Shown: piece after piece, positions 1 to 64,000 of the stretch | How the letters are laid out: each line of letters begins with the position of its first letter | How positions within the stretch are numbered: position 1 is the first letter of the stretch | Origin: Deltaproteobacteria bacterium UBA2409 | Lineage (GTDB): Bacteria > Bdellovibrionota_C > UBA2361 > DDRT01 | Assembly: GCA_002343185.1 (NCBI GenBank) | Contig: DDRT01000001.1 | Span: 400,215 to 464,214 of the forward strand | Reading direction: 5' to 3' | Length of the DNA stretch: 64,000 nucleotides | Notes under the pieces: model-generated | Databases searched by the model: none | Told to the model about the DNA's origin: nothing | The model's input: the letters and a program-made list of their open reading frames with translations, nothing else | Translations under genes and position numbers: made by a program

Positions 1-1
1 A

Positions 2-1435
2 ATGCTAGAGATCTCGGCTAATCCGGGGATATCACTTGAGGCCTCCGGAAAATTAGCAAATAAAGTCGAATTAGCAATCTTAAAGATACCCGAGGTTGAA
101 TCCATTGGACGCAGAACTGGAAGAGCTGATGATGACGATCACTCTGCTGGAGTGCATGTTTCGGAATTTGAGATCGCCTTAAAACCGTCTGAGCGAACTA
201 GATCTGAAATATTTGCTGAAATAAGACGAGTGACTAAAGAATCTCTTCCTGAAGGTGTATATCAAAGCTTAAGCCAACCAATTACTCACCGCCTAGATCA
301 TGTTCTTTCGGGTGTTAAGGCTCAGGTGGCTATAAAAGTATTTGGCCCGGATCTTCGTATACTAAGACAGCAGGCAGCTGAGATCAGAAATGCGGTTAAG
401 GGTGTTAAGGGGGTCGTAGATCTTAGAATGGAGGGACAAGTTTTAGTCCCTCAATATAAAATTTATGCGATGAGGCCAGAGCTAAAAGAGTATGGAATAA
501 TTCCAGGAGATCTAATCGAATCTCTAGAGACAATGTTGCAAGGGGTACCGGTAACCCGACTCATAGAAAAAGATCGTGCTTTGGATGTATTTTTAAGACT
601 TGATCAGGAGTCCAGGAAAGACATAGATGCTATTCGAGATCTTCCAGTCCATGTTCTTCCAACAGGGAAGGTTGTTTCTCTAAATGAAATTACAGATATT
701 TTTGAAACCAGTGGCCCCAATCTAATTGAAAGGGAGAATTTGCAACGGCGAATTGTCGTATCCTTTAATACCTCTGGTAGAGATCTTGAATCGATTATGA
801 AAGATATTAAGAGTCGACTTGAGTCTTCAATTAAACTGCCAGAGGGTTATTACTATGACTTTGATGGTCAATATGAGAGTCAACAAAAGGCAATGCGCTT
901 AGTTTTTCTATTGGGAGCGATTTCGATAGTAGCTGTATTTATTGTCTTATTTGCTCATTTTAATTCAGCTGTAATTGCTTTACAGATAATGGTTAATATT
1001 CCGCTGGCATTAATCGGATCAGTTCTAGCTATTTGTTTGACTGACAACACCTTTTCCGTTGCTACTTTAATAGCTTTTATAACTTTATGCGGAATAGCGT
1101 CTAGAAATGGTATTATGATGATCAGTCATTATTTACATCTGATGAAGGAGGAAGGGGAATCCTTCAGTAAGGAGATGATAATTCGAGGCTCTCTTGAAAG
1201 GCTCGTGCCTGTATTAATGACAGCATTCTCGGCAATACTTGCACTTAGCCCTCTTCTCTTTGCATATGATGAACCTGGTAAGGAAATTCTTCATACAGTG
1301 GCTGTTGTTATAGTTAGTGGGTTACTATCATCTACGTTGTTGGATATTTTTGTAACACCAGCAATATTTTATAAGTTTGGTAAGAAAAGTGCCGAGAGGT
1401 ATCTTCAAAAAGATAATGCACAGATTTTAAATTAG
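2..1435 (+). CDS. RND-family efflux transporter permease, heavy-metal (CzcA/CusA-like) type, C-terminal 477 aa. The gene is truncated at the window start.
   Basis: The translation has AcrB/CzcA-like C-terminal architecture: a periplasmic porter subdomain, then a 6-TM bundle (…IALQIMVNIPLALIGSVLAICLTD…, …AFITLCGIASRNGIMMISHY…) and a cytoplasmic tail. The ORF runs off the 5' edge of the window. Confidence 0.75.
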   Translation: MLEISANPGISLEASGKLANKVELAILKIPEVESIGRRTGRADDDDHSAGVHVSEFEIALKPSERTRSEIFAEIRRVTKESLPEGVYQSLSQPITHRLDHVLSGVKAQVAIKVFGPDLRILRQQAAEIRNAVKGVKGVVDLRMEGQVLVPQYKIYAMRPELKEYGIIPGDLIESLETMLQGVPVTRLIEKDRALDVFLRLDQESRKDIDAIRDLPVHVLPTGKVVSLNEITDIFETSGPNLIERENLQRRIVVSFNTSGRDLESIMKDIKSRLESSIKLPEGYYYDFDGQYESQQKAMRLVFLLGAISIVAVFIVLFAHFNSAVIALQIMVNIPLALIGSVLAICLTDNTFSVATLIAFITLCGIASRNGIMMISHYLHLMKEEGESFSKEMIIRGSLERLVPVLMTAFSAILALSPLLFAYDEPGKEILHTVAVVIVSGLLSSTLLDIFVTPAIFYKFGKKSAERYLQKDNAQILN

Positions 1436-1449
1436 AATTAAGTAGGAGA

Positions 1450-1860
1450 ATGTATATGAGATCTAAGTTGTTTTGTTTGCTGTTTTTAGCCGGCGTTGTG
1501 TATGCAGGCGAGGGGCATAATCATGAAGCTGCTATCGAGCCTGCGCCACATGGGGGTATTTTGAGAGACTCTCCGCCATATAAAGTAGAATTAGTTTTGA
1601 ATAATGATAATGCTAAAATTTATGTTTACGACAAAAATTTAAACCCAGTACCAAATAGCGAGCTAGGGAGCACTGCAGTTGGAGCCCTTGCGTTTCCCAA
1701 GGAAAGAAAAAAGAGAGAGGTAATTTTTAAGCTAAGTGAAAGTGCCTACGAAGGTGAAATGCCTGGGATAAGCGCCGTTCATCGATACGACTTACATGTT
1801 GATATAACCATTGATGGGAAAAAGGTGATCGGAGATTTTGGAGTAGATAATATTCACTAA
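1450..1860 (+). CDS. Small secreted protein (136 aa) with a His-rich N-terminal motif. Possible periplasmic metal-binding accessory of the efflux system.
   Basis: Signal peptide MRSKLFCLLFLAGVVYA, then GEGHNHEAAIEPAPHGG. The gene is tightly spaced between the RND pump and the outer-membrane factor (14 bp and 0 bp gaps). Confidence 0.4.
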   Translation: MYMRSKLFCLLFLAGVVYAGEGHNHEAAIEPAPHGGILRDSPPYKVELVLNNDNAKIYVYDKNLNPVPNSELGSTAVGALAFPKERKKREVIFKLSESAYEGEMPGISAVHRYDLHVDITIDGKKVIGDFGVDNIH

Positions 1861-3114
1861 ATGAGACAACTGTTTCTCGTATTAGGCTTTTCTGGGGCAC
1901 TCTTTGCTGATTCAATTAGAATTAGCATTGATGATATCCCACGCCTTGTGAAAGAAAAAAATAGACATGTGGAAGGTGCGGATCTTTTAAAAAAATCAGC
2001 CCAAGCTGGAAAAGGATACTTAACCCGCTCTTATCTGCCTCAAGTTAAAGCTTTTGCTGGTCATGAGGCTTTTAAGACTGGATCACTAGAAGCCAAAGAT
2101 GAGCCCGCTGCTGGAATAGATATTAGTGTTAATGTTTTCCGTGGAGGCAGAGATACTCTTGAGGACAGAATAAGAGATCTTAAGGCTGATATTGCTTCAT
2201 TTGAATCAAGTAAGACTTATTTAGAGGAGGTTTTAAAAGCCAGATCTGCATTTTGGAATCTTGTTGCGCATCGCGAAATTTACTCAATTTTAGAGGATTC
2301 AATTAAAAGTAATCGAACTGATATAAATGCAGCTCTGAAACGGATAGATGCTGGACTAGCAACAGACACTGACAAGCTTGAATTTGAAATGTACCAGGTT
2401 GAACTTGAACAGGAGCTTGCTCGTGCAAACCTTGGGGTAAAAGGATTTGAACTTGAGCTCTTGGTGCTTTTGGGATTACCAGATGGCACTCAAATTCAGA
2501 GCCAAAATGTGGTTACTCATGATCATAACGATGAACTTTTAAATAGCACTTTTAAAGCCGAACAAAACCCTTACTTAGAGTCGATAAAGCTAAAGAGCGA
2601 GGAATCTCTTCTAACTGAAGAAGTTGCAAGAAAATGGTGGATTCCCTCGGTAGATTTTTTCGCCTCACATGGGTTAGAAACCTTTCGAGAGCGTGAGTTT
2701 GAACAACAATCAGATAGAATGGAAAGTGTTGTAGGGTTAAGAGTTGAGGCTAATATATTTGATGGACATAATTCAGAGATAGAAGCGGAACAAAAAGCTC
2801 TTGAGGCAGAAGGACTTAGAGCGCAGCATTCGCAATCACTGATGGAGCTAAAGGCTCAGGTCGAGAATGCAAAGGCTCAGTTAGTTCTTAATCATGATTT
2901 AATCCATAAATCTGAAGAAGCAATAAGAATAGCAGGGGATTATCTTGAAAAAACAATCGATGAATACTCAAAAGGAGTTAAGAACTCACCTGATATGTTA
3001 TCAGCAAGAGAGAAAATTCTAGACTTAAAATTGCGCTTTGTTGCCCTTAGGAAGGACTATCAAATAGCACGTGCACAGTTGATATCACTTATTGGTGAGA
3101 CGTTTAGTAATTAA
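1861..3114 (+). CDS. Outer-membrane efflux protein (TolC/CzcC-like OMF).
   Basis: N-terminal signal peptide, then long coiled-coil/heptad regions typical of OMF proteins, and about 417 aa length. It immediately follows the RND pump gene. Confidence 0.55.
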   Translation: MRQLFLVLGFSGALFADSIRISIDDIPRLVKEKNRHVEGADLLKKSAQAGKGYLTRSYLPQVKAFAGHEAFKTGSLEAKDEPAAGIDISVNVFRGGRDTLEDRIRDLKADIASFESSKTYLEEVLKARSAFWNLVAHREIYSILEDSIKSNRTDINAALKRIDAGLATDTDKLEFEMYQVELEQELARANLGVKGFELELLVLLGLPDGTQIQSQNVVTHDHNDELLNSTFKAEQNPYLESIKLKSEESLLTEEVARKWWIPSVDFFASHGLETFREREFEQQSDRMESVVGLRVEANIFDGHNSEIEAEQKALEAEGLRAQHSQSLMELKAQVENAKAQLVLNHDLIHKSEEAIRIAGDYLEKTIDEYSKGVKNSPDMLSAREKILDLKLRFVALRKDYQIARAQLISLIGETFSN

Positions 3115-3206
3115 TTCGCTCTAAAATAGAGTCAATAAGTTACCGTGGCTTATAGCCGATACTGATAATGTTATTACAACACGACACAAAGTTATAAAAT
3201 TAGATC

Positions 3207-3365
3207 TTAAGCGTATACGTCTAATTTCTTATCCGAGCTTTGAACTGGCTGAGAAACTAAATCTATATCTCTTGCGTCCACTTCGCCGTCCCCATTCTTA
3301 TCGAATACGCGAGGATCTGGAGTCTCGACCTTTGGCCTGTATGTAGTTACTGCTTGAACTTCCAT
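3207..3365 (-). CDS. Hypothetical 52-aa peptide with a canonical EF-hand/dockerin-type Ca-binding loop (DKNGDGEVDARD). Not in the ORF track because it is under 60 aa.
   Basis: Manual translation of the minus strand gives MEVQAVTTYRPKVETPDPRVFDKNGDGEVDARDIDLVSQPVQSSDKKLDVYA. It is the only coherent ORF in a roughly 400-bp gap with no other ORF (3115-3525). There is a weak SD (AAGGT) 11 nt upstream. Confidence 0.2.
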   Translation of the reverse strand: MEVQAVTTYRPKVETPDPRVFDKNGDGEVDARDIDLVSQPVQSSDKKLDVYA

Positions 3366-3525
3366 GTTTTACAACTACCTTTTAGAGGAAAACCTTCTCC
3401 TCTATTTATGTATATCGGTGTGGTTTTAAAAACCTTTAGAGTTTATATTCGATCTGGCGCTAGTGCTGTTAACACATTGAATTTATTGGATTATTTATTT
3501 TCATTTGGTAAGAAACGGCTAAAAT

Positions 3526-5283
3526 ATGTACTCTCAGGGCTCAATGTTAGAAGAAATTAACGAATGGATTAATCAAAGTGCAAATAGACTTACCCCTTCG
3601 AAGATCATTTGGATTGATGGGTCAGACGCTGAAACATCACGAATTAATGATGAGCTTGTAAGAGACGGAACTTTTACAAAGCTAAGTGAAAGCCAATATC
3701 CAAATAGTTTCTGGGCAATTTCAGATCCTACCGATGTGGCAAGAGTAGAGGAGAGAACCTTTATTTGCTCAAGAGATCAAAATGATTCAGGACCTACAAA
3801 TTATTGGATGGCTCCTGAGAAGGCCTATCAAAGATTAAATGCCCTTATGTATGGCTGCATGAGAGGACGAACAATGTATGTTATCCCATACTTAATGGGG
3901 CCAGTTGGATCTCCTTATTCAAGATTTGGAATTGAGCTTACAGACTCTCTTTATGTTGTAGCCAACATGAGAATTATGGCTAGAACTGGTAAGAAGGCAT
4001 TAGATCATTTCTCAAAGTTTGGAGGAACCTTTGTTAAGGGTATTCATTCAATCGGAACTCTTGATCCAGATGAAAAGTATATCTGTCACTTCCCCGAGGA
4101 TGAAACGATTATTAGTTTTAACTCAAACTATGGTGGAAATGCCCTTTTAGGAAAAAAATGCTTTGCACTTAGAATTGCTTCAAGTCTAGCCAAAAAAGAA
4201 GGGTGGCTAGCGGAGCATATGCTTATTTTAGGTATCGAAAATCCTAAAGGAGAAAAGATCTATGTAGCTGCTGCTTTTCCATCAGCCTGTGGCAAAACAA
4301 ACTTAGCGATGCTAATTCCTCCAAAGTTATACCTTGATGCTGGATGGAGGGTAACAACAGTTGGTGATGACATTGCATGGATCAACATTGGCAAAGATGG
4401 AGTTTGGAGAGCAATAAATCCAGAATCAGGATTCTTTGGAGTTGCTCCAGGAACTGCCATGGATACAAACCCAAATGCAGTAAAGACTTTCCAAGCAGGA
4501 AACACAATTTTTACAAATACTGGTCTTGATTTAGACACCATGACTCCATGGTGGGAAGGTTTTACAAAAGAAATACCTAAAAAACTAAGAGACTGGAACG
4601 GAAAAGATTGGACAGGTGAAAAGAAATGCGCTCATCCAAACTCAAGATTCACAACACCTGCTTCTCAGTGCCCTAGTATGGATAAAGATTGGGAGAGCCC
4701 AGAGGGTGTTCCGATCTCTGCAATAATATTTGGCGGAAGAAGAGCAAGAGCGGTTCCTTTAGTCTTTGAGGCTAGAGACTGGCAGCATGGAGTTTTTTTG
4801 GGTGCAACAATGGCTTCAGAAATGACTGCTGCTGCAGCTGGCACTTTAGGAGAGTTAAGACGAGATCCGATGGCTATGAAGCCATTTATCGGATATCACG
4901 TAGGTGATTATTTTCAGCACTGGCTTGACGTTGGAAAAGATGCAGCACCAAAGATATTCCATGTAAATTGGTTTAGAAAAAATTCTCAAGGAAAATTCCT
5001 TTGGCCAGGTTTTGGAGAGAATATGCGGGTTCTTGAATGGATATTTGATCGGGTAAAAGATCAAACAGAAGCAGTAAAGACGCCCTTGGGCTGGGCTCCT
5101 CAAAAAATTAACACCGAGGGACTAGATATATCTAAAGAAGATTTAGCTGAGCTGTTGTCAGTAAAATCTGAAGAGTGGGGTGATGAATTAAAATCACAGG
5201 CTGAATTCTTTGAAGAGATAGGGACGAAACTTCCTAGAGCTCTATGGTACGAGCATGAAGCGCTAAAAAAACGGCTTGGATGA
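3526..5283 (+). CDS. pckG: Phosphoenolpyruvate carboxykinase (GTP-dependent).
   Basis: GTP-PEPCK hallmarks are present: kinase-1a P-loop AAFPSACGKTNLAML, and C-terminal nucleotide-binding motifs WFRKNSQGKFLWPGFGENMRVLEWI. Length is 585 aa. The true start may be a few codons downstream. Confidence 0.9.
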   Translation: MYSQGSMLEEINEWINQSANRLTPSKIIWIDGSDAETSRINDELVRDGTFTKLSESQYPNSFWAISDPTDVARVEERTFICSRDQNDSGPTNYWMAPEKAYQRLNALMYGCMRGRTMYVIPYLMGPVGSPYSRFGIELTDSLYVVANMRIMARTGKKALDHFSKFGGTFVKGIHSIGTLDPDEKYICHFPEDETIISFNSNYGGNALLGKKCFALRIASSLAKKEGWLAEHMLILGIENPKGEKIYVAAAFPSACGKTNLAMLIPPKLYLDAGWRVTTVGDDIAWINIGKDGVWRAINPESGFFGVAPGTAMDTNPNAVKTFQAGNTIFTNTGLDLDTMTPWWEGFTKEIPKKLRDWNGKDWTGEKKCAHPNSRFTTPASQCPSMDKDWESPEGVPISAIIFGGRRARAVPLVFEARDWQHGVFLGATMASEMTAAAAGTLGELRRDPMAMKPFIGYHVGDYFQHWLDVGKDAAPKIFHVNWFRKNSQGKFLWPGFGENMRVLEWIFDRVKDQTEAVKTPLGWAPQKINTEGLDISKEDLAELLSVKSEEWGDELKSQAEFFEEIGTKLPRALWYEHEALKKRLG

Positions 5284-6200
5284 GGTTGTTTCTAAGTATA
5301 GTAAGCTGGAACAGCGAGACACACTTAAAAGTTCTCCTTCCAAAGCTTATCTCTGCTTCAAGCGGATTAGCCAAGATATTTCTATTTGATAATGCATCTA
5401 CAGATGACTCAGTAAAGATTGCAAAAGAGCTTGGAGTAGAAGTGTTCGCTTCATCAGTAAATATAGGGTTCACTGGGGGGCAGAATGAGGGGGTTAGAAG
5501 ATTTTTAGAAGATACAAGCTATGAGATTTTTTGCACAGTGAATCCCGATATTGATCTTGATAGGGAAACCCTAGTGAGATTGGCCACAATACCACACGAC
5601 GTTGTAACTCCGAAAATACTTAGACTTGATAATAATTTTGAGCGAACAAATATTATTGATGCAGCAGGAATGATCTTAAACAGTTCACTTAGGCACCTTG
5701 ATAGAGGTAGTAATGAGGTTGATCGTGGTCAGTATGATAAAGAAGAGATTGTATTTGGTGGAACAGGAGCGTTTTTTGTTTTAAAAAGGCAGGCAATCCA
5801 AAAGCTTTTGCTCGGAGTAGATAACAAAATACAACTCTTCGATGAAGCTTTTTTTGCCTACAGAGAAGATGCAGATCTTTGTTGGAGAATGAGAAGAAGA
5901 GAGATAAAAGTTCACTACACCCCTTCAGTAATAGTTTATCACCAAAGAAAAGTTCTACCAGAAAATAGAAAAGAGGTGTCAACTGATATTAATAGCATGA
6001 GTGTAAGAAACAGATTTTTACTTCAGGTAAATAATTGGATATTTCAAGACGGAGGATTTCTTCAGGGGATTATTTTTAGAAATCTACTAGTAATCATAGG
6101 AGTAATTTTATTCGAACGAAGCTCGATTAAAGGAATAAAAGAGTTCATAGGCCTACTTCCAAGGGCTTTAAAAATAAGAAAAGAGAATCTTCATGGCTAA
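5280..6200 (+). CDS. Glycosyltransferase family 2 protein.
   Basis: GT2 N-terminal signature: SIVSWNSETHL…FDNASTDDS… and a DxD-like region (NPDIDLDRE). The start overlaps the pckG stop by 4 nt. Confidence 0.6.
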   Translation: MRLFLSIVSWNSETHLKVLLPKLISASSGLAKIFLFDNASTDDSVKIAKELGVEVFASSVNIGFTGGQNEGVRRFLEDTSYEIFCTVNPDIDLDRETLVRLATIPHDVVTPKILRLDNNFERTNIIDAAGMILNSSLRHLDRGSNEVDRGQYDKEEIVFGGTGAFFVLKRQAIQKLLLGVDNKIQLFDEAFFAYREDADLCWRMRRREIKVHYTPSVIVYHQRKVLPENRKEVSTDINSMSVRNRFLLQVNNWIFQDGGFLQGIIFRNLLVIIGVILFERSSIKGIKEFIGLLPRALKIRKENLHG

Positions 6201-6933
6201 TGTAGTAATTACTGGTGCTTCGTCTGGTATTGGAGAGTTTCTAGCAAGAGAATTTAGTCGCCGTGGAGATAAAGTTCTTCTTATTGCACGTAGAGAGGAA
6301 AAGCTAAGAAAGATTTCTAAAGAAATCAACGGTGAATATAGGGTTGTCGATCTTTCAAGTGAAGAAGAAACAAAAAAATTAGCAGATTATCTAAAGACAA
6401 GACGAGTAGACATCTTAGTGAATAATGCAGGTCGTGGTTCTTTTGGTTTTTATGAAGATCAAAATGATGACCTGCTAATGATTAAGTTAAACACGATTGC
6501 ACCTACAATCTTATCTCAGGCTGTAATTCCTCAGATGAAAGAAAGAAGAAGTGGAAAAATTGTTTTTATCTCTTCAGTCTGCGCCTTTGTTCCTCTTCCG
6601 TTTATGACTACCTATGCAGCAACAAAAGCTTTCAATCTCTTTCAGGGAAGAGCGCTTAAATGTGAATTAAATCAATTTGGAGTTGGTGTTGTAACTGTGT
6701 GCCCAGGACCAGTTAATACAGAGTTTGGTGGAGTTGCAAGAGTTCCTGGCTCCATGACCGGACTTCCCCGTGACGGAGTTGAGAGTGTTGCAAAAGAAAT
6801 CTTAGAAAAAATTGATCAGGAGATTATTCTTCCCGGAGTTTGGGGTAAGTTTTTAGGAACACTAACTAGACTATCTCCGAATCTTATTTCAAGTAGAGTT
6901 GCTTACAGGTTTTTAAGGCCATTGGTTGGATAA
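6193..6933 (+). CDS. Short-chain dehydrogenase/reductase (SDR).
   Basis: TGASSGIG Rossmann motif near the N-terminus, NNAG motif, and the catalytic Y-x3-K (YAATKAF). Confidence 0.8.
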   Translation: MANVVITGASSGIGEFLAREFSRRGDKVLLIARREEKLRKISKEINGEYRVVDLSSEEETKKLADYLKTRRVDILVNNAGRGSFGFYEDQNDDLLMIKLNTIAPTILSQAVIPQMKERRSGKIVFISSVCAFVPLPFMTTYAATKAFNLFQGRALKCELNQFGVGVVTVCPGPVNTEFGGVARVPGSMTGLPRDGVESVAKEILEKIDQEIILPGVWGKFLGTLTRLSPNLISSRVAYRFLRPLVG

Positions 6934-6950
6934 AAAGAAGTCTAGTACTA

Positions 6951-7063
6951 GTCTGGTCAGTCTTTCTTGTCCCCCGTAGCTTCAGCGGTGGGGGAAGACT
7001 GACCTTAGCCTTAAGGACTGGCTAAAGCCAGTCCAGACATAGATTAAAACCTGACCAGGCAGG
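6951..7063. repeat. Family-2 palindromic intergenic element (MITE/REP-like) with terminal inverted repeats GTCTGGTCAG … CTGACCAGGC.
   Basis: It contains the hairpins GGTCAGTCTT…AAGACTGACC and GGACTGGCTAAAGCCAGTCC plus the shared core CTTCAGCG. Related copies are at 51648-51739 and 35773-35858. It lies between convergent genes. Confidence 0.6.
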
Positions 7064-7068
7064 TAAAA

Positions 7069-8151
7069 TTAAAACAAAGCGCCTCTTGCTATCACCATTC
7101 GTTGGATCTGGTTTGTTCCTTCAACAATCTGAAGCATCTTTGCATCACGCATTAACTTTTCAACTTTGTACTCTTTTATGTAACCAGCTCCACCAAGAAG
7201 TTGAACGGCATCAGTTGTAATCTTCATGCAAGAATCGGTGGCAAAACACTTTGAAGCTGAAGCTAGTAGTCTTGAGTCGCCTTTATTAGTTAGCTCTAAA
7301 GCAGCTTTTTCTGTGATGGCTTTTGAAGCTTCAAGCAGCATAATCATATCGGCAAGAATAAATTGTAGTCCTTGGAAATTTTTTAGTTTCTCTCCAAATT
7401 GAGATCTTTCGTTAAGATGAGCTTTCGCTAGCTCTATGGCACTTTCAGAAATTCCGTTCGCACAGGCTGCAATATTGATCCTTCCACCCGATAGACCTGA
7501 TAGGGCAATTTTATAACCATCACCATTTAGAAGATTTTTTGTCTTAGCATTGTTTAGAGTTAACGATGCAATTGGAGAGAGCTCGCACCCCATCTTTTTT
7601 TCTGGAGGGGATATCACTAAGCCTTCAGAGTCTTTATCAACTAAAAATGCGGAGATTTTTTCATCAAGCCTTGCGAAAACAAGATATACATCTGCAAATC
7701 CTGCACTTGTTATGTAGCATTTCTCTCCACTTAGAATGTGCAGATTATCAGATTTAATAGCTTTTGTTTTTAGATTTGAGGCATCAGAGCCAGCGCTTGG
7801 TTCGGTTAATGCAAATGCAGCTAAAAATTCCCCGCTAGCAAGCTTTGGAAGGTAATGTTTTTTTTGCTCCTCTGATCCAAAGCGTTCAATGATCCCTGAA
7901 ACCATACTGTGTACTGAAAGAAAGATCGCAGGACCTAAGTCAACTTTTGAGATCTCTTTATAGATCTCAGCGCAAACATTAGGCTTACATTCAAGACCAT
8001 TAAATTTTTCAGAGATATTTATTCCAGTAAGCCCTTGTTTAGCCATGGAATTCCAAAGCTCCTTTGGTACTGTGTTATAGTGCTCTTCAGATTGGTACTT
8101 TGGGATCTCTCTTTCAGCAAAAACTTTTGTTACTTCAATTAGCTCATCCAC
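7069..8151 (-). CDS. Acyl-CoA dehydrogenase family protein.
   Basis: ACAD fold motifs are present (…EPSAGSDASNLKTKA…, C-terminal …RDAKMLQIVEGTNQIQRMVIAR…). Length is 360 aa. Confidence 0.8.
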   Translation of the reverse strand: MDELIEVTKVFAEREIPKYQSEEHYNTVPKELWNSMAKQGLTGINISEKFNGLECKPNVCAEIYKEISKVDLGPAIFLSVHSMVSGIIERFGSEEQKKHYLPKLASGEFLAAFALTEPSAGSDASNLKTKAIKSDNLHILSGEKCYITSAGFADVYLVFARLDEKISAFLVDKDSEGLVISPPEKKMGCELSPIASLTLNNAKTKNLLNGDGYKIALSGLSGGRINIAACANGISESAIELAKAHLNERSQFGEKLKNFQGLQFILADMIMLLEASKAITEKAALELTNKGDSRLLASASKCFATDSCMKITTDAVQLLGGAGYIKEYKVEKLMRDAKMLQIVEGTNQIQRMVIARGALF

Positions 8152-8161
8152 AAAGGGTAAT

Positions 8162-8650
8162 CTAACCGTTCGGAATTAAGATTGGAATACGGCTAGATTG
8201 CTCAAGTTTCGAAGCTACATGACAAAGAGCATCAGCATGAAGAGCTATCTTTTCAAACGATACCTTGAAGGCCGAAAGATAGGCATGCTCTTCGTGAAGA
8301 GTAAGTGGGTCTGGAGAGGCTGGCCCCCATAAAGAATGGCAGAATGGATTTTCTTCTGTTGCTCTTGAAAGCTGAGAAAGCCTCTTTTCAATTAGTGAAT
8401 CTATATGTACCCAAAAATCACAATAAGGGGCGTGAATTAGAGATAAACCATGTCGCCAAAGAAATACGTTTCTTTCGGTCTCTGCTAAAAACCACAGTGG
8501 AAAAGGAGATCTTCTATCTTTTGATAAAGAAACCTCTAGAGGCTTTAGTGCATCTAATAGAATAGAGCCCAAGGGTACATTTTTGCACGCACTGTGTGCA
8601 ATTTTGTCCGTAACCTCAGAGATAACCCTTTCGGTATTAGTCTTAATCAT
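8162..8650 (-). CDS. Hypothetical protein (162 aa), apparently co-transcribed with the acyl-CoA dehydrogenase downstream.
   Basis: Clean ORF with a 10-bp gap to the next gene on the same strand. No recognisable motif. Confidence 0.35.
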   Translation of the reverse strand: MIKTNTERVISEVTDKIAHSACKNVPLGSILLDALKPLEVSLSKDRRSPFPLWFLAETERNVFLWRHGLSLIHAPYCDFWVHIDSLIEKRLSQLSRATEENPFCHSLWGPASPDPLTLHEEHAYLSAFKVSFEKIALHADALCHVASKLEQSSRIPILIPNG

Positions 8651-8735
8651 TTAATTTTATTCAGTTTTTAAACAATACAACTTGCGAGCAGCCTGTAACG
8701 AGCAACTTAGAGGCCAGTTGTGGTACAAGCTATAT

Positions 8736-9830
8736 GTGCGAATAGTTCATCTGGCAGATATTCATATAGGTTATAGAAAATACGCCAAAACTAATGCCCA
8801 AGGGATAAATGAACGAGAGGCAGATGTATCGGCCTCATTTAGAGAGGCTTGTGAAAGGATAGTTTTTTTAAACCCTGATCTTATTGTAATAGCAGGTGAT
8901 CTATTTCATACAGTAAGGCCATCGAATGCAAACCTTAGCTTTGTTTTTAGAGAATTAAAAAAGCTAACATCAAGAATAAAAGCACCAGTCGTAATTATAG
9001 CAGGAAATCATGAAACTCCTAAAAGAAACGATACTGGCTCCCCCTTATTACTTCTTAGAGAGATAGATAATGTATTTGTTGCAGAATCGAATTTAGAGTG
9101 GTTTACATTCTCTGACTTTGCTGTATGTGCACTTCCCCATGCAGCAGTAGGAACGGTTCAGGCGCACGAACTTAGAGCTAAAGACTCTTACAAGCGAAAT
9201 ATTCTGGTCTCCCATCTTCAGACAGGAGAAAGCTGGCTAAGTGATTTAGGGGGAGAAGAAAGACTTTTAAGTTCCTTAAATATTGGAGAGTGGGACTATG
9301 TTGCCTTAGGACATGTTCATTCGATGAAACAGGTTGCCTATAATGTTTTCTATTCAGGATCGCTCGAGCATACATCACTAAATATCTGGGCCGAGAATGA
9401 TTTAGCAAAAGGTTTTATTGAGTATGATCTTGATGAAAAAACCTGGAGGTTCCATGAGCTGAGCTCCCCAAGAGAAATTTTGGTCTTACCAACTATTGAT
9501 GTAACCGGGAAAAGTGTTGCAGAAACCCAAAGTGAAATCGTTGAGGCTTTATCTGTTAAAACTCTAAAAGGTAAGCTTGTAAAACTTGTGGTAAAAGGAA
9601 TAGAGCGAGAAGTTCTTCGTTCCTTAAACCATAAAGAGCTTAGACAATTTAGAGCAGAAGCCCTGCATTTACTTTTAGAATTTATTCCAGTTGGCAAAGT
9701 TGAAAGAGCAGCAGCAACTCCAGTTGGCAAACTTGAAGATGAGCTTTATAAGTTTTGTAAAAGCGAGCCACTAAAACTCCTATTTGAAAGATACTTTAAA
9801 GAGCTATCAAAAGAAGACGAGCTAAGATGA
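8736..9830 (+). CDS. sbcD: Exonuclease SbcD / Mre11-family nuclease subunit.
   Basis: Calcineurin-like phosphoesterase motifs: (V/M)RIVHLADIHIG, IAGDLFH, GNHE, GHVH. The track start (TTG 8682) is probably too far upstream. A GTG at about 8736 gives the canonical MRIVHLADIH N-terminus. Confidence 0.8.
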   Translation: MRIVHLADIHIGYRKYAKTNAQGINEREADVSASFREACERIVFLNPDLIVIAGDLFHTVRPSNANLSFVFRELKKLTSRIKAPVVIIAGNHETPKRNDTGSPLLLLREIDNVFVAESNLEWFTFSDFAVCALPHAAVGTVQAHELRAKDSYKRNILVSHLQTGESWLSDLGGEERLLSSLNIGEWDYVALGHVHSMKQVAYNVFYSGSLEHTSLNIWAENDLAKGFIEYDLDEKTWRFHELSSPREILVLPTIDVTGKSVAETQSEIVEALSVKTLKGKLVKLVVKGIEREVLRSLNHKELRQFRAEALHLLLEFIPVGKVERAAATPVGKLEDELYKFCKSEPLKLLFERYFKELSKEDELR

Positions 9831-11836
9831 AGCTTATTAAACTTGAACTTAAAAATTTCAGACAGCACAAAAATACAATACTAACTCTAAAAGATGGAGT
9901 TACAGGAATTCTTGGCCAAAATGGCTCAGGAAAGTCCTCATTAGTTGAGGCTATTTCGTTTTCACTCTACGGATCTAAATCAATCAGAGGAACGCTTGAT
10001 GAGCTTAAATCAAGAGACGAGCCAGAAGGTGTACTTAATGCAGCCCTTACTTTTGAGATCGATTCTACAGTTTATAGAGTTGAGAGAAGTCTTTCAGATG
10101 CCAAGTTTTTTGTTGGAGGAAAATTAGAAGTTAAAGGCTCAAGAGATGTAACTTCTAAAGTAGAGCATATCATAGGAATGAACTATGATGAGTTTGTTTC
10201 AACCTTTTATACAGAACAAAAAGGTTTAGAGTTCTTAAGTAGAAAAAAAGGTGGAGCAGAAAGAGAAAGATTTATAATGCGCCTTCTTGGCTATGATAAG
10301 GTAGAAAAAATTCAGGAAAAACTAAGAGACCAAAAACGTAATCTCAAATCAATGATCTCTTCACTAGAATTTGTTGACTCCTCTGAAGAAGACTTAAAGA
10401 GTGAGCTCAAAAATGAAGAGGAGATCTTAGAAGTACTTAAAAAACAGGAGAAAGGGCTTTCTATTAAGCTAAATGATGTCACTAAAGAGCAAGAGGAAGA
10501 GAAAAAAGCTCTTGAGAGAATTAGTAGTGGTAGAGAGGAGTTTTTAAAGCTTGATAAAGAGCGAAAAAGGCTTGAAGGTGTTTTAGATGAGCAAAAAAGG
10601 GCTCTTAGTAACTCAAAAATTGAAAACTTAAGAGCCTCAGAAGAGATAACTCAAGAACTTAATCAAGTCTCGAAGTTACTGGGAATAGGCGAAAAGGAAC
10701 TTTTAGATCTTGTTAAGAGAGTTTCAACAAATAAAGCTCAGCTTGAGTTAAAAAAGAATGAGAGGGACTCTAAAAGAAAAGCTCTGTTCGAAAGAAAAAA
10801 ATCAATTCTTTCAATTTCTAAGATAGAAGAGAGGTGTCCAACCTGTGGACAGAGCTTTGAAAATCTAGCAGATGCAATTTTGCACCTTGAGCAGGAAGAG
10901 AAAGTTATCGAGCAGATTATAATTGATGATTCTATAGTTAAAGAAGCCGAAAGCCTTCACAAACAAAAAAAGAAAGAGCTAGATACACTTAGATTGAAGG
11001 AAGCAACTCTTAAAACAGAGCTTCAATCGGCTCAAGAGTCAGAGAGGCTAAAAGAGATTAAAGAGAAAGCCGAACTTAGGATTAAAGAAACTAAGGGTTT
11101 TATAATTGAAATTGAAGGGAACCTTAAAAAATTAACATACTCTGAAGAAAAGTATCTCTCACAAAGAACAAGGTTAGAAGTTGTAACCTCGATCCTAACC
11201 AATTTAAGAATGGAACGATTAAAAGTTGAAGGAGACATTAAGGAGAGTCTTGGAAAAATCAATAAAATTGAAGAGATCTTAAAAAGACTTGTAGAGCAGG
11301 TTCAGATAAGAAAGTCTGGCCGAGAGGAGATGGCGCTTCTTGAGTCTGGAGATACAGTACTTTCTGAGTTTAGAAGCTACTTAACTTCAAGTATTAAACC
11401 TAGACTTTGTGAGCTTACATCTGAGTTTCTTTATGAATTAACCGATGCTCGTTATAGAGAGGCAATATTCTCAGAGGACTTTACCCCACAGATAGTCGAT
11501 GATGGAGAGGTTCTAACTGTAATGAGTGGTGGGGAGGAAGATATTCTTCATCTAAGTGTAAGGCTCGCACTATCGCAGCTTCTTGCAGAAAGAGCCGGAA
11601 GAGAGTTTTCATTATTGATTTTAGATGAGGTATTTGGCTCGCTTGATGAATTAAGAAGAAGTAATTTATTAGTTCTTCTTTCGGGACTTACAAACAGGTT
11701 TGAGCAGATATTAGTTATTTCTCACTTTGAAGATGTAAAAGATGCAGTAGATCACGTTGTTTTAATTCAAGTCGATGAAAAAACTGGTTCTAGTTTGGTT
11801 AGCTCAGCAGAGCTTGGAGTGGTGGTAAATATTTAA
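9827..11836 (+). CDS. sbcC: SbcC/Rad50-family ATPase, short 669-aa form.
   Basis: N-terminal Walker A GQNGSGKSS, central coiled coil with a CPTCGQ zinc hook, and a C-terminal signature/Walker B (LSGGEEDILHLSVRLAL…LLILDEVFGSLD). The start overlaps the sbcD stop by 4 nt. Confidence 0.75.
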   Translation: MKLIKLELKNFRQHKNTILTLKDGVTGILGQNGSGKSSLVEAISFSLYGSKSIRGTLDELKSRDEPEGVLNAALTFEIDSTVYRVERSLSDAKFFVGGKLEVKGSRDVTSKVEHIIGMNYDEFVSTFYTEQKGLEFLSRKKGGAERERFIMRLLGYDKVEKIQEKLRDQKRNLKSMISSLEFVDSSEEDLKSELKNEEEILEVLKKQEKGLSIKLNDVTKEQEEEKKALERISSGREEFLKLDKERKRLEGVLDEQKRALSNSKIENLRASEEITQELNQVSKLLGIGEKELLDLVKRVSTNKAQLELKKNERDSKRKALFERKKSILSISKIEERCPTCGQSFENLADAILHLEQEEKVIEQIIIDDSIVKEAESLHKQKKKELDTLRLKEATLKTELQSAQESERLKEIKEKAELRIKETKGFIIEIEGNLKKLTYSEEKYLSQRTRLEVVTSILTNLRMERLKVEGDIKESLGKINKIEEILKRLVEQVQIRKSGREEMALLESGDTVLSEFRSYLTSSIKPRLCELTSEFLYELTDARYREAIFSEDFTPQIVDDGEVLTVMSGGEEDILHLSVRLALSQLLAERAGREFSLLILDEVFGSLDELRRSNLLVLLSGLTNRFEQILVISHFEDVKDAVDHVVLIQVDEKTGSSLVSSAELGVVVNI

Positions 11837-11850
11837 GGCTGCTAGCATTT

Positions 11851-11882
11851 GTCTGGTCAGGCCTTCCGGCCTGACCCCCAAG
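11851..11882. repeat. Family-1 GC-rich palindromic unit (REP-like): GTCTGGTCAGGCC-TTCC-GGCCTGACCCCCAAG.
   Basis: Perfect hairpin GGTCAGGCC/GGCCTGACC. Same family as 25918, 30104, 35711, 41830 and 49657. It sits after the sbcC stop between convergent genes. Confidence 0.7.
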
Positions 11883-11914
11883 CTATTGAATTTCTCCCCA
11901 CCTCTTCTCTTGGT

Positions 11915-13111
11915 TTATGCAGCTAAGCCAGGATCGCTTCTTAGTGATCTAAGCACCGTAAGGGAATACATAAGATTTGCTGGAGACCATTCTTCTGGGA
12001 GGATAAAATGCTGATCTAGTAGTTCTTCAAATGACCGAACTGAATCTTCAAGGGCAAAAATAAGTTTATCCAAAGTATCTCCTACTGGAGCTTCAAAAAT
12101 TCTATTAAGCCTAGATACAATCGTCTCTGATTCGGTCTCACCTTCAAGTGGTACCATAAGAAGCATTCTATCTACTTTTAGTTGTTCGATAATATTCTGA
12201 GGTAGGAAATAATTAACAGCTTTGTATTTTAATATTATATCTATCGAGGCTAATAGATCGATATATAGGTTTCGGTATTCCTCAAGCAAATTTCCCTCAA
12301 ATGGTTTCTTATCTCCAAGGATATTTAGGAGGTCATGAATGCATTCTGTTATATTCCCTATCGTATGACCAAACTGTAGCACTCGTATTATTTCACCTGA
12401 ATGAGGCTTTGCCTCTATCATTACTCTAGATACAGTATCTAATAGCTCAAAATCGTTTAATATCTGAGGAGTGCGATCAATTCCACCCATGTCTGAAGCT
12501 CTCATATAAGAGTAAGAAATTACACCAAGTGAGCGGAGGAGCTTCTCTCTATATCTAAGATCATTAAATGTCGGTGGTTTTACTTTAGGAAGATTAAAAT
12601 CTTCTAATATCTGAAATGCTCCAGCGACTTTAAGATCAGAGTGAAGATCTTTAAGAATTCTAAGGGCGCAAATTCCCTTTACACTGTTAGGTAGACCGTC
12701 TAAATCTAATACAAGCTGATTGATTAGATATCTTCCTATTAGGCTCTCCCTATATGTTTGATTGGTTGTTACAAACTCATGAGGAAAAAGTTTGTCAGCG
12801 AGTTTGGCTATGTCTTGAAGATTCTCTTCAGTTGATTCTAAGTGTTCATGATCAATATCGGTGCTCATTTTTACCCGAAAACGAGTAAGCATTTTTGAAG
12901 TGTCACTAAAAATCGAAAGTACTATATTTTCGAAAACCTTAGCCTTTAAGGCAGTGCTTGCATCTTCTGAGACTGAGTCGCAGTAATTTCTAAAAGCACT
13001 GTAGGAGGCATTTACCCTTTCAACCTGCCTAGTTGCTAAATGTTTATTCTTACCAAAGGTGGAGTTATAAAGATCACCAACAATTTCTAAATTTGAAGAA
13101 ATTGAAATCAC
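11915..13111 (-). CDS. Hypothetical cytoplasmic protein (398 aa).
   Basis: Long clean ORF with no TM segments or recognisable catalytic motifs. It is upstream of queC on the same strand. Confidence 0.45.
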   Translation of the reverse strand: MISISSNLEIVGDLYNSTFGKNKHLATRQVERVNASYSAFRNYCDSVSEDASTALKAKVFENIVLSIFSDTSKMLTRFRVKMSTDIDHEHLESTEENLQDIAKLADKLFPHEFVTTNQTYRESLIGRYLINQLVLDLDGLPNSVKGICALRILKDLHSDLKVAGAFQILEDFNLPKVKPPTFNDLRYREKLLRSLGVISYSYMRASDMGGIDRTPQILNDFELLDTVSRVMIEAKPHSGEIIRVLQFGHTIGNITECIHDLLNILGDKKPFEGNLLEEYRNLYIDLLASIDIILKYKAVNYFLPQNIIEQLKVDRMLLMVPLEGETESETIVSRLNRIFEAPVGDTLDKLIFALEDSVRSFEELLDQHFILPEEWSPANLMYSLTVLRSLRSDPGLAA

Positions 13112-13183
13112 AAGGGAGTATTATATCAAGCATGATTTTCTTACTCTATTTAAGGGGTATCATGCCGAATTTACTTGATTTAT

Positions 13184-13825
13184 TTAGGCTAAGTATATTG
13201 TTGGGTCTATGATTTCTAAAAAAGCCTCTTTTCTTTCAACACAAGTTCCACATTTCCCGCAGTGAGCTTCTCCACCCTTATAGCAGCTCCAGGTAAGATC
13301 TAAGGGAGCCCCAAGCGCTAAGCCTTTCTTACAGATCTCCTTTTTTGAAAGATTTACATAAGGTGCATAGAGAGTAACTTTAAACCAATCAGAAAGTGGA
13401 AAAACATTTTTCATAGCTTCAACAAACTCTGGTCTACAGTCAGGATAGATAGTGTGGTCACCAGCATGTGCTGCATAAGCAACCCTGTCAAACTTTTCTG
13501 AGATTGCAAGACTTAACGCAATGCTTAAGAAGATCATGTTTCTGTTAGGTACTACAGTTTGTTTCATCGATAAATCTGTATAGTGGCCATCAGGTACTTC
13601 TAAAGAATCAGAAGTTAGAGCACTTTCTCCAAAAATTCCTGAGATCTCTTTTATGATATGTTTTACTCTTGCATGAGTTGCAATTTCTTTTGCAGCAGAG
13701 ATCTCTTTTTGGTGCTTTTGTCCGTAAAAAATTGAAAGCGCTAGCACTTCATCTCCTGTTGATAGAAGATCATAAAGCAGGGTTGTTGAGTCTAGGCCAC
13801 CAGATAGAAGAAGCACCGATTTCAT
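13184..13825 (-). CDS. queC: 7-cyano-7-deazaguanine synthase QueC.
   Basis: PP-loop SGGLDSTT at the N-terminus and a C-terminal Zn motif CYKGGEAHCGKCGTCVERK. The likely start is the ATG giving MKSVLLLSGG. The track ORF start at 13867 is an upstream GTG. Confidence 0.85.
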   Translation of the reverse strand: MKSVLLLSGGLDSTTLLYDLLSTGDEVLALSIFYGQKHQKEISAAKEIATHARVKHIIKEISGIFGESALTSDSLEVPDGHYTDLSMKQTVVPNRNMIFLSIALSLAISEKFDRVAYAAHAGDHTIYPDCRPEFVEAMKNVFPLSDWFKVTLYAPYVNLSKKEICKKGLALGAPLDLTWSCYKGGEAHCGKCGTCVERKEAFLEIIDPTIYLA

Positions 13826-13989
13826 TCGGCATACGGTCTCAAAGACGGCGATGAAATTAAAGAGCACGCTCTAACATGCTGAAGATATTGCAATTTATTG
13901 GGCTGATTTCTTTAAGGTACTTTAAATTGAACGACGGTTCATTTTTAGATGATTAAGGAAACTTTTTTAAGTAATCTCCGATTAGAACT

Positions 13990-15894
13990 ATGCGTATGCA
14001 GCAGCGAGGGGCTGGCACACTTTTACTAATGGCGATCTTGGTTCCTGTTTTATTTTATGGAACCACGGTTGTGCTGTCGCTGTATAATATAAATGTTAGA
14101 AGGGGAGACTTACAAAGTACCCTAGAGCGAGCTCTGATGAAGGGAGCAAGATATCTTCCAGATTCAAGCGAGGCCGTTAGAGTTGCAAAAGAAGATCTTA
14201 GAAATAAATTTGGAGATTCATTACAAGTCATCGAAAAGAATAGATCTCCTTACACTATAGCCTTAGCAGTCCAGCAAACAACAAATAGAAAATTTGCAGT
14301 ACCTCTTTTTAAGACCGAAAGAGAGGTTAATTATAAAGAAGCAGCGCAAGCAAGAGTTACTGCTCAACCTAAAGATGTTTACATCTTCTTTGAGAACAGT
14401 AGCTATCTTGCTCCTCCGATTGAAAATGTTGGAACATCTAGTGCTTTCTATTGGGGGCAATCTGTAAAAAGAAATACGGAGAATGGGAAGTGGACTAGAA
14501 GGAATGATTTTGGTTACTTCGATACATTTATTGGCGTCACCTCTGCAAAACTTTTAGAGTATAACTCTAGAGGCAGATACGGATTCTCAACTGGTCAAAA
14601 CGGGCTACGCCAATTAATGTCAGTAATAACCCCTCACTGGCAATCAGCAGATCTATTTAAAGACCAGTCATTAAGAGCTGGCAGATTAAGAACAGTCTTA
14701 CGAACTAATAATGCGATCTCCCAAGCAGTTTTTACCCAATCTTGCTTTAACCCTATTCTTTCTTCGTTAAAAAAAGCATCGATTCACCTTTTAGATCATT
14801 TCTCAAGCTTTGAATTAAACCAGGTAGCAGTTGAAAGTGGACCAATATCTGGAGCTTCTCCTGGGCAGGATAGACTTGGAATACACGCCGATTCTGGTAA
14901 GCCCTTTACAATTCAAGAGATGACACAAGGTGGAGATCCTCAGCGAGTTGGGATAGCGAACCTAGAAAATAATAGAGGTGAGAAAATCGCTCATAACCGA
15001 AATGTTGAAGATAATCATAGGCTAAGAGTCAGAGATCAAGAATGTTGGGCTGCTCACGAGGTTGCTACAAGAAGGTGGACTCAGAATCAGACTCAGTCAT
15101 TTTTAGGTTCTGGAGAGATTGGGTCTACTATTTACGCAATTCCAAAACTCCCTAACTATTTCCGAAATACAGGTCTTGGAGGAGTTGGAACTAATATTTC
15201 AACGCCAATTCTTAGAGAAAGAAGATATGGAAGTAGACCAGTTAAATTTCATTATGAACTTGAAAGAGGGTCTATAAATAATCTTAAAACGAGGGAAGCT
15301 ATTTGGTCACGCAGTGTTGCTGAAGATTACAATAATGATACTAGAACCTCTCATGATACGATTAATTTTGAGCGTATTGTTAATAGGATTATTAATAAGC
15401 TTGTAGAAGCAAACCCTTCTGGTAATTTAGTAAGTCGAAGAAAGCTTGCAGGAAAGGCATTAGAAAAAAAAGCATTTATTCTTCTAGGCGACACTCCTCA
15501 CCTTAACATTGGCAACGGAAGACTTGATAATCTAAGGAGTGCCGGAACCAATAAAGACAGGTATTTCGAGGCTCTAAGAGAACAGCTAGTTAGATTAAGA
15601 GATTCAATGAGGGGAAGAAGCGGACGACTTAGTGTTTTAATTGTTATTCCAAGACATGAGGGAAGTTATTCTCAGGAGGTCTGTACTAACAACTGGACGT
15701 TCCCAGGAGAGCTTGTTTGTCAGGCATTTAGATCGGATATGGCTTTACTTCGAGATGAGATCTCTTCATGGACAAGAAACTGGAACAAGGTAGAAGTCAC
15801 AACAATTCCAGCAACTGATGTTGGAACGCTTGCTCTTGATTTGCTTTCATCATTAATCTCAAGTGGACAAAACTATGTATTATCGGATGTATAG
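13990..15894 (+). CDS. TadG-like (Flp-pilus-assembly / pseudopilin-like) large protein, 634 aa.
   Basis: The N-terminus has a short polar leader, then G-x-hydrophobic helix (RGAGTLLLMAILVPVLFYGTTVVLSLYN), typical of TadE/TadG-family proteins. It is followed by two TadE-like genes. Confidence 0.4.
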   Translation: MRMQQRGAGTLLLMAILVPVLFYGTTVVLSLYNINVRRGDLQSTLERALMKGARYLPDSSEAVRVAKEDLRNKFGDSLQVIEKNRSPYTIALAVQQTTNRKFAVPLFKTEREVNYKEAAQARVTAQPKDVYIFFENSSYLAPPIENVGTSSAFYWGQSVKRNTENGKWTRRNDFGYFDTFIGVTSAKLLEYNSRGRYGFSTGQNGLRQLMSVITPHWQSADLFKDQSLRAGRLRTVLRTNNAISQAVFTQSCFNPILSSLKKASIHLLDHFSSFELNQVAVESGPISGASPGQDRLGIHADSGKPFTIQEMTQGGDPQRVGIANLENNRGEKIAHNRNVEDNHRLRVRDQECWAAHEVATRRWTQNQTQSFLGSGEIGSTIYAIPKLPNYFRNTGLGGVGTNISTPILRERRYGSRPVKFHYELERGSINNLKTREAIWSRSVAEDYNNDTRTSHDTINFERIVNRIINKLVEANPSGNLVSRRKLAGKALEKKAFILLGDTPHLNIGNGRLDNLRSAGTNKDRYFEALREQLVRLRDSMRGRSGRLSVLIVIPRHEGSYSQEVCTNNWTFPGELVCQAFRSDMALLRDEISSWTRNWNKVEVTTIPATDVGTLALDLLSSLISSGQNYVLSDV

Positions 15895-16744
15895 TAGAGG
15901 AGCAACAATCCTTGAGATCTGTATGGGAATGATGATCATTCTCCCTGCATTTGCAGTAATAGTTGCAATTTCAGCGTATCTCTCATCTGTGAAAAGTGCC
16001 CGGAATATCTCCTTGGAACTAACAAGAAGCGTTGATATGTCAATGCTTGTTACTACAATGGGAAATCAGGATGCCTTTGTTAATCCATCAAAACTTGTCT
16101 GGGAAGATGAACTTCCTATTTTAGCTGAAAAAGTTTTTAGGCAGATGGATAATTTCTCAATCCCTGAAGGAGCAAAAAAAGCAGTTGTATTTGTTGCGTT
16201 TGATATTGCTGTTCATAACCAAACAGGTGTAGCAAAATCGGCAGACCTTCAAATTCCCTGGGATACCCTTAAGACGATGGATGGTAAAAGACCAACCATT
16301 GTTCCTCATGGAGATAGAGAGCTTTTTCGAGGGTCAGAGCTTGATAGAACTCTTCTGCCGATTAAAAGTCTAGTTGATACAATGAGAACACAGTATCTAA
16401 CTACAAAACTTGGGCATGTTTTTAGATTTGCAATTCCAGCAGGCGTTAGAGGTGTTGAGCAAGTTGCATATTATGGCTCTTCTCACATTTATCGTCCTGA
16501 TCATGGAACAGGTGAAGGTTGGTCTAACTTAGATGTCCACTCAAACTATCTTAGAAAAGCTCCTATAGTAGCAGTGACTGTACAGATCGATTTAACGGAA
16601 ACAAGAACCGGGAAACTTTTATCGACCGTTGGTAACCTAGGGTGTTCAATAATTGGAGTTGATGCTAATGATTGCAGAGTTCGCTTACCATTAAATCTGC
16701 GAGTTGGATCTTCAAAGTTTATTGAACCTAGAAATGTTCTTTAG
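15875..16744 (+). CDS. TadE-like protein (about 290 aa).
   Basis: N-terminus SRGATILEICMGMMIILPAFAVIVAISAYL resembles the TadE N-terminal domain. The track start at 15863 overlaps the upstream gene, so an internal Met start is likely. Confidence 0.4.
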   Translation: MYYRMYSRGATILEICMGMMIILPAFAVIVAISAYLSSVKSARNISLELTRSVDMSMLVTTMGNQDAFVNPSKLVWEDELPILAEKVFRQMDNFSIPEGAKKAVVFVAFDIAVHNQTGVAKSADLQIPWDTLKTMDGKRPTIVPHGDRELFRGSELDRTLLPIKSLVDTMRTQYLTTKLGHVFRFAIPAGVRGVEQVAYYGSSHIYRPDHGTGEGWSNLDVHSNYLRKAPIVAVTVQIDLTETRTGKLLSTVGNLGCSIIGVDANDCRVRLPLNLRVGSSKFIEPRNVL

Positions 16745-17232
16745 TTGAAATCATCGTCATCTACGCCGTTGCCGTCGTAGTCTTTTTGTTTAAAATATGA
16801 TTTTGCTTTTAATGCTGAGTGGGCATCTTCAATAGTTACCTGAGCAGATCTTGTAACTGTGTAGCTTTCAGCAAAAATAACCCCATTAATAACTCCAGTT
16901 CCAATGAGCCGAGCAAGCTCTCTTCCTTGAATGGTTTCTCTAGTAATTGTCACATCAAAACAGGGGATCTTCCCATCAGAGCAGCTAAATGCAGCAGATG
17001 GAAGAAGTTTATTTAAAGACCGATATGCAGCCTGTCTTGCTTCAAGAATTCTCGAATCCTCAGAGTGAGATGAGCTAGAGGCTGGTCTTCTGTAATAATC
17101 ACTTGCTATCTCAATAGCGGTTTGGATTGCACTTGATGCTTTATAGAATCTAAATATCTCCACCATCCCAACAGATAGAACAATTAATGGGACAGCTACT
17201 AGAGCGGTTTCAAGTACGGCAAAGCCACGCAT
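16741..17232 (-). CDS. TadE-like pseudopilin (163 aa).
   Basis: N-terminus MRGFAVLETALVAVPLIVLSVGMVEIF matches the TadE-family G-A-x-x-E-x-A-L-x-x-P pattern. It is convergent with the previous gene (4-nt overlap of stops). Confidence 0.5.
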   Translation of the reverse strand: MRGFAVLETALVAVPLIVLSVGMVEIFRFYKASSAIQTAIEIASDYYRRPASSSSHSEDSRILEARQAAYRSLNKLLPSAAFSCSDGKIPCFDVTITRETIQGRELARLIGTGVINGVIFAESYTVTRSAQVTIEDAHSALKAKSYFKQKDYDGNGVDDDDFN

Positions 17233-17314
17233 TACCCCATAATTCTAACACCTTTTTGGTGCTAACCAAGCAAAATCGGAAAGCCTTTTATTTTACCCTT
17301 CTAGGTCGTAAGCT

Positions 17315-17662
17315 ATGGCGGATATGACTATTTTCTCTAAGATTATAGCTAAAGAGATACCTGCTGATATTCTTTACGAGGACGAAGAGGTGCTTGCCTT
17401 TAAAGATATTAACCCTAAAGCACCTATCCATGTACTTATAATTCCAAAAAAACCTCTTAAAGATATAGGTGAGGCAACAGCTGAAGATGCGGCAGTTTTA
17501 GGTAGATGTATGTTAGTAGCTGGTAAGCTTGCTAAGAACTTAGGGGTTGCTGAGAGTGGATATAGACTAGTAACAAATAAGGGAGAAGCTGCTGGCCAGA
17601 CAGTTTTTCATCTACACTTTCACCTACTTGGGGGAAGGGATTTTTCATGGCCACCTGGTTGA
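17315..17662 (+). CDS. HIT-family (histidine triad) nucleotide hydrolase.
   Basis: Histidine triad HLHFHLLGG near the C-terminus. Length is 115 aa. Confidence 0.8.
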   Translation: MADMTIFSKIIAKEIPADILYEDEEVLAFKDINPKAPIHVLIIPKKPLKDIGEATAEDAAVLGRCMLVAGKLAKNLGVAESGYRLVTNKGEAAGQTVFHLHFHLLGGRDFSWPPG

Positions 17663-17677
17663 AGGTAGTATTGAAAT

Positions 17678-18448
17678 ATGGAAGATACAGTTAGATATAA
17701 AAGAGATGATATCTCAGTAATTACAATCTATAGAGCAGAGCAGCTTAATGCTTTAAATGCAGATGTTCTAAAAGGGTTACTTGAAGCATTCGATAAAGTT
17801 GAAGATGGGTCAAAAGTAATAATTCTAAAAGGAGACGGTGAAAAGGCATTTGTAGCAGGAGCTGATATAACCTCAATGTCATCTTTAGGTGAAGGTGCAA
17901 TTAGGGACTACATAGAGCTCGGTCAGAAAGTAATGAGAAGGATTGAGACAGCTTCAGTTCCAGTGATTGCTCAAGTCCAAGGTTTTGCCTTAGGTGGAGG
18001 ATTAGAGTTAGCACTTGCTTGTGATCTAATTGTTGCTTCTGAAAAAGCTAAAGTAGGGCAACCTGAAGTAAATTTAGGAATAATTCCAGGATTTGGTGGA
18101 ACTGCAAGATTAATTCAAAGAGCAGGTGTAGGGGTAGCAAGAAGACTAATCTATACTGGAGATCTTATTACTGCTTCTGAAGCCCATAATTATGGAGTCG
18201 TAGATATTGTTACCCCTCATGAGGAGCTTGAAAGTACTGTCGCAGCGTTAGCAAAACGCATCTCAGAAAAAGGGCCATTAGCAGTTAAAAAAGCAAAAGC
18301 TGTTATCAGATCGATCTTTGAGCCGACACTTCATAATGGATTAAGATCTGAGGTTGAAGGATTTGTAGATCTTTTTGATTCAAAAGACAGAGAAGAAGGG
18401 ATGAGAGCTTTCTTACAAAAACGAGCACCTGTTTTTGAGGGTAAATAA
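17678..18448 (+). CDS. Enoyl-CoA hydratase/isomerase (crotonase family).
   Basis: Crotonase-fold motifs: AFVAGADI and the oxyanion region ALGGGLELALACDL. Length is 256 aa. Confidence 0.85.
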   Translation: MEDTVRYKRDDISVITIYRAEQLNALNADVLKGLLEAFDKVEDGSKVIILKGDGEKAFVAGADITSMSSLGEGAIRDYIELGQKVMRRIETASVPVIAQVQGFALGGGLELALACDLIVASEKAKVGQPEVNLGIIPGFGGTARLIQRAGVGVARRLIYTGDLITASEAHNYGVVDIVTPHEELESTVAALAKRISEKGPLAVKKAKAVIRSIFEPTLHNGLRSEVEGFVDLFDSKDREEGMRAFLQKRAPVFEGK

Positions 18449-18451
18449 TTC

Positions 18452-19612
18452 ATGAGCTGGGAGGATGGAATAAGTTTTGGCCTTTCTGAGGAAGTCATCG
18501 CTGTTAGAGAAACGGCTAGAAAGTTTGCCCTAGATGAAGTCCTACCACTTGCCGGGAAAATAGATCAGGAGCACTGGTTTCCTAGTGAGATAGTAAAAAA
18601 ACTTGGTAATTTAGGTTTCATGGGTGCCTGTATACCCAGTAAGTATAATGGTTCCGAGCTTTCGCAGGTAGCATATTGCTTAATAATTGAGGAGCTTGCA
18701 GCAGCTTGCGCATCTACTTCTATTATTGTGAGTGCACATCACTCACTTTGTAGCATCCCAATTTTAGATTATGGAACTGAAGATCAAAAAGAGCGATTTC
18801 TGAAACCGCTAGCATCTGGGGAGAAATTAGGGTGTTTTGCTCTTTCTGAACCAGGCTCAGGAAGTGATGCCGCCAGTATGACCTGTAAGGCAGAAAAGAA
18901 AGGGGATAGATTTATCATAAATGGAACAAAGAATTGGATAACTAATGGACCTCAAGCAAATACAGCTGTTCTCTTTGCAACAATAGATACAACAGCCGGC
19001 CATAAAGGAGTTACTGCCTTTGTTCATGATCTCAATATGCCAGGAATTTCAAGAGGAAAGTCTGAAGATAAGCTTGGTATCAGAGGCTCAGGAACTTGCT
19101 CATTAACGTACGACAACGTTGAGTTAAGAGCAGAGAATGTTTTAGGTGAGGTTGGTCGCGGGTTTAAAGTTGCAATGACCACTCTTAATGGAGGAAGAAC
19201 AGGAGTAGCAGCTCAAGCTGTAGGGATTGCTAGGGCTGCCCTAAGAGATGCCTTACAGTATTCAAAAGAAAGAAAAGCATTTGGAAGGGTTATTAACGAG
19301 TTTCAATCTATACAAAATTATTTGGCAGAGATGGTGAACCAGGTTGATGCAGCAAGATATTTAACAATTAGTGCAGCAGCAAAAAAAGATGCTGGCCTTG
19401 AATATGCTAGAGAAGCTGCACAGGCAAAACTTTTTGCATCCGAAGCAGCGATGTTTTGCGCGAATAAAGGAATTCAGATTCATGGAGGATATGGATACGT
19501 TACTGAGTATCCAGCTGAAAGGCATCTTAGAGATGCAAAGATCACAGAGATTTATGAAGGGACAAGTGAGATTCAAAAGTTTGTAATAGCATCAAATTTG
19601 GTGAAGGAATGA
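18452..19612 (+). CDS. Acyl-CoA dehydrogenase (short/branched-chain type).
   Basis: ACAD motifs [14 protein letters not shown] and a C-terminal [14 protein letters not shown]. Length is 386 aa. Confidence 0.85.
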
Positions 19613-21246
19613 GAAGATATTCTGATTGGTTTCAAAATAGATATAAGGCTCAAAAAGAAAGAAAGTCTAAGTTTGAGTCGATAAGCTTTAGAGAACAGCC
19701 TCCGATCGTGACTAATGAGCACCTAAACGGATTTTCTTATGATGAAAAGCTAGGACTTCCTGGGGAATTTCCTTATACACGTGGGATTCAACCAACCATG
19801 TATCGAGGAAAAATCTGGACAATGCGTCAATTTGCTGGGTTTGGAGGACCAGAAGATACAAATAAAAGATTTAAGTATTTACTTTCACATGGACAAACAG
19901 GACTTTCAACAGCTTTCGATATGCCTTGTCTCATGGGCTATGACCCAGATCATCCGATGAGTAAAGGTGAAGTTGGAAGAGAGGGGGTAAGTGTAGCCTC
20001 AATAGAAGATATGGATAGATTATTTGAGGGGATACCTCTTGATCAGGTTACGACTTCTATGACTATTAACTGCACTGCCACTGTTACACTTGCTTTTTAC
20101 TTTGCTATAGCAAAAAGAAGATCAATATCATTTGATAAAATTGGCGGCACAATTCAAAACGATATGTTTAAGGAGTTTATCGCTCAAAAAGAGTGGATCT
20201 CTCCACCGGCTCCATCAGTGAAACTTGTTTGTGATGTTATAGAATATTGCGCTGAGCTTGCTCCAAAGTTTAACCCTGTAAGTATCTCCGGGTATCACAT
20301 ACGAGAAGCAGGAGCGACAGCAGTTCAAGAGCTTGCATTTACCCTTGCTGATGGACTTGGATATGTTGAGCACTGCATTGGTCGTGGAATGGATGTTGAT
20401 AGTTTTGCACCACAGCTCTCATTCTTTTTTGATGTTCATAATGATTTCTTTGAAGAGATCGCTAAATTTCGAGCTGCAAGAAGGCTTTGGGCTCGAATGA
20501 TGAAAGAGAGATACAATGCCAAAAAACCAAAATCACTCATGCTTAGAACTCATGCACAAACTGCTGGTGTTAGCTTAACAGCCCAGCAACCGGTTAATAA
20601 CGTAGCCAGAGTTACAATGCAGGCTCTTGCAGCTGTTCTTGGAGGAGTTCAAAGTCTTCATACAAACTCCATGGATGAGACTCTATCTCTTCCAACAGAA
20701 GAAGCTGTAAAAGTAGCACTTAGAACTCAGCAGATAATAGCAGAGGAGAGTGGCGTTACTAACACAATAGATCCTCTTGGGGGTTCCTATTACATTGAAA
20801 AGCTTACTGATGAGATTGAAGCAGAAGCTTATTCTTATATCAAAAAAATTGATGAAATGGGTGGTATGCTAAAAGCAGTAGAGCTCGGGTATCCTCAAAA
20901 AGAGATCGCTGAATCATCCTATCAATTTCAGCTAAAAGTTGACTCAAAAGAAGAGGTTATGGTTGGGGTAAATAAGTATCAGGATGAGGAAGAGACACCG
21001 ATTCCGCTTCATGCAATTGATCCTGATGTTGAAAGGCTTCAAATTGAACGGACTAAAGCCCTTAAAGCTTCAAGAAATAAAGAGCTTTGGGAAAAGAGTT
21101 TTAAGGCTATCAAGCAGGCCTGTAAGGAAAATAGAAATGTTATGCCAAGTCTTGTTGATGGCGTAGAGCATGGAGTTACTTTGGGTGAGGTTAGTGACAT
21201 TTACCGAGAAGTTTTCGGTGTTTATCGGGATCCAGGGCTGGTATAG
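19609..21246 (+). CDS. Methylmalonyl-CoA mutase family, catalytic (N-terminal, TIM-barrel) subunit of a split enzyme.
   Basis: MCM-family substrate-barrel motifs: [32 protein letters not shown] and [13 protein letters not shown]. It ends before the B12-binding domain, which is encoded separately at 23830. Confidence 0.85.
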
Positions 21247-21291
21247 CAGTCTAGCTATCTTAAGAATTTAATTTCGTTAATATATACGGCT

Positions 21292-22398
21292 GTGATTGAT
21301 ACTGAAGAAACCCTATTTCGAATTGGCTTAGACGTAGCAAGGCAGAGGGTATTTACTACCTGGTACGATTCACCGGCTGTATTAATGGAGAATTTTCTAG
21401 CGCTGACCCATTTTTCTAAGTTCGGCGGTATGAATGGAAAAGGCATTCCATTCGATAGAGCCTGTCTTGATTCTGCTCCAAAGTACACAGACTGTAGGGA
21501 AATTTTAGGAGCGATTAATGAAGATCCATTAAACTTTGCATTCACCCCTGAAGAATCAATAAAGGCCATTAGAGATTGGTTTGAAACGATAGGCTCAAGA
21601 ACTGATATGAGCGTATCTGATGTTGCTAGAATTAGGTATGAGGCGAAGGCTATTCTTAATCACATAGATATCGTTGCTGTCTCTGAGGTGGATCTATATA
21701 GACCAGCTGTTAATAGAGTCTATCAGATGTTTAGCTATGAGCTTGATAGGCGATCTGAACCCTTTAAAAGCTTGCTAGAAAATCGTACTACGCCAGCAGA
21801 GTTTTTAGCCTATTTTGAATCATTTCCTAAGAGTCAGGATCCTTGGCAGCTTGATGATTTAGATATAATTGTGAGACATGTTCTAATTCGAGATAGTCAT
21901 TGTCGTACTTCAAATCGATCTAGAGGAAGACATGAGCGTGAATTTTCACAGACTCCTGTTAGAACTATTGTTCAATTTTTAAGGGACAATCCAGAGCTTG
22001 CTCCAAACTCTAATAGCTACTTAATTGATATAGGATCAGGTTGCGGAGTATCAACAGCAGTTTTTTCGCTTCTTACAGGATGTAAAGCCAAGGGGATTGA
22101 GATCGATCCTAGTTTACATAAAGTGGCAACTCGAATCTCAAAGTTTTTACCGATTGAGTTTTTAAATATAGATGCTCTTGACGCAGATTTTCAAGGCGCA
22201 ACGCATGTGTACTTTGCTTCTTCGCTTATATACTCGGCTACTCAGAAGTTGTTTAGACGCATAAGAGAAGCTAATATCGACGATGTTTCGCTACTTGTAT
22301 ACTGGGATATAAACACAGCACTTAGGGCCGATAAATCTTCCTCTAGAGAGATTCATCAGTACTCTTTGAATGATGTAGTCGAGCGGTTAAGAAAGTAG
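21292..22398 (+). CDS. Hypothetical protein with a C-terminal class-I SAM-dependent methyltransferase fold (368 aa).
   Basis: Motif I LIDIGSGCGVSTAVF, then an acidic post-I residue (KGIEID) and a motif-II-like ATHVYFASS. The layout loosely resembles DOT1-type methyltransferases. The N-terminal ~220 aa are unassigned. Confidence 0.45.
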   Translation: MIDTEETLFRIGLDVARQRVFTTWYDSPAVLMENFLALTHFSKFGGMNGKGIPFDRACLDSAPKYTDCREILGAINEDPLNFAFTPEESIKAIRDWFETIGSRTDMSVSDVARIRYEAKAILNHIDIVAVSEVDLYRPAVNRVYQMFSYELDRRSEPFKSLLENRTTPAEFLAYFESFPKSQDPWQLDDLDIIVRHVLIRDSHCRTSNRSRGRHEREFSQTPVRTIVQFLRDNPELAPNSNSYLIDIGSGCGVSTAVFSLLTGCKAKGIEIDPSLHKVATRISKFLPIEFLNIDALDADFQGATHVYFASSLIYSATQKLFRRIREANIDDVSLLVYWDINTALRADKSSSREIHQYSLNDVVERLRK

Positions 22399-22402
22399 CA
22401 GC

Positions 22403-23743
22403 CTAAAACCTAGCTCTAGTTCCTGTATCGGTAGTATTAGTTTTATGAATTGGAATTTGATGAACATGTATCCCTCTTGCCCTTAACTCACGAACCCAAG
22501 GATATTTAGTTAGCTTTTTTGGGAGTGCTGAGTATCTGTAAAATACAACCTGATTACTTGGAAAGTTAATATCTTCAGGAAATCTCACCCCAGAGATAAT
22601 AATTTTTGAGCCCGCTCTTAATTGAGATAACTTTTCTAATCTTGATTCTTTTGTGTCCCTTCCAGTAATCACAACTGGAAAATCATGAAAAATGTCGTTG
22701 GCTAATGAATCTAAAACGGCTTGTATTCTTTTAAGGTCTGTTTTTACATTTTTTGAGTAAACAATATGGATAGCATCAGGTCTTGAAATTTGATTCTCAA
22801 TTATAAGCCTTTTTAGAGTTAATTCTTTGGGGCTAAAATCACCTAAGATTTCATTGGTTTTTTGATGAGCCTCGTAGCTTATTACATTTTTAAGACCTTC
22901 ATCGCTTTTATGTTCTTCTAACCAGTTATTATCAAATGAAAAGAAATAATCTAGCTCTGGAAGAAGTGATTTTGCGGTTCGAATACAGAATGATCTTTGA
23001 TCGAAATATAAGGCCTTTCTAAAATCTCTTGGATCTAAGAGAGCTTCTAGTTTGTTATCAATGATGTATTTTATGAAGCCTCTTACATCCTCTTTCCCAA
23101 GAAACTCTTGAAGTTTATGAGATTCCATAACAAAGCTAGTTCTTTCACGAAGAGTTTTTAGTGACTTATCATCATGAGAGTCGATAATTTCCAGGGCTTT
23201 ATGTAGGCAATTTGCAAATGTAAATCCTAGTGCAGAGACACTTCTTTTGAATCTTGCTTCTCTTACATGCTCAGGAAGTTTGGCTTCAAAATCCCATGTC
23301 TCAATAGCACTATTTCCAGTTTGATAGAGCCATCTTGCCCAAGCATGTATAAGCCTTGTTGGATCAAAATCGGGTAATTTATTGTCTCGCTTGGCCCTGA
23401 GATACTCAATCAACTGATCTCTAAGATCATCGCTTGGCTCTAATTCAAATTTTTTTGGGACTACACTTCTTTTATCAATTCTGGTTAAGGCTTCTAAATC
23501 GCTCCACTTCCCTGGAATAATAGCCTTTATAACTGCCTCAAGTTCTCTAGGCTTTTGCTTTAAATGATCCTTTAGCCTCTCTATAACTTCATCCAAGATA
23601 GTCTCGGGCGAATCTTTAGGGAAAAGTGGCCTAAGAGCGCCGATCGCTCCCTTAGTGAGTTCTGTTCTCTCGTAAACAAACGGCTCGCCACGAACAAGTG
23701 ATACCCCATGGGTTGCTTTTCCTGTGACAACAGCAGTTTCCAT
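22403..23743 (-). CDS. Hypothetical protein (446 aa), convergent with the methyltransferase-fold gene.
   Basis: Long clean ORF ending 4 nt from the stop of the previous gene. No P-loop or other recognisable motif. Confidence 0.45.
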   Translation of the reverse strand: METAVVTGKATHGVSLVRGEPFVYERTELTKGAIGALRPLFPKDSPETILDEVIERLKDHLKQKPRELEAVIKAIIPGKWSDLEALTRIDKRSVVPKKFELEPSDDLRDQLIEYLRAKRDNKLPDFDPTRLIHAWARWLYQTGNSAIETWDFEAKLPEHVREARFKRSVSALGFTFANCLHKALEIIDSHDDKSLKTLRERTSFVMESHKLQEFLGKEDVRGFIKYIIDNKLEALLDPRDFRKALYFDQRSFCIRTAKSLLPELDYFFSFDNNWLEEHKSDEGLKNVISYEAHQKTNEILGDFSPKELTLKRLIIENQISRPDAIHIVYSKNVKTDLKRIQAVLDSLANDIFHDFPVVITGRDTKESRLEKLSQLRAGSKIIISGVRFPEDINFPSNQVVFYRYSALPKKLTKYPWVRELRARGIHVHQIPIHKTNTTDTGTRARF

Positions 23744-23829
23744 TAGAGGCCTAAAATTACTTCAATTTTGAGTGCTACTCTACTCCCCCCTTGATAACTT
23801 TTTAACTTAAGGCTTCAATAGGGTCTAAG

Positions 23830-24231
23830 ATGGAGCGCCCCCTTCGTATAATGATAGCTAAGCCTGGCCTTGATGGGCATGATAGGGGCGCAAAGGTTAT
23901 TGCTAGAGCGCTAAGAGATGCAGGAATGGAGGTTATCTATACAGGGCTCCATCAAACAGCAGATACGATCGTTCAAAGCGCAATTCAGGAAGATGTGGAT
24001 GCTATAGGTGTTAGTATTCTCTCTGGGGCTCATATGACCCAGTTTCCTGAGATTTTAAGCAGACTAAAAGAGCAAGGTGCTGAAGATATTCCAGTTTTTG
24101 GTGGCGGAATAATACCTAAAGAAGATATTGATAAGTTAAAATCCCTTGGTGTTAAAGAGATATTTATCCCAGGCACCTCCACTCAGGCAGTGATTGATTG
24201 GATTAAGTCCAACGTGCGTGCTAATCCTTAA
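23830..24231 (+). CDS. Methylmalonyl-CoA mutase family, B12-binding (C-terminal domain) subunit, 133 aa.
   Basis: Canonical cobalamin-binding DxHxxG motif ([11 protein letters not shown]) and a Rossmann-like B12 domain (GVSILSGAH…, FGGGIIP). Confidence 0.85.
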
Positions 24232-24258
24232 GAAACAAATTAAACTATTAGAATTCTA

Positions 24259-25917
24259 GTGGATAACTTAATAAAATTATCGGCACCAGCCGAGTATCAT
24301 CTATCTGTGTATGGTCCCGATGGTAGAATCTTTCGGAATCCATATCCTGCAGATGATTGTATATTAGAGAAAGACCACCAATATTATGCTGAGGCACGTA
24401 GAGCCGCATCATTTTATAAAGCTGCTCAGAGTAAGGCCATTGAAGGAATCAAGAAGATTCGAGGAACAATTTTTGGGGCAATTCCAAGTAGTGCAACAAT
24501 CGATAAAGTTGAGTCAAAAGAGTTTTTAGAAAACGTTATTAAAGAGGCAATTGAAAAAAATAAGGACAGGATCATAAATCTATTATCAGGAATAGACGAG
24601 ATTCAAGCGGATGATCTTACTTCCTTTGCAGCGCGAGTACTTCAGCTTGCCTTTTATGATATTAATCCTCAGCGAAAATTAAGGGTAAGAGTTGGGCGAG
24701 AACTAAGAGAGGAGCTCTTAGCGCACAGAGAAAATTATAAAGACAACGTTGGAGGGCTCAGCACTTTTTTAGGAGCGTTCCTGTCAAGGCTAGGTTTTAG
24801 AGCTAGGTGCTTTATATCGACTTCTTCTCACCATGATCTAAAGCAGGTATTTGAATCGATGCCTGGAGTTGAATTTGTTCAATCAGGAAGGGTAGTTGAT
24901 CCAAAAAATGTAACTCTTGACCGAGATGAACCAGGAAATATCGTCTGTAAAACAGAGTCGATAAATTTCTTAAATTTTTTCAGTGTGGAGGATCTAAGAC
25001 AGATCCCAGAACCTTTAAATGGCTCAACGCTTTCTGTCGATATAGTTGTTTCTAGAGATGAAGGAATTCCGAGTATTGATGATTGCTCGCGCGAGTTCTT
25101 AGAGGAGCTCTCGAAAGATATACCAGTCTATTTTCTTTCATCAGTCAACAAAGCTAGAACAGCAGAGGAGTTAAATAATTTTTTTGATAATATTAATGGG
25201 ATTCACTCAAGATTTTCCTGGGCATTTTCTTCTTTTATTCATTGGGATACTTTTGGAGCAGGTGTTCCACGGTTTAGAGAGAGGATCACCACTTTCTCTC
25301 TTAATACCGCTGAACTTCTAGATATAGTTAGAAAATTTGATACATGGTTCCCCTCTCTTCCTTGCTCAGTATCTAACAAATCTGAGATCAAAGAGCTTTT
25401 TACACCTCTCTGCGAAGGTGAGCCACATATTCAAAGCTCCGAGTGGATGGTTAATGGTGTCAGAGCCTTAGAGGCTTTATTCGGAAAAGAGGTAAATATC
25501 GTCCTTAGGGGTCACCATATTCATATTGCTAGTTATGCTAGCGCAGACAGATTTACAGAAGAAGAATGTGAACATTTAAGAGATATAAATATGTTCTCAC
25601 GAGCACTTGCTGCTCAGAAGGTTTTCTTTAAAGATGGACTTCCAAAATCTATCGATGAAGTTGGAATAATTGACTTTCCACTTACAGATGATGCGATTCA
25701 TTCATTTACAAGAGCAGCCAGACTCTTTGGTTATGAGGGGGAATTAAGGGAGAAATATTGGGTTAAAACAGATGAAGCTAGGCTAATAGTTTTAATTCCA
25801 ACCATGCCTTTTCTTGTAAGAAGTGGAACTGCTGGAGCAGGGGATAGTATGGACCTAGGTAGAGTTCTAGCAACTCAAGCTCTCCTCGGCGATAGGGTGG
25901 ATGTTAGGTTGATCTAG
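24259..25917 (+). CDS. Hypothetical protein (552 aa) with ribokinase-superfamily-like motifs. Possible sugar/nucleoside kinase related to ADP-dependent kinases.
   Basis: A GG-containing N-proximal motif (DNVGGLSTFLGAFLSRLG) and a C-terminal anion-hole-like GTAGAGDSMDLGRVLA, reminiscent of the GAGD motif of the PfkB/ADP-dependent kinase fold. It has a GTG start 28 nt after the B12 subunit stop. This call is tentative. Confidence 0.3.
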   Translation: MDNLIKLSAPAEYHLSVYGPDGRIFRNPYPADDCILEKDHQYYAEARRAASFYKAAQSKAIEGIKKIRGTIFGAIPSSATIDKVESKEFLENVIKEAIEKNKDRIINLLSGIDEIQADDLTSFAARVLQLAFYDINPQRKLRVRVGRELREELLAHRENYKDNVGGLSTFLGAFLSRLGFRARCFISTSSHHDLKQVFESMPGVEFVQSGRVVDPKNVTLDRDEPGNIVCKTESINFLNFFSVEDLRQIPEPLNGSTLSVDIVVSRDEGIPSIDDCSREFLEELSKDIPVYFLSSVNKARTAEELNNFFDNINGIHSRFSWAFSSFIHWDTFGAGVPRFRERITTFSLNTAELLDIVRKFDTWFPSLPCSVSNKSEIKELFTPLCEGEPHIQSSEWMVNGVRALEALFGKEVNIVLRGHHIHIASYASADRFTEEECEHLRDINMFSRALAAQKVFFKDGLPKSIDEVGIIDFPLTDDAIHSFTRAARLFGYEGELREKYWVKTDEARLIVLIPTMPFLVRSGTAGAGDSMDLGRVLATQALLGDRVDVRLI

Positions 25918-25983
25918 TGGGGGTCAGGCCGGGAGGCCTGACCAGGCAACTGCTAGCTTAGGCCTCCCGGCCTGACCCCCAAG
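25918..25983. repeat. Family-1 palindromic element, inverted dimer: GGGGGTCAGGCCGGGAGGCCTGACCAGG … AGGCCTCCCGGCCTGACCCCCAAG.
   Basis: Two hairpin units in inverted orientation form a roughly 65-bp super-palindrome immediately after the 552-aa ORF stop. Confidence 0.75.
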
Positions 25984-26036
25984 AATCCCTTTAGGGCTTT
26001 TCGCTTTAACGATTACCTCGTATTCTTAAAAGTACT

Positions 26037-26327
26037 GTGGAAAATTTTAATCCATTTAGTATTTTTCTGATCTGGCTTTTTGCAGGTGCAATCGTAGCTT
26101 TAGGCTTAAAGGAGCTACACACTATGCATGGTCAAAGAGCAGGGGTAAGTCAGGTTGAAGTAGACAGCCTTGTTAATAAACTTAAAGGCAATCAAAAGGT
26201 AATAAGACCTCAGTCTGGTGAGAGAGCTTCGTATGTTCCAGAAGAAAAAGTTCAAGAAACAGCCGACGGAGTTAGCAGCAAGGCTAAAGATATTATAAAT
26301 AAGATATTTCCAGGGCAGAAGCAGTGA
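26037..26327 (+). CDS. Small membrane-anchored hypothetical protein (96 aa).
   Basis: N-terminal TM helix (FSIFLIWLFAGAIVALGL). Followed by two lipoprotein genes with overlapping ends. Confidence 0.35.
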   Translation: MENFNPFSIFLIWLFAGAIVALGLKELHTMHGQRAGVSQVEVDSLVNKLKGNQKVIRPQSGERASYVPEEKVQETADGVSSKAKDIINKIFPGQKQ

Positions 26328-26764
26328 GAATTTTAGTCTTAGGGTTAGTAATACTATCAGGGTGTATCCTTGCCCCAGTAATGAAAGGTGTTCAAGACGC
26401 TGGGATCACTAAAAACGACAGAGCAGTAAAATTAGGTGAAAATCTCCGTGAATTTAAAGAAGCCCTTTACTGGGGGCAAACGCTAAGACTAAACAGCTAT
26501 CTACTTGAAGAAGGAAAGGAGTCCTTTACTACTGCCTATAAAGGAGTTGGTCGAACAGAAAGGCTTACCGAAACCAAAGTCGAAGAAACCGAAATTTCAG
26601 AGGATGGTTACTCAGCTAAGGTGCGAATGATGGTTAGATATTATAGGATCCCTCACTATACTGTAGTAGAACGAGTTGATACTCATGATTGGAAATATGA
26701 AGATGGTTGGAAAATCGCCTCAGTTGCAGTTGGTGACGAAGGTAACACTTCTCCTCTTCGTTAG
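26324..26764 (+). CDS. Lipoprotein (146 aa).
   Basis: Lipobox LVILSGC following a short basic N-terminus. The start overlaps the previous stop by 4 nt. Confidence 0.45.
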   Translation: MRILVLGLVILSGCILAPVMKGVQDAGITKNDRAVKLGENLREFKEALYWGQTLRLNSYLLEEGKESFTTAYKGVGRTERLTETKVEETEISEDGYSAKVRMMVRYYRIPHYTVVERVDTHDWKYEDGWKIASVAVGDEGNTSPLR

Positions 26765-27410
26765 TTTTTTAGGCTGCTCCGTAAAGACTGAGCAGAGTGA
26801 GGATGCTCCTGTTTCGTTAAGTGTACTTGAGGAGTTTAGAAATCAAGACACGCTTTCTATAAGAGCCTCTCTTGATTCAAAAGTAGATCCAGCACCTCAG
26901 GTTGCAGTGACACTAAAAACTCTTAACAAGGCAGAGATCGTTGGGGAGTCTCTTTATCCAATCAAGCAGCAAAGTTATCCATATGAGTTTACAATCTCGG
27001 CCTCAGCAAAAGATATGACTGATTATCAGCTTGGTCTTTTTTGGGGGGATGAGGCTGATGAATTTTTTCTTCGAGATGAGACTGTAAAAGAAGAGGAGAA
27101 AAAGGTTGAAGCACCAGAATTAAAGGTTGAAGTGGTGTCAACTAGTCCAAGCCCACTTCAATGTAGGGCTGGAAGCTGCGAAGGAGGGATAGAGATTAGT
27201 GGTCTTCTTAAAGGAGTTGGAAGTAATATAACTCTTTCAGTAGTTCTTATGGACGCAGATGGGGAGGAGGCTACTGAACCTGCAGAGGTAGATTTAGGAG
27301 AGCTTATAGTCGATGGAGAGGCTCCATTTGAACTAGGGATAGATCTTCCGTCTGGCGTTTCAGGCCATGATTTAACCGCAAAAGTTACAGTAGTTGATTT
27401 TACCCCTTAG
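26697..27410 (+). CDS. Acidic lipoprotein (about 235 aa).
   Basis: Lipobox VSFLGCS. The remainder is strongly acidic (many D/E). The true start is uncertain: the track start at 26676 overlaps the upstream gene by 88 nt, and several in-frame starts exist. Confidence 0.4.
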   Translation: MKMVGKSPQLQLVTKVTLLLFVSFLGCSVKTEQSEDAPVSLSVLEEFRNQDTLSIRASLDSKVDPAPQVAVTLKTLNKAEIVGESLYPIKQQSYPYEFTISASAKDMTDYQLGLFWGDEADEFFLRDETVKEEEKKVEAPELKVEVVSTSPSPLQCRAGSCEGGIEISGLLKGVGSNITLSVVLMDADGEEATEPAEVDLGELIVDGEAPFELGIDLPSGVSGHDLTAKVTVVDFTP

Positions 27411-27487
27411 AATTTGCGAAAACATTGCTTCGTTTGCCCTAAAACCTTCTATACTCAAAACTGATTTGCGTTTAGTATACGCAGTTC

Positions 27488-28813
27488 GTGAAAAAGGGGC
27501 TGTATATAAAAACTTACGGTTGTCAGATGAATGAATATGACACCCTTAAGCTCGAGAAAATTCTCGAACAAGACTATCAAAGTGTGCCCTGCCCAGAGAA
27601 TGCCGATTTAGTGCTGATCAATACCTGTAGTGTAAGAGAAAAGCCCGAGCAGAAGCTTTATAGTTTATTAGGGGAGCTCAGTGATCTTAAAAAAGCAAAA
27701 CCAGATCTTAAAATTGGTGTTTGTGGATGTGTTGCTCAACAAGAGGGCGAGCGAATAATTAAGCGAAGTAAAGCTGTTGATATTGTATTTGGAACGCATA
27801 ATCTATCTTTAGTCCCATCACTACTAAAGCAAAGAGAGTTAGGAGCTCCTCCTCAGGTTGCTGTAAATTACAGAGAGGATTGGGAGGATCTCCCTTTAGG
27901 CTTTTCTGAAACAGATAAAGTTTCAGTTTTTGTCTCTATAAGTAGAGGCTGTAATAAAAATTGCACCTATTGCATTGTGCCAACCACCAGAGGAAAGGAA
28001 GTTTCAAGATCTCTAGATGAGATAGAAAGAGAGGTGAAAATTGCAGTTTTTAGAGGTGCTAAAGAAGTTACTCTTTTAGGTCAAACGGTAAATAGTTACG
28101 GAAAAGATTTTACTCCAAGGCAGTCTTTTGCATCACTACTTGAGAGATTATCAAAAATTGATGGATTAGAACGTATCAGATTTACGAGTCCACATCCTCA
28201 AGAGGTAAAAGAGGATTTTATCGATCTTGTGACTAATAATCCAAAAGTTTGTAAGCATATTCATATGCCACTTCAATCTGGTAGTGACAGAATTCTAAAA
28301 CTAATGAATAGAAATTATAGGAAGAAGAGGTACTTAGAGATCATCCACGGCCTAAAAGAAAAAGTTCCTGATATATCTATAACAACCGATATTATTGTTG
28401 GTTTCCCAGGTGAAACTGAAAGCGATTATCAAGAAACATTAGAAGTGATGCGAGAAGTTGAATTTGATAATAGCTATTCTTTTATGTTTTCACCGAGACC
28501 AGGAACAAAAGCAGCTGAGATGAAAGAAGAGATATCTCAAAAAGAAAAGCTTTCAAGACTTCAAAATCTTCAATCTTTACAGTTTGAGATAACAAAGAAG
28601 AGGCTTGATTCTTGGGTTGGAAAACGTGGTGAGGTACTTGTTGAGGGAGTTAGTCCCTATCAAAATGATGATAAAGACACAGTTTATTATGGTCGCTTAA
28701 GTCAAAATATTACTGTCAATTTTCTTGGTTCAGAAGTTAAAACTGGTTCTATTCTTGATGTCGATATAACAGGAGCTTCAAAGTTTACCCTAAAAGGGGC
28801 GGTTTGCATTTGA
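27488..28813 (+). CDS. miaB: tRNA-i6A37 methylthiotransferase MiaB (radical SAM MTTase).
   Basis: N-terminal MTTase motif YIKTYGCQMNEYD, radical-SAM CNKNCTYC and a C-terminal TRAM region. GTG start. Confidence 0.85.
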   Translation: MKKGLYIKTYGCQMNEYDTLKLEKILEQDYQSVPCPENADLVLINTCSVREKPEQKLYSLLGELSDLKKAKPDLKIGVCGCVAQQEGERIIKRSKAVDIVFGTHNLSLVPSLLKQRELGAPPQVAVNYREDWEDLPLGFSETDKVSVFVSISRGCNKNCTYCIVPTTRGKEVSRSLDEIEREVKIAVFRGAKEVTLLGQTVNSYGKDFTPRQSFASLLERLSKIDGLERIRFTSPHPQEVKEDFIDLVTNNPKVCKHIHMPLQSGSDRILKLMNRNYRKKRYLEIIHGLKEKVPDISITTDIIVGFPGETESDYQETLEVMREVEFDNSYSFMFSPRPGTKAAEMKEEISQKEKLSRLQNLQSLQFEITKKRLDSWVGKRGEVLVEGVSPYQNDDKDTVYYGRLSQNITVNFLGSEVKTGSILDVDITGASKFTLKGAVCI

Positions 28814-28853
28814 ATAGACTGAAAACCCCTGTTGCTGTTATACTGAAGCTAGA

Positions 28854-29402
28854 ATGACAAAAGAGCCTGAGGCTATAGAGATGTTTGTTGGGGGTTTGGT
28901 GCTTGATCCAAATACACAGGCTCCAGTGGTGGTTTTAAAAGATGAAAGTGGCAGTATATCCCTTCCAATTTGGATAGGTGTTGCAGAGGCTACCTCCATT
29001 GCCAGTGTTCTTAAGCAGGTTCCCATGGCTAGACCTCTCACCCATGATCTTATGTCTGTCATGATTCATGAGCTAGGAGGAAGAGTTGAGCGGGTAATCA
29101 TTACGGAGCTAAAAGATTCAACTTACTTTGCAGAGATCTTATTAGCAGTGGGAGATAAAGCTTTCATACTCGATGCTAGACCCAGTGACGCCATTGGGAT
29201 GGCTCTTAGAGAACAGGCTCCAATCTATGTAAGCCAGGAAGTAATAAAACAGGCACAGGTTAAGTTTGAACCCCCTCCTCAGGAGGCTTCAGAGCCAACT
29301 CCAGAAGAAGAGCCTAAACAGGATCTTCAAGGGGTAGAGCGGGATAAATGGGGCGAAATACTAGAAGACCTCGATCCTGATGACTTTAAGTATAAGCAGT
29401 AG
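28854..29402 (+). CDS. Bifunctional-nuclease-domain (DUF151/BFN) protein.
   Basis: Motif ESGSISLPIWIGVAEATSIA matches the conserved LPIWIG…AEA core of the DUF151 family. It has an acidic C-terminal tail. Confidence 0.55.
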   Translation: MTKEPEAIEMFVGGLVLDPNTQAPVVVLKDESGSISLPIWIGVAEATSIASVLKQVPMARPLTHDLMSVMIHELGGRVERVIITELKDSTYFAEILLAVGDKAFILDARPSDAIGMALREQAPIYVSQEVIKQAQVKFEPPPQEASEPTPEEEPKQDLQGVERDKWGEILEDLDPDDFKYKQ

Positions 29403-29441
29403 CATAGACTTCCAGCCTCTTTTCGCGGTAAAAAGATTTTA

Positions 29442-30062
29442 ATGTCATTACTAGGTGAAATTAAAGGCCGTTACGAAGAGCAATTAACTGAAGATCCCGT
29501 TTTACAATGGTTTGAAAAAAACGGAAAAGCTATTTTTTATGGAATTCTGGCTATATGGGCTGCCTTTTATCTTTGGGGTCTCTATCAGGATACAGAAAAA
29601 AAATCTGCTAGAGAAAGAGCTGATAGCTTTGCAGAAGTACAAACACTTTACGATTCTTGGAGATCAGCAACGGAGGATAAGGATAAAAAGCTTGGTGAAC
29701 TAAAAGCTGCAATTTCAGCGATGAACAAGAACCCTTATCGAGCGATTGCACCTTTATATGAAACTCTAATAGCAATCGAAGAGAAAAAGCCAGCTAATCC
29801 TGCCAAGGCAGCGCCAAGTGAAATAAATACATTTTCAGAAGAGCTCCAACGTCTTGCAATAGCAAGATCTAAAATTGATCTTTCACGAGAAGAAGCAATT
29901 AAAGATTTAACAGAGCTTGCAAAAAGCTCAAAGTTTATAAGAGGAAATGCAGTAGCAATTCTAGAAGAGATTGCAGCTACAGAAGGCGAGAAAAATCTTG
30001 CTGCCGATCTTAAAAAGTCCTTACTAGAGGTGGAACCCTTTCAGAGTGCTGTGATTAGGTAG
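29442..30062 (+). CDS. Hypothetical membrane-associated protein (206 aa).
   Basis: One predicted TM helix (AIFYGILAIWAAFYLWGL) followed by a helical/charged domain. Confidence 0.4.
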   Translation: MSLLGEIKGRYEEQLTEDPVLQWFEKNGKAIFYGILAIWAAFYLWGLYQDTEKKSARERADSFAEVQTLYDSWRSATEDKDKKLGELKAAISAMNKNPYRAIAPLYETLIAIEEKKPANPAKAAPSEINTFSEELQRLAIARSKIDLSREEAIKDLTELAKSSKFIRGNAVAILEEIAATEGEKNLAADLKKSLLEVEPFQSAVIR

Positions 30063-30103
30063 GGTTGGGTTTTTTTAGGAAACTTCCCTCTCGCTGCTAT
30101 TTA

Positions 30104-30153
30104 CTTGGGGGTCAGGCCGGAAGGCCTGACCAGGCAAGGACTAGACTGGTCAG
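30104..30153. repeat. Family-1 palindromic element (one full unit plus a degenerate inverted partner).
   Basis: CTTGGGGGTCAGGCCGGAAGGCCTGACCAGG … CTGGTCAGGCTCCCCAAG. It lies between convergent genes. Confidence 0.7.
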
Positions 30154-30172
30154 GCTCCCCAAGTACTAACGA

Positions 30173-31450
30173 CTACCCTCTCGAAGATCTTAGCTCTGCT
30201 TTAATTGATCTTGATTCCAATCTTTCTTTTATTTTTTTAGCATGACGCTCATCTCTTACTTCTACAAGAAAACTAATGTTCGTATTTCCAGGTAAGTCGC
30301 AATAAACTCGATCATGAATAGTTTCGATAATTGAAGCGCCATTTTCTGCTAAAACAGTTGCAATTTTGGCTAAACTGCCTGGTCTATCAGGAACAGATAC
30401 TTTGAATGTTACAAGCCTGTTTCTTAAACCTAGATCTCTTGAGATTAGCCTTGAGAGCGAAGAAACATCAATGTTTGATCCGCAGATAAAAATACAGACT
30501 TTTTTTATTTTTTTAGGGAGTTCTCCAGTTAAAAGTGGAACTAGACTTGCTGAGCCGGCTCCTTCAACCAGCGTTCTTTCAAGTTCAAGTAAAGTGATTA
30601 CTGCATTTGCTATATGTGTTTCAGAAGCAATGAATGTTTTGTCTACCAGCTTTTTGATTAACTTTTCAGTTAGCATACCTCGAGTCTTTACAGCTATTCC
30701 ATCTGCGATAGAGGATGGCATGAGCATCCGCTTTGGGTCCGCAACCTCTTTTAACTGCGCATTGACTGCCCACTCTGATCTCACACCATAAAGTGGAATT
30801 TTTCCATTAAGTGCCAATCCAGTTCCAGAGATATATCCGCCACCACCAATTGGAACTATAAAACAATCAAAATCCTCTTTTTCTTCAAGAACCTCTAAAG
30901 CCGAAGTACCTTGTCCGGCGATAACTCTTGGGTCATCAAAAGCATGAATAATCGGAAGTGAGCGGTTTTTTGAAAGCTCCTGCACATGAGCTTGAGCTTC
31001 ATGAAACGTATCCCCAGAGAGTATCACTTCGGCTCCATGTTCAATTGAACGACGTACTTTAACGACCGGTGCAGTTCTAGGCATTATTAGGGTACAAGGT
31101 ATATCGAGCTTCCCTGCGTAGTAGCTTACGGCTAGTGCATGATTCCCAGCGCTAGCAGCGCACACCCCTTTTTTCTTTTCACTTTTTGATAGCTGAAGCA
31201 GGGTATTTAGAGCGCCTCTTTCTTTAAAAGAACCAGTTCTAAGTTTGTTGTCCCATTTACAGTAAACTTCCTTACCTGTTAGCTCACTTAAAAGGGGGCT
31301 GTAAGTTAAAGGAGTTGGTGTAATAAAATCGCGAATACGCTTTGATGCTTCAATTACATCTTTTTTAGATAGCATATACCTAAGATTATCGGTAAGAAGG
31401 GTTCGCGCATACTCTTTTTTTTCGGTATGATTTCTTTGTGGGAATTCCAA
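30173..31450 (-). CDS. ilvA: Threonine dehydratase (PLP-dependent, with a C-terminal ACT-like regulatory domain).
   Basis: PLP-lysine motif TGSFKERGALN, glycine-rich loop IVPIGGGGYISG, and a roughly 80-aa C-terminal ACT-like domain. Confidence 0.85.
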   Translation of the reverse strand: MEFPQRNHTEKKEYARTLLTDNLRYMLSKKDVIEASKRIRDFITPTPLTYSPLLSELTGKEVYCKWDNKLRTGSFKERGALNTLLQLSKSEKKKGVCAASAGNHALAVSYYAGKLDIPCTLIMPRTAPVVKVRRSIEHGAEVILSGDTFHEAQAHVQELSKNRSLPIIHAFDDPRVIAGQGTSALEVLEEKEDFDCFIVPIGGGGYISGTGLALNGKIPLYGVRSEWAVNAQLKEVADPKRMLMPSSIADGIAVKTRGMLTEKLIKKLVDKTFIASETHIANAVITLLELERTLVEGAGSASLVPLLTGELPKKIKKVCIFICGSNIDVSSLSRLISRDLGLRNRLVTFKVSVPDRPGSLAKIATVLAENGASIIETIHDRVYCDLPGNTNISFLVEVRDERHAKKIKERLESRSIKAELRSSRG

Positions 31451-32316
31451 AAGAGGTAAAAATAAGAGAAGTTGGCCCCAGAGAAGGCTTTCAGATCCTT
31501 CCTTTTGTTGTTGATACTGATAAAAAACTTGAGCTTCTCGGTGGCCTTGAAAAAACAGGGGTTTCTTATATTGAAGCCTGTTCTTTCGTAAGAGCCGATT
31601 TGGTCCCTCAACATGCAGATGCAGAAGAAGTAGTTAAAAGACTAAAAACTAAAGGCTTATTTGGGGCTCTTTGTTTAAATCAGTTTGGATATAAAAAAGC
31701 AAGAAATTTCTCGATTCTTGTTCATGAACCGTGGATTCATACATCTGTCTGTGAGGAGTTTTTGATTAAGAACTCCGGTAAAGATTTCAATAAAGAGAAA
31801 GAAACCTTCCCGGATTGGAGAGAGTTATTTAAAGAATTTCCTGGTGTTAAACTTATGGTTTCAATGTCATTTGGATCCCCAAAGCTGGGAACTATAAATC
31901 CTGATGATGCTTTTGTACGAATCAAAGATGTAGCATCACATTTCAAGGTCGAGGAAATATGCTTAGCAGATACAATCGGCATTGGAACTCCAAATCAGGT
32001 CTCTGAACTTGTTGAACTCTGTAAATCGCAATTTGATAAAGTTTCACTTCATCTTCATGATACAAACGGAGTAGGTATTGCTAATGCCTATGCTGGGCTT
32101 CTTTGCGGAGTTGATACCTTCGAGGCTTCAATTGGTGGATTAGGAGGGTGTCCTTTCACTAAAGGGGCAAGTGGTAATATCGCGACAGAGGAATTATTAT
32201 TTTTACTTGAAGGACTTGGTATTAAAACTGGAGTTAGTTTAAACGCCTACCGTGACCTCCTCCCTCTTGTGGCATCAATAACAAAAAAAGATCTTAAATC
32301 TTCCTTTTATCGTTGA
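31438..32316 (+). CDS. Hydroxymethylglutaryl-CoA lyase-like (DRE-TIM aldolase family) protein.
   Basis: N-terminal VKIREVGPREGFQ, and catalytic region ICLADTIGIGTP … HLHDTNGVGIANAYAGLLCG … GGLGGCPF. The GTG start overlaps the ilvA start divergently by about 13 nt. Confidence 0.7.
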   Translation: MGIPKEVKIREVGPREGFQILPFVVDTDKKLELLGGLEKTGVSYIEACSFVRADLVPQHADAEEVVKRLKTKGLFGALCLNQFGYKKARNFSILVHEPWIHTSVCEEFLIKNSGKDFNKEKETFPDWRELFKEFPGVKLMVSMSFGSPKLGTINPDDAFVRIKDVASHFKVEEICLADTIGIGTPNQVSELVELCKSQFDKVSLHLHDTNGVGIANAYAGLLCGVDTFEASIGGLGGCPFTKGASGNIATEELLFLLEGLGIKTGVSLNAYRDLLPLVASITKKDLKSSFYR

Positions 32317-32397
32317 AATATCGTTATTTCGTCCTTATAGAGGGGTTTGTTGAGATTGAAATTTTTATAGTATACTAAAATCACTTTTTAGAGGTTT

Positions 32398-32682
32398 ATG
32401 GCTAATTTATTTGCTCCATATAAAGGTTCTCGCCCAAAAGTGGTTGAGATAAAGGGTAATAGATTGATTATCGTAGCAAGAGATGAAGAGGTCTTTGATG
32501 CTGATTCTCTTGAAGCAATCGGTGCTGATGGGGTAAAGCGAGTTCGCGTGGATGGCCCAGAGGAGTATGCGCTTTTTAAACTTTGCTCTAGATATAATAG
32601 TGGAGTGATAGTTGCGTCTTCAGATATTGAACTGTCTCAGGTTTTAAGCGGACTCAAAACTGAACTTCCGTGGATTCAGTAG
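32398..32682 (+). CDS. Hypothetical small protein (94 aa).
   Basis: Clean ORF with no motif. Its stop overlaps the folK stop region (convergent). Confidence 0.3.
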   Translation: MANLFAPYKGSRPKVVEIKGNRLIIVARDEEVFDADSLEAIGADGVKRVRVDGPEEYALFKLCSRYNSGVIVASSDIELSQVLSGLKTELPWIQ

Positions 32683-33167
32683 ATTACACACTTTGATTTA
32701 ACCAATGATAATAGTTCCAAGACAGTTTTATTATGACTTGGGTGAATGAAATTAGGTGCGATCTCAGCTAAAGGTGCCAATACAAAATCTCGATTTATAA
32801 TCTCAGGGTGTGGAACTTTGCAATTTTCCTGATCGATGATCTGGTCCTGATAAAAAAGAAGATCAAGATCTATTAACCTTGACCCCCATTTTTCTATTCT
32901 TATTCTACCTAGCCTGGTTTCAATACTTAAAAGGGATTTTACTATTTCAGTGGGAGGCAATTCTGTTTTTACTTCTATAGCACTATTAATAAACTCAGGC
33001 TCAAATTGACTTACTCCATCTTTTGTCAGTGCCAGAGATTTGAACCATTTTGAGGCACTTATAATTATACCTACCTCATCTGAAATAAGTTTTAAGCACT
33101 GGAAAATAGCCTCAGGAGTTTCTGCTAAATTCCCCCCAATTCCTATAAAAACCTTCCCTTCCCTCAT
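32676..33167 (-). CDS. folK: 2-amino-4-hydroxy-6-hydroxymethyldihydropteridine pyrophosphokinase (HPPK).
   Basis: HPPK motifs: VFIGIGGNL, and GRIRIEKWGSRLIDLDLLFY … PHP. The likely start is the internal Met (MREGKVFIG). The track ORF carries a low-complexity N-terminal extension that is probably not translated. Confidence 0.7.
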   Translation of the reverse strand: MREGKVFIGIGGNLAETPEAIFQCLKLISDEVGIIISASKWFKSLALTKDGVSQFEPEFINSAIEVKTELPPTEIVKSLLSIETRLGRIRIEKWGSRLIDLDLLFYQDQIIDQENCKVPHPEIINRDFVLAPLAEIAPNFIHPSHNKTVLELLSLVKSKCVIY

Positions 33168-33192
33168 ATATTGGGTGGATAATAATCGATGT

Positions 33193-33855
33193 ATGACCAA
33201 AGAGATACTAGGGCTAGAAATTGGAGCTAAAGTCAAAGATGGCGAAGTGCTAGGTGTAGGCACCGGCTCAACTGTTGATGCAGCTATAATAGCAATCGGC
33301 GAAAGAATCAAAAAAGATAAGATAAAGGTTTTCGGAGTCACCTCGTCAAGAGAATCAAGCTTAAGATGCAGAGAAGTTGGTATTACCGTGTTAGAGCTTG
33401 GGGTTTCTATCGATTGGGGTTTTGATGGGGCTGATTTTGTTACACAGAAGCTTGAGTGCCTGAAAGGAAAAGGAGCTGCACTTTTAAGGGAAAAAATATT
33501 AGCCCACTCTCTTAATAAGTTTATAGTTATCGCTGACGATTCAAAATTAGTTTCAACTCTAGATAATCATCCAATTCCTGTCGAAGTGCTTCCTCCAGCT
33601 GAACTTTTAGTAAAAGCAGCTCTTAAAGAGCTTGGTGCTGCAGAGATAAAGCTTAGAGAAGGGACAGGAAAGTTTGGAGGAGTTGTTACTGAATTTGGTA
33701 ATATAATTTTAGATGTCAAATTTCCTAAAGTTTCAGAAGTTCTTTCAAAAGAGATCAAATGTATTACTGGAGTTGTGGATCACGGCCTATTTTTAAATGA
33801 AGCCTCTGAAGTTTGGATCGGCACTAAGAGTGGTGTACGAAAGTTTACGAGATGA
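33193..33855 (+). CDS. rpiA: Ribose-5-phosphate isomerase A.
   Basis: RpiA motifs [13 protein letters not shown] and [12 protein letters not shown]. The likely start is [12 protein letters not shown]. The track start at 33040 overlaps folK. Confidence 0.8.
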
Positions 33856-35711
33856 ACGACTATCTACTAGATGAAGAAGGTTATCAGGAACTTTATGAGA
33901 GATCCGTCAGGGATCCAGAAAATTTCTGGTCAGAGCAGGCTAGTTTGTTTTTAAGCTGGTTCAAGCCTTGGGAAAATGTTCTTAGATGGGATTATAAAAA
34001 AGGTCTTATTAAGTGGTTTGAGGGTGGAAAATTAAATGTTTGTTACAATTGTGTAGACAGGCATTTACCTAAAAGGGCCAATCAAGTTGCTATTCTTTGG
34101 GAGGGAAATGAACCTGGCGAAAATCGCTCAATCACTTATTTAGAGCTTAGTAAACTTGTTCAGAGATTTTCGAACGTTCTAAAAGATCACGGGGTTAAGA
34201 GAGGTGATCCAGTAATAATTTACATGCCAATGGTTCCTGAAGCAGCAATGGCAATGCTAGCTTGTGCCAGGATTGGCGCGGTGCATTCTGTGGTGTTTGC
34301 AGGGTTTTCTGCAGAGGCACTTAAAGATAGAATTTCAGATTCTGGAGCAAAACTTGTTATCACTGCCAACGAAGGACTTAGAGGAGATAAGGTAATTCCT
34401 TTAAAAAAGACTGTCGATGAGGCCAACCCCAAAAGAGTTTTAGTTTATAAAAGAACAAATTCTCCATGTGAAATGAAAGAAGGCAGGGATTTTTGGCTTG
34501 ATCTTGATTCCGCAAAAGATGGTTGTATGCCTGAAGAAATGGAGTCAGAGGATCCTTTATTTATTCTTTACACATCCGGCTCTACAGGTAAACCAAAAGG
34601 AGTGCTCCACACTCAGGCAGGTTATTTACTTTATACGGCGATGACCTTTAGATATGTGTTTGACTATAAGGATAGAGATATCCACTTTTGTGCTGCCGAT
34701 GTAGGTTGGATTACTGGACATAGCTATGTCGTGTATGGCCCCCTGGCTAATGGTGCAACGACTGTGATGTTTGAATCTATTCCAACGTATCCAGATCCAG
34801 GCCGATATTGGGATACAATAGAAAGGTTAAAAGCTAACACATTCTACACTGCTCCAACTGCTATAAGAGCGATTGCAAAAGAAGATAATAGCTTTGTAAC
34901 AAGGTACGATAGATCCTCTTTGAAAGTATTAGGCTCAGTCGGAGAGCCAATAAATAAAGACGCCTGGGAGTGGTATTCAGATGTTGTTGGTGAAGGGAGA
35001 TGTCCTGTGGTTGATACATGGTGGCAAACAGAGACGGGTGGAATATTAATTAGCCCATTACCTGGAGCGATTAAAACTAAACCTGGCTCTGCTACAAAGC
35101 CATTTTTCGGTATTAGACCAGCTTTACTTAAAGAAAATGGAGATCAGGTTTTAAACCCTGGTGAGGCGGGACGTCTTTGCATTGAATATCCATGGCCAGG
35201 TCAGGCAAGAACCGTTTGGGGAGATCATGAGAGATTTGTCTCTACTTATTTTTCTAGTTTCCCAGGATTTTATTTTACAGGTGATGCCGCAAAATTTGAT
35301 GAAGATGGTTATTTCTGGATCTCAGGACGAGTGGATGATGTTTTGAATGTGTCTGGTCATAGAATTGGAACAGCCGAGATTGAAAGTGCGATCGTTGCTT
35401 CTGGGATTGTTGCTGAAGCTGCAGTAGTTGGATTTCCACATGCAGTTAAAGGGGAGGGGATCTGTGCTTTTTGTATTCCAAAAGGAGAAGGAGACATTAA
35501 AGTTGTTATAGATTCCGTTGGAAAATTTATAGGAGGCTTTGCAAAACCTGATAAGGTAGTTTTTGTTTCAGGGCTACCTAAAACTAGATCGGGTAAGATT
35601 ATGAGGAGAATTTTGAGAAAGATTGCTTCTGGTGAAACTGAATCTTTAGGAGACACTTCAACTTTAGCTGATCCGTCAGTTGTTGAGGAATTACTCTGCA
35701 ATGTAAGTTAG
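33852..35711 (+). CDS. acs: Acetyl-CoA synthetase (AMP-forming acyl-CoA synthetase).
   Basis: AMP-binding signature [12 protein letters not shown], and later [13 protein letters not shown] and C-terminal [10 protein letters not shown]. Length 619 aa. Substrate (acetate versus propionate) is not resolvable by eye. Confidence 0.85.
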
Positions 35712-35886
35712 GGGTCAGGCTAGTTGAGGGTCAGGGCGAGAGGATAATGCCTGAGCAGGTTTTTAGACTTTAGGGACTGGTTTCCTACTTCGCCAACTTG
35801 TCCTTCGAAGCTTCAGCGAAGTAGGAGGCTATATAGGACAAGAAAGCCAGTCCAGACAAATTCTAGACTCTCCCGGCCTGACCCCC
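35711..35886. repeat. Composite repeat: a family-2 element (35773-35858) nested inside a split family-1 unit (GGGGTCAGGC … CTCCCGGCCTGACCCCC).
   Basis: Family-1 half-sites flank a core (GGGACTGG…CTTCGAAGCTTCAGCGAAGTAGGAGG…CCAGTCCAGACA) that matches the 6951 and 51648 elements. Confidence 0.65.
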
Positions 35887-35900
35887 ACAAGTAAGCGAAA

Positions 35901-36374
35901 CTAGTTATCTAGCTTTGACATTATTAGATCTGTAATATCCCCGTTCCCCTCACCAAAAAGTACAGGGCCTCTTGGCTGCTCACCTTTGTAAAGGACAAGA
36001 TCTATATCTTCTGATTTTGCATACGCCTCAATCTCTTTCATCGCTTTTTTTGTAAGCTCTTCGTTGAAGGCTGCAACCTGAGACTGGATAGAGTTTTCCG
36101 TTTCTTGAAAAAATTTACTCATTGCTCGTTGCTTCTCTTTAAAGGCTTTTATATCAGCTTCTTGTTTTGATTCACGCGCCTTCTTTTCTAGGGCAATTAA
36201 GGTAGCATTATCTTTCTCAAGCGAGGTTGTTGCAGCAGCAGATTTTTTATCAATCTCGGCACGCTTTACTTTCGCCTCTTTTGATTCATTTAAGATTCTA
36301 TTTATATCGACCGTAACAATCTTGTATTCGGCTAGTGAAAGGGTTGTTAACAGTAATAATGCAAGTATTCTCAT
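35901..36374 (-). CDS. skp: Skp/OmpH-like periplasmic chaperone.
   Basis: Signal peptide MRILALLLLTTLSLA, 157 aa, and a coiled-coil-rich K/E composition typical of OmpH. Confidence 0.55.
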   Translation of the reverse strand: MRILALLLLTTLSLAEYKIVTVDINRILNESKEAKVKRAEIDKKSAAATTSLEKDNATLIALEKKARESKQEADIKAFKEKQRAMSKFFQETENSIQSQVAAFNEELTKKAMKEIEAYAKSEDIDLVLYKGEQPRGPVLFGEGNGDITDLIMSKLDN

Positions 36375-36457
36375 ATGGCCATGGATTTTGTTCTATTTAA
36401 CAAGTTAGAGCAAGAGGAGGGGGGAGGAGTAAGGATTTGAGTAATATTCGGGGCACC

Positions 36458-36760
36458 TCACCCCTTTCTTGATTGAATAAGTTTATAGAGATGAGCTGCT
36501 AGTTTGTCTAATAGCTCAATAGTGTCTGTATTTGGATAGCTTAAGTCTAAAATAGCCTGACACTCTCTAAGAGAACCAAAAGCTATAGAGTAGAATCTTC
36601 TTTGATCAGGCCTTGTTTCTCTTCCTACCCCTTCAGCCAGATTAAGCACAATGCTAGAGGCAGCCCTTTTTAGCTGGTCAGCTAGATGTCTTGGAAGTGG
36701 CATAGCGGTTGCTTTTCGGTAAAACAAAACGGCGAGATTGTAAGTTCTAAAGTTTTTCAT
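36458..36760 (-). CDS. Four-helix-bundle protein ('23S rRNA intervening sequence protein' family; Avd-like).
   Basis: The 100-aa protein MKNFRTYNLAV…LNLAEG…FYSIAFGSLRECQ matches the conserved pattern of the TIGR02436/PF05635 family. Confidence 0.7.
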   Translation of the reverse strand: MKNFRTYNLAVLFYRKATAMPLPRHLADQLKRAASSIVLNLAEGVGRETRPDQRRFYSIAFGSLRECQAILDLSYPNTDTIELLDKLAAHLYKLIQSRKG

Positions 36761-36770
36761 AGTTTATAGA

Positions 36771-36821
36771 CTCCTTTTCAAAAAAAGTTCCTGCCCGGAT
36801 GAGAACTTTTTTTGAAAAGGA
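36771..36821. promoter_or_regulatory. Perfect 51-bp inverted repeat (20-bp arms, 11/12-nt loop) between the divergent four-helix-bundle genes. The outer arms are the two Shine-Dalgarno sequences.
   Basis: CTCCTTTTCAAAAAAAGTTC-ctgcccggatga-GAACTTTTTTTGAAAAGGAG. AAAAGGAG is 10-11 nt upstream of each start codon. Confidence 0.6.
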
Positions 36822-36833
36822 GATTCCTTGTTT

Positions 36834-37133
36834 ATGAAAAACTTTAGAACTTACAATTTATCCGTTTCATTCTACCGAAGTGCAACAGCAATGCCACTTC
36901 CAAGCCCTCTTAAAGACCAGCTTAAAAGGGCTGCTCTGTCAGTGCCATTAAATCTGGCAGAAGGTAGAGGGAGAAGAACCAGAGCTGATCAGATAAGATT
37001 CTTCAGTATAGCGTTTGGATCAGTCAGAGAGTGCCAGGCTCTATTTGACATAGCTGATCTCAAAGATACAGATACTTATAGACTATTAGATAGCCTTGCA
37101 GCATCACTATATAAGCTAATCAAGAAGGGGTGA
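36834..37133 (+). CDS. Four-helix-bundle protein (paralog of 36458-36760, same family).
   Basis: MKNFRTYNLSV…LNLAEGRGRRT…FFSIAFGSVRECQ is roughly 60% identical to the divergent neighbour. The start is taken at the second Met after the SD. Confidence 0.7.
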   Translation: MKNFRTYNLSVSFYRSATAMPLPSPLKDQLKRAALSVPLNLAEGRGRRTRADQIRFFSIAFGSVRECQALFDIADLKDTDTYRLLDSLAASLYKLIKKG

Positions 37134-37254
37134 GAATCCCCTTAGCTTTTCAGCTATCGGCTTTCAGCAAACGGCTCACGGCTTACGGAGATACGGAGAA
37201 CGGAGAGACAGATAACAGGGATAGACACACAAATAATTACGAATTTTAAACTAC

Positions 37255-38781
37255 CTAGCCCTCTTCCGGAATCCCACCTGGTAAATCAGGTAATTTTTGG
37301 TTTAAGAGTTCAACTACGGCACGAAAGACTCTTCGTGCTTCGAATGATACTGATCCGTTGTTGCCGCAATCTGCATATAAAGCAACTGGAGAATCATGGG
37401 CAGCTTCGATGGGAGAAACAGCAAAGCTCTTACTACCAAATGGGGAGTGAGCACTTTTCTTGCTTCCAAAACTTTGTACTTTGGTAAAACACTGAGCAAG
37501 TGGGGAGAGAGGATCAGTGATATCAAGTGATAACCCTTTTTCGACAACAGGGCCTCGTGCTGCAACAACTTTTGCAGTTCTTTTATCTGGGGAAACTACA
37601 ATCAGGGCAGATTTTTCAAATAAACCATCTTGAAGAAGTATAGATAAAAGAGAGCTTAAAAGTTCTTCACTAGACTGAACTGAGCTTAGTGAATCGAAAA
37701 GTGCTCCTACAATCTTATTACCTCTATTTCCTGGCATCTGTGGAGGTATCACCATCGAAGGTTTTGAAGAAGGTGGAGGCGCTGGTGGAAATTCAACCTC
37801 TGTAGTTACAACGGTAGTATCTGAGAGAAGTCCAAAAATCTCATCTTCAAGTGATGGAATAGATTGAGCTTCTATGGATCCCATTGATTGCTCTCTCAGT
37901 AAATCGGCTTTCTTTTTCTCTTCTATCATTCTTACCTGATAGAGGTATTCACTTGCTCTTTCGTAAACTTTTAAGTACTGGCCATCTGTCATTTGAAGTA
38001 GTCTTAAATGACTCTTTGAAGATAAAGTTTTTCCTGGAGCAAGCCTTTCCCATTTGTTATTATCAAAAGCATCAACCATTTCAGCCGCTGAGTTTACAAG
38101 TGGCTTCATAATTGCTCTTTCTGGAGCCCTGTTCATTGCTTCCCGATCTAGTGCAAAAAGAAGTGCCTCAGGTATTCCGTTTCTTCTAAGATATAATAAA
38201 CCCATTCTTTCAACATCAAATTTTGATTCTTGAGCCAGCCTGTAGTTAATCCCAGATCTACTAAGCTCTTCTGCTAATTCAACGTATTTTTCCTGAAAGA
38301 ATCCAACTGCAAGAAGTTCGCCCATTCCTACTAAGAGCCCAGCTGCCTGGCAGTCATCGCTAAGTTGCTTTGCTAGGGCTTCGGAAAGTATTCTTGATAC
38401 TATCGCTGTTCTTTTCATTCTGCTTCTATGTAGATTAACCCAGTGTTGAACCTCTTCGTTGTCAAATTGTGGACGATCCAAAAGACTCTCAAGGAGTTCC
38501 CTGACAACCTGAGAGCCAAGTCTAACTATAGCTGTTGTGGTAGATGTAATAGGAGGTCGTCCGCCAGAGAAATAAAGTGCGTTTGCCTGTTTAAGAAGTT
38601 CAATAACAAGAATAGGATCTTGAAGGCAACAAGTTGCTAAGTCTTCGACTCTCACTTTTGTGTCAGCGACTAGTTTTCTAGCCTCGGCCCAAATTAAACT
38701 GTCTGGAGGAAAATGTAGAGTAAGGGCACCTGATAGTCCTTTGACCCCTTCTGTCTGAACTTCGGATTCCTCGTCCTTCAT
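37255..38781 (-). CDS. HDOD-domain signalling protein (508 aa).
   Basis: The N-terminal ~250 aa resemble the HDOD (HD-related output) domain. The C-terminal half is unassigned. Confidence 0.5.
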   Translation of the reverse strand: MKDEESEVQTEGVKGLSGALTLHFPPDSLIWAEARKLVADTKVRVEDLATCCLQDPILVIELLKQANALYFSGGRPPITSTTTAIVRLGSQVVRELLESLLDRPQFDNEEVQHWVNLHRSRMKRTAIVSRILSEALAKQLSDDCQAAGLLVGMGELLAVGFFQEKYVELAEELSRSGINYRLAQESKFDVERMGLLYLRRNGIPEALLFALDREAMNRAPERAIMKPLVNSAAEMVDAFDNNKWERLAPGKTLSSKSHLRLLQMTDGQYLKVYERASEYLYQVRMIEEKKKADLLREQSMGSIEAQSIPSLEDEIFGLLSDTTVVTTEVEFPPAPPPSSKPSMVIPPQMPGNRGNKIVGALFDSLSSVQSSEELLSSLLSILLQDGLFEKSALIVVSPDKRTAKVVAARGPVVEKGLSLDITDPLSPLAQCFTKVQSFGSKKSAHSPFGSKSFAVSPIEAAHDSPVALYADCGNNGSVSFEARRVFRAVVELLNQKLPDLPGGIPEEG

Positions 38782-38906
38782 CAGTAATACAGTCGGCAGA
38801 TCGCCCTAAAAACTTTACGTAGAAAATATGAGTTTAGAGCAGCTAACCCACTGATTTTATTGATCCCTTGCAGGTAGCTCTTTTCGTAGGTACTCTCATT
38901 TTCGCT

Positions 38907-40298
38907 ATGAATACAAGAATTGAAAAAGACTCGATGGGTGAAATGGAAGTACCAAATGATGCACTTTGGGGAGCTTCAACGGAAAGAGCAGTCAGAAATT
39001 TCCCGATTAGCTCACTAAGATTCCAAGGCGCTTTTATATCTAGCTTAGGAACTATCAAGGCCGCAGCAGCTGAAGCAAATCAAAAACTGTCCTTGCTGGA
39101 TCCTGAAAGAGGTGGGCTTATTATTAAAGCAGCAGAAGAAGTTATCGAAGGAAAACTAAGTAATCACTTCGTGTTAGATATTTTTCAGACTGGCTCTGGA
39201 ACTTCTACAAACATGAACGCAAACGAAGTAATTGCAAACAGGGCACTTGAGATCTCAGGTAAAGGAAGAGGGGAGAGGAATTACATTCACCCTAATGATC
39301 ATGTAAATATGAGCCAGTCTTCAAATGATGTCATTCCTACTGCCATATCGGTTTCAGCATTATGCGAAGTAAAGAAAAATCTTTTGCCATCTTTAAAGGA
39401 GCTACATAAAGAGCTTGATTCGTGCTCAAGAAAATTTTCTGACGTGATTAAATCTGGAAGAACACACTTGCAGGATGCAACTCCTATTACTTTAGGACAA
39501 GAATTTTCAGGATATGCAGCTCAGATTGAACTTGGAATTGAGAGAATCGAGAGAGCTTTTGAGAGGCTTTCTGAGCTTGCTCTTGGCGGAACAGCCGTAG
39601 GGACTGGTTTAAACACACATCCAGATTTTCCAAAACTTGCGATTGAAGCGATCAGTAGAAGAACAGGGATAACTTTTAAAGAGACAAGAAATCACTTTCA
39701 AGCTCAAGCTGCACAGGAAAATAGCGTTGAGCTTAGTGGTAGCTTACGAGCTACAGCACTTTCTCTTCTAAAAATTGCAAATGACATCAGGATGCTTGGC
39801 TCAGGACCAAGATGTAACATCTTCGAACTTCAGCTTCCTGAGATTCAACCTGGTTCAAGCATTATGCCTGCCAAAGTTAATCCAGTTGTTTGTGAATCAG
39901 TTATGATGGGGGCTGCACACGTTGTTGGGTGTGACGCTGCTATAGTAGTTGGGGCTCAACATGGAAACTTCGAACTAAATACAATGCTTCCAGTTATTGG
40001 ATATAATCTCCTTTGTTCGATTGAAGTTTTAGCTGGAATTTCAAGAAACTTTGCACGTAAGTGCATCTCAGGTCTTGAGGCAAATAGGGATAAGTGTCTT
40101 GAGTACGCTGAGAAAAGCTTAGCCACCTGCACATCACTAGCTCCAATAATTGGATATGATGCGGCAGCTAAAGTAGCTAAACAGGCATATCTTGAAGATA
40201 AAACTGTGAGACAGGTCGTTGAAGAGCTTGGGCTTCTTGATAAGGATAAAGCTGCCCAAGCACTGAATCTTATGAATATGACAAAACCTGGGCTTTAA
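38907..40298 (+). CDS. fumC: Class-II fumarate hydratase / aspartate ammonia-lyase family enzyme (FumC-like).
   Basis: N-terminus EKDSMGEMEVP…LWGAST, signature FQTGSGTSTNMNANEVIANRA, and SS-loop GSSIMPAKVNPVVCES. The N-terminal motifs are FumC-like while the SS-loop is closer to AspA, so substrate assignment is ambiguous. The likely start is the internal Met (MNTRIEKD). Confidence 0.75.
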   Translation: MNTRIEKDSMGEMEVPNDALWGASTERAVRNFPISSLRFQGAFISSLGTIKAAAAEANQKLSLLDPERGGLIIKAAEEVIEGKLSNHFVLDIFQTGSGTSTNMNANEVIANRALEISGKGRGERNYIHPNDHVNMSQSSNDVIPTAISVSALCEVKKNLLPSLKELHKELDSCSRKFSDVIKSGRTHLQDATPITLGQEFSGYAAQIELGIERIERAFERLSELALGGTAVGTGLNTHPDFPKLAIEAISRRTGITFKETRNHFQAQAAQENSVELSGSLRATALSLLKIANDIRMLGSGPRCNIFELQLPEIQPGSSIMPAKVNPVVCESVMMGAAHVVGCDAAIVVGAQHGNFELNTMLPVIGYNLLCSIEVLAGISRNFARKCISGLEANRDKCLEYAEKSLATCTSLAPIIGYDAAAKVAKQAYLEDKTVRQVVEELGLLDKDKAAQALNLMNMTKPGL

Positions 40299-40759
40299 TG
40301 AACCATCCCACTTGCGCGGGCAACTTTTGGACCCTCATCAATAAAAGTGATTGATGTATCATCAAATCTGTTTCTTCGTCGTCTAATTTCATCGTGGAGT
40401 GTTCTTGCAAGGCGCATCCTAAAAAGTGCTCCGTGATAGTATGAATAAAGTGCTAAGCCTGACCCAAAAAGTGCAGTTGCAGATAAAAGTATAAGAATAG
40501 AAGCAAAGTATGGAAGTCTTATTAGTGAAGCTACTAATATGCAGGCCAGGCTAGTAGCAATCAAAGGGATATAAGTTGCATGAGAAAATCGCTTTCTATT
40601 TAAAAAAAGTGGGAATCTTGATGGTGAAGTAGAAAGAAGATCTTCTAAATATGACTCGAGGATTTCAACTGGAATAAATGAAACAGCTACTCTAAATCTA
40701 TTCGGATTTCCGTCACATGAAACTAAAGATGTGCCGATTACTTTGTATTGATCCCGCAT
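40295..40759 (-). CDS. Hypothetical membrane protein (154 aa, two TM helices).
   Basis: Central hydrophobic pair (LIATSLACILVASLI / ASILILLSATALFGSGLALY). Confidence 0.4.
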   Translation of the reverse strand: MRDQYKVIGTSLVSCDGNPNRFRVAVSFIPVEILESYLEDLLSTSPSRFPLFLNRKRFSHATYIPLIATSLACILVASLIRLPYFASILILLSATALFGSGLALYSYYHGALFRMRLARTLHDEIRRRRNRFDDTSITFIDEGPKVARASGMVH

Positions 40760-40922
40760 AACTTAGGAGATTGTACTTAATTCTTAAATCTTAGTCGAAG
40801 CGGAAACTTGGAAAATCGTAAGTAGCTGAAAAGATTAAGGGAGCCTTTTTAAGAGCTCCCTTAAACGCTGCGATACCCAGCAGCATGGGGTGTGTGTTGA
40901 GGGAAGTGTAAAACCTAAAAAC

Positions 40923-41267
40923 TTATGCAGCCTCCTTTATTTCGCTTCTCATTAAATACCATGGGGCAAGTCTGCTTTCTCCCCGTTTTGGCATGGCTTT
41001 AATCTGTTTGCTAATCTCTGTCTGATCTAAATCCAGCTGTTCGCATACCCAAGGAAACGAGAACTCTGGGTAAGGAGTCTCTGTTGGAGGATTAAATATC
41101 CAAGCCTCTGCTTCCTCAGAGTCCTTTCTATTGTTGCCAGCAAGATCGAGCATGGCGCGCTCTAGAACAGCTAGAATAAGCCTTCGTTCTGGAGAGCCAG
41201 TAGCATTTGGCTCATCATATGTGTCATCTTCGTTAGAAAACATAATTTCAAACCTTTCTCTCTTCAT
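40923..41267 (-). CDS. Hypothetical acidic protein (114 aa).
   Basis: Clean ORF. A hairpin (AAGGGAGC…GCTCCCTT) downstream at about 40838-40868 is a likely terminator. Confidence 0.35.
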   Translation of the reverse strand: MKRERFEIMFSNEDDTYDEPNATGSPERRLILAVLERAMLDLAGNNRKDSEEAEAWIFNPPTETPYPEFSFPWVCEQLDLDQTEISKQIKAMPKRGESRLAPWYLMRSEIKEAA

Positions 41268-41300
41268 ATCTTTAATGTTTATATAGACGAAGGAAGTAAG

Positions 41301-41825
41301 ATGTTATTCAACAATTTTCGAATATTTTTTTTCTTAAGTCTTTTCATGATGTTACAGAATGGCTTTTGTCAAAAGAAAGAAGAGCCTCCTAAGGAGCCTG
41401 AAGTTAAGCCATCTATAGCGGTTTGTAGAAGCGAAGTTAGGTATACATGGAAGCCAACAGGGGATGCTAAGGATTCCCCAGGCCTAGACGTTAGCTACGC
41501 CATAGTGGAAGCAAGAGGAGACTCGGAGGAAGAGGCTAAAGTAGCCCTTTCAAGGAGAGTAGCTGGGGAGAGAAGTGCGGCTTCAAATAGATGTCGTCAT
41601 ACTCATGAGAATCTAGCAGGATGTATCTCTACAAAGTACGCCTCAATGACGTCTATATTAAATGCTTTAAGTTTTGGTGCTCGTGGGGAACTTGAAAAAG
41701 CAATAGCTCAGGATTGCGGTAAGCAAACAGGAAGATGTCTTACCACTGCAAGCTCAGAGCCTGAGTGTTCAAAAGAAGAGATTATTGCTGAAGCCTCGGA
41801 GGCTGCTGCTGAGGAGAAGAAGTAG
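41301..41825 (+). CDS. Secreted hypothetical protein (174 aa).
   Basis: Signal peptide, then a Lys/Glu/Pro-rich region. Several Cys residues. Confidence 0.4.
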   Translation: MLFNNFRIFFFLSLFMMLQNGFCQKKEEPPKEPEVKPSIAVCRSEVRYTWKPTGDAKDSPGLDVSYAIVEARGDSEEEAKVALSRRVAGERSAASNRCRHTHENLAGCISTKYASMTSILNALSFGARGELEKAIAQDCGKQTGRCLTTASSEPECSKEEIIAEASEAAAEEKK

Positions 41826-41829
41826 CAAG

Positions 41830-41934
41830 CGGGGGTCAGGCCGCCCTATTGTTGCTTCATCCGCTGGCGCGGATGATAGAACCCTGACCAGGCAAGCATT
41901 ACGTCTGGTCAGGCCTTCCGGCCTGACCCCCAAG
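41830..41934. repeat. Family-1 palindromic element, dimer with an extra internal hairpin (CATCCGCTGGCGCGGATG).
   Basis: GGGGGTCAGGCC…CCTGACCAGG … CTGGTCAGGCCTTCCGGCCTGACCCCCAAG. It overlaps the last ~9 codons of the convergent 376-aa ORF. Confidence 0.7.
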
Positions 41935-43039
41935 TAGAACTCGTTGCACCAAGAAAATTTTCAAGAACAACTAGCTCACTAGAATGTTGTATTGCCTTAG
42001 AACCTGTCACTAGGTTCTCACCCTCTTTAATAATTGTTCCATCTTTTCTGATAAAACATGGCATTAGAGGTGGCAGTTTTCTGAGTTCATCCAGTATTGC
42101 AATCATAATGGAATCATCAGGATCTTTTAGTTTTAATGCCTTTCTTCGGAGTTCTAAAACATAATAAAGACCCTCTTGGAAAAGTTCTCGTATTGAGTTG
42201 CTTGAACTAGCTTTTTCAAGAGCAATGTTAATGCAGCCTACTATAAACTCTTCACCGATTTTTATCTGTTCAATCTCATAAAAGGGCAGATTAAAATGTA
42301 CGACCAAAGCATTTAAAATAAGTGCCAATTCTTCTCGGTCATCATCCTTAAAGTTAACAAGGAGACCTGCACTAGCTTTAAGTTCAGATTTTGGTTCTTT
42401 AAATTTATCAATTTTTTTCGGGCTTATAACTTCGGATGCAAACTCAAGATCTGGGATTCCTTCCGCAGCGAGCCTTTTTAGTTTGTCCTGGTAGCTATCC
42501 TCTTCTAATGCACTGGGGGTTGAAACTGTTGGTATACTCAAAACTTGATAAAAAACTTCAGGACTTGTTTCAAATAGAAGAGCTAAAATTCGACCTAAGG
42601 CAAAAAACTTATCAGGGTCTTCATGAGAGATTAAAATCCATGTGTGTCCCTGATCTGGTGTGTAAAAGCCTGGTGCCGGCGGAGCATCCGTAGGTTCTTC
42701 GTTCGTTTCTACAGTAACGTAAGCCGATAGGATTAAAGACAGAACTTTAAGATCAATAACTTTCAGTATTTTTTGGAGGATTGAAAGCCCACCTTCATCA
42801 TCGTCTAAGAGTAGCCATGAAAAGAAATTTTCTTCGCTAACTTTATCTTTATTCCATAAATCTAAGTCCAAAAAAGTTCTGGTCTGCTCCAGAGTTGCGA
42901 GCATTATAAGCTCTACTGAGCTCTCAAGCCCTTGATCTTTTATGCAATAATATAGTGTCTGAGCAGGTAGCGATTTTACAACCACCTCTGGAGCTTCAGC
43001 TGAATAGATAGTGGTTATTAGATCTTTTGATTTTATCAT
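41909..43039 (-). CDS. Hypothetical protein (376 aa), translationally coupled downstream of infC.
   Basis: The start overlaps the infC stop by 1 nt. No recognisable motif. The C-terminal codons lie inside the repeat element. Confidence 0.45.
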   Translation of the reverse strand: MIKSKDLITTIYSAEAPEVVVKSLPAQTLYYCIKDQGLESSVELIMLATLEQTRTFLDLDLWNKDKVSEENFFSWLLLDDDEGGLSILQKILKVIDLKVLSLILSAYVTVETNEEPTDAPPAPGFYTPDQGHTWILISHEDPDKFFALGRILALLFETSPEVFYQVLSIPTVSTPSALEEDSYQDKLKRLAAEGIPDLEFASEVISPKKIDKFKEPKSELKASAGLLVNFKDDDREELALILNALVVHFNLPFYEIEQIKIGEEFIVGCINIALEKASSSNSIRELFQEGLYYVLELRRKALKLKDPDDSIMIAILDELRKLPPLMPCFIRKDGTIIKEGENLVTGSKAIQHSSELVVLENFLGATSSTWGSGRKA

Positions 43040-43617
43040 TACTTCTTGCTTTGCTTAGCTGGAGCAAGAACTATATGAATCTGTTTTCCTTGAGTTGGAG
43101 AACGCTCATCAACCTGAGCAACATCAGCTAGGCGTTCGATTATCTCATTAAACTTCTTAACTCCAAGATCTACATACATAGCCTCACGGCCACGAAAGCG
43201 CATTGAAAACTTAACTTTATCGCCATCTCCCAAGAACTCTCGGGCATGCTTTAACTTAGTTTCAAGATCTCCAACATCAGTTCTGTATCTGATCCTTAAC
43301 TCTTTGACAGTGTTGTCGGTTCTCTTCTTTCTAGCCTCAGCCTCTTTCTTCTGCTCTCGATATTTGAACTTTCCATAGTCCATCAGCTTACAAACAGGGG
43401 GTTTGGCACCTGGTGCTACCTCGACTAAGTCCAAGCCTAAGGAATCAGCCTCCCTTAGTGCCTGAGCTATTCCGACTACTCCTAACTGCTCACCCTGAGC
43501 CCCAATGAGCCTCACCTCTCTAGCAGTTATTCTGTTATTTATTCTGTGTTGCTCATCTTGCTGAGCTGGGGGTCTGTTGCCCCTTGGACGCCCGCCGCCA
43601 CTTTGGTTACTAAACAA
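43039..43617 (-). CDS. infC: Translation initiation factor IF-3.
   Basis: Strong similarity to IF3 throughout (…EVRLIGAQGEQLGVV…DLVEVAPGAKPPVCKLMDYGKF…RFRGREAMY…IHIVLAPAKQ). It carries a basic Gly/Arg/Pro N-terminal extension. The true start codon may be non-ATG, as is typical for infC. Confidence 0.85.
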   Translation of the reverse strand: MFSNQSGGGRPRGNRPPAQQDEQHRINNRITAREVRLIGAQGEQLGVVGIAQALREADSLGLDLVEVAPGAKPPVCKLMDYGKFKYREQKKEAEARKKRTDNTVKELRIRYRTDVGDLETKLKHAREFLGDGDKVKFSMRFRGREAMYVDLGVKKFNEIIERLADVAQVDERSPTQGKQIHIVLAPAKQSKK

Positions 43618-43664
43618 ATATACCTCTCATAGATTCTCTATTGAACATTAACATGAAAAACAAA

Positions 43665-44633
43665 TCAATTGTTGACCATTCTTTCTATCGGCTCACTGGA
43701 AAGTTCCCTTAAGACCTCTAACCCCTTTACCCCACTATGAAACTTAATTCTATGTAGAAGGACACATGGCAAAAGGGTAACCAGATCATCCTCTGTAGCA
43801 TAGTCTCTGCCCTCAATCAGTGCCCAGGATCTTATTGCTCTTTGAAGCATTAGGGCTGCTCTTGTAGAGGCTCCAAATTGTATTAGGGGGTGAGATCTAG
43901 TTCGCTGAACGATATCCACAATTGCTTCCTGTATAGAGGGGTGTACCTTAACTGACCTAGCAAGCTTTTGAAGATCGAGAACCTCTAATCTTGAGGTAAC
44001 AGGATCTATATTCGATGCGTTATTTATTATTGCCTCTTCATTTTCAAGGATCTCCTTTTCGGTCTTTGGATCTACATAAGACATCGGGATCTTTAGAAGA
44101 AACCTATCTAACTGAACAGAAGGCAGAGGATGAGTGCCTGCAACGTCAAGAGGATTTTGGGTTCCTACAACAAAGAATAAGCTATCTAATGGATATGTAA
44201 CTGAATCGATCGTTACCTGTTTCTCAGCCATGCACTCTAAGAATGCTGCCTGGACTTTAGGACCTGTACGATTAATCTCATCCGCTAAAACTATATGTGC
44301 AAAAACTGGCCCATAAACGAATCTAAAATCCCCAGTTCTTGGTTCAAAAATATTTACTCCAAGAACATCACCTGGGAGAAGATCCGGTGTGAACTGGATT
44401 CTTCTAAATGGGGCTATGTAATCTTTTACCCCCTGTCCCTGAGAGATTAGCCTTCCAAGTGTTTTGCAAAGTGTCGTTTTTCCAGAGCCTGGGTAGTCTT
44501 CGAGTAATACATGACCGTCAGCAATTAGCCCACAAACAACGAGGGCGACTGTATCATCTCTGCCTCTTATGACGCTTTTTAGCCCTGATAGTATTTTATT
44601 AACAACAAGTTGACCCTGTTCGAAGCTTTCCAT
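43665..44633 (-). CDS. MoxR-family AAA+ ATPase.
   Basis: Walker A YPGSGKTT, Walker B LLADEINR, and MoxR-specific C-terminal helical region. Length 322 aa. Confidence 0.85.
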   Translation of the reverse strand: MESFEQGQLVVNKILSGLKSVIRGRDDTVALVVCGLIADGHVLLEDYPGSGKTTLCKTLGRLISQGQGVKDYIAPFRRIQFTPDLLPGDVLGVNIFEPRTGDFRFVYGPVFAHIVLADEINRTGPKVQAAFLECMAEKQVTIDSVTYPLDSLFFVVGTQNPLDVAGTHPLPSVQLDRFLLKIPMSYVDPKTEKEILENEEAIINNASNIDPVTSRLEVLDLQKLARSVKVHPSIQEAIVDIVQRTRSHPLIQFGASTRAALMLQRAIRSWALIEGRDYATEDDLVTLLPCVLLHRIKFHSGVKGLEVLRELSSEPIERMVNN

Positions 44634-44712
44634 GTATTTGGTGAAACTACAGTATATCAGCCTATTATAACAAGATATAGCTCTAGAAATATTACTTGGA
44701 TTAGGGGAGAAT

Positions 44713-45882
44713 TTGAATGATATGAAAGAATCAATAGTACTTTGTAGCCCTAAAAGAACCCCGATCGGAAGCTTTCTAGGATCGCTTTCTAGCCTTTCAG
44801 CTGTAGACTTAGGAGTCTCCTGTGTGAAGAGTGTTTTAGAAGAGAGTAAACCTTCAAAAGTTGATGAGTTAATTGCAGGCTGTGTCCTTCAAGCAGGTAC
44901 CAAGCAGGCTCCAGCTAGACAAATTGTGAAGGGAGTAGGGCTCCCAGATTCAACTCAAGCGATGACAATAAATAAGGTTTGTAGCTCAGGACTTAGGGCG
45001 GTTCAGTTAGCTGTGCAGAGTATTTTAGCAGGATCCAGTGAGATCATTATCGCTGGTGGAATGGAGAGTATGTCTCAGGCTCCTTATATTTTAAGAGGCA
45101 TGAGATCAGGCGCAAGACTTGGGCACTCAGAAGCTCAAGATGTAATTCTAATTGATGGCCTTTTAGATGCGTTTGATGGATCTCATATGGGGCTATGTGC
45201 AGAAGCATGTGCAGCAAAGTATGAATTCTCAAGAGAAGCACAAGATCGGTATGCGATTAACTCCTACAGGAAAGCTCAAAGTGCAAACTTTGAAGGTGAG
45301 ATTTCTCCTGTAGAGATCAAAGGTAAGAAGGGATCAGAGTTTATAAAAACTGATGAAGAGCCTACCAAAGTAAACTTTGAAAAAATTCCAGAGCTAAGAC
45401 CAGCTTTTGATAAGGCTGGAACAGTGACTGCTGCAAATGCATCATCAATAAATGATGGAGCATCTTTTATGATTGTAACAACTGAGAGTGTTGCTAAAAG
45501 AGAAGGGTTAACTCCTGTTGCAAGGGTTCTATCGATTGGTTGGTATGGACAAGAACCTAAATGGTTTACTACTGCTCCTGTTGGAGCAGTAAATATGGCT
45601 TTATCAAAAGCAGCCCTAAAGCTAAGTGATATAGATCTTTTTGAGATTAATGAAGCATTCTCTGTGGTAGCCCTTGCATGTCAAAAAGAGCTAGGCATTC
45701 CAGATGAAAAGCTAAACATTAATGGAGGAGCTGTAGCACTAGGGCACCCAATAGGAGCTTCTGGGGCACGAATTCTTACTACCCTGATCCATTCATTAAA
45801 GAGAACCGGAAAGAAAAGAGGAGCCGTAGGTATTTGTAATGGTGGGGGTGAGGCTACCAGTATTATCGTCGAAATAGCTTAA
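44713..45882 (+). CDS. Acetyl-CoA C-acetyltransferase (thiolase II).
   Basis: Thiolase signatures: active-site Cys region INKVCSSGLRAV, and C-terminal NGGAVALGHPIGASGARIL and GICNGGG. Confidence 0.85.
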   Translation: MNDMKESIVLCSPKRTPIGSFLGSLSSLSAVDLGVSCVKSVLEESKPSKVDELIAGCVLQAGTKQAPARQIVKGVGLPDSTQAMTINKVCSSGLRAVQLAVQSILAGSSEIIIAGGMESMSQAPYILRGMRSGARLGHSEAQDVILIDGLLDAFDGSHMGLCAEACAAKYEFSREAQDRYAINSYRKAQSANFEGEISPVEIKGKKGSEFIKTDEEPTKVNFEKIPELRPAFDKAGTVTAANASSINDGASFMIVTTESVAKREGLTPVARVLSIGWYGQEPKWFTTAPVGAVNMALSKAALKLSDIDLFEINEAFSVVALACQKELGIPDEKLNINGGAVALGHPIGASGARILTTLIHSLKRTGKKRGAVGICNGGGEATSIIVEIA

Positions 45883-45946
45883 TAATCCCTTATAGTTAGC
45901 ATAGTTTAAGAGCACTAGGAACTTTAACTCATACAATTGTTCTGTT

Positions 45947-46705
45947 TTGCCGATAGTCATATCCATGACAGATGCTCTGCCTACTCTATTTGTGTCTACA
46001 AGCAGACTTACTTGTAACAGCATGATAGAGGCTTTAAAGCCCGAATATCCATGTTCTCCAGTTTTGGTTGTGAATTCATTAGCAGAAGGATTTCAGCAGC
46101 ACTTGGAGCAAGAATTTAGATTATGTTTCGTCTTTGAAGGATTTGAATCAGAGTACTCTGCATTTTTTAGAGATATCAAAGCGATGGGACGGGATAAGAC
46201 CTGTCATTTTATTCTTGTAACAGAAACTGAAAAATTTAATCCGATATCAGAAGAGCTAAAAGAAACAGGATTTGCAGGTTGGATATGTAATCAGGTAACA
46301 AAAGGAGACAAGCAAACTGTTTGGGAACTTTTTGAAAGAGAAAGACAGGTAGAAGTTATAAAAGAGCGATGCGTCGATATGACTGAGACTGTAAGAGCTG
46401 CACTTCGAACGGTTGATACAGCTGCTAAACATTTGAAGCGCGGTAGATTTAAAAGAGTGGATCAGGTTCTTAAAACCTTTATTAAAGGAAGTACAAAACT
46501 TGATGATTCCGTGATGGAATCTTATCTTAAGGCTCTACAGCTTCAAAGTGACGAGGCTTCTCCATTTAAAAATCTTCATATGAAGGTTCCTGAGCCATGG
46601 AAGCAAAAACTTCCTGAGATGGAAGATGATGGTTACAAGGGTGTTAGTAACCGAACCTGGGAGAGACTCAGAAAGAGATGGGGTAAGCCTGGGGAAGAGA
46701 AGTAG
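45947..46705 (+). CDS. Hypothetical protein (252 aa).
   Basis: Clean ORF with no motif. Confidence 0.35.
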   Translation: MPIVISMTDALPTLFVSTSRLTCNSMIEALKPEYPCSPVLVVNSLAEGFQQHLEQEFRLCFVFEGFESEYSAFFRDIKAMGRDKTCHFILVTETEKFNPISEELKETGFAGWICNQVTKGDKQTVWELFERERQVEVIKERCVDMTETVRAALRTVDTAAKHLKRGRFKRVDQVLKTFIKGSTKLDDSVMESYLKALQLQSDEASPFKNLHMKVPEPWKQKLPEMEDDGYKGVSNRTWERLRKRWGKPGEEK

Positions 46706-46720
46706 GATGGCCTAACCTCA

Positions 46721-47302
46721 TCAATTCAACTGAAACTCAACTGGAATCAAAAGTGAGATCTGTTCTTGTTTAAATCCCTCAGGAAAATTTGGAAATGGTG
46801 CAGCTCTTTCTGCCATAAGTATAACTTCTGAATCAAGAACATCGTAACCAGAAGATTTTGAAAGCTCTGATTTTAAAAGACTCCCTGTATCTCCAATCGT
46901 GATTGATAGAATTGCGGTACCAGTAATCCCTCTTTTTTGTGCTGATCTTGGATAACGTTTTTTAGACTCAATACTTGAAAGAACTATCTGTTCGTAACTT
47001 GCAGAACCTAATTTAGATTCTTCCGATCTTACTTGAGGAGCTTCTACGGAAGCTGTTCTGGTACCAAAAGTATTTTCAGAAACTGGTTTAGAGGCTGTTA
47101 TCTTTTTAGAATTTATTTTAGTTGATTTGATTTTAGGTTTTTCCGTTGGAAGATCTTTTATAGGGATAGAAGGGGGTACCTTTTCCTCAAAGACAAGAGC
47201 AACATCTATTAGTTTCGTATGGGAAGTCTTTGCGGTGTCTAAATTGAAAATTATGGCTGCGTGAACGATAGTTGAGATAATAATTGACGCAAACCACTTC
47301 AT
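46721..47302 (-). CDS. TonB C-terminal-domain protein.
   Basis: N-terminal TM anchor, Pro/Lys-rich spacer, and a C-terminal TonB domain (…KRYPRSAQKRGITGTAILSITI…). Divergent from the TonB-dependent receptor gene. Confidence 0.6.
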   Translation of the reverse strand: MKWFASIIISTIVHAAIIFNLDTAKTSHTKLIDVALVFEEKVPPSIPIKDLPTEKPKIKSTKINSKKITASKPVSENTFGTRTASVEAPQVRSEESKLGSASYEQIVLSSIESKKRYPRSAQKRGITGTAILSITIGDTGSLLKSELSKSSGYDVLDSEVILMAERAAPFPNFPEGFKQEQISLLIPVEFQLN

Positions 47303-47470
47303 ATATTGCTTATATCATTTCATTGCTTGGCATATCAATTTAATCACTGGGTATTAATACTGAATAATATCAATAAGTTGCAAATATGATTGATGCGTAG
47401 GTTATATGTTTGACATATCGAGCAAGCATATTATACAAGATGCATTTAGTGAGTAACTAAAGGGAGTATT

Positions 47471-49657
47471 ATGTATAGAGTATTAGTAATTTTAATTATT
47501 TTAGCCTCTTCATTGATTGCAGAGGAGAAGAAAGACGAAAAGAAGTCAACAAATAGAATTTTGGTCTTATCTGATAAGGATCTTCTAAAAGTTGCTGGAG
47601 GTTCTGCAACACTGCTTGATGAGGAAGATCTTAAAGAAACAAAAGGAAGTGGTGATGATGTTCATCAGACACTAAAAAAAGTTCCTGGTGTTAACATCCT
47701 TGAAGAAGAAGGATATGGGCTAAGACCAAACATTAGTTTTAGAGGAACTCCACCTGAAAGAAGCAGAACAGTAACAATTATGGAAGATGGAGTTTTAAAG
47801 TCACCAGCTCCTTATACAGCACCATCAGCATACATTTTTCCAACATTTGGCCGAATGGAAGGACTTGAAATTCTAAAAGGGGCCTCTCAAATTAAGTATG
47901 GCCCTCAAACAATTGGCGGAAGTTTGAATATGCTCTCTGCAAAGATCCCTGAGGATCAGAGAATTTTTGCTCGCATTGAAGGTGGCGAAGATAGCTTCTT
48001 AAATGCTCATGCAAAATTTGGACAAGGATATGAAAACGGAGGATTCCTGCTTCAAGCATACGACACTCAAACTGATGGATTTAAAAAATTAGATAGCGGC
48101 GGTGACACAGGATTTGATCTAACTGACTTAATGGGTAAGTTTCAGATTAATACAGATAAGGCTGCTGATGTTTATCAGGAGCTTGAGTTTAAAGTTAACG
48201 ATATGACTCAAGATTCAGATGAGACATATCTTGGTCTTACAGAGAATGATTTTAGAGATGATCCATATAGACGTTATTCAGCAACTCAAAACGATAAGCT
48301 AGATATAAGTCAAGAATCATATCAATTAAGGCACTATATCCAGCCAAATGAATTAGTTGATCTAACAACTGTACTTTACAGAACAAAGTCTGCTCGTAAC
48401 TGGTACAAGTTAGATAAGGTTGGTGGAATAGGGCTCTCTGATATTATGAAGGATCCTTTAACTTATGCAGATCCATATTCTTGGATAACAGGAATGACTA
48501 GTCCTGATGATTCACTAGTAATTCGTGGAAATAACAGAAGATACGACTCAAAAGGCATACAATCTGTTCTTGGTGTTGAATTTGATACCGGATCAGTCGG
48601 CCATACAGTTGAGTTTGGTGCTAGGTATCACGAAGACGAAGAAGATCGTTTTCAAGCTGAGGACTCCTATAGAATGGAAAATGGCACTATGATCAGAACA
48701 AAACTTGGTGCTCCTGGTTCGCAGGAAAATCGTATTGGTGATGCACAGGCATGGGCATTCTTTCTTCAAGATACTCTTAAGCTAGATAAACTAACCCTGA
48801 CCCCTGGAGTTCGTTATGAACTTATCGACTACAGAAACCGTGATTTTGGAAAGCTTGATCCAACAAGAAGTGGATCAGCACTTACGACTTCAGAATCAGA
48901 AGTTGACGTAGTAGTGCCTGGGCTTGGCGCAACTTATGTTTTGACTGATTCTGTTTTACTTGTTGGTGGTGTTCATAAAGGGTTTGCCCCTCCAGGACCA
49001 CAGGCAACAAGTGATATTAAAGAGGAGGAAAGTGTAAATTATGAGGCAGGCCTTCGTTATGATAATCAGAGCTTATCTGGATCTTTAATCGGGTTTTTGA
49101 ACGATTATGACAATCTCTTAGGTGCTGATACTCTTGCTGCTGGTGGAACAGGTTCTGGAAATCTGTTTAACGCAGGTGAAGCAAGAAGCTACGGTGTTGA
49201 GACAGGCATTGGATACGATATTGGTAAATCTGCTAAACTTTCAGTAGGGCTGCCAGTATATGTTAGCTATACCTACACAAATGCTGAATTTAGAGATTCC
49301 TTTAATAGCTCACTTTTTGGCTCAGTTACTTCAGGAGATAAGCTGCCCTATATAGCTGAGAATCTTGTTTCAGTAGGAGTTGGGGTTGATTATCAGAAGT
49401 TCAAAGTTAGACTTGATGGACATTTCACTGATGAGATGCCTGTTATAGCTGGTCAAAGTGGACTTAGAACTGATGAGAAAACTGATGACAATTGGGTGTT
49501 TGACTTAGGTGCTTCATACGAAGTAGCTGAAGGAACAAGAGTTTTCTCAAAAGTAAGAAATCTCTTCGATGAAGAGTATGTTGCAGCTCGTCGACCTGCT
49601 GGAGCAAGACCAGGGCTTCCAACAACTGTGTTTGCAGGGATTGAGATAGACCTGTAG
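47471..49657 (+). CDS. TonB-dependent outer-membrane receptor.
   Basis: Signal peptide, plug domain (…VPGVNILEEEGYGLRPNISFRG…), and a long β-barrel region rich in alternating aromatic/Gly residues. Length 728 aa. Confidence 0.7.
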   Translation: MYRVLVILIILASSLIAEEKKDEKKSTNRILVLSDKDLLKVAGGSATLLDEEDLKETKGSGDDVHQTLKKVPGVNILEEEGYGLRPNISFRGTPPERSRTVTIMEDGVLKSPAPYTAPSAYIFPTFGRMEGLEILKGASQIKYGPQTIGGSLNMLSAKIPEDQRIFARIEGGEDSFLNAHAKFGQGYENGGFLLQAYDTQTDGFKKLDSGGDTGFDLTDLMGKFQINTDKAADVYQELEFKVNDMTQDSDETYLGLTENDFRDDPYRRYSATQNDKLDISQESYQLRHYIQPNELVDLTTVLYRTKSARNWYKLDKVGGIGLSDIMKDPLTYADPYSWITGMTSPDDSLVIRGNNRRYDSKGIQSVLGVEFDTGSVGHTVEFGARYHEDEEDRFQAEDSYRMENGTMIRTKLGAPGSQENRIGDAQAWAFFLQDTLKLDKLTLTPGVRYELIDYRNRDFGKLDPTRSGSALTTSESEVDVVVPGLGATYVLTDSVLLVGGVHKGFAPPGPQATSDIKEEESVNYEAGLRYDNQSLSGSLIGFLNDYDNLLGADTLAAGGTGSGNLFNAGEARSYGVETGIGYDIGKSAKLSVGLPVYVSYTYTNAEFRDSFNSSLFGSVTSGDKLPYIAENLVSVGVGVDYQKFKVRLDGHFTDEMPVIAGQSGLRTDEKTDDNWVFDLGASYEVAEGTRVFSKVRNLFDEEYVAARRPAGARPGLPTTVFAGIEIDL

Positions 49658-49756
49658 GTAAGCTGACTTGGGGGTCAGGCCGGGAGGCCTGACCAGACGT
49701 AGTGCTTGACTGGTCAGGCCTCCCGGCCTGACCCCCAAGTAGCCTGACCCCCAAAG
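49657..49756. repeat. Family-1 palindromic element, perfect inverted dimer plus an extra half-site.
   Basis: CTTGGGGGTCAGGCCGGGAGGCCTGACCAG-acgtagtgcttga-CTGGTCAGGCCTCCCGGCCTGACCCCCAAG-tag-CCTGACCCCCAAAG. It lies between convergent genes. Confidence 0.8.
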
Positions 49757-49757
49757 A

Positions 49758-51569
49758 CTAATTTATTTGTTCTTTAAAAATACTATCCACTAAGCTTCGC
49801 ATTACTGCCTCTTCATCTTGCCCGGATGCTCTTGAATTTTGAGTAGTTGGTCTAGAAGATACAAAACTTATTTCTAAAGTGTCGTCAGCTTTTTCAAATG
49901 AGATACTAAATAGCGAATCATCTGATACTTTAAATGGAGTTCTTGAAATCAACTGCCTAGTCCATCTCTCATTAGGAATTAATTTTACAGGCAGTCTATG
50001 ACCGTGATTTCTAAAGATAGCAGGAGATCGATTAAAAAGAAGTTGTCTGTACTCTTCCGAATTGTCAGCAAGAATATTTAATGCTTCTGTTCTTAGTAAC
50101 TCATCATATTTTGGCCTAAGCTTTGAGAGTACCTCATAAGTTAAAGCCTCATCTTCATTAATCTTAGCTTCATAGAGGTTATAAAAAGCTTGAGCATGAG
50201 CTCTTTGATCCAGGACTTTTTGTTTCTCTAATCTTGGAAGAATAAATGAACGTGGAATTGAGCTTAATAATCCTCCAAGTGTTGGGTACTCAAGCATTGA
50301 ATCAGTGTTTCTTATTTTCAGATCCTCAAAATCTCTAAGTGTTTCAATTAAAATCTGCTTTGCTTCACGTTCTAACCAATAGGCTCTTATGGATCTTTTT
50401 AAGTTGGCCCAAATCTCACTGGCTCTCTCAAGAATTGTGAGTTTGGTAGTTTTCACAATATTATTTTTGGCTCTTAAACTTTGGGCAAGTGATTGCATTA
50501 CCCCAGCCTGTAGATCTTCGATTGAAGTACCAATTTTCCCAAACCACTGCTTTTTTTCTAATGCCGCCTCAAAATGTTTTATGGCTCCATCAACATCACC
50601 TGAATAAAGTGCAACTCTTCCACGAGCTAGATGCACAAATGCTCTATGCTCTTCGCCATTTCTAAGTGGAAACTGAGCTACGCAGGCCTCAAAGTTATCA
50701 ATTGCTTTTTTTGCTCCCAGAAGATTTAGCTGATCCATATAGAGAAGTGCTAAATTCAATGCTGGTAAAATATGCTCACATCCATCCTGTTTACCTAAAG
50801 CTCTTGTGTAGGCGATCTCAGCATTTTTATCATCAAACATCTCCTCATAAACTTCACCCATATTGTTAAGCGGAGTAGCAGGATTTCCTAAACGTCCAAG
50901 TGATTCTTCAAGATCAATTGCAGCTTCAAAAATTGAAATAGATTCTTTTGGTTGCTGGTTCATTGAAAGTAGAATACCAAGCATATTTAAAGTTCTCCCG
51001 GGCTCAGCGCCTGACATAACTCCAGCTCTAGCAACTCTTATCGCATCTTGAATGTTTCCTAGTTTCATCATTATCCAGCTTCGTGAAGCAGGGTACCAGG
51101 CAGCCATATATCCATGTCTTGCAAACTCATCGAGCACCTCGAGCGCTTCTTGATAGAGATCTAAGTTTAGCTTCGATTGTGATCTAAGATTATAAAGGTG
51201 CATGTGAGTAGATTCTGTGAAGCTATCGTAATAGGGGGGTTCCCCAAACTGCTCATAAAATAAACTAAAAGCCTTTTCTACGTATCTTTCAGCAAGTCTA
51301 AAGTGTCCAACATAAGCCATATAATAGTGACCTAATAGACTATGTGCGCGGATATTCCTTGGATCTTTTTTGATAGCTTGAATAAGTCTGCTTCTCGCAT
51401 CAAGTGGTCTTTCATCCTGAAGAAGTGTAATTGCATCTAATAGAAGCTCATCAGCTGTTTTATCTTCAACAGGGATATTTTCATCAAAGCTTAAGTCAAA
51501 AGGATCAAATGGATCTTGGCAGAATCCATGAATGGTAAAAAGAAGAATCAGAATAACTTTTTTCACCAT
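49758..51569 (-). CDS. Secreted TPR-repeat protein (603 aa), last gene of the DUF58-transglutaminase operon.
   Basis: Signal peptide MVKKVILILLFTIHGFC, and multiple TPR-like helical repeats (AxxYxxLG…). The start overlaps the upstream gene stop by 7 nt. Confidence 0.5.
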   Translation of the reverse strand: MVKKVILILLFTIHGFCQDPFDPFDLSFDENIPVEDKTADELLLDAITLLQDERPLDARSRLIQAIKKDPRNIRAHSLLGHYYMAYVGHFRLAERYVEKAFSLFYEQFGEPPYYDSFTESTHMHLYNLRSQSKLNLDLYQEALEVLDEFARHGYMAAWYPASRSWIMMKLGNIQDAIRVARAGVMSGAEPGRTLNMLGILLSMNQQPKESISIFEAAIDLEESLGRLGNPATPLNNMGEVYEEMFDDKNAEIAYTRALGKQDGCEHILPALNLALLYMDQLNLLGAKKAIDNFEACVAQFPLRNGEEHRAFVHLARGRVALYSGDVDGAIKHFEAALEKKQWFGKIGTSIEDLQAGVMQSLAQSLRAKNNIVKTTKLTILERASEIWANLKRSIRAYWLEREAKQILIETLRDFEDLKIRNTDSMLEYPTLGGLLSSIPRSFILPRLEKQKVLDQRAHAQAFYNLYEAKINEDEALTYEVLSKLRPKYDELLRTEALNILADNSEEYRQLLFNRSPAIFRNHGHRLPVKLIPNERWTRQLISRTPFKVSDDSLFSISFEKADDTLEISFVSSRPTTQNSRASGQDEEAVMRSLVDSIFKEQIN

Positions 51570-53674
51570 CTTCTTTTAAACCACCAGTTGAAAATAGATT
51601 TTAGGTTGAACAGAGATCTAAATGTTTCAAATTTTGAAAGATTGAGACCTGTCTGGACTGGCTTTCCTATCCTACGTAGTTTTAGCGAAGTAGGAAGCCT
51701 GTCCTTAGTAAAGGTCAGTCTAAAGACTGACCAGACAGGATTTTTGTTTTTATACTTTTCTTCATTCAATAATTTTATAAACTCTTCGAGATCGGAACCA
51801 TGAGATTTACGAACTCTTTTAATAAAGTTTAAGCGAGTTTCCCCATAGTTTCGTTTAAATCCTATGTCCATAAGTTTAGCAAAGACTCCAATTTTAAGAA
51901 GGGATGGGAATAGTAAATACCCCTTCAGTAATAAGATCTTAGATAAAACAACAAAGAAGAATAATGTCGCAAACATGATTACTAATGCTGGCTTTAGCCA
52001 GGCAAATGAAAACGAAGTACTTTCGGAGTCTTTTTTAGCTGGAAGTTCAGGAACTAGCTCTTCAGCAGGGTTAACAAGATTCATAAGCTCTTCAAGTAAA
52101 CCTTGATCGACCTCAGTATCAGCATGGCTTTCAACCTGAAGGGGCTGTGTATCAAAGGCTATCCACCCATAGTCTTGAAAATAAACTTCGGCCCATGCGT
52201 GTCTGTCGCTCATTCTAAGTAATATATGTCCATCTTTAGCTTGGCTTAAGTCAGTAAGGTATCCAGTAGCGATTCTAGATGGAATTCCAATTGCACGAAG
52301 CAGATAAACAGTTGCATGGGCAATATGAACGCAGTACCCACGACCATCCCCAAAAAGATAAGGTGCAACTGGATCGTCCGATGCAGGATGGTTTGGAGTA
52401 AGAGTATAAATTGTAAACTGTGCAAGGTAATCCACGATTCTTTTAATAGAATCAAACGGAGTAGGGGAGTCAGCAGTAATTTTTTTTGCTAGCTCGTGAT
52501 ACCTGGGATCTGTGTGTGCTGCTAAGTAGTTTGCACGTTTATTGTTGTCCCAAAGTGGATCTCCGACTGGTGTGTTTCTTAGAGTTTCAAGCTTTAAGCC
52601 TAACGAAAATGAGAGTGCTCTATAGGCGCCACCTTTAAATCTTCCAGGATTAGGATTTTTGAGCGGGGTTAAAAGTTTTGGATAATCAATCGCAAATGGA
52701 TTTTTATGATCTGCTAAAAGATAGATCTCTTGGGTTAACTCAGATCTACTTATCACTTCCTTTCTAACTTGAGAAAATGAAACGCTTGGCGAATCTCGGC
52801 TTATATCATCGTCAATGCCACTTAAAACAAGCTCTTTACCATTATACTTTGAAAGTGCTGACTCTCTTAGATAAAGCATAGGCGATGTAGGGTTCATCGT
52901 ATAATCACTTTCAAGCCTTACAAGTCCTGCTGGTTGATTTGTGCTGCCTAAAGCTGATTCAAATGTTAGTGGGCTTAACCCTTCTTCTGAGCCTTGGCCA
53001 ACACCGTTACTAAAAAAGGCTTCTCCTTTTTCCTGATAGTATCTTGAGATTCCAAAGAATGAGAGATAGCCGATAAGTAGAAAAATAAATGTTGATAAGA
53101 AGATTCCAAATATTGAAAGTCGCTTGGAAATAGCAGCTCTTTGGTCATTAAATTGTCTAACAGAAAGCGCTCCATATATGACAGCTAGTAATGCCACGAT
53201 AACTCCAAATGCTGAAAATGTTGTTAGTGGAGAAACTCCTAACTGCCAGGAGAGATCATTTATAATTTTCGGCATATCAAGTTGTAGATTTCTGTGAGTA
53301 GCTAAAGAGCCAACTACAACCGTCAGTATCAGTCCAAGCTCTACTAAAAATGCAGCTCTATATTTTTTAACTGCCCAAGTTAGAATGAAAGTTAAAAAGA
53401 AGATAAACATTACTGCTTGAAGATGTAAGAATATGGAGTATGACTTTAAACTTGAATTTCCAAAGAGAGCTAAGATTAGGCCAACCAAGTTGATTGATAG
53501 GGCTCCTCCGATTGTTGTTATTAACAAAACACCAAGTAATTTTAGGTTAGAGGCTCTGCTGCCAACTATAACTCCACCTAAGATTCCAATCGATAGAATG
53601 GCAGGGTGAGTCCCGAATGGAAGCACAAAGTCCACTGCAACTATTGCCATTGTTAGAAGGAGAAAGCGCATCAC
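51563..53674 (-). CDS. Transglutaminase-like membrane protein (DUF3488 / TGase core architecture).
   Basis: Multi-TM N-terminus, and a TGase catalytic triad context (GRGYCVHIAHATVYLLRAIGIP … DRHAWAEVYF … WIAFD). The last ~60 codons run through the family-2 repeat at 51648-51739. Confidence 0.7.
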   Translation of the reverse strand: MMRFLLLTMAIVAVDFVLPFGTHPAILSIGILGGVIVGSRASNLKLLGVLLITTIGGALSINLVGLILALFGNSSLKSYSIFLHLQAVMFIFFLTFILTWAVKKYRAAFLVELGLILTVVVGSLATHRNLQLDMPKIINDLSWQLGVSPLTTFSAFGVIVALLAVIYGALSVRQFNDQRAAISKRLSIFGIFLSTFIFLLIGYLSFFGISRYYQEKGEAFFSNGVGQGSEEGLSPLTFESALGSTNQPAGLVRLESDYTMNPTSPMLYLRESALSKYNGKELVLSGIDDDISRDSPSVSFSQVRKEVISRSELTQEIYLLADHKNPFAIDYPKLLTPLKNPNPGRFKGGAYRALSFSLGLKLETLRNTPVGDPLWDNNKRANYLAAHTDPRYHELAKKITADSPTPFDSIKRIVDYLAQFTIYTLTPNHPASDDPVAPYLFGDGRGYCVHIAHATVYLLRAIGIPSRIATGYLTDLSQAKDGHILLRMSDRHAWAEVYFQDYGWIAFDTQPLQVESHADTEVDQGLLEELMNLVNPAEELVPELPAKKDSESTSFSFAWLKPALVIMFATLFFFVVLSKILLLKGYLLFPSLLKIGVFAKLMDIGFKRNYGETRLNFIKRVRKSHGSDLEEFIKLLNEEKYKNKNPVWSVFRLTFTKDRLPTSLKLRRIGKPVQTGLNLSKFETFRSLFNLKSIFNWWFKRRW
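51648..51739. repeat. Family-2 palindromic element with perfect terminal inverted repeats CCTGTCTGG … CCAGACAGG. It is embedded in the 3' end of the transglutaminase-like ORF.
   Basis: It shares the GGACTGG…AGCGAAGTAGGA…GGTCAGTCT…AGACTGACC architecture with the 6951 and 35773 elements. Confidence 0.65.
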
Positions 53675-54801
53675 TCTACTATTGTAGTTTCAAAACCTGC
53701 CTGTCTACAAACTGTAGCTAGCTCTACAGTTGGCTCTTCAATAATTTGGGTTTCCGAGTCAAATAGAAATCTGGCAAACCCTGATTCGCCAAAGCTCTTA
53801 AAGCTCTTTGATGGCAGGAATATATGAAGATTAGATATTCCCACCAGCTTTTCAACTTCATTACTTATAAACAAAGCCACAATTGCAGCATCTCCTATAA
53901 AATCTCTTAACTCTGTTACTAAGCTAGCCTCATCAGATTTGAAACTTGAACCAATTAAGCCAAGCTCAAAGCTTTCTGCTGTTTCAAAGGTTTCCTTTGA
54001 TCCGAGGCAGCCTGCACGAATTTTAGTTCCCGTAGCTTCAACTTCATAGGCATACTTTAAGGCAAGGCCTGCTAGATAATCATCATTTTTTCTAGCTGCA
54101 CAAAAAATAAGCACCTCGCCCTCTGGCGCATGAGAAAACTCAGGTTGTCTAGTTATTAACTCTCCACTCTTAGCAAATGTTTTCCAAAGAATTCGTTTCA
54201 TTGAGTCACCAGGTTGATATGGCCTTAAATCAAATGGCTCACCAAGTCTTTCTGTTGAAAGTGGGTAGGCGTCTCCTGGGATGATAGAAGACGAAAGTAT
54301 TGGGAGTGGACGAGTTTCAACTGAAGGAACTCTAGAGATTACTGAAGTTTTTATAGGAACAGATACTGTAGCACTAAAAAGCCTAAGTTTGTCTTGAATT
54401 TCAAAATAAACTCCATCAAGGAGCCACTCCCCTCTATGAGGGGTAAAAATAGTGAATTGGAGTATCTCTGATTCAGGGGAAATTCTTGTTTTATTTTCTA
54501 ACTTGTATGGGATATTTATATTCAGTCTTAAAAAAACATCAAATAGAAAGAAACTGGGAATCTCAACTTTAAAAGAAATTTTAGGAGGATTGATCGACGT
54601 TCCCTCAACAAGATCGTTAGCTAGCTCAATTTTAGGATAATATTTAATCTTAGTTATAAGTAGGTAGGAGCCAATTATAATAAAGCTCAGTAAAAGTGTT
54701 AAAAGAATCCCTGTAGTAATTAGATCCGAGTAGAACCATGATGGTACGATCAGGGTAACCAATCCAAGTAAAACTAAAAATCCAATACTACTAAGGCGCA
54801 T
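53671..54801 (-). CDS. DUF58-family protein (MoxR-associated vWA-like).
   Basis: DUF58 motif DLRPYQPGDSMKRILWK, N-terminal 2-TM anchor, and 4-nt overlap with the downstream transglutaminase gene. Confidence 0.65.
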   Translation of the reverse strand: MRLSSIGFLVLLGLVTLIVPSWFYSDLITTGILLTLLLSFIIIGSYLLITKIKYYPKIELANDLVEGTSINPPKISFKVEIPSFFLFDVFLRLNINIPYKLENKTRISPESEILQFTIFTPHRGEWLLDGVYFEIQDKLRLFSATVSVPIKTSVISRVPSVETRPLPILSSSIIPGDAYPLSTERLGEPFDLRPYQPGDSMKRILWKTFAKSGELITRQPEFSHAPEGEVLIFCAARKNDDYLAGLALKYAYEVEATGTKIRAGCLGSKETFETAESFELGLIGSSFKSDEASLVTELRDFIGDAAIVALFISNEVEKLVGISNLHIFLPSKSFKSFGESGFARFLFDSETQIIEEPTVELATVCRQAGFETTIVE

Positions 54802-55020
54802 AAGATCTCACTATAACAGAACGCCAGCTAAAGATGCTATCTTGCCAAGTATCGGTTCCCTATAAGCTCAGTATGTCTTTAGAGGCAAGTTTTACCGATA
54901 CTTTGTCTAGTTTATTTGTTGGGGATTTATTTGACCCGAGTGCTAAACTAGTAAGGGAGATAGTTTTGATGAGTAGTCTTTTTGAAGTTTAAAGCAAATT
55001 TCTACAGAGTCGACTTACGC

Positions 55021-56769
55021 TCAAGTGCCAAGCCCATTCATTTTCAATAAATCCCTAACCCTCTTTTTAAGAGGTAAAGATTCTTTAAAAACTCTTATTT
55101 TGCCCCCAGTTTCATTAGATTCAAAAACAGTAATGATAACTTTTCTATGAGATGGCATAACATCTTTAAAAGTCACAAAGCTCTTATTTTTAAATGACTT
55201 TTTTTGGATAGCTAGTGTTCGGATTTTAATCTCAGCATGCAAACCCTTAGCTAAATGGTTCGATCTAACAATCTGAATTCTGCCTGCTCTCTTTAGACTG
55301 CTGAATTTTAATCTTACCTCGAATGGATCGGCATGGATGGTTGGAGTCGGAATAGGAGAATTGGTATATGTTGGTGAATTGGTGGGGGTCGGTGAGCTGG
55401 ATGGTGTTGGGGAGTTGGTGGGTGAAACCGAGGTCGGAGTATTAGTAGGAGTTGACGTAGAAGTTGCTGGAAGATTAGTAGGGGTTGCTGTTCTGGTATG
55501 GGTTGGCGTTCTAGTAGGAGTAGCCGTTGCTGGAAGAATTGTTGGAGTTGGGGTTGCTGTAGCTGGAAGAGTTGTTGGAGTTGGAGTCGCTGTTGGCGTC
55601 CCCTCGCTTACACTTGCAAGACAAGAGCTATAGTTGTTATCCGCTAAAAACGAATTCCATGCATTCAAGCTCGCAGTGCTATATTCTCGGTCATTTCCAG
55701 TTGCTCCTGGAGACATTACGTATTGAGTTGGCTCTGAGTCGTGTCCACCAGTGCTTGCATTATATGCACTTAGAGTGTGAAACATTTCATGTTCGATAAT
55801 ACTAGCATTTCCAGCAATCGTACTGTAGTAGGTTATACTTCCTCCGCTGTTTGAACCAGTTTCTTGAACATGGCATACCATGGACATCGAATTAAATGGT
55901 AACCAAGTCATTAGCGCATAACCGATTGGCCCACTGCTGTAGTTTCCAAGTATAATGTGATTCAGATCTGAGATAATATTATATGTTGAAATATAGGATT
56001 TAAGAGAATTTACATTGGCAGTTATGTCCGTTCCTCCTGTAAAAGGTGAAGTAGTCGGGTTGAATGTTATCGAAAGGACATTAATTGTTGCTCCCAATCT
56101 TGTACGAATTCGCGCATCAACATGATTGATATATTGAAGCAGTAAATTTTCTGAATCTTGTCCCCATCGTTGATGATATTCAGGGGTGGTAAAAAATCTC
56201 ATTTCAATCTCTCTTAGATCGCCCCCATTCATTGTAGAAAAACCAGGATTGATATGAACATGATTATAGTTAGGGAGGCTCTCTGGGGAGTCAGATACAG
56301 GAACGTTCAAGGGGTGAGAAATAACTTTAATTTTGTCGATATGATTTTTTTTACTCAGCTTTTTATTTTCTGCAAACTTGATCGTAATTTGGCATACTCT
56401 ACTTTTGTTGCACCCTTCGTAGCTTGTTGTAATCCTGTATCCTTTCTTGCGCTTCTCAATAGCAATCCCAACGGGATAGTATTTCTTTTCTCTCCCTATT
56501 CTCTTAATAACTAAACCTTGAGCTAGGGCGATGTTTTCAATCGAACGAATCGTCGAGAAACGATTTGCTTCTATTGTTATATTGCCTCTCCCAGAAAATC
56601 TTTTTAATTTTCTATTACGTCCTAGTACTTTCATCAAAAGGGAAGTTGAGTTTGCTGATACAGTGTTTGTCCGCTCAAGTTTGCTTTTTAGGTTGGGGCT
56701 GATTAGTACTATCGGATCAGCATGGGCAACTAGTGAAAACATTAGCAGCACTACAAAGACTTGCCTCAT
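55021..56769 (-). CDS. Secreted zinc metallopeptidase (HExxH) with a Thr/Pro-rich linker and a C-terminal domain.
   Basis: Signal peptide [17 protein letters not shown], zincin motif [10 protein letters not shown], roughly 90-aa linker ([20 protein letters not shown]…), and a C-terminal ~100-aa basic domain. Confidence 0.5.
55340..55615. repeat. Low-complexity tandem-like codon repeats encoding the Thr/Pro linker.
   Basis: Reiterated ACN-CCN codon units. The + strand antisense reads as a spurious Gly/Val ORF. Confidence 0.6.
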
Positions 56770-56916
56770 TTAACTAAATTCGACACATGCTCCCCTTAAC
56801 CTAAGCACCAAAGGCTGAATTGTCGGAGGTTTTTCTAGGAATTTTTCCTATTAGACATTGAATTGTCCATCTTGAAGCACTTAGTTGCTCAAATGAGAGC
56901 GGGTCAATTGAATATT

Positions 56917-58575
56917 CTATCGAACCAAGTATGGCTCATTCTCAGCTGTGTCGTCAGCACTTGGGAATACCTTGGATCTGCAATCGATGCGTGCTCTGAC
57001 TAGATTGCACGGCCTTACTGATTCAGCAGGTGTTGTAAAAGAAAAAGGATTTTGAGTGCTCGGATTAAAGTCTTCTTGTATAAGCCCGGCGCAAGATCTA
57101 AGCTCTTCGCTCGTTGAGGATATACTTGGAAGTGAAGCTACACTCCCAATATCGAAATCATAAATGTAAGCAGTGATAAATCCTACAATCTTGTACTCTG
57201 TGCTTGCAGAGACTGTCCCAGAACAGCCTTCACTGGAAGCAATTATCGGAACTCTAGCTTTCCAAACATTCGAATCAGGCATAATTCCTAAATCTGGTGA
57301 GCAGCCACCATTTGATTCAAGGGCTACCCCTTGAAAATGATTCCAATCTGTTCCCCATCCGGTTCTAGCAGAGCCGCATACTCCAAATTGGTTTATTCGA
57401 GGTCTTCTTACATCCTCAGAACAAAAACTCTGATCTCTATCACTTATAAAAGATCTATTTGTAAATTGAATTATATCGGACTCTAAAGATCGAAAATTCA
57501 CACTACTTTCATTATGGCCCATTACTAGGTTAGAGAGCCTGTCTTTTAAGCTGATATCAGTTAATCCATTTTTTAAAACTCCAAAGGAGTCTCCGATTTT
57601 TGTATCTCCAAGGCAGCCATTTTCAGAATTAAGAATAGGAAGAACTGCGTCGATTGATGCTTCACCGACTACACCTGGAGCTCCGACTACCCCAAAATTT
57701 TGACTTGGAACCTCATAACTTGGTGATAGATAAGAGCAGCTATTTATGCTTAGCCCCTGAGGGGTTTCAATCGGCCCCGGCCCCCAGTTTAAATAATCCC
57801 AGTGCTCTACGTTTAGTGCAGTCATGACGTCCATCACATTTGGAATGAGAGAGTAATTAAAATCAGGAATGACGTTACAGTTTTCTCCTGGAGGACAGTA
57901 TCTATTTGATTCAGTAAAAAGCCTGTCAGCCCTACAGATCATTTTTTGGTCGAACCCTCCATCTTGGTCAAGCATTGAGCATAGTGGAATTGCAAAAGGA
58001 GCTGAGCATTCTCCTTTTGATGGTGGCTTTGCAACTGAAATACTTTCTGATGAAACCGAAAGTGCTCCATAAAGAAATGAGGGTAAGAAAGAGAGAATTG
58101 ATTCTCGCTCTAGACTTATTTTTAAAGCATTGTAAACCATAAAGTTTGGAGTGCCCGGGTTTAGCTCTTGCCACTCATGTTCAAGAACTTCAAATGAATC
58201 AATCCATCTGCCTCGCTCGATTTTTATTTTTACCCCTTCAGTCTCCCATTCAGTTGAATTTTGAGCCTCATCAAGACTTCCTTCGGACCCTGTTAGTTCT
58301 CGCTCTATATATCTTAGTGCTGTAATTCTTGATTTATTGAAACATTCTTTAGAAGAGCATGTCTCTCTAGCTCCAATTTTTGCAGAAATATCAGAAAGCG
58401 TTTGATACTTTACATCAAGGTATTTAATGTAAAGTAAAGATACTGCAAACGCTATAACAACTAAAAATACAGGAAGTATTATAACAAGGTATGGAAGAAC
58501 AATTCCATTATGTGCAGCCGACGGGGTTTTCAATTTTTCCAACAAAGCTCTTTTTAACCTGAGAAAGTGTTCCAA
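56917..58575 (-). CDS. TadG-like large pseudopilin-related protein (552 aa).
   Basis: N-terminal hydrophobic helix (IVLPYLVIILPVFLVVIAFAVSLLYI) after a short polar leader. It follows two TadE-like genes on the same strand. The start may be downstream of 58575 (overlap with the upstream ORF). Confidence 0.35.
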   Translation of the reverse strand: MEHFLRLKRALLEKLKTPSAAHNGIVLPYLVIILPVFLVVIAFAVSLLYIKYLDVKYQTLSDISAKIGARETCSSKECFNKSRITALRYIERELTGSEGSLDEAQNSTEWETEGVKIKIERGRWIDSFEVLEHEWQELNPGTPNFMVYNALKISLERESILSFLPSFLYGALSVSSESISVAKPPSKGECSAPFAIPLCSMLDQDGGFDQKMICRADRLFTESNRYCPPGENCNVIPDFNYSLIPNVMDVMTALNVEHWDYLNWGPGPIETPQGLSINSCSYLSPSYEVPSQNFGVVGAPGVVGEASIDAVLPILNSENGCLGDTKIGDSFGVLKNGLTDISLKDRLSNLVMGHNESSVNFRSLESDIIQFTNRSFISDRDQSFCSEDVRRPRINQFGVCGSARTGWGTDWNHFQGVALESNGGCSPDLGIMPDSNVWKARVPIIASSEGCSGTVSASTEYKIVGFITAYIYDFDIGSVASLPSISSTSEELRSCAGLIQEDFNPSTQNPFSFTTPAESVRPCNLVRARIDCRSKVFPSADDTAENEPYLVR

Positions 58576-58861
58576 GATATGGGGAAAAATTTACAGTAAA
58601 CTCTAAGAAAAGACCATCATTTCCAAACCTCTCCCCCTCAATCAATACAGAATCTCCGAGGTTTTGGTCTATATTCTCTCTAGCAACCTCAAGACATTCT
58701 CCTTCTTCTGCGATAGTGGTTTCTCTAAAGGCATTGAGCATAGCAAGTTCAATCTCTGATTTTTTAACCCAGCATGCTGTATAAATGAGGCTTCCAAAGA
58801 TTAAAGTAAGTATTATTGGAATTATGATAGTAGCCTCAAGTAGCACATTACCCCGTTGCAT
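58508..58861 (-). CDS. TadE-like pseudopilin.
   Basis: MQRGNVLLEATIIIPIILTLIFGSLIY matches the TadE N-terminal pattern. The start is set at the internal Met. The track ORF extends to 58966. Confidence 0.5.
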   Translation of the reverse strand: MQRGNVLLEATIIIPIILTLIFGSLIYTACWVKKSEIELAMLNAFRETTIAEEGECLEVARENIDQNLGDSVLIEGERFGNDGLFLEFTVNFSPYLGTLSQVKKSFVGKIENPVGCT

Positions 58862-59276
58862 GACGTATCCCCCTAGTATTGCAGCTCGATGTATTATTAA
58901 TAAGTCCACTCTTAAGAACTGCGGTTGATGAAACTTTGACGGGTAAAAGATTAAAAGCCCCACCATCTTTATTAATCTTAATATTTAGTCGTGCAGGGTT
59001 AGAAGAGGTGAGATTAATCTCAACATTTAATTCGGAGACCGGAATATGATCTGCCGACAAACTACTATATATTATGTCTCTTGTCTGTTGGCAGACAGTC
59101 TCATCTATGTTGCCGATTTTCATCACCTCAAATGAAGATCTTCTTAACGAATCTTGGATTGTTATCATTTGGTTTAAATTAAAAAGGGTATTAAGTGTCG
59201 TAAAGGTAAGGAAAATTAAAAGAGGTAGCCCAATAGCTGCCTCAATTAATGCTGCACCTTTTTGTGATGACACCAT
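58848..59276 (-). CDS. TadE-like pseudopilin (142 aa).
   Basis: N-terminus SQKGAALIEAAIGLPLLIFLTF. Confidence 0.5.
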   Translation of the reverse strand: MVSSQKGAALIEAAIGLPLLIFLTFTTLNTLFNLNQMITIQDSLRRSSFEVMKIGNIDETVCQQTRDIIYSSLSADHIPVSELNVEINLTSSNPARLNIKINKDGGAFNLLPVKVSSTAVLKSGLINNTSSCNTRGIRHATG

Positions 59277-59348
59277 GTTCAGATATCCAATAATGGATAA
59301 ATTCTGTGTCCTATAATCTTATTAATTTACTCAATATCCAAAGTATTC

Positions 59349-60707
59349 CTAGTTCCTCCTCCCTGTATTTCTTAGTAATCCTAAAGCAATTTGTGGCTGA
59401 TTATTAGCTTGAGCAAGAACAGAAGCCCCAATATTTTGGAGAATCTGTTTTCTTACTAGCTCTGCTGATTCATCAGCAATATCTGCATCCTTAATTCTGC
59501 TTTCTGCTGCTATTGTGTTTTCTCTGGCAGAGAATACCTGATTAAGAGCAACTCCAAGTCTACTCATCATCGCTCCAAATGTGCCTCTTAGAGTGTTAAG
59601 GCTATCTAGCCTGTTTCTTAGTATTGTTAAGCTGTCTCTACTACGCTGGGCGGTTTCAACTCCCGTAAAGTCTAAGGCGGTTTGGGTAGACTGATCCTGG
59701 TTTACTGAGAATGTAAGGCCACTAAAATCTAGATCTAAGTCAGCTGATGCACCATCCATTGTGAGACCTACATTGTAGGAAGTGCCAGAATTTGAAGATG
59801 TGCCAATCACTCTCCCTGTAGATTCATCGAAAGTAACAGTAAAGTCGTTACCGGAACCGAAAACACCTCCATCTGATACGGTAGCATAATCCCACTGACC
59901 ATTTTGGTTCTTAAAGAAAAGCGCAAAAGAGACAGCAACCTGACCTGAATTGGTATAAGAACTTCCAAAGCTTCCATCATCGCTATAATCGAAAGCCGCG
60001 ATTGCTATTTCATAGGAACGCCCATCACTTCCAGCAACGGTAGTATAGAAAACACCGCTAAAAACTGAAGAAGGATCTCCCCCACTTACAGCAGAAATTA
60101 TCGCATCAAAATCTGCCGCATCTAATTCGCCATCAACGTTTGAACCGTAGGTTCCGGATCGAATGGTACTAAGATTAAAATGCCCACTTAAAAAAGAAGT
60201 ATCACCAGTTCTAACACTTAAAAGTGAATTAGAAGCACCAGTAATTCCAGCTTGAAGTGTGAGTTCTCTTAGTCCATCAGATCTGTCTCCTCGAAGGAGT
60301 TTTAATCCATTAAAGATGGTTGAATCAGCTATTCTTGCAAATTCTTTCTGTAAGGCGCGGTACTCATTTTGAAGACTAGCCCTTTGGGTAGTTGAATAAG
60401 TTCCATTTGCTGATTGTTCAGCAAGTTCTAAAAGTCTTGTAACGATACCAGTTTGGCTACCTAGAGCTGAGTCAGCGATGTTTAAAAGCGATAGCCCATC
60501 ACTTATATTTCTTGAGGCTGTGCTATATAGCCTTGAATCAGCATTAAGAGATGTTGCAACTGCAAGACCTGCCGCATCATCGCTTGCTCTATTAATTCTC
60601 ATTCCAGAAGAGAGTCGTTCGTAGGTGCGCTCAAGCGAGCTTGTAGTATCGCTTAATCTTCTTTGAGCCCCTAGTGAGGGTATGTTTGCACCAATCCTTA
60701 TGCTCAA
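59349..60707 (-). CDS. fliC: Flagellin.
   Basis: Conserved flagellin N-domain (…LSSGMRINRASDDAAGLAVA…SRNISDGLSLLNIADSAL…) and C-domain (…LVRKQILQNIGASVLAQANNQPQIALGLL). TTG start preceded by AAGGAG. Confidence 0.85.
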   Translation of the reverse strand: MSIRIGANIPSLGAQRRLSDTTSSLERTYERLSSGMRINRASDDAAGLAVATSLNADSRLYSTASRNISDGLSLLNIADSALGSQTGIVTRLLELAEQSANGTYSTTQRASLQNEYRALQKEFARIADSTIFNGLKLLRGDRSDGLRELTLQAGITGASNSLLSVRTGDTSFLSGHFNLSTIRSGTYGSNVDGELDAADFDAIISAVSGGDPSSVFSGVFYTTVAGSDGRSYEIAIAAFDYSDDGSFGSSYTNSGQVAVSFALFFKNQNGQWDYATVSDGGVFGSGNDFTVTFDESTGRVIGTSSNSGTSYNVGLTMDGASADLDLDFSGLTFSVNQDQSTQTALDFTGVETAQRSRDSLTILRNRLDSLNTLRGTFGAMMSRLGVALNQVFSARENTIAAESRIKDADIADESAELVRKQILQNIGASVLAQANNQPQIALGLLRNTGRRN

Positions 60708-60735
60708 TCTGGCTCTCCTTAGCCGTTGCGTAAAA

Positions 60736-60763
60736 GAATCGGGATTAAGTTAGTGAGCTTTAG
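60736..60763 (-). promoter_or_regulatory. Candidate sigma-28 (FliA)-type promoter for the flagellin gene.
   Basis: Minus-strand reading: TAAAG-N14-CCCGATTC, versus consensus TAAA-N15-GCCGATAA. It lies about 30 nt upstream of the flagellin start. Confidence 0.35.
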
Positions 60764-60834
60764 CAATTTATGATTTTTCCAAAGTTTGATGTGAGCAAAT
60801 TCAAGTACTTAGCATATAAAAATGATTAAAGAAG

Positions 60835-60864
60835 ACGAAAAAACTTGCACAAAAAATTGTGCAG
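60835..60864 (-). terminator. Rho-independent terminator-like hairpin for the upstream (disrupted) gene.
   Basis: Minus strand: CTGCACAA-tttt-TTGTGCAAG followed by TTTTTTCG. Confidence 0.4.
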
Positions 60865-60899
60865 TTGGTTGAAGAAATTGAGCGATTAACAGATCGATC

Positions 60900-61680
60900 T
60901 TAGTGAGGGACTAATCCTTAAGTTTACTCATTAGCTCTTCTCTAAAGCTATCAATCCAATATTGTTTTACGTTCTCATCAAGATGTAAGACTGACCCTTC
61001 CCCATGTTTTTCTTTTAGATATGCTCTTTATCCCTCAAACATAAGATCCCCAACTCGATTAACTTCGGCTTCGACTGCCTCAATCCCGTTATTGTCCTTT
61101 GTACCGGGCAGAGTATAGTAATCCTTACCAGTCACAAGTTTAAAAGCGGTGTCATAGCACCTTGAGCTATTTGTTATTGTCATTTTATGGACTGGACCTT
61201 CATGAGTTTCGATAATAGCGGATTCATCCGGCCGGTCGCTAACATCTTTTATCTTGGCTCTACGTAGATCGTTTGCATAATTTATAGCTTTTTTAACATA
61301 TAATTCATCAATATCGTTTCCGAGCCCTGAAGAAGATCTAAAGATCTCGATATTCCGATCATCAATTTTTTTGACTTCTTCTACTAACCTATCTTTAATA
61401 CTTGGGACACGAGCAACAAAAATACGCTCTTCCTCTGATAGAGATCCTCCACCTGTTTCAAGGCGAGCATGCAGTGAAGTAAGTCTCTCTTGAATTAATT
61501 CACGAAGGTCAAGAATCTGCTCTTTTTTGTTTTAGTAGAGTCTGACTCTCCCCCAGCAACTTCTCTTAGTACTTTTATAACCGCATCTAGTTTTTCAACG
61601 TCTAAAGTAATGAGAGAGTAATCTCCCATGCACTTAGCTAGATCAGTAACTTTAGGAGTATTCTCTATCATGGTCCTCTA
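60900..61680 (-). pseudogene. Coding remnant interrupted by at least two frameshifts. No intact ORF of 60 aa or more, although protein-like translation continues across three frames.
   Basis: Manual translation, minus strand: MIENTPKVTDLAKCMGDYSLITLDVEKLDAVIKVLREVAGGESDSTKTKK then a frame change (at the A-run AAAACAAAAAAG), then NKKEQILDLRELIQERLTSLHARLETGGGSLSEEERIFVARVPSIKDRL…EAEVNRVGDLMFEG then another frame change, then RAYLKEKHGEGSVLHLDENVKQYWIDSFREELMSKLKD*. The upstream 62-aa track ORF (61652-61840) may be part of the same unit. Confidence 0.4.
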
Positions 61681-61935
61681 AGCATATGAGCTCGATAAAT
61701 CGCTCTAAGTTCTCTATCTCATTAATGGCGATTAGAATTTTTTGTATATCCTCATCCACTTTAGATGATATGCTCAAAAAATCTATATCAGTGTCTTTAA
61801 AGGATAAAACTTTCCCAATTTGAGAGTTTTTCTTATACACCCCTACTGTAGCTCTAAGTATAACTAGGAAAATCTTCTACACCTTACTAATCACTTTCAT
61901 CATTTTGAAAGTCTCAAGCGCTTAAATGTTCAGGT

Positions 61936-62493
61936 ATGGCAGTATTAGGCCGACAAAACCAACTAAGAATGAGTCAACGTGGCACCACAAGTAGTGTTTT
62001 TATAACTCAATGCCTAGTATTCATTGCAGCTTCCTTTTTAGTTACCTCAGCAAGAGAACAAGATCAAAGAATACAAAATCTGGATGCTTTGTTGCGAGTT
62101 GGTGGTGTCGGTAGTCTATATAGAGGGGAAAATGACCCGTCTCTTCCTAGCTCATTTGGTGGAGAGGGGCTTTGTTTTGCAGAAGTATTTGTTGATGATG
62201 CGACAAAGGATATAAGTATCGAGAGAACACAAGGCACTTGCCCTCAGTCAGAGTTAATTGAGGATCTGGTTATACAAAGAGTTTTAGAGTTTCCACACGG
62301 CCACTCTATGTTAGTTTTTGATCAAACTTTAGGGGTCCATACTGGTTTAATATTAGAGATGGCAGGGAGCATAAGTCAGAGATTAGTTGGACAGATGAGT
62401 GGAGCAATCGCTCTGCCAGGTGGCAATGTGTATCCAGGAGGAGGCCAGCAGATCCAAAACCCAGGGGAGGCTATACCTGGAATACCATCTTGA
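61936..62493 (+). CDS. Hypothetical secreted/membrane-anchored Gly-rich protein (185 aa).
   Basis: N-terminal hydrophobic segment VFITQCLVFIAASFLVTSA. The C-terminus is Gly/Pro-rich. Confidence 0.35.
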   Translation: MAVLGRQNQLRMSQRGTTSSVFITQCLVFIAASFLVTSAREQDQRIQNLDALLRVGGVGSLYRGENDPSLPSSFGGEGLCFAEVFVDDATKDISIERTQGTCPQSELIEDLVIQRVLEFPHGHSMLVFDQTLGVHTGLILEMAGSISQRLVGQMSGAIALPGGNVYPGGGQQIQNPGEAIPGIPS

Positions 62494-62495
62494 GA

Positions 62496-62729
62496 TTACT
62501 CAGGGCAAAGCTCAGGATCGCAATTTGATTCACATTTAAGACATAAATCAGAGCCTGAAAAAGTTTCACGAACATTTTCTTCTCTTCTTTGAAAAGCACC
62601 AAATAAAAACAAAGCTGCTAATGTCATCACTACAAGAATAAGTACAAATGCTAAAACTGATTCTGGAATAACAGCGCCGAGTTGTTTATCCGACTGGAGT
62701 GGCTTTATTGTCCCCCGTAGTTTTTTCAC
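62496..62729 (-). CDS. Small single-pass membrane protein (77 aa). Candidate Flp-family pilin-like protein with a Cys-rich C-terminal tail.
   Basis: Leader MKKLRGTIKPLQSDKQLG, then AVIPESVLAFVLILVVMTLAALFLFGAF (Gly before a hydrophobic helix, with Glu at +5 as in Flp/type-IV pilins), then CLKCESNCDPELC. 4-nt ATGA overlap with the upstream 409-aa gene. Confidence 0.3.
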   Translation of the reverse strand: MKKLRGTIKPLQSDKQLGAVIPESVLAFVLILVVMTLAALFLFGAFQRREENVRETFSGSDLCLKCESNCDPELCPE

Positions 62730-63955
62730 AATACTTGCATCGTATAAGTTAGATAGTTTCTGTAAAAGTTTAACGCCCTATCGTAAATATTAGGCTTAAT
62801 ATCAGGATTATATAAAAGATCCCGCCAAAATCTATTTACCTCGCTAGGTTTATACTCTCCTGTGCCAGGGTCGTAGCTATTCTGACAGTAGCTAGGATAT
62901 ATGAACTCTCCAGATTCATTTCTTTCACATGGTTCAATACTTAAGACTGAATTTAAACCAGGTCTACCAAGTTGATTATTTTCAAGGAGATCTTTGAGCT
63001 CAGTTGCTTCACTTAATTTTGTCATGCTGTATGGGAAGAGCACTAACCTGATAGGTCTTATTGGTCCTGCACTTCCGACAATGTTAGGAGTGCTAGTTTG
63101 GTACCATTCTCCAAGCTCTCTTACTAATCTAGAGGTTAGGTTGTGAGCAACTAAGATCAAGATTGGAAAATCGTTAATTCTATCTAGTTTATCCTGACCC
63201 TCAAATATTGAAATACTACCAGGCGCGACTGGGCCAAGAGCTCCAGGGTTACTAAGAGCCGATCCCCCTGACCAATACTGGGCTAGTCCTTTTATATCAG
63301 GGTCTATTCGTACGTCTTGTGTTTCTTTGCAGAACATATCTAAAAGAGAGCTGCGGTAAGGGCATAATCTAAGAGCACCTATCTGTGATAAGAGCTCCGA
63401 TGCTGTTACAGGAGGTATAATTTCTCCATCATATTGCCAGGAAATCTCAGATTGATTGATCTCAAACTCGGTTGCAGCGTTAAAGTTTGTAGGCTCTGTG
63501 ATTCTAGATACAGAGTATGGGGAGTTAAAAGGTTTGCCCCCACTAGCATAGAGATGAGTACACTGAGGGATCTGAGCTAATGTTAAAGCTCGAACCTCTT
63601 CGGCTCCTGTTGCTGCTGTAAGATTACCTCCAAGGCTTATTTTATTTAAAATCCCATTGATTTCATAATCATAACCTGAAACTTTGAACCCTCTGTAGTT
63701 AATGAGCGAGTACGGTGCTCTAAATGATTGTTTTGTTAAGTCCATGCCCTTCTCTACTGCCAAAGTTGGTGGCACGTTAAAGTCACCACTTTCTCCATCG
63801 ACTGTACTGTTTACAAACAGGACTTCAGTCGAATGTCTAAATCGTCCATCTCGGGCCAAAATTTCCATTAATGCAGATAGAAATGCATTTCTAACCATTG
63901 CAACTGGGTTAAGGCACGATTCTTTTCTGGCTGTAACTTCCGGAGGTTCTCCCAT
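62726..63955 (-). CDS. Hypothetical protein (409 aa or more; the N-terminus may extend beyond the annotated start toward the window end).
   Basis: Long clean ORF with no recognisable motif. Co-directional with, and overlapping, the small Cys-tail membrane protein. Confidence 0.45.
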   Translation of the reverse strand: MGEPPEVTARKESCLNPVAMVRNAFLSALMEILARDGRFRHSTEVLFVNSTVDGESGDFNVPPTLAVEKGMDLTKQSFRAPYSLINYRGFKVSGYDYEINGILNKISLGGNLTAATGAEEVRALTLAQIPQCTHLYASGGKPFNSPYSVSRITEPTNFNAATEFEINQSEISWQYDGEIIPPVTASELLSQIGALRLCPYRSSLLDMFCKETQDVRIDPDIKGLAQYWSGGSALSNPGALGPVAPGSISIFEGQDKLDRINDFPILILVAHNLTSRLVRELGEWYQTSTPNIVGSAGPIRPIRLVLFPYSMTKLSEATELKDLLENNQLGRPGLNSVLSIEPCERNESGEFIYPSYCQNSYDPGTGEYKPSEVNRFWRDLLYNPDIKPNIYDRALNFYRNYLTYTMQVL

Positions 63956-64000
63956 ATAACCTGTGGATTTTCTTGTTGTGAGGCTTGGAAGAGTAAGTTC

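What the first reader, a model, noticed from the sequence alone, without database searches (positions are those of the whole stretch)
21292..23743. 2.6 kb pair of convergent orphan genes (methyltransferase-fold protein plus 446-aa unknown) inserted between the two halves of a split methylmalonyl-CoA-mutase
The mutase catalytic subunit ends at 21246 and its B12-binding partner starts at 23830. In split mutases these are normally adjacent, often with the MeaB GTPase. Here they are separated by two genes with their own orientation logic: convergent, with stops 4 nt apart. One (368 aa) has an unassigned N-terminal domain fused to a class-I SAM methyltransferase fold (DIGSGCG motif, DOT1-like organisation). 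The other (446 aa) has no recognisable motif and no P-loop, so it is not MeaB. The B12 subunit therefore needs its own promoter in the 86-bp divergent spacer at 23744-23829. This looks like an insertion of a two-gene module of unknown function into a conserved operon. It is a good place to look for an uncharacterised system, for example a modification enzyme plus its partner or target.
Basis: partly seen in the sequence, partly recalled or inferred. Interest (0 to 1): 0.65.

Follow-up and report, generated by a model that had tools for sequence, protein, structure and literature searches.

The report
Orphan genes between split mutase halves
Two real but narrowly distributed genes of unknown function, a methyltransferase and a "half-helicase"-like protein, sit between the two halves of a B12-dependent acyl-CoA mutase in a Bdellovibrio-like bacterium; close relatives have deleted the methyltransferase and kept its neighbour, so the two are not an obligate working pair.

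Summary
ORF368 (21292-22398, +) and ORF446 (22403-23743, -) are convergent, with stops 4 nt apart, and lie between a mutase large subunit (19609-21246) and its B12 subunit (23830-24231). Both are genuine genes: dN/dS is 0.18 and 0.11, against 0.02 for the mutase. Both are near-orphans, with 3 and 6 relatives in about 5.8 billion proteins.

The closest named relatives (Bdellovibrionales and Oligoflexia MAGs) share the upstream genes and have the mutase halves 32-61 nt apart, so an insertion is supported. The junction is not sacred, though. Among 70 related loci only 27 have adjacent halves, and one relative carries an ArnT-like gene there.

The "two-gene module" reading is not supported. Three sister lineages have lost the methyltransferase by different deletions and kept ORF446. 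One of these is about 96% nt-identical to a lineage that still carries it. The only distant ORF446 homolog sits alone among housekeeping genes.

ORF368 is a class I SAM methyltransferase with a helical N-domain, not specifically DOT1-like and without DNA-methyltransferase motifs. ORF446 is a poorly modelled, predicted-helical N-terminal region plus an SF2-helicase lobe-2-like domain, with no ATPase lobe and no P-loop, so it is not MeaB.

Verdict: ordinary lineage-specific accessory genes in a gene-flux hotspot. Interest is low.

The parts
19609..21246 (+). Large (catalytic) subunit of a split B12-dependent acyl-CoA mutase, ICM/HCM-like. It forms the left border of the insert.
   Evidence: PF01642 E 1.2e-219. 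TIGR00641 749.8 bits against a 303.8 cut-off; the MCM equivalog NF006944 scores 619 bits, below its 876 cut-off. Best solved relative is HcmA 4r3u at 561 bits. Orthologs are 93-97% identical in sister lineages, dN/dS 0.02.
21255..21283 (+). Conserved block in the mutase-ORF368 spacer (CTATCTTAAGAATTTAATTTCGTTAATAT). It is a candidate promoter or operator for ORF368, with a TAnAAT-like hexamer 8 nt before the GTG.
   Evidence: The TATCTTAAGAA core and the TA(A/G)(A/T)AT hexamer are conserved in window, L001 and L004. The block also survives in L096, where the methyltransferase ORF itself is deleted. Promoter function is inferred, not shown; the consensus scan did not flag it.
21292..22398 (+). 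ORF368: a lineage-restricted class I SAM-dependent methyltransferase. Residues 1-84 are unmodelled, about 85-230 form a helical domain, and about 236-368 form the Rossmann-like methyltransferase domain (motif I DIGSGCG = residues 246-252 = 22027-22047).
   Evidence: Only 3 relatives in 5.8e9 proteins. The ortholog P0008 passes the Pfam Methyltransf_11 cut-off (25.8 against 21.2 bits), but the window protein itself is sub-threshold. AF2 model pLDDT 64.6, pTM 0.64. Foldseek gives 133 PDB methyltransferase-fold matches at E<=1e-3, led by CntL at 6e-6. dN/dS 0.18. No [DNS]PP[YFW] motif.
22403..23743 (-). ORF446: an orphan protein with a roughly 300-aa N-terminal region predicted helical (low confidence) and a C-terminal SF2-helicase lobe-2-like alpha/beta domain. 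It has no ATPase lobe.
   Evidence: 6 relatives in 5.8e9 proteins and 3 hits among 1.84e9 representatives. No Pfam, NCBIfam, PADLOC or PHROG hit. dN/dS 0.11. No Walker A or DExx. Present between the mutase halves in all six sister lineages examined.
22448..22831 (-). C-terminal domain of ORF446 (residues about 305-432), a RecA-like lobe resembling domain 2 of SF2 helicases and translocases.
23790..23821 (+). Conserved block CTTGATAACTTTTTAACTTAAGGCTTCAATAG in the 86-nt divergent spacer. It is a candidate own promoter for the B12 subunit (TTGATA, 17 nt, TTCAAT).
   Evidence: Conserved in window, L001 and L004, although in L004 the sequence to its left is a different 950-nt non-coding stretch and a 1398-aa gene. 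It was not flagged by the strict sigma-70 scan. Function is inferred.
23830..24231 (+). Small B12-binding subunit of the split mutase. It forms the right border of the insert.
   Evidence: PF02310 E 1.6e-26. TIGR00640 164.7 bits against a 57.45 cut-off. Orthologs in the sister lineages are 93-98% identical.
24259..25917 (+). ORF552: a third variable orphan of the same hotspot, 27 nt downstream of the B12 subunit. It is possibly a divergent ADP-dependent sugar-kinase-like protein.
   Evidence: No Pfam hit. Weak collinear match to ADP-dependent glucokinase 1ua4 at E 0.0019 and to NF010641 at E 0.046. Absent from L004. 84% and 66% identical in L001 and L096.

Best explanation
The stretch between the two halves of a split, ICM/HCM-type acyl-CoA mutase is a small gene-flux hotspot in one genus-level clade of Bdellovibrionota. 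It is not an organised two-gene system.

ORF446 was inserted once in the ancestor of this clade and has been kept in every lineage seen. It is most likely a non-catalytic nucleic-acid- or protein-binding protein. It is built from a novel N-terminal region (predicted helical) and a degenerate SF2-helicase lobe 2, and it cannot hydrolyse ATP on its own because lobe 1 and its Walker A and B motifs are missing.

ORF368 is an accessory SAM-dependent methyltransferase that acts on a protein or small molecule rather than on DNA. It is transcribed from its own promoter. It is dispensable, because sister lineages have deleted it repeatedly.

Neither gene is a mutase accessory. The insertion cut icmB off from icmA, and icmB is now read from its own conserved promoter block.

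What is shown: gene reality, purifying selection, the insertion, the presence/absence pattern and the fold classes. What is inferred: binding rather than catalysis for ORF446, a non-DNA substrate for ORF368, and the promoters.
For: Insertion:
- L018 and L031 (Bdellovibrionales and Oligoflexia MAGs) carry HIT, (ech) acd, mutase and B12 with gaps of 32 and 61 nt. The window clade has 2.6 kb there.

Hotspot:
- L009 has an ArnT-like glycosyltransferase between the halves (NCBIfam E 3.5e-31).
- L004 and L095 add a 1398-aa Toprim-like gene.
- ORF552 is present or absent by lineage.

The two genes are uncoupled:
- L095 is 96-97% nt-identical to L004 on both flanks but has 93 nt where L004 has 1210 nt containing the methyltransferase.
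- L096-99 lack window positions 21279-22296 and keep the upstream block plus about 100 nt of the methyltransferase 3' end.
- L093 has a 442-nt non-coding filler plus about 50 nt of the methyltransferase 3' end.
- ORF446 is intact in all of these.
- The distant ORF446 homolog P0009 (hhalign probability 97%, 386 aligned columns) lies next to TrmB-like, HU, asd, truA and nusA-infB genes, with no methyltransferase or mutase.

Selection: dN/dS is 0.18 and 0.11, against 0.02 for the mutase.

Folds.

No catalytic helicase motifs, no P-loop and no DPPY.

No foreign composition and no flanking repeats.

Conserved upstream blocks.
Against: - All carriers of the two genes belong to one narrow clade, so co-occurrence and independence are judged from few lineages, mostly on short metagenome contigs.
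- In the three lineages that keep both genes, the tail-to-tail junction is tight (4 to 13 nt, or a 17-nt overlap in L004). That could reflect functional or regulatory coupling.
- The ORF446 model is poor overall (mean pLDDT 48). The helicase-lobe assignment rests on a 130-residue region of moderate confidence and has no significant sequence-level support.
- Substrates and binding partners are untested.
- In L004 and L095 ORF446 is translationally coupled to the Toprim-like giant gene, which hints at a partner-dependent role that the window genome lacks.
Confidence: 0.6

Rival explanations
1. The two genes are a functional pair. The methyltransferase modifies ORF446, or a target it shares with ORF446, and the pair acts as a small modification or regulatory module.
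For: They are immediate tail-to-tail neighbours in window, L001-3 and L004, with 4-13 nt between the stops or a 17-nt overlap, and this holds across saturated synonymous divergence. No lineage was seen with the methyltransferase but without ORF446.
Against: Three independent deletions removed the methyltransferase and left ORF446 intact. The orientation is convergent, so they are separate transcripts. The rate patterns differ: between window and L004 the methyltransferase is 44% identical and ORF446 is 68% identical. P0009 sits alone.
Confidence: 0.12
2. The insert is the eroded remnant of a larger mobile or defence-type island. The fuller form survives in L004 and L095 as a Toprim-like 1398-aa protein translationally coupled to ORF446, plus a methyltransferase. 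In this reading ORF446 is the lobe-2-like accessory subunit of that DNA-processing machine.
For: The 1398-aa gene overlaps the ORF446 ortholog's start by 8 nt. Its residues 299-378 match the phage DNA-primase family phrog_849 at E 1e-5. The methyltransferase domain matches the PADLOC MADS mad2 model at E 1e-5 to 3e-8. All the island genes evolve fast, and gene content varies between near-identical strains.
Against: - No PADLOC hit for ORF446, ORF552 or the 1398-aa protein.
- The mad2 match covers only the generic SAM-binding stretch of about 70 residues, and ORF368 has no DPPY-type DNA-methyltransferase motif.
- No relatives in 2.9 million viral contigs.
- No integrase, tRNA, flanking repeats or GC deviation.
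- ORF446 stays under purifying selection in four lineages that lack the giant gene.
- Loss of a protective methyltransferase with retention of the partner is the opposite of restriction-modification logic.
Confidence: 0.15
3. ORF446 and/or ORF368 are lineage-specific accessory factors of the mutase. Examples would be a MeaB-replacing chaperone, a regulator of icmB expression, or a cofactor-related methyltransferase.
For: ORF446 always sits between the two mutase genes and is divergent from icmB. No MeaB-type P-loop gene exists anywhere in the 64-kb window.
Against: - ORF446 has no P-loop or GTPase motif.
- No mutase-linked family matches.
- The distant homolog P0009 is not near any mutase.
- The nearest relatives' mutase operons lack both genes.
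- None of the 17 other loci with genes between the halves has a related gene.
- The methyltransferase is dispensable.
Confidence: 0.05

Closest known systems
Class I (Rossmann-like) SAM-dependent transferases with a helical N-terminal substrate domain, such as CntL and nicotianamine-synthase-like enzymes, PrmA, Dot1 and small-molecule N-methyltransferases
   Same: ORF368 has motif I DIGSGCG, an acidic residue after beta-2 (GIEID), NIDAL and HVYFASS strands, and the predicted alpha/beta methyltransferase fold with a helical domain in front. There are 133 PDB fold matches at E<=1e-3, led by CntL. The ortholog passes Pfam Methyltransf_11.
   Different: No subfamily is singled out. The window protein is below every Pfam and NCBIfam cut-off. 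The N-terminal 230 residues match nothing. The family has 3 members in 5.8e9 proteins. DOT1 is not preferred (15.9 against 23 bits; Dot1L is fold rank 49).
C-terminal RecA-like lobe (domain 2) of SF2 helicases and translocases (DEAD-box, Snf2, Hef/FANCM, RIG-I), and degenerate 'pseudo-helicase' modules such as the XPF helicase-like domain
   Different: There is no lobe 1, Walker A or DExx. The second motif VI arginine is not conserved. Pfam Helicase_C is not significant. The domain is fused to a novel ~300-aa N-terminal region (predicted helical). Activity as a helicase is therefore not expected.
Split acyl-CoA mutase operons (IcmA/IcmB, HcmA/HcmB) with or without a MeaB-type G-protein chaperone
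   Same: The flanking genes are a bona fide large subunit and B12 subunit. They lie downstream of acyl-CoA dehydrogenase and enoyl-CoA hydratase genes, as in the relatives.
   Different: The halves are separated by 2.6 kb of unrelated, oppositely oriented genes, and no MeaB is present in the window. Separation itself is common: in 17 of the 44 related loci that have a B12 subunit nearby, 0.6-2.1 kb lies between the halves.
Methylation-associated defence and restriction-modification systems (MADS mad2, methyltransferase plus helicase-type partner)
   Same: A methyltransferase lies next to a helicase-fold protein, and there is a weak PADLOC mad2 hit.
   Different: The hit covers only the SAM-binding core. 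There are no DNA-methyltransferase motifs, no nuclease and no ATPase. The methyltransferase is lost while its neighbour is retained. None of the other system components is present.

Membership tests
Class I SAM-dependent methyltransferase superfamily (ORF368) | Motif I (D/E)xGxGxG, plus an acidic residue at the end of beta-2 that binds the SAM ribose | tested here: met
   DIGSGCG at residues 246-252 and GIEID at 268-272, with all motif-defining residues invariant (only Cys251 is replaced, by Ser, in P0008) across the three family members.
Class I SAM-dependent methyltransferase superfamily (ORF368) | Rossmann-like alpha/beta methyltransferase fold | tested here: met
   AF2 model (pLDDT 64.6; residues 236-368 score 64-81). 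Foldseek finds 133 PDB methyltransferase-fold chains at E<=1e-3. The model rests on only 3 sequences.
Class I SAM-dependent methyltransferase superfamily (ORF368) | Score above a curated family threshold | tested here: inconclusive
   For the window protein the best scores are PCMT 16.5 against 20.3 bits and DOT1 15.9 against 23 bits. The ortholog P0008 passes PF08241 at 25.8 against 21.2 bits.
DOT1 histone-lysine methyltransferase family (ORF368) | PF08123 gathering score, and a specific fold preference for Dot1 | tested here: not met
   15.9 bits against a 23-bit cut-off, covering only residues 239-284. Dot1L is rank 49 in the fold search, behind many unrelated methyltransferases.
DNA methyltransferase of R-M or MADS type (ORF368) | Catalytic (D/N/S)PP(Y/F/W) motif, and companion defence genes | tested here: not met
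   The motif is absent. The PADLOC mad2 match is limited to about 70 residues of the SAM-binding core. The neighbours have no PADLOC hits.
MeaB/ArgK G-protein chaperone (ORF446) | P-loop GxxGxGKS(T) and SIMIBI GTPase domain | tested here: not met
   ORF446 has no Walker A, and the only Walker A in the whole window is at 9914. No Pfam or NCBIfam hit.
SF2 helicase (ORF446) | RecA-like lobe 2 (Helicase_C) | tested here: inconclusive
SF2 helicase (ORF446) | Lobe 1 with motif I (Walker A) and motif II (DExx) | tested here: not met
   Neither motif is present. The N-terminal 300 residues are predicted all-helical.
Split B12-dependent acyl-CoA mutase (flanking genes) | Large-subunit and B12-subunit family models above their cut-offs | tested here: met
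   TIGR00641 749.8 against 303.8 bits; TIGR00640 164.7 against 57.45 bits.
Methylmalonyl-CoA mutase proper (flanking genes) | MCM equivalog model, and the substrate-specifying residues | tested here: not met
   NF006944 scores 619.5 bits against an 876 cut-off. The sequence reads TMRQFAGF and IAQKEW, the F/Q pair I recall for IcmA rather than the Y/R pair of MCM (own knowledge, not tested). The best solved relative is HcmA.

The most novel reading that the evidence does not exclude
ORF446 founds a new family of 'half-helicases', consisting of an SF2 lobe 2 plus a novel helical domain with conserved N- and C-terminal peptides. These would work in trans with a separate enzyme, such as the Toprim-containing 1398-aa protein that is translationally coupled to it in L004 and L095. 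Together they would form a previously undescribed DNA- or RNA-processing or conflict module, with the variable methyltransferase as an optional add-on.
Probability: 0.1. Interest if true: 0.5.

Novelty: new variant of a known kind. Interest (0 to 1): 0.2.

Why it matters
Mostly as a corrective. A pair of adjacent orphans splitting an operon looks like a hidden system. Comparison with strains about 96% nt-identical shows that the pair is separable and that the junction is simply permissive for gene gain and loss.

The modest positive yield is threefold:
- A tiny new protein family: a lobe-2-only, helicase-like protein with about 6 cluster representatives in the 5.8 billion-cluster protein database.
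- A fast-evolving, dispensable methyltransferase with an unassigned N-terminal domain.
- A natural example of an icmA-icmB operon that was split, with the distal gene apparently acquiring its own conserved promoter block.

None of this bears on a long-standing open question.

Tried and rejected
- Pfam, NCBIfam, PADLOC and PHROGs on ORF446 gave nothing.
- A full HMMER profile search of 1.84e9 representatives found only its own cluster, P0009 and one spurious repeat protein, P0010.
- A second word-indexed search with a profile that included P0009 found no new members.
- The metagenome-contig scan only re-found the P0009 locus.
- Viral-contig scans for ORF446, ORF368 and the 1398-aa protein found nothing.
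- PDB sequence searches for ORF446 (whole protein and C-terminal domain), ORF368 and the 1398-aa protein gave no significant specific hit.
- The afdb50 fold library was unavailable.
- Rfam and tRNA scans of the window were empty.
- The sigma-70 and terminator consensus scan found nothing above shuffles and nothing in the two spacers.
- The repeat search found no direct or inverted repeats bracketing the insert.
- GC content matches the host: 0.396 and 0.370 against 0.395 for the window.
- There is no paralogy among ORF368, ORF446, ORF552 and the 1398-aa protein.
- A literature search for the ICM signature residues found nothing usable, so that point is marked as own knowledge.
- The window genome itself was not among the 80 genome loci returned.
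Full report
**1. Observation**

- The mutase large subunit ends at 21246.
- ORF368 runs 21292-22398 on the + strand, with a GTG start.
- ORF446 runs 22403-23743 on the - strand.
- The two stops are 4 nt apart. An 86-nt divergent spacer precedes the B12-binding subunit at 23830-24231.

The mutase assignments are robust: PF01642 at E 1e-219 and PF02310 at E 2e-26, with TIGR00641 and TIGR00640 above their cut-offs. ORF368 carries DIGSGCG at residues 246-252. ORF446 has no Walker A, no DExx and no family hit.

Both ORFs are real genes. Orthologs exist on independent metagenome contigs. Against the L001 lineage, NG86 dN/dS is 0.18 for ORF368 and 0.11 for ORF446. The mutase gives 0.02 and the B12 subunit 0.04, with dS about 0.7-2.2. 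So both genes are under purifying selection, but at non-synonymous sites they evolve roughly 6 and 12 times faster than the mutase large subunit.

**2. How rare they are**

- ORF446 has 5 cluster representatives, one of which is identical to the window protein, in 5.8 billion proteins. A full HMMER profile search of 1.84 billion representatives adds only one true distant relative, P0009 (555 aa; hhalign probability 97%, E 8e-11, 386 aligned columns). A further search with a profile that includes P0009 adds nothing.
- ORF368 has 3.
- Neither has relatives in 2.9 million viral contigs.
- Nothing was found in PADLOC or PHROGs, apart from a match of the generic SAM-binding core of ORF368 to the MADS mad2 model.

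**3. Is it an insertion?**

I used the large subunit to collect 80 related loci from species-representative genomes and mapped the neighbouring genes by tblastn. The nearest named relatives are uncultured Bdellovibrionales and Oligoflexia MAGs.
- L018 and L031 share the upstream synteny (HIT, enoyl-CoA hydratase in L031 only, acyl-CoA dehydrogenase, mutase) and have the B12 subunit 32 and 61 nt downstream. This supports an insertion in the window's lineage.
- L009 is the closest by identity (70%). It has a different insert at the same junction, a 555-aa ArnT-like glycosyltransferase (NCBIfam E 3.5e-31).

More widely, there are 70 loci with at least 3 kb of sequence downstream. Of these, 27 have adjacent halves and 17 have 0.6-2.1 kb between them, none with a MeaB-type P-loop. 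The other 26 have no B12 subunit nearby. The premise "normally adjacent, often with MeaB" is therefore only partly right. The insert has host-like GC (0.396 and 0.370 against 0.395). It has no bracketing repeats, and no tRNA or integrase lies nearby.

**4. Are the two genes a module?**

This is the decisive comparison. Six sister lineages (mutase 93-97% identical) could be examined. ORF446 is present and intact between the mutase halves in all of them.

| Lineage | Methyltransferase (identity to ORF368) | ORF446 ortholog | Other features |
|---|---|---|---|
| Window | present | present | ORF552 present |
| L001-3 | present (77-78%) | present | ORF552 present |
| L004 | present (44%) | present | extra 1398-aa gene; ORF552 absent |
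| L095 | absent | present | C-terminal fragment of the 1398-aa gene (98% identical to L004) at the contig end |
| L096-99 | absent | present | ORF552 present |
| L093 | absent | present | contig ends in the B12 gene |

The three losses have different boundaries:
- **L095.** Both flanks are 96-97% nt-identical to L004, yet L095 has 93 nt where L004 has 1210 nt containing the gene.
- **L096-99.** These lack window positions 21279-22296. They retain the conserved upstream block and about 100 nt of the 3' end, now broken by stops.
- **L093.** It has a 442-nt non-coding filler carrying two copies of a small hairpin repeat, plus about 50 nt of the methyltransferase 3' end.

Three deletions with different boundaries mean that the methyltransferase was ancestral and has been lost repeatedly while ORF446 was kept. 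In addition, P0009, the only distant ORF446 homolog, lies beside a TrmB-like regulator, HU, asd, truA and the rimP-nusA-infB operon. No methyltransferase or mutase is nearby. The two window genes are convergent and so cannot be co-transcribed. An obligate enzyme-partner or restriction-modification-like pairing is therefore not supported. An optional interaction cannot be excluded.

**5. What the proteins are**

*ORF368.* The AF2 model built from 3 sequences has pLDDT 64.6 and pTM 0.64. Residues 1-84 are unmodelled, about 85-230 are helical (pLDDT 70-93), and 236-368 form an alpha/beta domain.
- Foldseek finds 133 PDB chains at E<=1e-3, all of them class I SAM-dependent transferases. They are led by CntL (6e-6) and include SibL, an RNA methyltransferase, PrmA and plant N-methyltransferases, with Dot1L only at rank 49.
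- The PDB profile search also puts CntL first, but at E 0.0045.
- Motif I fits the methyltransferase consensus rather than the nicotianamine-synthase one (my reading).
- The ortholog P0008 passes Pfam Methyltransf_11. The window protein is sub-threshold everywhere.
- There is no DPPY-type motif.

I conclude that ORF368 is a SAM-dependent methyltransferase of unknown, probably non-DNA, substrate. It is not specifically DOT1-like.

*ORF446.* The AF2 model is poor (mean pLDDT 48), except for residues about 305-432 (pLDDT 60-83), which form an alpha/beta domain.
- Foldseek's best hits are the Hef helicase (E 9.5e-4), RIG-I, DDX41 domain 2, the Sulfolobus Snf2 C-terminal domain and the eIF4A C-terminal domain.
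- At sequence level this is not significant. Helicase_C reaches E 0.1 in 2 of 6 members, and there is no PDB hit.
- The rest of the protein is predicted helical and matches nothing.
- There is no lobe 1. Of the motif VI-like segment ELRARG, only R421 and G424 are invariant.
- The family also keeps a striking N-terminal peptide (GKATHGVSLVRGEPF) and a C-terminal tail (NTTDTxTRAR) whose D, T, R and R survive even in P0009.

I infer a non-catalytic binding or adaptor protein. This is inference, not demonstration.

**6. Regulation**

A 32-nt block directly upstream of the B12 subunit (23790-23821, TTGATA-N17-TTCAAT) is conserved in window, L001 and L004. In L004 everything to its left is different. 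A second block (21255-21283, with a TAnAAT hexamer 8 nt before the GTG) is conserved upstream of ORF368. It persists even where the ORF has been deleted. The strict consensus scan did not flag either block.

**7. The mutase**

The large subunit reads TMRQFAGF and IAQKEW. From my own knowledge this is the F/Q pair typical of isobutyryl-CoA mutase IcmA rather than the Y/R pair of methylmalonyl-CoA mutase. The MCM equivalog model is below its cut-off. The best solved relative is the 2-hydroxyisobutyryl-CoA mutase HcmA. "Split acyl-CoA mutase, ICM/HCM-like" is the safer name.

**8. Rivals**

- **An optional functional pair (0.12).** Tight tail-to-tail juxtaposition speaks for it. The deletions, the gene orientation and the solitary P0009 speak against it.
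- **A remnant of a larger conflict or mobile island (0.15).** In L004 and L095 a 1398-aa protein has a Toprim-like stretch (phrog_849 at E 1e-5) and overlaps the ORF446 start by 8 nt. All the island genes evolve fast and vary between near-identical strains. Against this, there are no defence, viral or integrase signals, and ORF446 is maintained without the giant gene in four lineages.
- **A mutase accessory (0.05).** Nothing beyond position supports it.

**9. Verdict**

This is an insertion of genuinely uncharacterised, lineage-restricted genes, but it is not a coherent two-gene system. It is best seen as a small gene-flux hotspot holding a dispensable methyltransferase and a retained lobe-2-only, helicase-like orphan.

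Novelty is limited to a new, very small protein family with an unusual domain make-up. Interest is low (0.2). The most novel reading still open is a trans-acting half-helicase that partners a Toprim-containing giant protein; I give it about 10%.

Noticed in passing
window 24259-25917 (+): ORF552 lies 27 nt after the B12 subunit and is another fast-evolving orphan (84% and 66% identity in sister lineages; absent from L004). It has a weak, collinear match to ADP-dependent glucokinase (PDB 1ua4 at E 0.0019; NF010641 at E 0.046) and a C-terminal GAGD motif. It may be a divergent ribokinase-superfamily kinase co-transcribed with icmB.
   Followed up: partly
L004 4321-8517 (-), also L095 1-360: A 1398-aa orphan protein with a Toprim-like stretch (residues 299-378, phrog_849 DNA primase at E 1e-5). 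It is translationally coupled (8-nt overlap) to the ORF446 ortholog. It is absent from the window and has no Pfam, NCBIfam, PADLOC, PDB or viral relatives. A 950-nt non-coding stretch (L004 8518-9465) lies upstream of it.
   Followed up: partly
window 6999-7040; L093 1959-2086; the terminal ~30 nt of L096 at its ORF552 end: A small REP/MITE-like hairpin element (GGACTGG[T/C]TAAA[A/G]CCAGTCCAGACA). There is one intergenic copy in the window, two copies in the filler that replaces the methyltransferase gene in L093, and one next to ORF552 in L096. It may be involved in the rearrangements at this locus.
   Followed up: partly
window 19609-21246 and the whole window: The mutase has F/Q specificity residues ([14 protein letters not shown]), which look ICM-like rather than MCM-like. 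Its best solved relative is HcmA. No MeaB-type P-loop gene exists anywhere in the 64 kb; the only Walker A motif is at 9914, in an SMC/RecN-like ORF.
   Followed up: partly
L009 5326-6993 (+): In the closest Bdellovibrionales MAG an ArnT-like membrane glycosyltransferase (NCBIfam E 3.5e-31) occupies the same junction between the mutase halves. This is an independent, unrelated insertion.
   Followed up: yes
window 22403-23743 (-), protein termini: The ORF446 family keeps an invariant N-terminal peptide (GKATHGVSLVRGEPF) and a C-terminal tail (NTTDTxTRAR). The D, T, R and R of the tail survive even in the 21%-identical homolog P0009. These may be docking peptides of unknown meaning.
   Followed up: no
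window 55476-55593: Two overlapping tandem-repeat arrays (18-nt x 2.9 copies and 33-nt x 2.5 copies) lie inside the 582-aa ORF at 55021-56769 (-).
   Followed up: no
window 26037-27410 (+): Three small overlapping ORFs (96, 146 and 244 aa) with signal-peptide or lipoprotein-like N-termini lie between ORF552 and miaB. For the 96- and 146-aa ORFs, the called genes at the same position have no Pfam hit on record in window-identical contigs (L005/L006) and the ORFs are conserved in sister lineages (72-95% identity).
   Followed up: no

What the first reader, a model, noticed from the sequence alone, without database searches (positions are those of the whole stretch)
35711..35886. Nested repeat: a family-2 element inserted inside a family-1 unit
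At 35711-35886 the left half (GGGGTCAGGC…) and right half (…CTCCCGGCCTGACCCCC) of a family-1 unit are separated by about 150 bp. That insert contains a complete family-2 core (GGGACTGG…CTTCGAAGCTTCAGCGAAGTAGGAGG…CCAGTCCAGACA). Nesting implies that at least one family was mobile after the other was in place. It also gives a relative insertion order: family 2 into family 1.
Basis: seen in the sequence. Interest (0 to 1): 0.5.

Follow-up and report, generated by a model that had tools for sequence, protein, structure and literature searches.

The report
Mosaic palindromic repeat between acs and skp
The 190-base spacer between two convergent genes is a real composite of two families of small hairpin repeats, one sitting in the middle of a doublet of the other; this is an ordinary kind of bacterial "junk" repeat cluster, found here in an uncultured, probably Bdellovibrionota genome.

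Summary
35708-35893 is bounded by family-1 (F1) sequence in inverted orientation, and its centre matches family 2 (F2). Both matches are far beyond chance.

F1 is a GC-rich REP/REPIN-like hairpin that usually occurs as inverted doublets. F2 is a 70-130 nt element of two hairpins with TGTCTGG/CCAGACA ends.

- The left flank is a nearly whole but degenerate F1 unit, plus a partial duplicate of its terminal arm.
- The right flank is only loop plus outer arm.
- The F2 part covers only the right half of the family profile. Its left terminus survives only as a remnant that merges with the F1 inner arm.
- The F2 part carries an extra inverted copy of its own inner hairpin.
- There is no target-site duplication.

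Two sister lineages have acs and skp overlapping by 12-17 nt with no repeats. The whole composite is therefore a lineage-specific insertion. It also rewrote the Acs C-terminus.

Removing 35760-35858 leaves a collinear F1 doublet, so "F2 inside F1" fits the topology. The order of events at this locus is not proven:
- The families share a 12-mer at the junction.
- A sister copy of the same F2 variant lies beside another F1 unit elsewhere in the genome.

No transposase was found. Nested small repeats are already known in bacteria, so interest is low to moderate.

The parts
33852..35711 (+). acs (acetyl-CoA synthetase, 619 aa). Its last codons and its stop codon TAG (35709-35711) lie in or at the edge of the repeat.
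   Evidence: Pfam ACAS_N, AMP-binding and AMP-binding_C. The C-terminus is ...EELLCNVS* here against ...EELITKFQITYPT* in the sister species.
35708..35724 (+). Partial duplicate of the F1 terminal arm (TTAGGGGTCAGGCTAGT).
   Evidence: It parallels the 16-nt terminal duplication of the F1 copy at 49738-49754 (I11).
35725..35759 (+). Degenerate but nearly complete F1 left hairpin unit: outer arm GAGGGTCAGGGC, loop GAGAGG plus a 5-nt expansion ATAAT, inner arm GCCTGAGCAGG.
   Evidence: nhmmer hit with an F1 profile built without this locus: 35758-35724 minus strand, model positions 11-39, E 0.04. Alignments.
35746..35769 (+). Remnant of the F2 left terminus and first hairpin (TGCCTGAGCAGG TTTTTAG ACT). 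It overlaps the F1 inner arm. About 10 nt of the first hairpin's right arm are missing compared with the sister copy.
   Evidence: Alignment with the gene-X copy (L128/L003) and with L082 and L101. The nhmmer envelope of the F2 hit starts at 35746.
35770..35858 (+). F2 core: second hairpin arms GGACTGG (35774-35780) and CCAGTCC (35847-35853), an inner hairpin module, and the right terminus CCAGACA.
   Evidence: nhmmer with an F2 profile built without this locus: 35767-35859, model 64-126 of 127, E 2.7e-11. The exact 14-mer AGCCAGTCCAGACA occurs 3 times against 0.03 expected. DNA fold z = -3.5.
35797..35828 (-). Extra, inverted copy of the F2 inner hairpin module, lying inside the loop of the first copy. 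It is a 30-nt insertion relative to all other F2 copies except the gene-X sister copy.
   Evidence: It appears as an insertion in the plus-strand nhmmer alignment and as a match to model 71-120 on the minus strand, E 2.8e-6. Multiple alignment.
35859..35869 (+). AATTCTAGACT, a probable remnant of the F1 doublet spacer and of the start of the right unit. Compare GGACTAGACTGGTCAGG at 30139-30155.
   Evidence: Comparison with the spacer of the F1 doublet at 30104-30160. This assignment is an inference.
35870..35893 (+). F1 right unit, loop plus outer arm plus tail only (CTCCCGGCCTGACCCCCA-C-AAGTA). The inner arm is missing.
   Evidence: Exact 18-mer shared with 7 other F1 units, 0 expected. nhmmer 35870-35894, model 21-43, E 7.7e-4.
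35901..36374 (-). skp/ompH chaperone gene (157 aa), convergent with acs.
   Evidence: Pfam OmpH. Its stop codon aligns with the stop codons of sister species.
49662..49757 (.). Reference F1 doublet with terminal duplication. It is the closest relative of the left flank of the finding.
   Evidence: It folds as one long hairpin, z = -12.8.
51648..51741 (-). Reference solo F2 element without F1 flanks (CCTGTCTGG...CCAGACAGG ends, two hairpins).
   Evidence: E 7e-26. DNA fold z = -6.1.
6948..7065 (+). F2 element with the inner module in its first hairpin instead of its second. It is followed after 10 nt by an F1-like inner-arm fragment, CCTGACCAGGCAGG.
   Evidence: E 3.8e-23.

Best explanation
The acs-skp spacer is a lineage-specific mosaic of two related families of non-coding palindromic repeats of the REP/REPIN/BIME kind.

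What it is:
- An F1 inverted doublet forms the outside. F1 doublets fold into one long hairpin.
- An F2 element occupies the centre of that doublet, which is the apex of the long hairpin.
- The composite, or its precursors, landed at the junction of two convergent genes that originally overlapped.
- That event pushed the genes about 190 nt apart and replaced the last roughly 10 codons of acs with 5 new ones. The stop codon now lies in the first bases of the repeat.

How it most likely works (inferred):
- Both families are non-autonomous single-strand hairpin elements.
- They are copied in trans by an enzyme encoded elsewhere in the genome. A RAYT-type or IS200/IS605-type HUH tyrosine transposase is the best guess, because there are no target duplications.
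- Existing hairpins act as preferred landing or recombination sites, which would produce repeats inside repeats.
- After formation the composite decayed. The left side is degenerate, the F2 left hairpin arm and the F1 right inner arm are deleted, and the F2 inner hairpin was duplicated in inverted orientation.
- At least its right part was recently homogenised with, or copied from, a sister copy upstream of a PpiD-like gene.

No function needs to be assumed. A side effect as a stable 3' hairpin for both convergent transcripts is possible but untested.

Shown: family membership of each part, the insertion relative to sister lineages, the change to the Acs C-terminus, and the existence of the sister copy.
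Inferred: the enzyme, hairpin targeting, the order F1 then F2, and in situ versus imported nesting.
For: Family membership:
- The F1 18-mer occurs 8 times against 0 expected.
- F1 and F2 profiles built without this locus recover its three parts.
- After removing 35760-35858 in silico, the rest aligns end to end with F1 doublets, including the terminal duplication of the 49667 copy.

REP/REPIN-like behaviour:
- F1 doublets fold as single long hairpins, z = -8.8 and -12.8. F2 folds as a two-hairpin element closed by its ends, z about -6.
- The composite folds with the F1 arms closing the whole structure, z = -2.9 as DNA and -3.3 and -4.1 as RNA on the two strands.
- All ten repeat loci in the window lie outside genes or at 3' ends, mostly between convergent genes.

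Empty sites:
- In a species with Skp 83% and Acs 86% identical, acs and skp overlap by 17 nt with no repeat.
- In another lineage with Skp 85% identical, they overlap by 12 nt.
- No F1 or F2 profile hit was found in about 45 kb of sister-lineage loci, partly overlapping.

Independent existence of each family:
- Solo F2 at 51648-51741 and in L070.
- F1 without F2 at five loci.

Sister copy:
- L128 and L003 show F1 left unit, spacer and a complete F2 left end, followed by the same duplicated inner hairpin, upstream of a PpiD-like gene.
- Two identical-sequence assemblies from other metagenomes confirm the window's arrangement.

Literature precedent:
- BOX, RUP and SPRITE repeats inserted into one another (PMC3049150).
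- REPs as insertion hot spots (PMC1525189).
Against: - No transposase of any kind was found. This covers 44 window ORFs and 10 ORFs of related contigs scanned against Pfam. The proposed enzyme is therefore pure inference.
- There is no target-site duplication and no clean F2 termini at this locus.
- The F2 left end and the F1 inner arm are one and the same stretch, so the left junction cannot be placed.
- The shared 12-mer TGTCTGGTCAGG makes recombination or template switching an equally simple route.
- No intermediate state (F1 only, or F2 only, at acs-skp) was found. No relative closer than 85% Skp identity, other than identical sequences, exists in the protein collection.
- The genome is not among the GTDB representative genomes, so genome-wide copy numbers and nesting frequency could not be measured.
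Confidence: 0.6

Rival explanations
1. The nesting did not form at this locus. A pre-formed F1-F2 composite, or at least its F2 plus right F1 part, was copied or gene-converted into the acs-skp junction from a paralogous composite such as the one upstream of the PpiD-like gene. The local topology would then say nothing about the order of insertions here.
For: - The unusual F2 variant with the inverted inner-hairpin duplication is shared with the gene-X copy. That copy also adjoins an F1 left unit in the same relative orientation.
- L003 is 100% identical to the window from 35784 to 36485.
- The right 110 nt of the composite are pristine: exact F1 18-mer and exact F2 16-mer. The left 60 nt are degenerate.
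- The Logan contig L128 stops exactly one 31-mer into the shared stretch, as expected for a repeat present at least twice.
Against: - The left F1 parts of the two copies are of different subtypes. One has the terminal duplication and the other has a 40-nt loop module, so the whole composite was not copied as one piece.
- L003 may be an assembly chimera (coverage 1.75). The extent of identity beyond the first 31 nt is therefore uncertain.
Confidence: 0.22
2. This is not a nested insertion but a hot-spot cluster. F2 and two separate F1 units landed independently side by side in a permissive gap between convergent genes, or the mosaic arose by illegitimate recombination or template switching between repeats that share CTGGTCAGG-type arms.
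For: - Repeats of both families cluster at 3' ends of convergent genes throughout the window.
- F1 and F2 share TGTCTGGTCAGG (a 24-nt exact match of L003 to 11838-11861).
- No target duplication is present.
- The right F1 unit is truncated and the left F2 end is missing.
- The F2 copy at 6948-7065 is merely followed by an F1-like fragment.
Against: - The two F1 parts face outward, exactly as in all four intact doublets in the window. With the centre removed they are collinear with a doublet, including a spacer remnant.
- Independent landings would give this orientation only one time in four.
- The ancestral site had no gap at all, because the genes overlapped.
Confidence: 0.13
3. The region is a functional structured element selected for its own sake, such as a bidirectional terminator, an mRNA 3' stabiliser or a small RNA, rather than selfish repeat debris.
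For: - The folds on both strands are strong: -72.7 and -71.6 kcal/mol, z = -3.3 and -4.1.
- The inner hairpin stem shows some compensatory changes between copies: 91.7% of cells paired and 2 of 6 pairs with changes on both sides.
Against: - No Rfam match, even at E <= 1.
- No U-tract terminator signal above the shuffle expectation.
- The element is absent from sister lineages, which manage with overlapping genes.
- The covariation is weak (31 of 500 shuffles reach it, from only 6 sequences) and is equally expected for DNA hairpin repeats.
- The left side is visibly decaying.
Confidence: 0.05

Closest known systems
REP sequences and REPINs (inverted REP doublets mobilised by RAYT transposases; Bertels & Rainey 2011, PMC3116915; Nunvar 2010, PMC2817692; Ton-Hoang 2012, PMC3333891)
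   Same: - F1 is a GC-rich imperfect palindrome of about 30 nt in a 39.5% GC genome.
- It is extragenic, multi-copy and mostly arranged as inverted doublets with a short variable spacer.
- The doublets fold into one long hairpin and have no target duplications.
- Clusters formed by insertion of one REPIN into or next to another are described for Pseudomonas fluorescens SBW25.
   Different: - No RAYT gene was found in the sequence available.
- There is no sequence similarity to described REP classes.
- The host is an uncultured, probably Bdellovibrionota lineage.
- Units often carry extra hairpin modules in their loops.
Bacterial interspersed mosaic elements (BIMEs) of enterobacteria
   Same: It is a mosaic of palindromic units in alternating orientation, combined with other short conserved motifs, at the 3' ends of genes.
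   Different: - The building blocks are different.
- One whole two-hairpin element sits inside a doublet here, rather than units being strung in tandem.
- The protein binding described for BIMEs (gyrase, IHF, Pol I; from my own knowledge) was not tested.
Pneumococcal BOX / RUP / SPRITE repeats (Croucher 2011, PMC3049150)
   Same: [quoted passage not shown]
   Different: - The sequences are unrelated.
- RUP has a cognate IS630-family element and TA duplications, whereas F2 shows no duplication and no cognate IS.
MITEs (e.g. Nezha, Chunjie, Correia elements)
   Same: F2 is 70-130 nt long, has 7-9 nt terminal inverted repeats (TGTCTGG/CCAGACA), folds tightly, and shows presence/absence differences between relatives.
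   Different: - No target-site duplication at any of the F2 copies examined.
- No parent IS was found.
- F2 is GC-rich rather than AT-rich.
REP-targeting insertion sequences (IS1397, ISPpu9/10, ISPa11; Tobes & Pareja 2006, PMC1525189)
   Same: They set the precedent that REP hairpins are specific landing sites for other mobile DNA.
   Different: Those are autonomous IS elements with transposase genes. Here the inserted element is a non-coding element of about 110 nt.

Membership tests
REP / REPIN (applied to family 1) | Short (about 20-60 nt) imperfect palindrome, G+C-rich relative to the genome | tested here: met
   GGTCAGGCC-GGRA-GGCCTGACC with GGGGG/CCCCC extensions; the window is 39.5% GC.
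REP / REPIN (applied to family 1) | Extragenic and present in many copies | tested here: met
   The terminal arm plus loop occurs 8 times, at 6 loci, in 64 kb with 0 expected. All copies are outside genes or at gene 3' ends. The genome-wide count is not available.
REP / REPIN (applied to family 1) | Two REPs in inverted orientation with a short spacer, folding into one hairpin | tested here: met
   Doublets at 25918-25983, 30104-30160, 41826-41937 and 49667-49742. Of the three folded, two form single long hairpins (z = -8.8 and -12.8) and 41826-41938 folds with its outer arms closing two inner hairpins (z = -6.7); 30104-30160 was not folded.
REP / REPIN (applied to family 1) | A cognate RAYT (Y1 HUH transposase, Pfam Y1_Tnp) in the same genome, typically flanked by the REPs | tested here: inconclusive
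   None was found among 44 window ORFs and 10 ORFs of related contigs. Only about 64 kb plus 8 kb of the genome was available, and the genome is absent from the GTDB representatives.
REP / REPIN (applied to family 1) | Conserved GTAG/CTAC-type tetranucleotide at the foot of the hairpin (cleavage site of the E. coli-type RAYT) | tested here: inconclusive
   CAAGTAG follows the outer arm in only 3 of 9 F1 units with an intact tail (two in the window, one in L101); the others have CAAGTAA, CAAGCTA, CAAGAAT, CAAGTCA or CAAGTTA. At the finding the tail is CACAAGTAAG.
MITE (applied to family 2) | Terminal inverted repeats | tested here: met
   TGTCTGG...CCAGACA, extended to CCTGTCTGG/CCAGACAGG at 51648-51741. 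At the finding only the right terminus is intact.
MITE (applied to family 2) | Target-site duplication flanking the element | tested here: not met
   The flanks of six F2 copies show no consistent direct repeat. The 8-of-9 repeat TTTTAGACT/TTCTAGACT is at chance level by my own estimate (about 5 such pairs expected in 300 nt) and is not at the family's termini.
MITE (applied to family 2) | A parent IS with matching ends in the genome | tested here: inconclusive
   No transposase was found in the sequence available. The whole genome was not available.
Nested insertion (family 2 into family 1) | Flanks are contiguous in the host element once the insert is removed | tested here: met
   The locus minus 35760-35858 aligns collinearly with F1 doublets. 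However, the right inner arm (about 8 nt) is missing and the left junction is ambiguous.
Nested insertion (family 2 into family 1) | The insert has the complete termini of its family, and a duplication if the family makes one | tested here: not met
   Only profile positions 64-126 of 127 are matched. The left terminus is a degenerate remnant fused with the F1 arm.
Nested insertion (family 2 into family 1) | An orthologous or paralogous 'unfilled' host element shows the pre-insertion state | tested here: inconclusive
   Sister lineages lack both families at this site. No F1-only state at acs-skp was found. Unfilled F1 doublets exist only at other loci.
Known structured RNA (Rfam) | Match to a curated covariance model | tested here: not met
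   No hit in the whole window at gathering scores, and none at E <= 1 in 35600-36000.
Intrinsic terminator | GC-rich hairpin followed by a T-run | tested here: not met
   One weak site was found against 0.6 expected from shuffles. The F1 arms are followed by CCCCCAAG, not by T-runs.

The most novel reading that the evidence does not exclude
The locus may be one instance of a general rule in this lineage: hairpin modules are added specifically at the apex of pre-existing hairpins.

Instances seen:
- A 40-nt module lies in the loop of F1 left units at three loci.
- A 31-nt hairpin lies in the loop of either F2 hairpin.
- A copy of that 31-nt hairpin lies inside itself at this locus.
- A whole F2 lies at the apex of an F1 doublet at two loci.

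If true, this would point to a loop- or apex-targeting copy mechanism for non-coding DNA hairpins. Candidates are a hairpin-specific HUH enzyme or repair of broken hairpin tips using other repeats as template. Such a mechanism would build hierarchical palindromes and would be a variant of REPIN biology not described so far.
Probability: 0.2. Interest if true: 0.6.

Novelty: new member of a known kind. Interest (0 to 1): 0.3.

Why it matters
- It documents two previously undescribed families of small palindromic repeats in an uncultured bacterial lineage. Homologues of a neighbouring gene of a sister strain are labelled Bdellovibrionota or Bdellovibrionales.
- It gives a clean before/after case. 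A 190-nt repeat mosaic wedged between two convergent genes that overlap in sister lineages, and it rewrote the C-terminal tail and stop codon of acetyl-CoA synthetase.
- These repeats break short-read assemblies and can create chimeric contigs. L003 is a probable example. Annotators of such MAGs should mask them.
- The recurrent placement of modules in hairpin loops is a lead on how such repeats grow, but it needs a full genome to test.
- As a phenomenon, repeats nested in repeats are already described in Pseudomonas and pneumococci.

Tried and rejected
1. Scan of GTDB representative genomes with the F1 core. It returned only one chance hit, in Erwinia, so the organism is not represented.
2. 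Metagenome scan with the 16-mer AAAGCCAGTCCAGACA. Nearly all were chance matches. Only L070, L082 and L101 were real relatives.
3. Attempt to recover the true right side of the sister composite upstream of the PpiD-like gene.
   - The only place returned stops inside the repeat.
   - A relative at 90% identity or more has 124 nt there without F1 or F2.
   - The search via the upstream glycosyltransferase of that relative led to lineages with different synteny.
   - It is therefore unresolved whether L003 is a chimera or a real recombinant.
4. Target-site duplication. The 9-nt TTTTAGACT/TTCTAGACT repeat was rejected as being at chance level and misplaced. GTAAG on both outer sides overlaps the F1 consensus tail CAAGTA, so it is not evidence either.
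5. RAYT or other transposase hunt in Pfam over 54 ORFs: none found.
6. Rfam and the plasmid collection: no match.
7. Covariation in the inner hairpin stem. The first structure string was off by one column. Corrected, it gives only weak support.
8. Extension of the genome to the right of the window failed because the protein is not on record. The left extension added 8 kb without repeats.
9. Apex insertion as the sole explanation of the loop modules was considered and not adopted. L070 carries the inner hairpin in both F2 hairpins in mirror orientation, which fits equally well an ancestral long-hairpin doublet with later apex deletions.
Full report
**Location and context.** The finding lies in the 189-nt gap between acs (33852-35711, +; Pfam ACAS_N, AMP-binding, AMP-binding_C) and a convergent skp/ompH gene (35901-36374, -). 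The window is 39.5% GC. Identical sequence for this spacer occurs in two independent metagenome assemblies, JGI 3300006417 and ENA ERZ936775 (bioreactor sludge), so the arrangement is not an assembly artefact. The organism is not among the GTDB representative genomes. Homologues of a gene that neighbours the PpiD-like gene in a sister strain are labelled Bdellovibrionota or Bdellovibrionales MAGs. That is only a hint at taxonomy.

**The two families.** Family 1 (F1) is a GC-rich hairpin, GGTCAGGCC-GGRA-GGCCTGACC. It is extended outward by GGGGG/CCCCC and a CAAG(T) tail, and inward by CAG.
- It occurs singly at 11841-11886.
- More often it occurs as inverted doublets with a 10-13 nt spacer: 25918-25983, 30104-30160, 41826-41937 and 49667-49754.
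- The loop plus outer arm (CYYCCGGCCTGACCCCCA) occurs 8 times in the window against 0.00 expected.
- Doublets fold as one long hairpin, z = -8.8 and -12.8. This is the architecture called a REPIN (PMC3116915).

Family 2 (F2) is a 70-130 nt element with TGTCTGG/CCAGACA ends and two hairpins (GGTCAGTCT..AGACTGACC or GGTCAGG..CCTGACC, and GACTGGCT..AGCCAGTC).
- Either hairpin may carry a 31-nt inner hairpin module (TCCNNN-GTAGCTTCAGCGAA-NNNGGA) in its loop.
- Copies lie at 6948-7065 and 51648-51741, with a fragment at 62693-62724, and in metagenome contigs L070, L082 and L101.
- All ten repeat loci of the window are outside genes or at gene 3' ends, mostly between convergent genes.
- Several supply the last codons or the stop codon of the adjacent gene: acs here, a DUF6178 gene at 41909, and a TgpA-like gene that reads through the F2 at 51650.

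**Check of the observation.** Profiles built from the other copies only, excluding this locus, recover three parts:
- F1 at 35870-35894 (model positions 21-43, E 7.7e-4).
- F1 on the opposite strand at 35758-35724 (positions 11-39, E 0.04).
- F2 at 35767-35859 (positions 64-126 of 127, E 2.7e-11).

**Anatomy in detail.**
- *Left flank.* It is more than a half. 35708-35724 is a partial duplicate of the terminal arm. 35725-35759 is a nearly complete, degenerate F1 unit with a 5-nt loop expansion. Together they parallel the copy at 49719-49754, which has the same 16-nt terminal duplication (86% over 36 nt; I11).
- *Right flank.* 35870-35893 is loop plus outer arm plus tail only. The inner arm is missing. 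The preceding AATTCTAGACT resembles the spacer end of the doublet at 30104.
- *F2 part.* It has the second hairpin, the inner module and an intact right terminus. Its left terminus and first hairpin survive only as TGCCTGAGCAGG-TTTTTAG-ACT. Compared with the sister copy this has lost about 10 nt, and its left arm is the same stretch as the F1 inner arm.
- *Extra module.* The inner module contains a 30-nt inverted copy of itself (35797-35828). It shows as an insertion on the plus strand and as a second profile match on the minus strand.
- *Fold.* The whole composite folds with the F1 arms closing the structure. As DNA, dG is -31.4 kcal/mol with z = -2.9. As RNA, z = -3.3 and -4.1 on the two strands.

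**Empty sites.** In a related species (Skp 83% and Acs 86% identical; five Logan assemblies) acs and skp are convergent and overlap by 17 nt, with no intergenic DNA. In a second lineage (Skp 85%) they overlap by 12 nt. Homology with the window stops after ...GAGGAATTA (35693) and resumes at the skp stop codon (35901-35903). About 190-200 nt are therefore an insertion in the window's lineage. Acs now ends ...EELLCNVS* instead of ...EELITKFQITYPT*, and the stop codon TAG lies in the first bases of the repeat. No F1 or F2 profile hit was found in the sister-lineage loci fetched. This proves gain of the composite, but not the order of its parts.

**Is F2 nested in F1, and in what order?**

For nesting:
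- The two F1 parts face outward, as in every intact doublet in the window.
- Removing 35760-35858 leaves a sequence collinear with F1 doublets from tail to tail.
- Each family also exists alone.

Against a simple 'F2 transposed into F1 here':
- There is no target duplication. The 8-of-9 repeat TTTTAGACT/TTCTAGACT is expected by chance about five times in 300 nt by my own estimate, and it is not at the family's ends.
- One F2 end is missing.
- The families share TGTCTGGTCAGG and near-palindromic variants at exactly the junctions. For example, L003 matches 11838-11861 over 24 nt. Recombination or template switching would therefore give the same picture.
- The same odd F2 variant exists a second time in this genome.

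**The second copy.** Upstream of a PpiD-like gene, two assemblies (L003; and L128 from the run that also gave L002) show an F1 left unit with a 40-nt loop module, then the spacer GCTGCTAGCATT, then a complete F2 left end, then the same duplicated inner hairpin.
- L128 ends exactly one 31-mer into the shared stretch, as a de Bruijn unitig must at a repeat.
- L003 continues 100% identical to the window through skp.
- Synteny in relatives is acs-skp, and L003 has 1.75x coverage. L003 is therefore probably a chimera, or possibly a recombinant.
- A relative at 90% identity or more has only 124 nt upstream of that gene, without F1 or F2.
- Conclusion: nesting of F2 within or beside F1 doublets recurs. 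The right part of the acs-skp composite may have been copied or converted from this paralogue.

**Mechanism.** The features fit REP/REPIN-type elements moved in trans by a HUH tyrosine transposase. These features are hairpins, inverted doublets, no duplications, positions at the 3' ends of convergent genes, presence/absence differences between close relatives, and some compensatory change in stems (91.7% of cells paired, 2 of 6 pairs changed on both sides, 31 of 500 shuffles as good, so weak). No such enzyme, nor any transposase, was found in 54 ORFs scanned. The enzyme is therefore an inference.

Loop modules recur:
- A 40-nt module lies in F1 left units at 41834-41891, in L082 and in the gene-X copy.
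- The 31-nt hairpin lies in either F2 hairpin.
- F2 lies at the apex of an F1 doublet.

This suggests apex-directed growth. However, L070 carries the inner hairpin in both F2 hairpins in mirror orientation. That is equally consistent with long ancestral hairpins and later apex deletions. Deletion derivatives of F1 are visible at 30146-30160 and 25951-25960.

**Function.** There is no Rfam match, even at E <= 1. No terminator signal exceeds the shuffle expectation. There is no match in plasmids. The element is absent from sister lineages and is decaying on its left side. A role as a stable 3' hairpin for both transcripts is possible but untested.

**Comparison with known systems and verdict.** F1 meets the structural definition of REP/REPIN, but the RAYT criterion could not be tested genome-wide. 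F2 has MITE-like ends but fails the target-duplication criterion. [quoted passage not shown] It also resembles pneumococcal repeats that 'have inserted into one another' (PMC3049150). REPs as landing sites are documented in PMC1525189.

The inferred order is plausible but unproven. The phenomenon is a new member of a known kind, and interest is low to moderate.

Noticed in passing
window 36458-37133: Two divergent paralogous genes of the PF05635 family (23S rRNA-intervening-sequence protein) share a 102-nt, 83% inverted repeat at their 5' ends (arms 36660-36761 and 36833-36934). In the sister species the HDOD gene is followed directly by skp (110-nt gap), so this pair is a second lineage-specific insertion next to skp. 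The JGI and ENA contigs L001 and L002 both end about 300 nt beyond skp, that is at this inverted repeat.
   Followed up: partly
window 51563-51871 (minus strand); F2 at 51648-51741: The TgpA-like (transglutaminase) ORF reads straight through an F2 element. Its last ~58 codons comprise the F2 (about 30 codons) and the sequence between the F2 and the stop codon. The next gene starts 7 nt before that ORF's stop. The insertion therefore lies inside an operon junction and extends or rewrites a C-terminus.
   Followed up: partly
window 41909-41938: The stop codon and the last roughly 9 codons (..TWGSGRKA*) of a DUF6178 gene lie inside the right unit of an F1 doublet. This is another gene end supplied by a repeat.
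   Followed up: partly
window 41834-41891; L082 1669-1723; L128/L003 gene-X upstream: A 40-nt module (GCCCTATT..TCRTCCGCTGGCGCGGAYGATAGA), which contains its own hairpin, replaces the GGRA loop of the F1 left unit at three loci, always in the same orientation. This is a distinct asymmetric F1 subfamily.
   Followed up: partly
window 8682-11836, next to the F1 unit at 11841-11886: Genes for an SbcD-like (Metallophos) and an SbcC-like (SMC_N/SbcC) protein lie immediately upstream of an F1 unit. SbcCD is the nuclease that cuts DNA hairpins. This is probably coincidental, but it is relevant to how a genome tolerates many long palindromes.
   Followed up: no
L003 (ENA ERZ761604, 1.9 kb, coverage 1.75): This contig joins skp, through the shared F2 and right-F1 sequence, to the upstream region of a PpiD-like gene instead of to acs. 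It is either an assembly chimera through the repeat or a real recombinant between two repeat copies.
   Followed up: partly
window 49738-49754 and 35708-35724; L101 11520-11540; L082 1655-1668: The terminal arm or G-run of F1 is often partially duplicated in tandem at the outer end (for example GCCTGACCCCCAAGTA|GCCTGACCCCCAA). The same 16-nt duplication is seen at two loci of the window, which suggests either a propagating subtype or a recurrent by-product of the copying mechanism.
   Followed up: no
L131 2905-2935 (relative of the gene-X locus): At the site where the window's genome carries about 300 nt of F1 and F2 upstream of the PpiD-like gene, a relative at 90% identity or more has only a minimal hairpin, GCCTGGATAAAACCAGATC. 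This resembles the first hairpin of the F2 in L082. It may be a seed or a relic of the family.
   Followed up: no

What the first reader, a model, noticed from the sequence alone, without database searches (positions are those of the whole stretch)
36458..37133. Divergent pair of Avd-like four-helix-bundle paralogs sharing a perfect 20-bp-arm palindrome that contains both ribosome-binding sites
Two ~100-aa '23S rRNA intervening sequence protein' family members are transcribed outward from a 73-bp spacer. Their sequences are MKNFRTYNL…LNLAEG…ECQ, and the family is, to my recollection, the one that includes the DGR accessory protein Avd. The spacer's central 51 bp is an exact inverted repeat: CTCCTTTTCAAAAAAAGTTC / GAACTTTTTTTGAAAAGGAG. 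The outer 8 nt of each arm are the AAAAGGAG Shine-Dalgarno of the respective gene. Any transcript reading through the spacer would fold to sequester its SD. This is an unusually symmetric regulatory design. These proteins have no established function in chromosomes lacking rRNA intervening sequences or DGRs. No reverse transcriptase is in the window.
Basis: partly seen in the sequence, partly recalled or inferred. Interest (0 to 1): 0.5.

Follow-up and report, generated by a model that had tools for sequence, protein, structure and literature searches.

The report
Shared ribosome-site hairpin of inserted gene pair
The perfect palindrome between these two small genes is real and is the conserved leader hairpin of a multi-copy, insertion-polymorphic gene cassette that resembles the intervening sequences of ribosomal RNA genes, which gives a very large protein family of unknown function its first testable regulatory features.

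Summary
Two PF05635/TIGR02436 four-helix-bundle genes (36458-36760 on the minus strand, 36834-37133 on the plus strand, 71% aa identity) diverge from a 73-bp spacer. The spacer holds a perfect 20+12+20 palindrome (52 bp, not 51) whose outer ends are both Shine-Dalgarno (SD) sites.

It is neither chance nor a one-off. In 80 related loci from Bdellovibrionota-type MAGs:
- 68 of 94 gene copies have a perfect inverted repeat of at least 12 nt upstream, against 2 of 302 control ORFs.
- At least 27 loci are the same head-to-head pair.
- Unpaired copies also carry the hairpin with the SD paired.
- Arm sequences differ between loci but stay perfect, even where the partner proteins are only 45-70% identical.

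The pair lies in an insert of about 790 bp. A relative whose HDOD protein is 92% identical has HDOD directly next to OmpH.

The cassettes carry arrays of 6-8-nt repeats built on CNG triplets. Similar arrays flank family members in cyanobacteria and form the stem of a genuine Azospirillum 23S rRNA intervening sequence (IVS).

Best reading: an IVS-like selfish cassette, duplicated in inverted orientation around its leader hairpin. The hairpin occludes the SD in RNA and may be cut by RNase III. That mechanism is inferred. Transcription starts are unknown, and the absence of G-U pairs leaves a DNA-level role open.

The parts
36458..36760 (-). Gene A: 100-aa PF05635/TIGR02436 four-helix-bundle protein ('23S rRNA IVS protein' family), A-type partner of the pair.
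   Evidence: Pfam E 1e-16 and NCBIfam TIGR02436. AF2 model has pLDDT 93 with four helices. Best solved-structure match is 2GSC. The closest relatives in other pairs are the same-side partners.
36834..37133 (+). Gene B: 99-aa paralogue, 71% identical to gene A, B-type partner. An alternative in-frame TTG start lies at 36828.
   Evidence: Its best relatives are L084_m (76%) and L083_m (71%), slightly above its own partner at 70%.
36761..36833 (.). 73-bp spacer between the two start codons.
36771..36790 (.). Left arm of the palindrome, CTCCTTTTCAAAAAAAGTTC. On the - strand its outer 8 nt read AAAAGGAG, the SD of gene A. On the + strand the arm is the anti-SD for gene B.
   Evidence: 100% complementary to 36803-36822.
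36791..36802 (.). 12-nt loop, CTGCCCGGATGA (TCATCCGGGCAG on the - strand). It resembles the semi-conserved apical motif TCAYCCGGGTGM seen in other pairs.
36803..36822 (.). Right arm, GAACTTTTTTTGAAAAGGAG. It contains the SD of gene B (36815-36822), 11 nt upstream of the ATG.
37127..37141 (+). Small GC hairpin, GGGG-tgagaat-CCCC, with the stop codon of gene B in its loop, followed by TTAGCTTTT. Terminator-like.
   Evidence: Flagged by the terminator scan. The same design is seen in L084 and L013.
36450..36464 (-). Equivalent GC hairpin, GGGG-cacctca-CCCC, with the stop codon of gene A (36458-36460) in its loop.
   Evidence: Read from the sequence. Inverted counterpart of 37125-37141 (pair I6).
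37148..37225 (+). Array of about 10 short periodic units (7-8 nt, each built on a CNG triplet): tCAGctatCGGctttCAGcaaaCGGctcaCGGcttaCGGagataCGGagaaCGGagagaCAGataaCAGg. It is part of the insert.
   Evidence: TRF rows at 37148-37176 and 37184-37206. The CNG-chain score is 10 here; outside this array, windows elsewhere in the 64 kb reach at most 4. Such arrays flank family genes in 58 of 134 flanks against 5 of 1119 other segments. No array is present at the empty site.
36437..37225 (.). Approximate extent of the inserted cassette (array, gene B, palindrome, gene A, two stop-codon hairpins) between HDOD (37255-38781, -) and OmpH/Skp (35901-36374, -). Boundaries are good to about +/-15 nt on the OmpH side and about +/-30 nt on the HDOD side.
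   Evidence: Relatives L089, L090 and L091 (HDOD 92% identical) have HDOD followed 110 nt later by OmpH with no PF05635 gene. L092 (65%) is also empty.

Best explanation
What it is (shown). The palindrome is the conserved leader hairpin of a small, multi-copy cassette that is present in some close relatives and absent in others. The cassette carries PF05635 ('23S rRNA IVS protein' / four-helix-bundle) genes in Bdellovibrionota-type bacteria. Its basic unit is: an array of short periodic repeats, a long near-perfect hairpin whose 3' arm holds the Shine-Dalgarno (SD) site, an ORF of about 100 codons, and a small GC hairpin with the stop codon in its loop. The window holds the head-to-head form, an inverted duplication of the gene pivoting on the hairpin. 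One symmetric stem therefore carries the SD of both genes. Here the cassette (about 790 bp) has been inserted between the co-oriented host genes HDOD and OmpH.

How it most likely works (inferred).
1. The genes are reached by transcripts that start upstream of the 5' arm. For gene A, read-through from HDOD on the minus strand would do this.
2. Such a transcript folds into a stem of 20 bp or more that buries the SD, so translation stays off by default.
3. A stem of this length and perfection is the canonical substrate of RNase III, the enzyme shown to excise the rRNA intervening sequences that carry homologous ORFs. Cleavage would separate the anti-SD from the SD, either licensing translation or destroying the mRNA.
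4. The perfection of the arms is probably maintained by selection for pairing on both strands in pairs, together with hairpin-templated correction of quasi-palindromes during replication.
5. The same hairpin can plausibly prime fold-back synthesis, which would explain why so many copies are head-to-head pairs.
For: Recurrence:
- A perfect inverted repeat of at least 12 nt lies within 100 nt upstream of 68 of 94 distinct family copies, against 2 of 302 control ORFs. For at least 15 nt the counts are 58 of 94 against 0 of 302.
- 27 of 80 loci are clear divergent pairs with spacers of roughly 60-146 bp (shorter in two degraded pairs). A further 24 loci end at a contig break within 450 nt upstream, and 8 of these show the partner's start.

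Not a by-product of duplication:
- Singletons have the hairpin too. The SD is paired in the minimum-free-energy fold in 25 of 27 singletons and 47 of 48 paired copies.

Constraint on pairing:
- Arms differ between loci but stay complementary: 807 Watson-Crick pairs against 16 mismatches in pairs, and 363 against 11 in singletons.
- Related hairpins differ by mirrored changes, for example L003/L006, L020/L024, and the window against L083 and L084.
- Arms are perfect even where partner proteins are 45-60% identical, as in L055, L018 and L006.

Inverted-duplication origin:
- Same-side partners are each other's best matches across loci.
- Some pairs are young: L049 at 94%, L068 at 93% and L059 at 81% aa identity. 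In them the inverted DNA similarity runs 386-475 nt from the centre.

Insertion and multi-copy:
- Close relatives have an empty HDOD-OmpH site.
- Other pairs sit between unrelated housekeeping genes.
- L013, L016 and L017 from one MAG share the whole pair plus about 100-nt flanks at 91-96% identity.

Link to IVS elements:
- Repeat arrays are specific to the cassette flanks.
- A real Azospirillum 23S rRNA IVS encodes a homologue enclosed by 36-nt arms built of 7/14-nt repeats.
- The Coxiella IVS has a 28-bp stem cut by RNase III and GACAGAT heptamers upstream of the homologous ORF (PMC4990558).
- Some Bdellovibrio-type copies are enclosed by inverted arrays of about 50-150 nt, for example L064 and L065.

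Folding in the window: -28 kcal/mol, z about -5.5 on both strands. Median stem length is 22 bp in singletons and 26 bp in pairs.
Against: - No transcription start is known. The sigma-70 scan found nothing in the spacer and only one weak site inside gene B pointing towards gene A. If transcripts start in the loop, no SD hairpin forms.
- The stems contain almost no G-U pairs, even in singletons (1 G-T against 6 A-C mismatches). The sense strand folds no better than the antisense strand. This is not what selection on a single RNA strand usually leaves, and it fits a DNA-level structure or a mutational homogenising process equally well.
- RNase III involvement rests on analogy only.
- The exact borders of the insert, any target duplication and the means of mobility were not resolved. 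The insert encodes no recombinase.
- About a quarter of family copies lack a long perfect hairpin.
Confidence: 0.5

Rival explanations
1. The palindrome works as DNA. It would form a cruciform or single-strand hairpin used for copying, moving or duplicating the cassette (fold-back priming, or a structure-specific recombination site). The SD sites would lie inside it only because the palindrome fills the space next to the start codons.
For: - The stems are essentially perfect Watson-Crick, with no G-U tolerance and no sense/antisense folding asymmetry, even in singletons.
- In several pairs the palindrome runs right up to both ATG codons, and in L014 into them.
- The cassettes are multi-copy and present or absent among close relatives.
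- Young pairs are giant palindromes centred on the loop.
- Assemblies often break at the palindrome.
Against: - No recombinase or nuclease travels with the cassette.
- Known hairpin-dependent systems (IS200/IS605 ends, attC, REP) use imperfect hairpins with extrahelical bases (my own knowledge).
- The 3' arm always sits so that the SD is at the base of the stem, 0-26 nt from the start codon.
- The homologous rRNA IVS stems are shown to act as RNA (PMC4990558).
- A DNA role in duplication and an RNA role in expression do not exclude each other.
Confidence: 0.2
2. The palindrome is a bidirectional intrinsic terminator or insulator. It would stop host read-through from either side before it enters the cassette genes.
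For: In the window and many pairs the arms read A-run, short stem, loop, short stem, T-run (CAAAAAAAGTTC...GAACTTTTTTTG). This is the look of a bidirectional terminator.
Against: - The terminator scan did not flag the window palindrome, because the inner stem has only two G-C pairs and the loop is 12 nt.
- Many family hairpins have no T-run after the stem, or have the A-rich half on the 3' arm: L031, L038, L011, L032, L057.
- A terminator placed immediately upstream of both SD sites would leave both genes without a transcript unless promoters lie in the 10 nt that remain.
Confidence: 0.08
3. The palindrome is a symmetric operator, or a pair of overlapping divergent promoters, bound by a dimeric or ring-shaped regulator, possibly the four-helix-bundle protein itself.
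For: - Divergent genes with a central dyad are the classic layout of autoregulated operators.
- The apical motif (about TCAYCCGGGTGM) is semi-conserved between loci whose arms differ.
Against: - Arms of 17-47 nt are far longer than operator half-sites.
- Arm sequences differ between copies in the same genome, for example L011 against L045, and L032, L058 and L073. A common sequence-specific binder is therefore unlikely.
- Operator function does not require perfect complementarity over the whole arm.
- No promoter-like hexamers were found in the spacer.
Confidence: 0.07
4. The palindrome is a neutral leftover of a recent inverted duplication, with no function.
For: The two genes are an inverted duplication.
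Against: - The flanking duplicated DNA is only 76% identical, and the 10-11 nt next to each arm are unrelated, yet the arms are perfect.
- The same holds in 27 pairs whose proteins are 45-70% identical.
- Singletons carry the hairpin.
Confidence: 0.03

Closest known systems
23S rRNA intervening sequences (IVS) that carry an 'S23p'/PF05635 ORF: Coxiella burnetii, Leptospira, and the Azospirillum lipoferum example fetched here as L100
   Same: - Same protein family. The L100 ORF is 37% identical to gene A.
- A long, nearly perfect stem next to or around the ORF: 28 bp in Coxiella (PMC4990558) and 36-nt arms in L100.
- Tandem repeats of about 7 nt of the GAC(A/G)GA type beside the ORF. Coxiella has GACAGAT and L100 has CAGAGGACGGATGA x2. 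The window array contains ACGGAGA x3 and GACAGAT.
- The SD region is involved in the stem or its processing.
- Patchy, horizontally acquired distribution.
   Different: - The window element is not in an rRNA gene. There is no rRNA in the window; it sits between protein-coding genes.
- Its stem is a local hairpin 5' of the ORF rather than a pairing of the two ends of the element.
- It carries two diverged ORFs head to head.
- Each ORF has a good SD and its own terminator-like hairpin, so the protein is probably made. The Coxiella ORF is reported as probably untranslated.
SD-occluding leader hairpins, including leaders activated by RNase III cleavage (lambda N, T7 0.3, E. coli adhE; recalled from my own knowledge)
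   Same: A stem pairs the SD with an upstream anti-SD. Stem length is in the range RNase III accepts (about 20 bp or more). The predicted stem is very stable.
   Different: - Known examples are imperfect, strand-specific RNA structures in front of one gene.
- Here the stem is a perfect DNA palindrome that serves two genes on opposite strands and shows no G-U pairs.
- Processing has not been tested.
Avd, the accessory protein of diversity-generating retroelements
   Same: Four-helix bundle of about 100-130 aa. The literature treats PF05635 as Avd-like (PMC10053308). Avd and DGR ribonucleoprotein chains appear in the fold search.
   Different: - The similarity is only weak (Foldseek E 0.5, TM 0.66, 11-14% identity).
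- No reverse-transcriptase-like ORF was found in the window by a crude YxDD scan.
- No relatives were found in viral contigs and there is no PADLOC hit.
Palindrome formation at short inverted repeats, and templated correction of quasi-palindromes (Ripley model; recalled from my own knowledge)
   Same: Head-to-head duplications centred exactly on a hairpin loop. Young pairs are almost entirely palindromic. Arms are kept perfect without G-T intermediates.
   Different: Those are general mutational mechanisms. They explain the form of the structure but not why the hairpin is retained in front of this gene family.
Cyanobacterial short tandemly repeated heptamers (STRR; recalled from my own knowledge)
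   Same: Tandem heptamers in intergenic DNA. Here they were seen directly flanking PF05635 genes in Nostoc, Pseudanabaena, Picosynechococcus and Aulosira plasmids.
   Different: As far as I could find, STRR have not been described as linked to this gene family. The unit sequences also differ.

Membership tests
PF05635 / TIGR02436 four-helix-bundle ('23S rRNA IVS protein', 'S23p') family | Profile match above the curated cut-off | tested here: met
   Pfam gives 61.5 and 61.3 bits against a cut-off of 33.8. TIGR02436 gives 60.4 and 63.3 bits against a cut-off of 24.
PF05635 / TIGR02436 four-helix-bundle family | Four-helix-bundle fold resembling XCC0516 (2GSC) and BT_0352 (2RLD) | tested here: met
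   The AF2 model has pLDDT 93 with helices at 2-19, 24-46, 50-74 and 79-97. Foldseek top hits are 2GSC (E 3e-4, TM 0.76-0.80) and 2RLD. Sequence profile against 2GSC gives E 3.5e-10.
PF05635 / TIGR02436 four-helix-bundle family | Pentameric toroid assembly | not testable with these tools
   Reported for XCC0516 (PMC4990558, citing Lin et al. 2006). No multimer prediction was available here.
DGR accessory protein Avd | Encoded next to a DGR reverse transcriptase with template and variable repeats | tested here: not met
   The neighbours are OmpH, acetyl-CoA synthetase, RpiA, HPPK, HDOD and fumarase. No YxDD-containing long ORF was found in the 64-kb window, by a crude scan. No relatives were found in viral contigs.
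DGR accessory protein Avd | Close structural similarity to Avd (4DWL) | tested here: inconclusive
   4DWL and 8UB7 chains appear at E 0.5-1.5 with TM 0.6-0.68. These scores are no better than those of unrelated helical bundles.
23S rRNA intervening sequence (IVS) element | Inserted in helix 25 or 45 of a 23S rRNA gene | tested here: not met
   No Rfam family reaches its threshold anywhere in the window. The element lies between HDOD and OmpH.
23S rRNA intervening sequence (IVS) element | Carries a PF05635 ORF | tested here: met
   A genuine IVS comparator, L100, lies within LSU rRNA (1016 bits) and encodes a homologue.
23S rRNA intervening sequence (IVS) element | Complementary termini that form a long stem enclosing the ORF | tested here: not met
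   In the window the long stem is a local 5' hairpin shared by two ORFs, and the outer flanks are not complementary. Enclosing stems do occur in some relatives: L064, L065, L025, L048 and L072.
23S rRNA intervening sequence (IVS) element | Excision or cleavage of the stem by RNase III | not testable with these tools
   Shown for Coxiella (PMC4990558). Only stem length (20 bp in the window; family median 22-26 bp) can be compared.
SD-sequestering leader hairpin (translational control) | The SD is base-paired in the predicted leader structure, and the structure is more stable than shuffled controls | tested here: met
   Window: -28.0 and -27.6 kcal/mol, z -5.7 and -5.4. Family: SD paired in 72 of 75 copies where an SD was found.
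SD-sequestering leader hairpin (translational control) | Pairing is preserved through sequence change | tested here: met
   Arms differ between loci but remain complementary. An RNAalifold test failed for lack of an alignable set.
SD-sequestering leader hairpin (translational control) | The mRNA contains both arms | not testable with these tools
   No transcription-start data exist. The promoter scan was uninformative. Read-through from HDOD would include both arms for gene A; this is inferred from gene order.
SD-sequestering leader hairpin (translational control) | Strand-specific RNA signature (G-U tolerance, sense strand folding better than antisense) | tested here: not met
   1 G-T against 6 A-C mismatches in singletons. 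No sense-strand advantage in folding energy.
Bidirectional intrinsic terminator | GC-rich stem with a short loop followed by a U-run | tested here: not met
   The scan did not flag it. The inner stem is GTTC/GAAC with a 12-nt loop. The feature is not conserved across the family.
Mobile element (non-autonomous cassette or MITE-like) | Presence/absence polymorphism at an orthologous site, and multiple copies per genome | tested here: met
   The site is empty in L089-L091 (HDOD 92% identical) and in L092. Several loci come from a single MAG, and near-identical copies L013, L016 and L017 exist.
Mobile element (non-autonomous cassette or MITE-like) | Defined terminal inverted repeats, target-site duplication and a cognate transposase | tested here: inconclusive
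   The borders could not be placed to the base because the intergenic DNA has diverged. Flank arrays are inverted in some loci (L011, L030, L064) and direct in others (L084, L013). There is no enzyme gene in the insert.

The most novel reading that the evidence does not exclude
PF05635 genes across phyla may be the cargo of one unrecognised class of selfish cassettes, which could be called 'free-living IVS elements'. The class would be defined by three things: a toroidal four-helix-bundle protein, arrays of about 7-nt repeats that the protein ring binds (in the manner of TRAP or HutP binding spaced triplets), and a long RNase III-type stem that gates expression. The rRNA intervening sequences would be the special case of such a cassette landing in rRNA. 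In Bdellovibrionota the stem would also act as the pivot for fold-back duplication, producing hetero-paralogous pairs whose overlapping divergent leaders could make expression of the two partners mutually exclusive.
Probability: 0.2. Interest if true: 0.8.

Novelty: new variant of a known kind. Interest (0 to 1): 0.6.

Why it matters
PF05635/TIGR02436 is a very large family. The profile built here finds 12,761 cluster representatives (clusters at 50% identity) at E up to 0.001. Its only functionally understood relative is Avd of the diversity-generating retroelements. The non-DGR members have been a puzzle since rRNA intervening sequences were described.

This work shows that the genes travel with conserved cis-elements:
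- a perfect hairpin that contains the SD;
- repeat arrays of about 7 nt;
- hairpins with the stop codon in their loop.

The cassettes are gained and lost between close relatives. The same repeat-plus-stem grammar appears in a genuine 23S IVS and around cyanobacterial copies, including copies wedged into CRISPR operons.

These findings turn "function unknown" into concrete experiments: does the protein bind the arrays, is the stem cut by RNase III, and does the hairpin drive duplication? They also explain a practical nuisance, namely contig breaks in Bdellovibrionota MAGs.

Tried and rejected
- **Consensus RNA structure.** MAFFT plus RNAalifold on 19 hairpins gave no consensus structure, because arm lengths and sequences are too different to align. 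I used per-locus palindrome and mismatch counts instead.
- **Compensatory changes, all against all.** A comparison of arms across all loci to count compensatory changes was too permissive because the arms are low-complexity A/T runs. Only the clearly related pairs are cited.
- **Promoters.** The sigma-70 scan found nothing in the spacer. A search for a -10-like element on the antisense strand of the partner's first codons showed a difference between pairs and singletons: TANNNT at +20 in 26 of 56 pairs against 5 of 33 singletons. This is confounded by AGA/CGN codon choice and lineage, so it was dropped.
- **Strand-specific RNA signature.** Neither G-U enrichment nor a sense/antisense energy difference was found. 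The T-rich loop orientation in singletons can be explained by common descent.
- **'Local hairpin or enclosing stem, one or the other'.** Enclosing stems occur in 7 of 18 copies with a weak hairpin against 2 of 14 with a strong one. By my own estimate this is not significant, so it is not claimed.
- **Multiples of five in array length**, as might fit a pentameric binder: no such pattern.
- **Known RNA families.** Only sub-threshold hits to plant microRNA precursor models, which are generic long hairpins.
- **Defence-system models** (PADLOC): none. **Phage or viral relatives:** none.
- **Base composition.** The insert does not differ from its surroundings.
- **Exact insert borders and target duplication.** Not resolvable from the diverged intergenic DNA.
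- **Literature.** Nothing was found that links PF05635 genes to leader palindromes or heptamer arrays outside the Coxiella IVS.
Full report
**1. The observation**

Gene A (36458-36760, minus strand, 100 aa) and gene B (36834-37133, plus strand, 99 aa) both match Pfam PF05635 (E 1e-16) and NCBIfam TIGR02436, 'four helix bundle protein'. They are 71% identical. No other copy lies in the window (tblastn).

The 73-bp spacer (36761-36833) contains perfectly complementary 20-nt arms at 36771-36790 and 36803-36822, around a 12-nt loop. The palindrome is therefore 52 bp, not 51. The outer 8 nt of each arm read AAAAGGAG on the coding strand of the adjacent gene, 10-11 nt from its ATG.

This is the only 100%-complementary short-loop inverted repeat of at least 14 nt in the 64 kb. 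As RNA, either strand folds at about -28 kcal/mol (z -5.7 and -5.4) with the SD in the stem. Leaders that lack the 5' arm show no structure.

The two genes are an inverted duplication that is only about 76% identical in DNA. The 10-11 nt between each arm and its ATG are unrelated. The perfection is therefore confined to the arms.

The pair is on record in independent JGI, ENA and NCBI assemblies. One ENA contig (L002) differs by one extra T in the right-arm T-run.

**2. The protein**

An AlphaFold model built on 25 relatives is confident (pLDDT 93) and has four helices. The best solved matches are XCC0516 (2GSC) and BT_0352 (2RLD, 'S23 ribosomal protein family'). Avd (4DWL) and the DGR ribonucleoprotein chains appear only at E about 0.5 and TM about 0.66.

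The literature treats PF05635 as Avd-like (PMC10053308). For these genes the relation is remote:
- no reverse-transcriptase-like ORF in the window (crude scan);
- no PADLOC hit;
- no relative in viral contigs.

The family is large: 12,761 cluster representatives at E up to 0.001.

**3. The palindrome belongs to the family, not to this locus**

The closest relatives are all from Bdellovibrionota/Oligoflexia-type MAGs. In 80 loci from the genome collection:
- 27 show the same head-to-head pair.
- A further 24 are cut by a contig end within 450 nt upstream. Several of these end inside the palindrome itself, and 8 show the partner's first codons.
- Pair spacers are mostly 60-116 bp (extremes 31 and 146 bp). 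Nearly all carry a long perfect palindrome with arms of 17-47 nt, in several cases filling the whole spacer up to both ATG codons.

Counted over all distinct copies, a perfect inverted repeat of at least 12 nt lies within 100 nt upstream of 68 of 94 family genes, against 2 of 302 other ORFs in the same loci. For at least 15 nt the counts are 58 of 94 against 0 of 302.

Single, unpaired genes carry the same structure: CTCC... 5' arm, loop...GGAG 3' arm, then the start codon. In minimum-free-energy folds the SD is paired to an upstream partner in 25 of 27 singletons and 47 of 48 paired copies. The anti-SD arm is therefore not just the other gene's SD seen from behind.

**4. Constraint on pairing**

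Arm sequences vary widely between loci, even within one genome, yet stay complementary. Pairs have 807 Watson-Crick positions against 16 mismatches. Singletons have 363 against 11.

Related hairpins differ by changes mirrored in both arms: L003/L006, L020/L024, L031/L038, and the window against L083 and L084.

The arms are perfect even where the two partner proteins are only 45-60% identical, as in L055, L018 and L006.

Two expected signs of selection on a single RNA strand are absent:
- There is no excess of G-T over A-C mismatches (1 against 6 in singletons).
- The sense strand folds no better than the antisense strand.

For pairs this is expected, because a G-U pair on one strand is an A-C mismatch on the other. 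For singletons it needs another explanation. Options are templated correction of quasi-palindromes during replication (a known mutational process, from my own knowledge) or a DNA-level role.

**5. Origin of the pair**

Across loci the same-side partners are each other's best matches, for example A with L083_p and L084_p, and B with L084_m and L083_m. Most pairs therefore descend from an old A/B pair and spread as a unit.

Some pairs are young. L049 partners are 94% identical, L068 93% and L059 81%. In them the inverted DNA similarity runs 386-475 nt from the loop, beyond the genes.

This is the pattern expected if a hairpin-bearing single unit is duplicated by fold-back synthesis at its hairpin. 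That mechanism is inferred.

**6. The pair is an insert**

The host genes on either side, HDOD (37255-38781) and OmpH/Skp (35901-36374), are co-oriented on the minus strand. The state of this site in relatives is:

| Relative (locus) | HDOD identity to window | State of the HDOD-OmpH site |
|---|---|---|
| L089, L090, L091 | 92% | Empty: HDOD followed 110 nt later by OmpH |
| L092 | 64% | Empty: 81-nt gap |
| L088 | 90% | Contig ends 44 nt after HDOD, inside a repeat array |
| L093, L094 | 95% | Different sequence after HDOD |
| L095 | 65% | Unrelated 226-aa ORF |

Alignment places the OmpH-side border near 36437 and the HDOD-side border near 37225. The diverged intergenic DNA prevents base-level resolution.

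Other pairs sit between rpsI and a pyr operon (L083) and between a T2SS-F gene and a pilin-like gene (L084, from the same metagenome as the window). Three loci of one MAG share the whole pair plus about 100-nt flanks at 91-96% identity.

**7. Companion elements**

Each gene ends in a small GC hairpin with its stop codon in the loop: 37127-37141 for gene B and 36450-36464 for gene A.

Beside gene B lies an array of about ten 7-8-nt units built on CNG triplets (37148-37225; TRF). A simple chain score is 10 here; outside this array, windows elsewhere in the window reach at most 4. It reaches 7 or more in 58 of 134 cassette flanks, against 5 of 1119 other segments of the same loci. There are 71 arrays of 6-38 units, with 7 nt the commonest spacing. 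The empty site has no array, so the array came with the insert.

**8. Link to rRNA intervening sequences**

Coxiella (PMC4990558):
- The IVS carries a homologous ORF.
- It has a 28-bp terminal stem that is cut by RNase III.
- It has tandem GACAGAT heptamers between the SD and the ATG.
- Its SD is removed by the cleavage.

Azospirillum:
- A tblastn search of plasmids turned up an unannotated homologue inside a 23S rRNA gene (LSU rRNA, 1016 bits).
- It is enclosed by 36-nt arms, 86% complementary, built of CAGAGGACGGATGA repeats.
- The window array contains ACGGAGA three times and GACAGAT once.

Cyanobacterial plasmids:
- Family genes are flanked by heptamer arrays: CTAAAAG x16 and CCAAAAG x9 in Pseudanabaena, and GTCAGGA repeats in Nostoc and Aulosira with the complement downstream.
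- Two copies are wedged into CRISPR operons, between cas10 and cmr3 and between cas6 and cas4.

Other relatives fetched here: some Bdellovibrio-type copies are enclosed by inverted arrays of about 50-150 nt, the IVS layout but outside rRNA (L064, L065, L025, L048, L072).

The common theme is a PF05635 ORF next to, or inside, a long RNA-duplex-forming structure, together with repeats of about 7 nt.

**9. Mechanism**

Shown:
- the anatomy of the cassette;
- its recurrence;
- the constraint on pairing;
- the insertion polymorphism;
- the predicted occlusion of the SD.

Inferred:
- Transcripts include both arms. For gene A, read-through from HDOD would.
- The stem keeps translation off.
- RNase III, by analogy with IVS elements, cleaves the stem to release or destroy the message.
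- Fold-back at the hairpin makes pairs.

Rivals considered:
- A DNA-level role, supported by the perfect Watson-Crick arms.
- A bidirectional terminator. A-run/T-run arms occur in this and many loci, but not across the family, and the scan did not flag it.
- An operator. The arms are too long and too variable.
- Neutral remnant. Excluded.

**10. Comparison and novelty**

SD-occluding hairpins and IVS elements with S23p ORFs are both known. I did not find the following described:
- a family-wide perfect leader palindrome shared by head-to-head paralogues;
- the cassette's insertion polymorphism in protein-coding intergenic regions;
- the cross-phylum association of PF05635 genes with heptamer-type arrays.

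I class it as a new variant of a known kind, of moderate to high interest.

Noticed in passing
window 11855-11876, 25922-25977, 30110-30131, 41907-41928, 49673-49733: A GC-rich, REP-like palindromic element, GGTCAGGCC-GGGA-GGCCTGACC, occurs 7 times (5 sites, two of them as inverted doublets) in a genome of 39.5% GC. None is expected by chance. It is unrelated to the PF05635 palindrome.
   Followed up: partly
L096 1093-1449 (Picosynechococcus plasmid); L098 1201-1560 (Pseudanabaena plasmid): Four-helix-bundle genes are inserted, co-oriented, inside CRISPR-Cas operons, between cas10 and cmr3 and between cas6 and cas4. They are flanked by heptamer arrays or short complementary repeats.
   Followed up: partly
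L100 612-1080 (Azospirillum lipoferum 4B plasmid AZO_p2, NC_016586.1, about 14336-14804): An unannotated PF05635 ORF lies inside a 23S rRNA gene. It is a genuine intervening sequence with 36-nt arms made of 14-nt repeats.
   Followed up: yes
HDOD-OmpH intergenic site: window 36375-37254; L088, L093/L094, L095: This intergenic site is variable among close relatives. It is empty in L089-L092. L088 starts a differently sequenced repeat array 3 nt after the HDOD stop codon. L093 and L094 have other sequence there. L095 has an unrelated 226-aa ORF.
   Followed up: partly
L011 2650-2790: A gene-less remnant of a cassette (repeat array, leader, partial hairpin, inverted array) sits directly upstream of an intact unit. 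This suggests deletion of the ORF or a MITE-like derivative.
   Followed up: no
L002 (ENA contig k141_61507), spacer: A contig encoding an identical gene A has T8 instead of T7 in the right arm. That would put a 1-nt bulge in the stem. It could be strain variation or a homopolymer sequencing error.
   Followed up: no
protein cluster of gene A (P0016, P0242-P0245): Five 63-aa versions 100% identical to part of gene A are on record from long contigs (up to 695 kb). They could be alternative gene calls or truncated alleles in other assemblies of the same organism.
   Followed up: no
window 55476-55593: Tandem repeats of period 18 and 33 nt (TRF scores 64 and 113). They are probably inside a coding region.
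   Followed up: no
L084 3375-3564 and 4333-4375 (same metagenome as the window): A second PF05635 pair is flanked on both sides by the same 8/15-nt repeat (gctgtgaa / gccgtgagctgtgaa), in direct orientation, with 26 units on one side. Recombination between such direct arrays could excise or move the cassette.
   Followed up: partly
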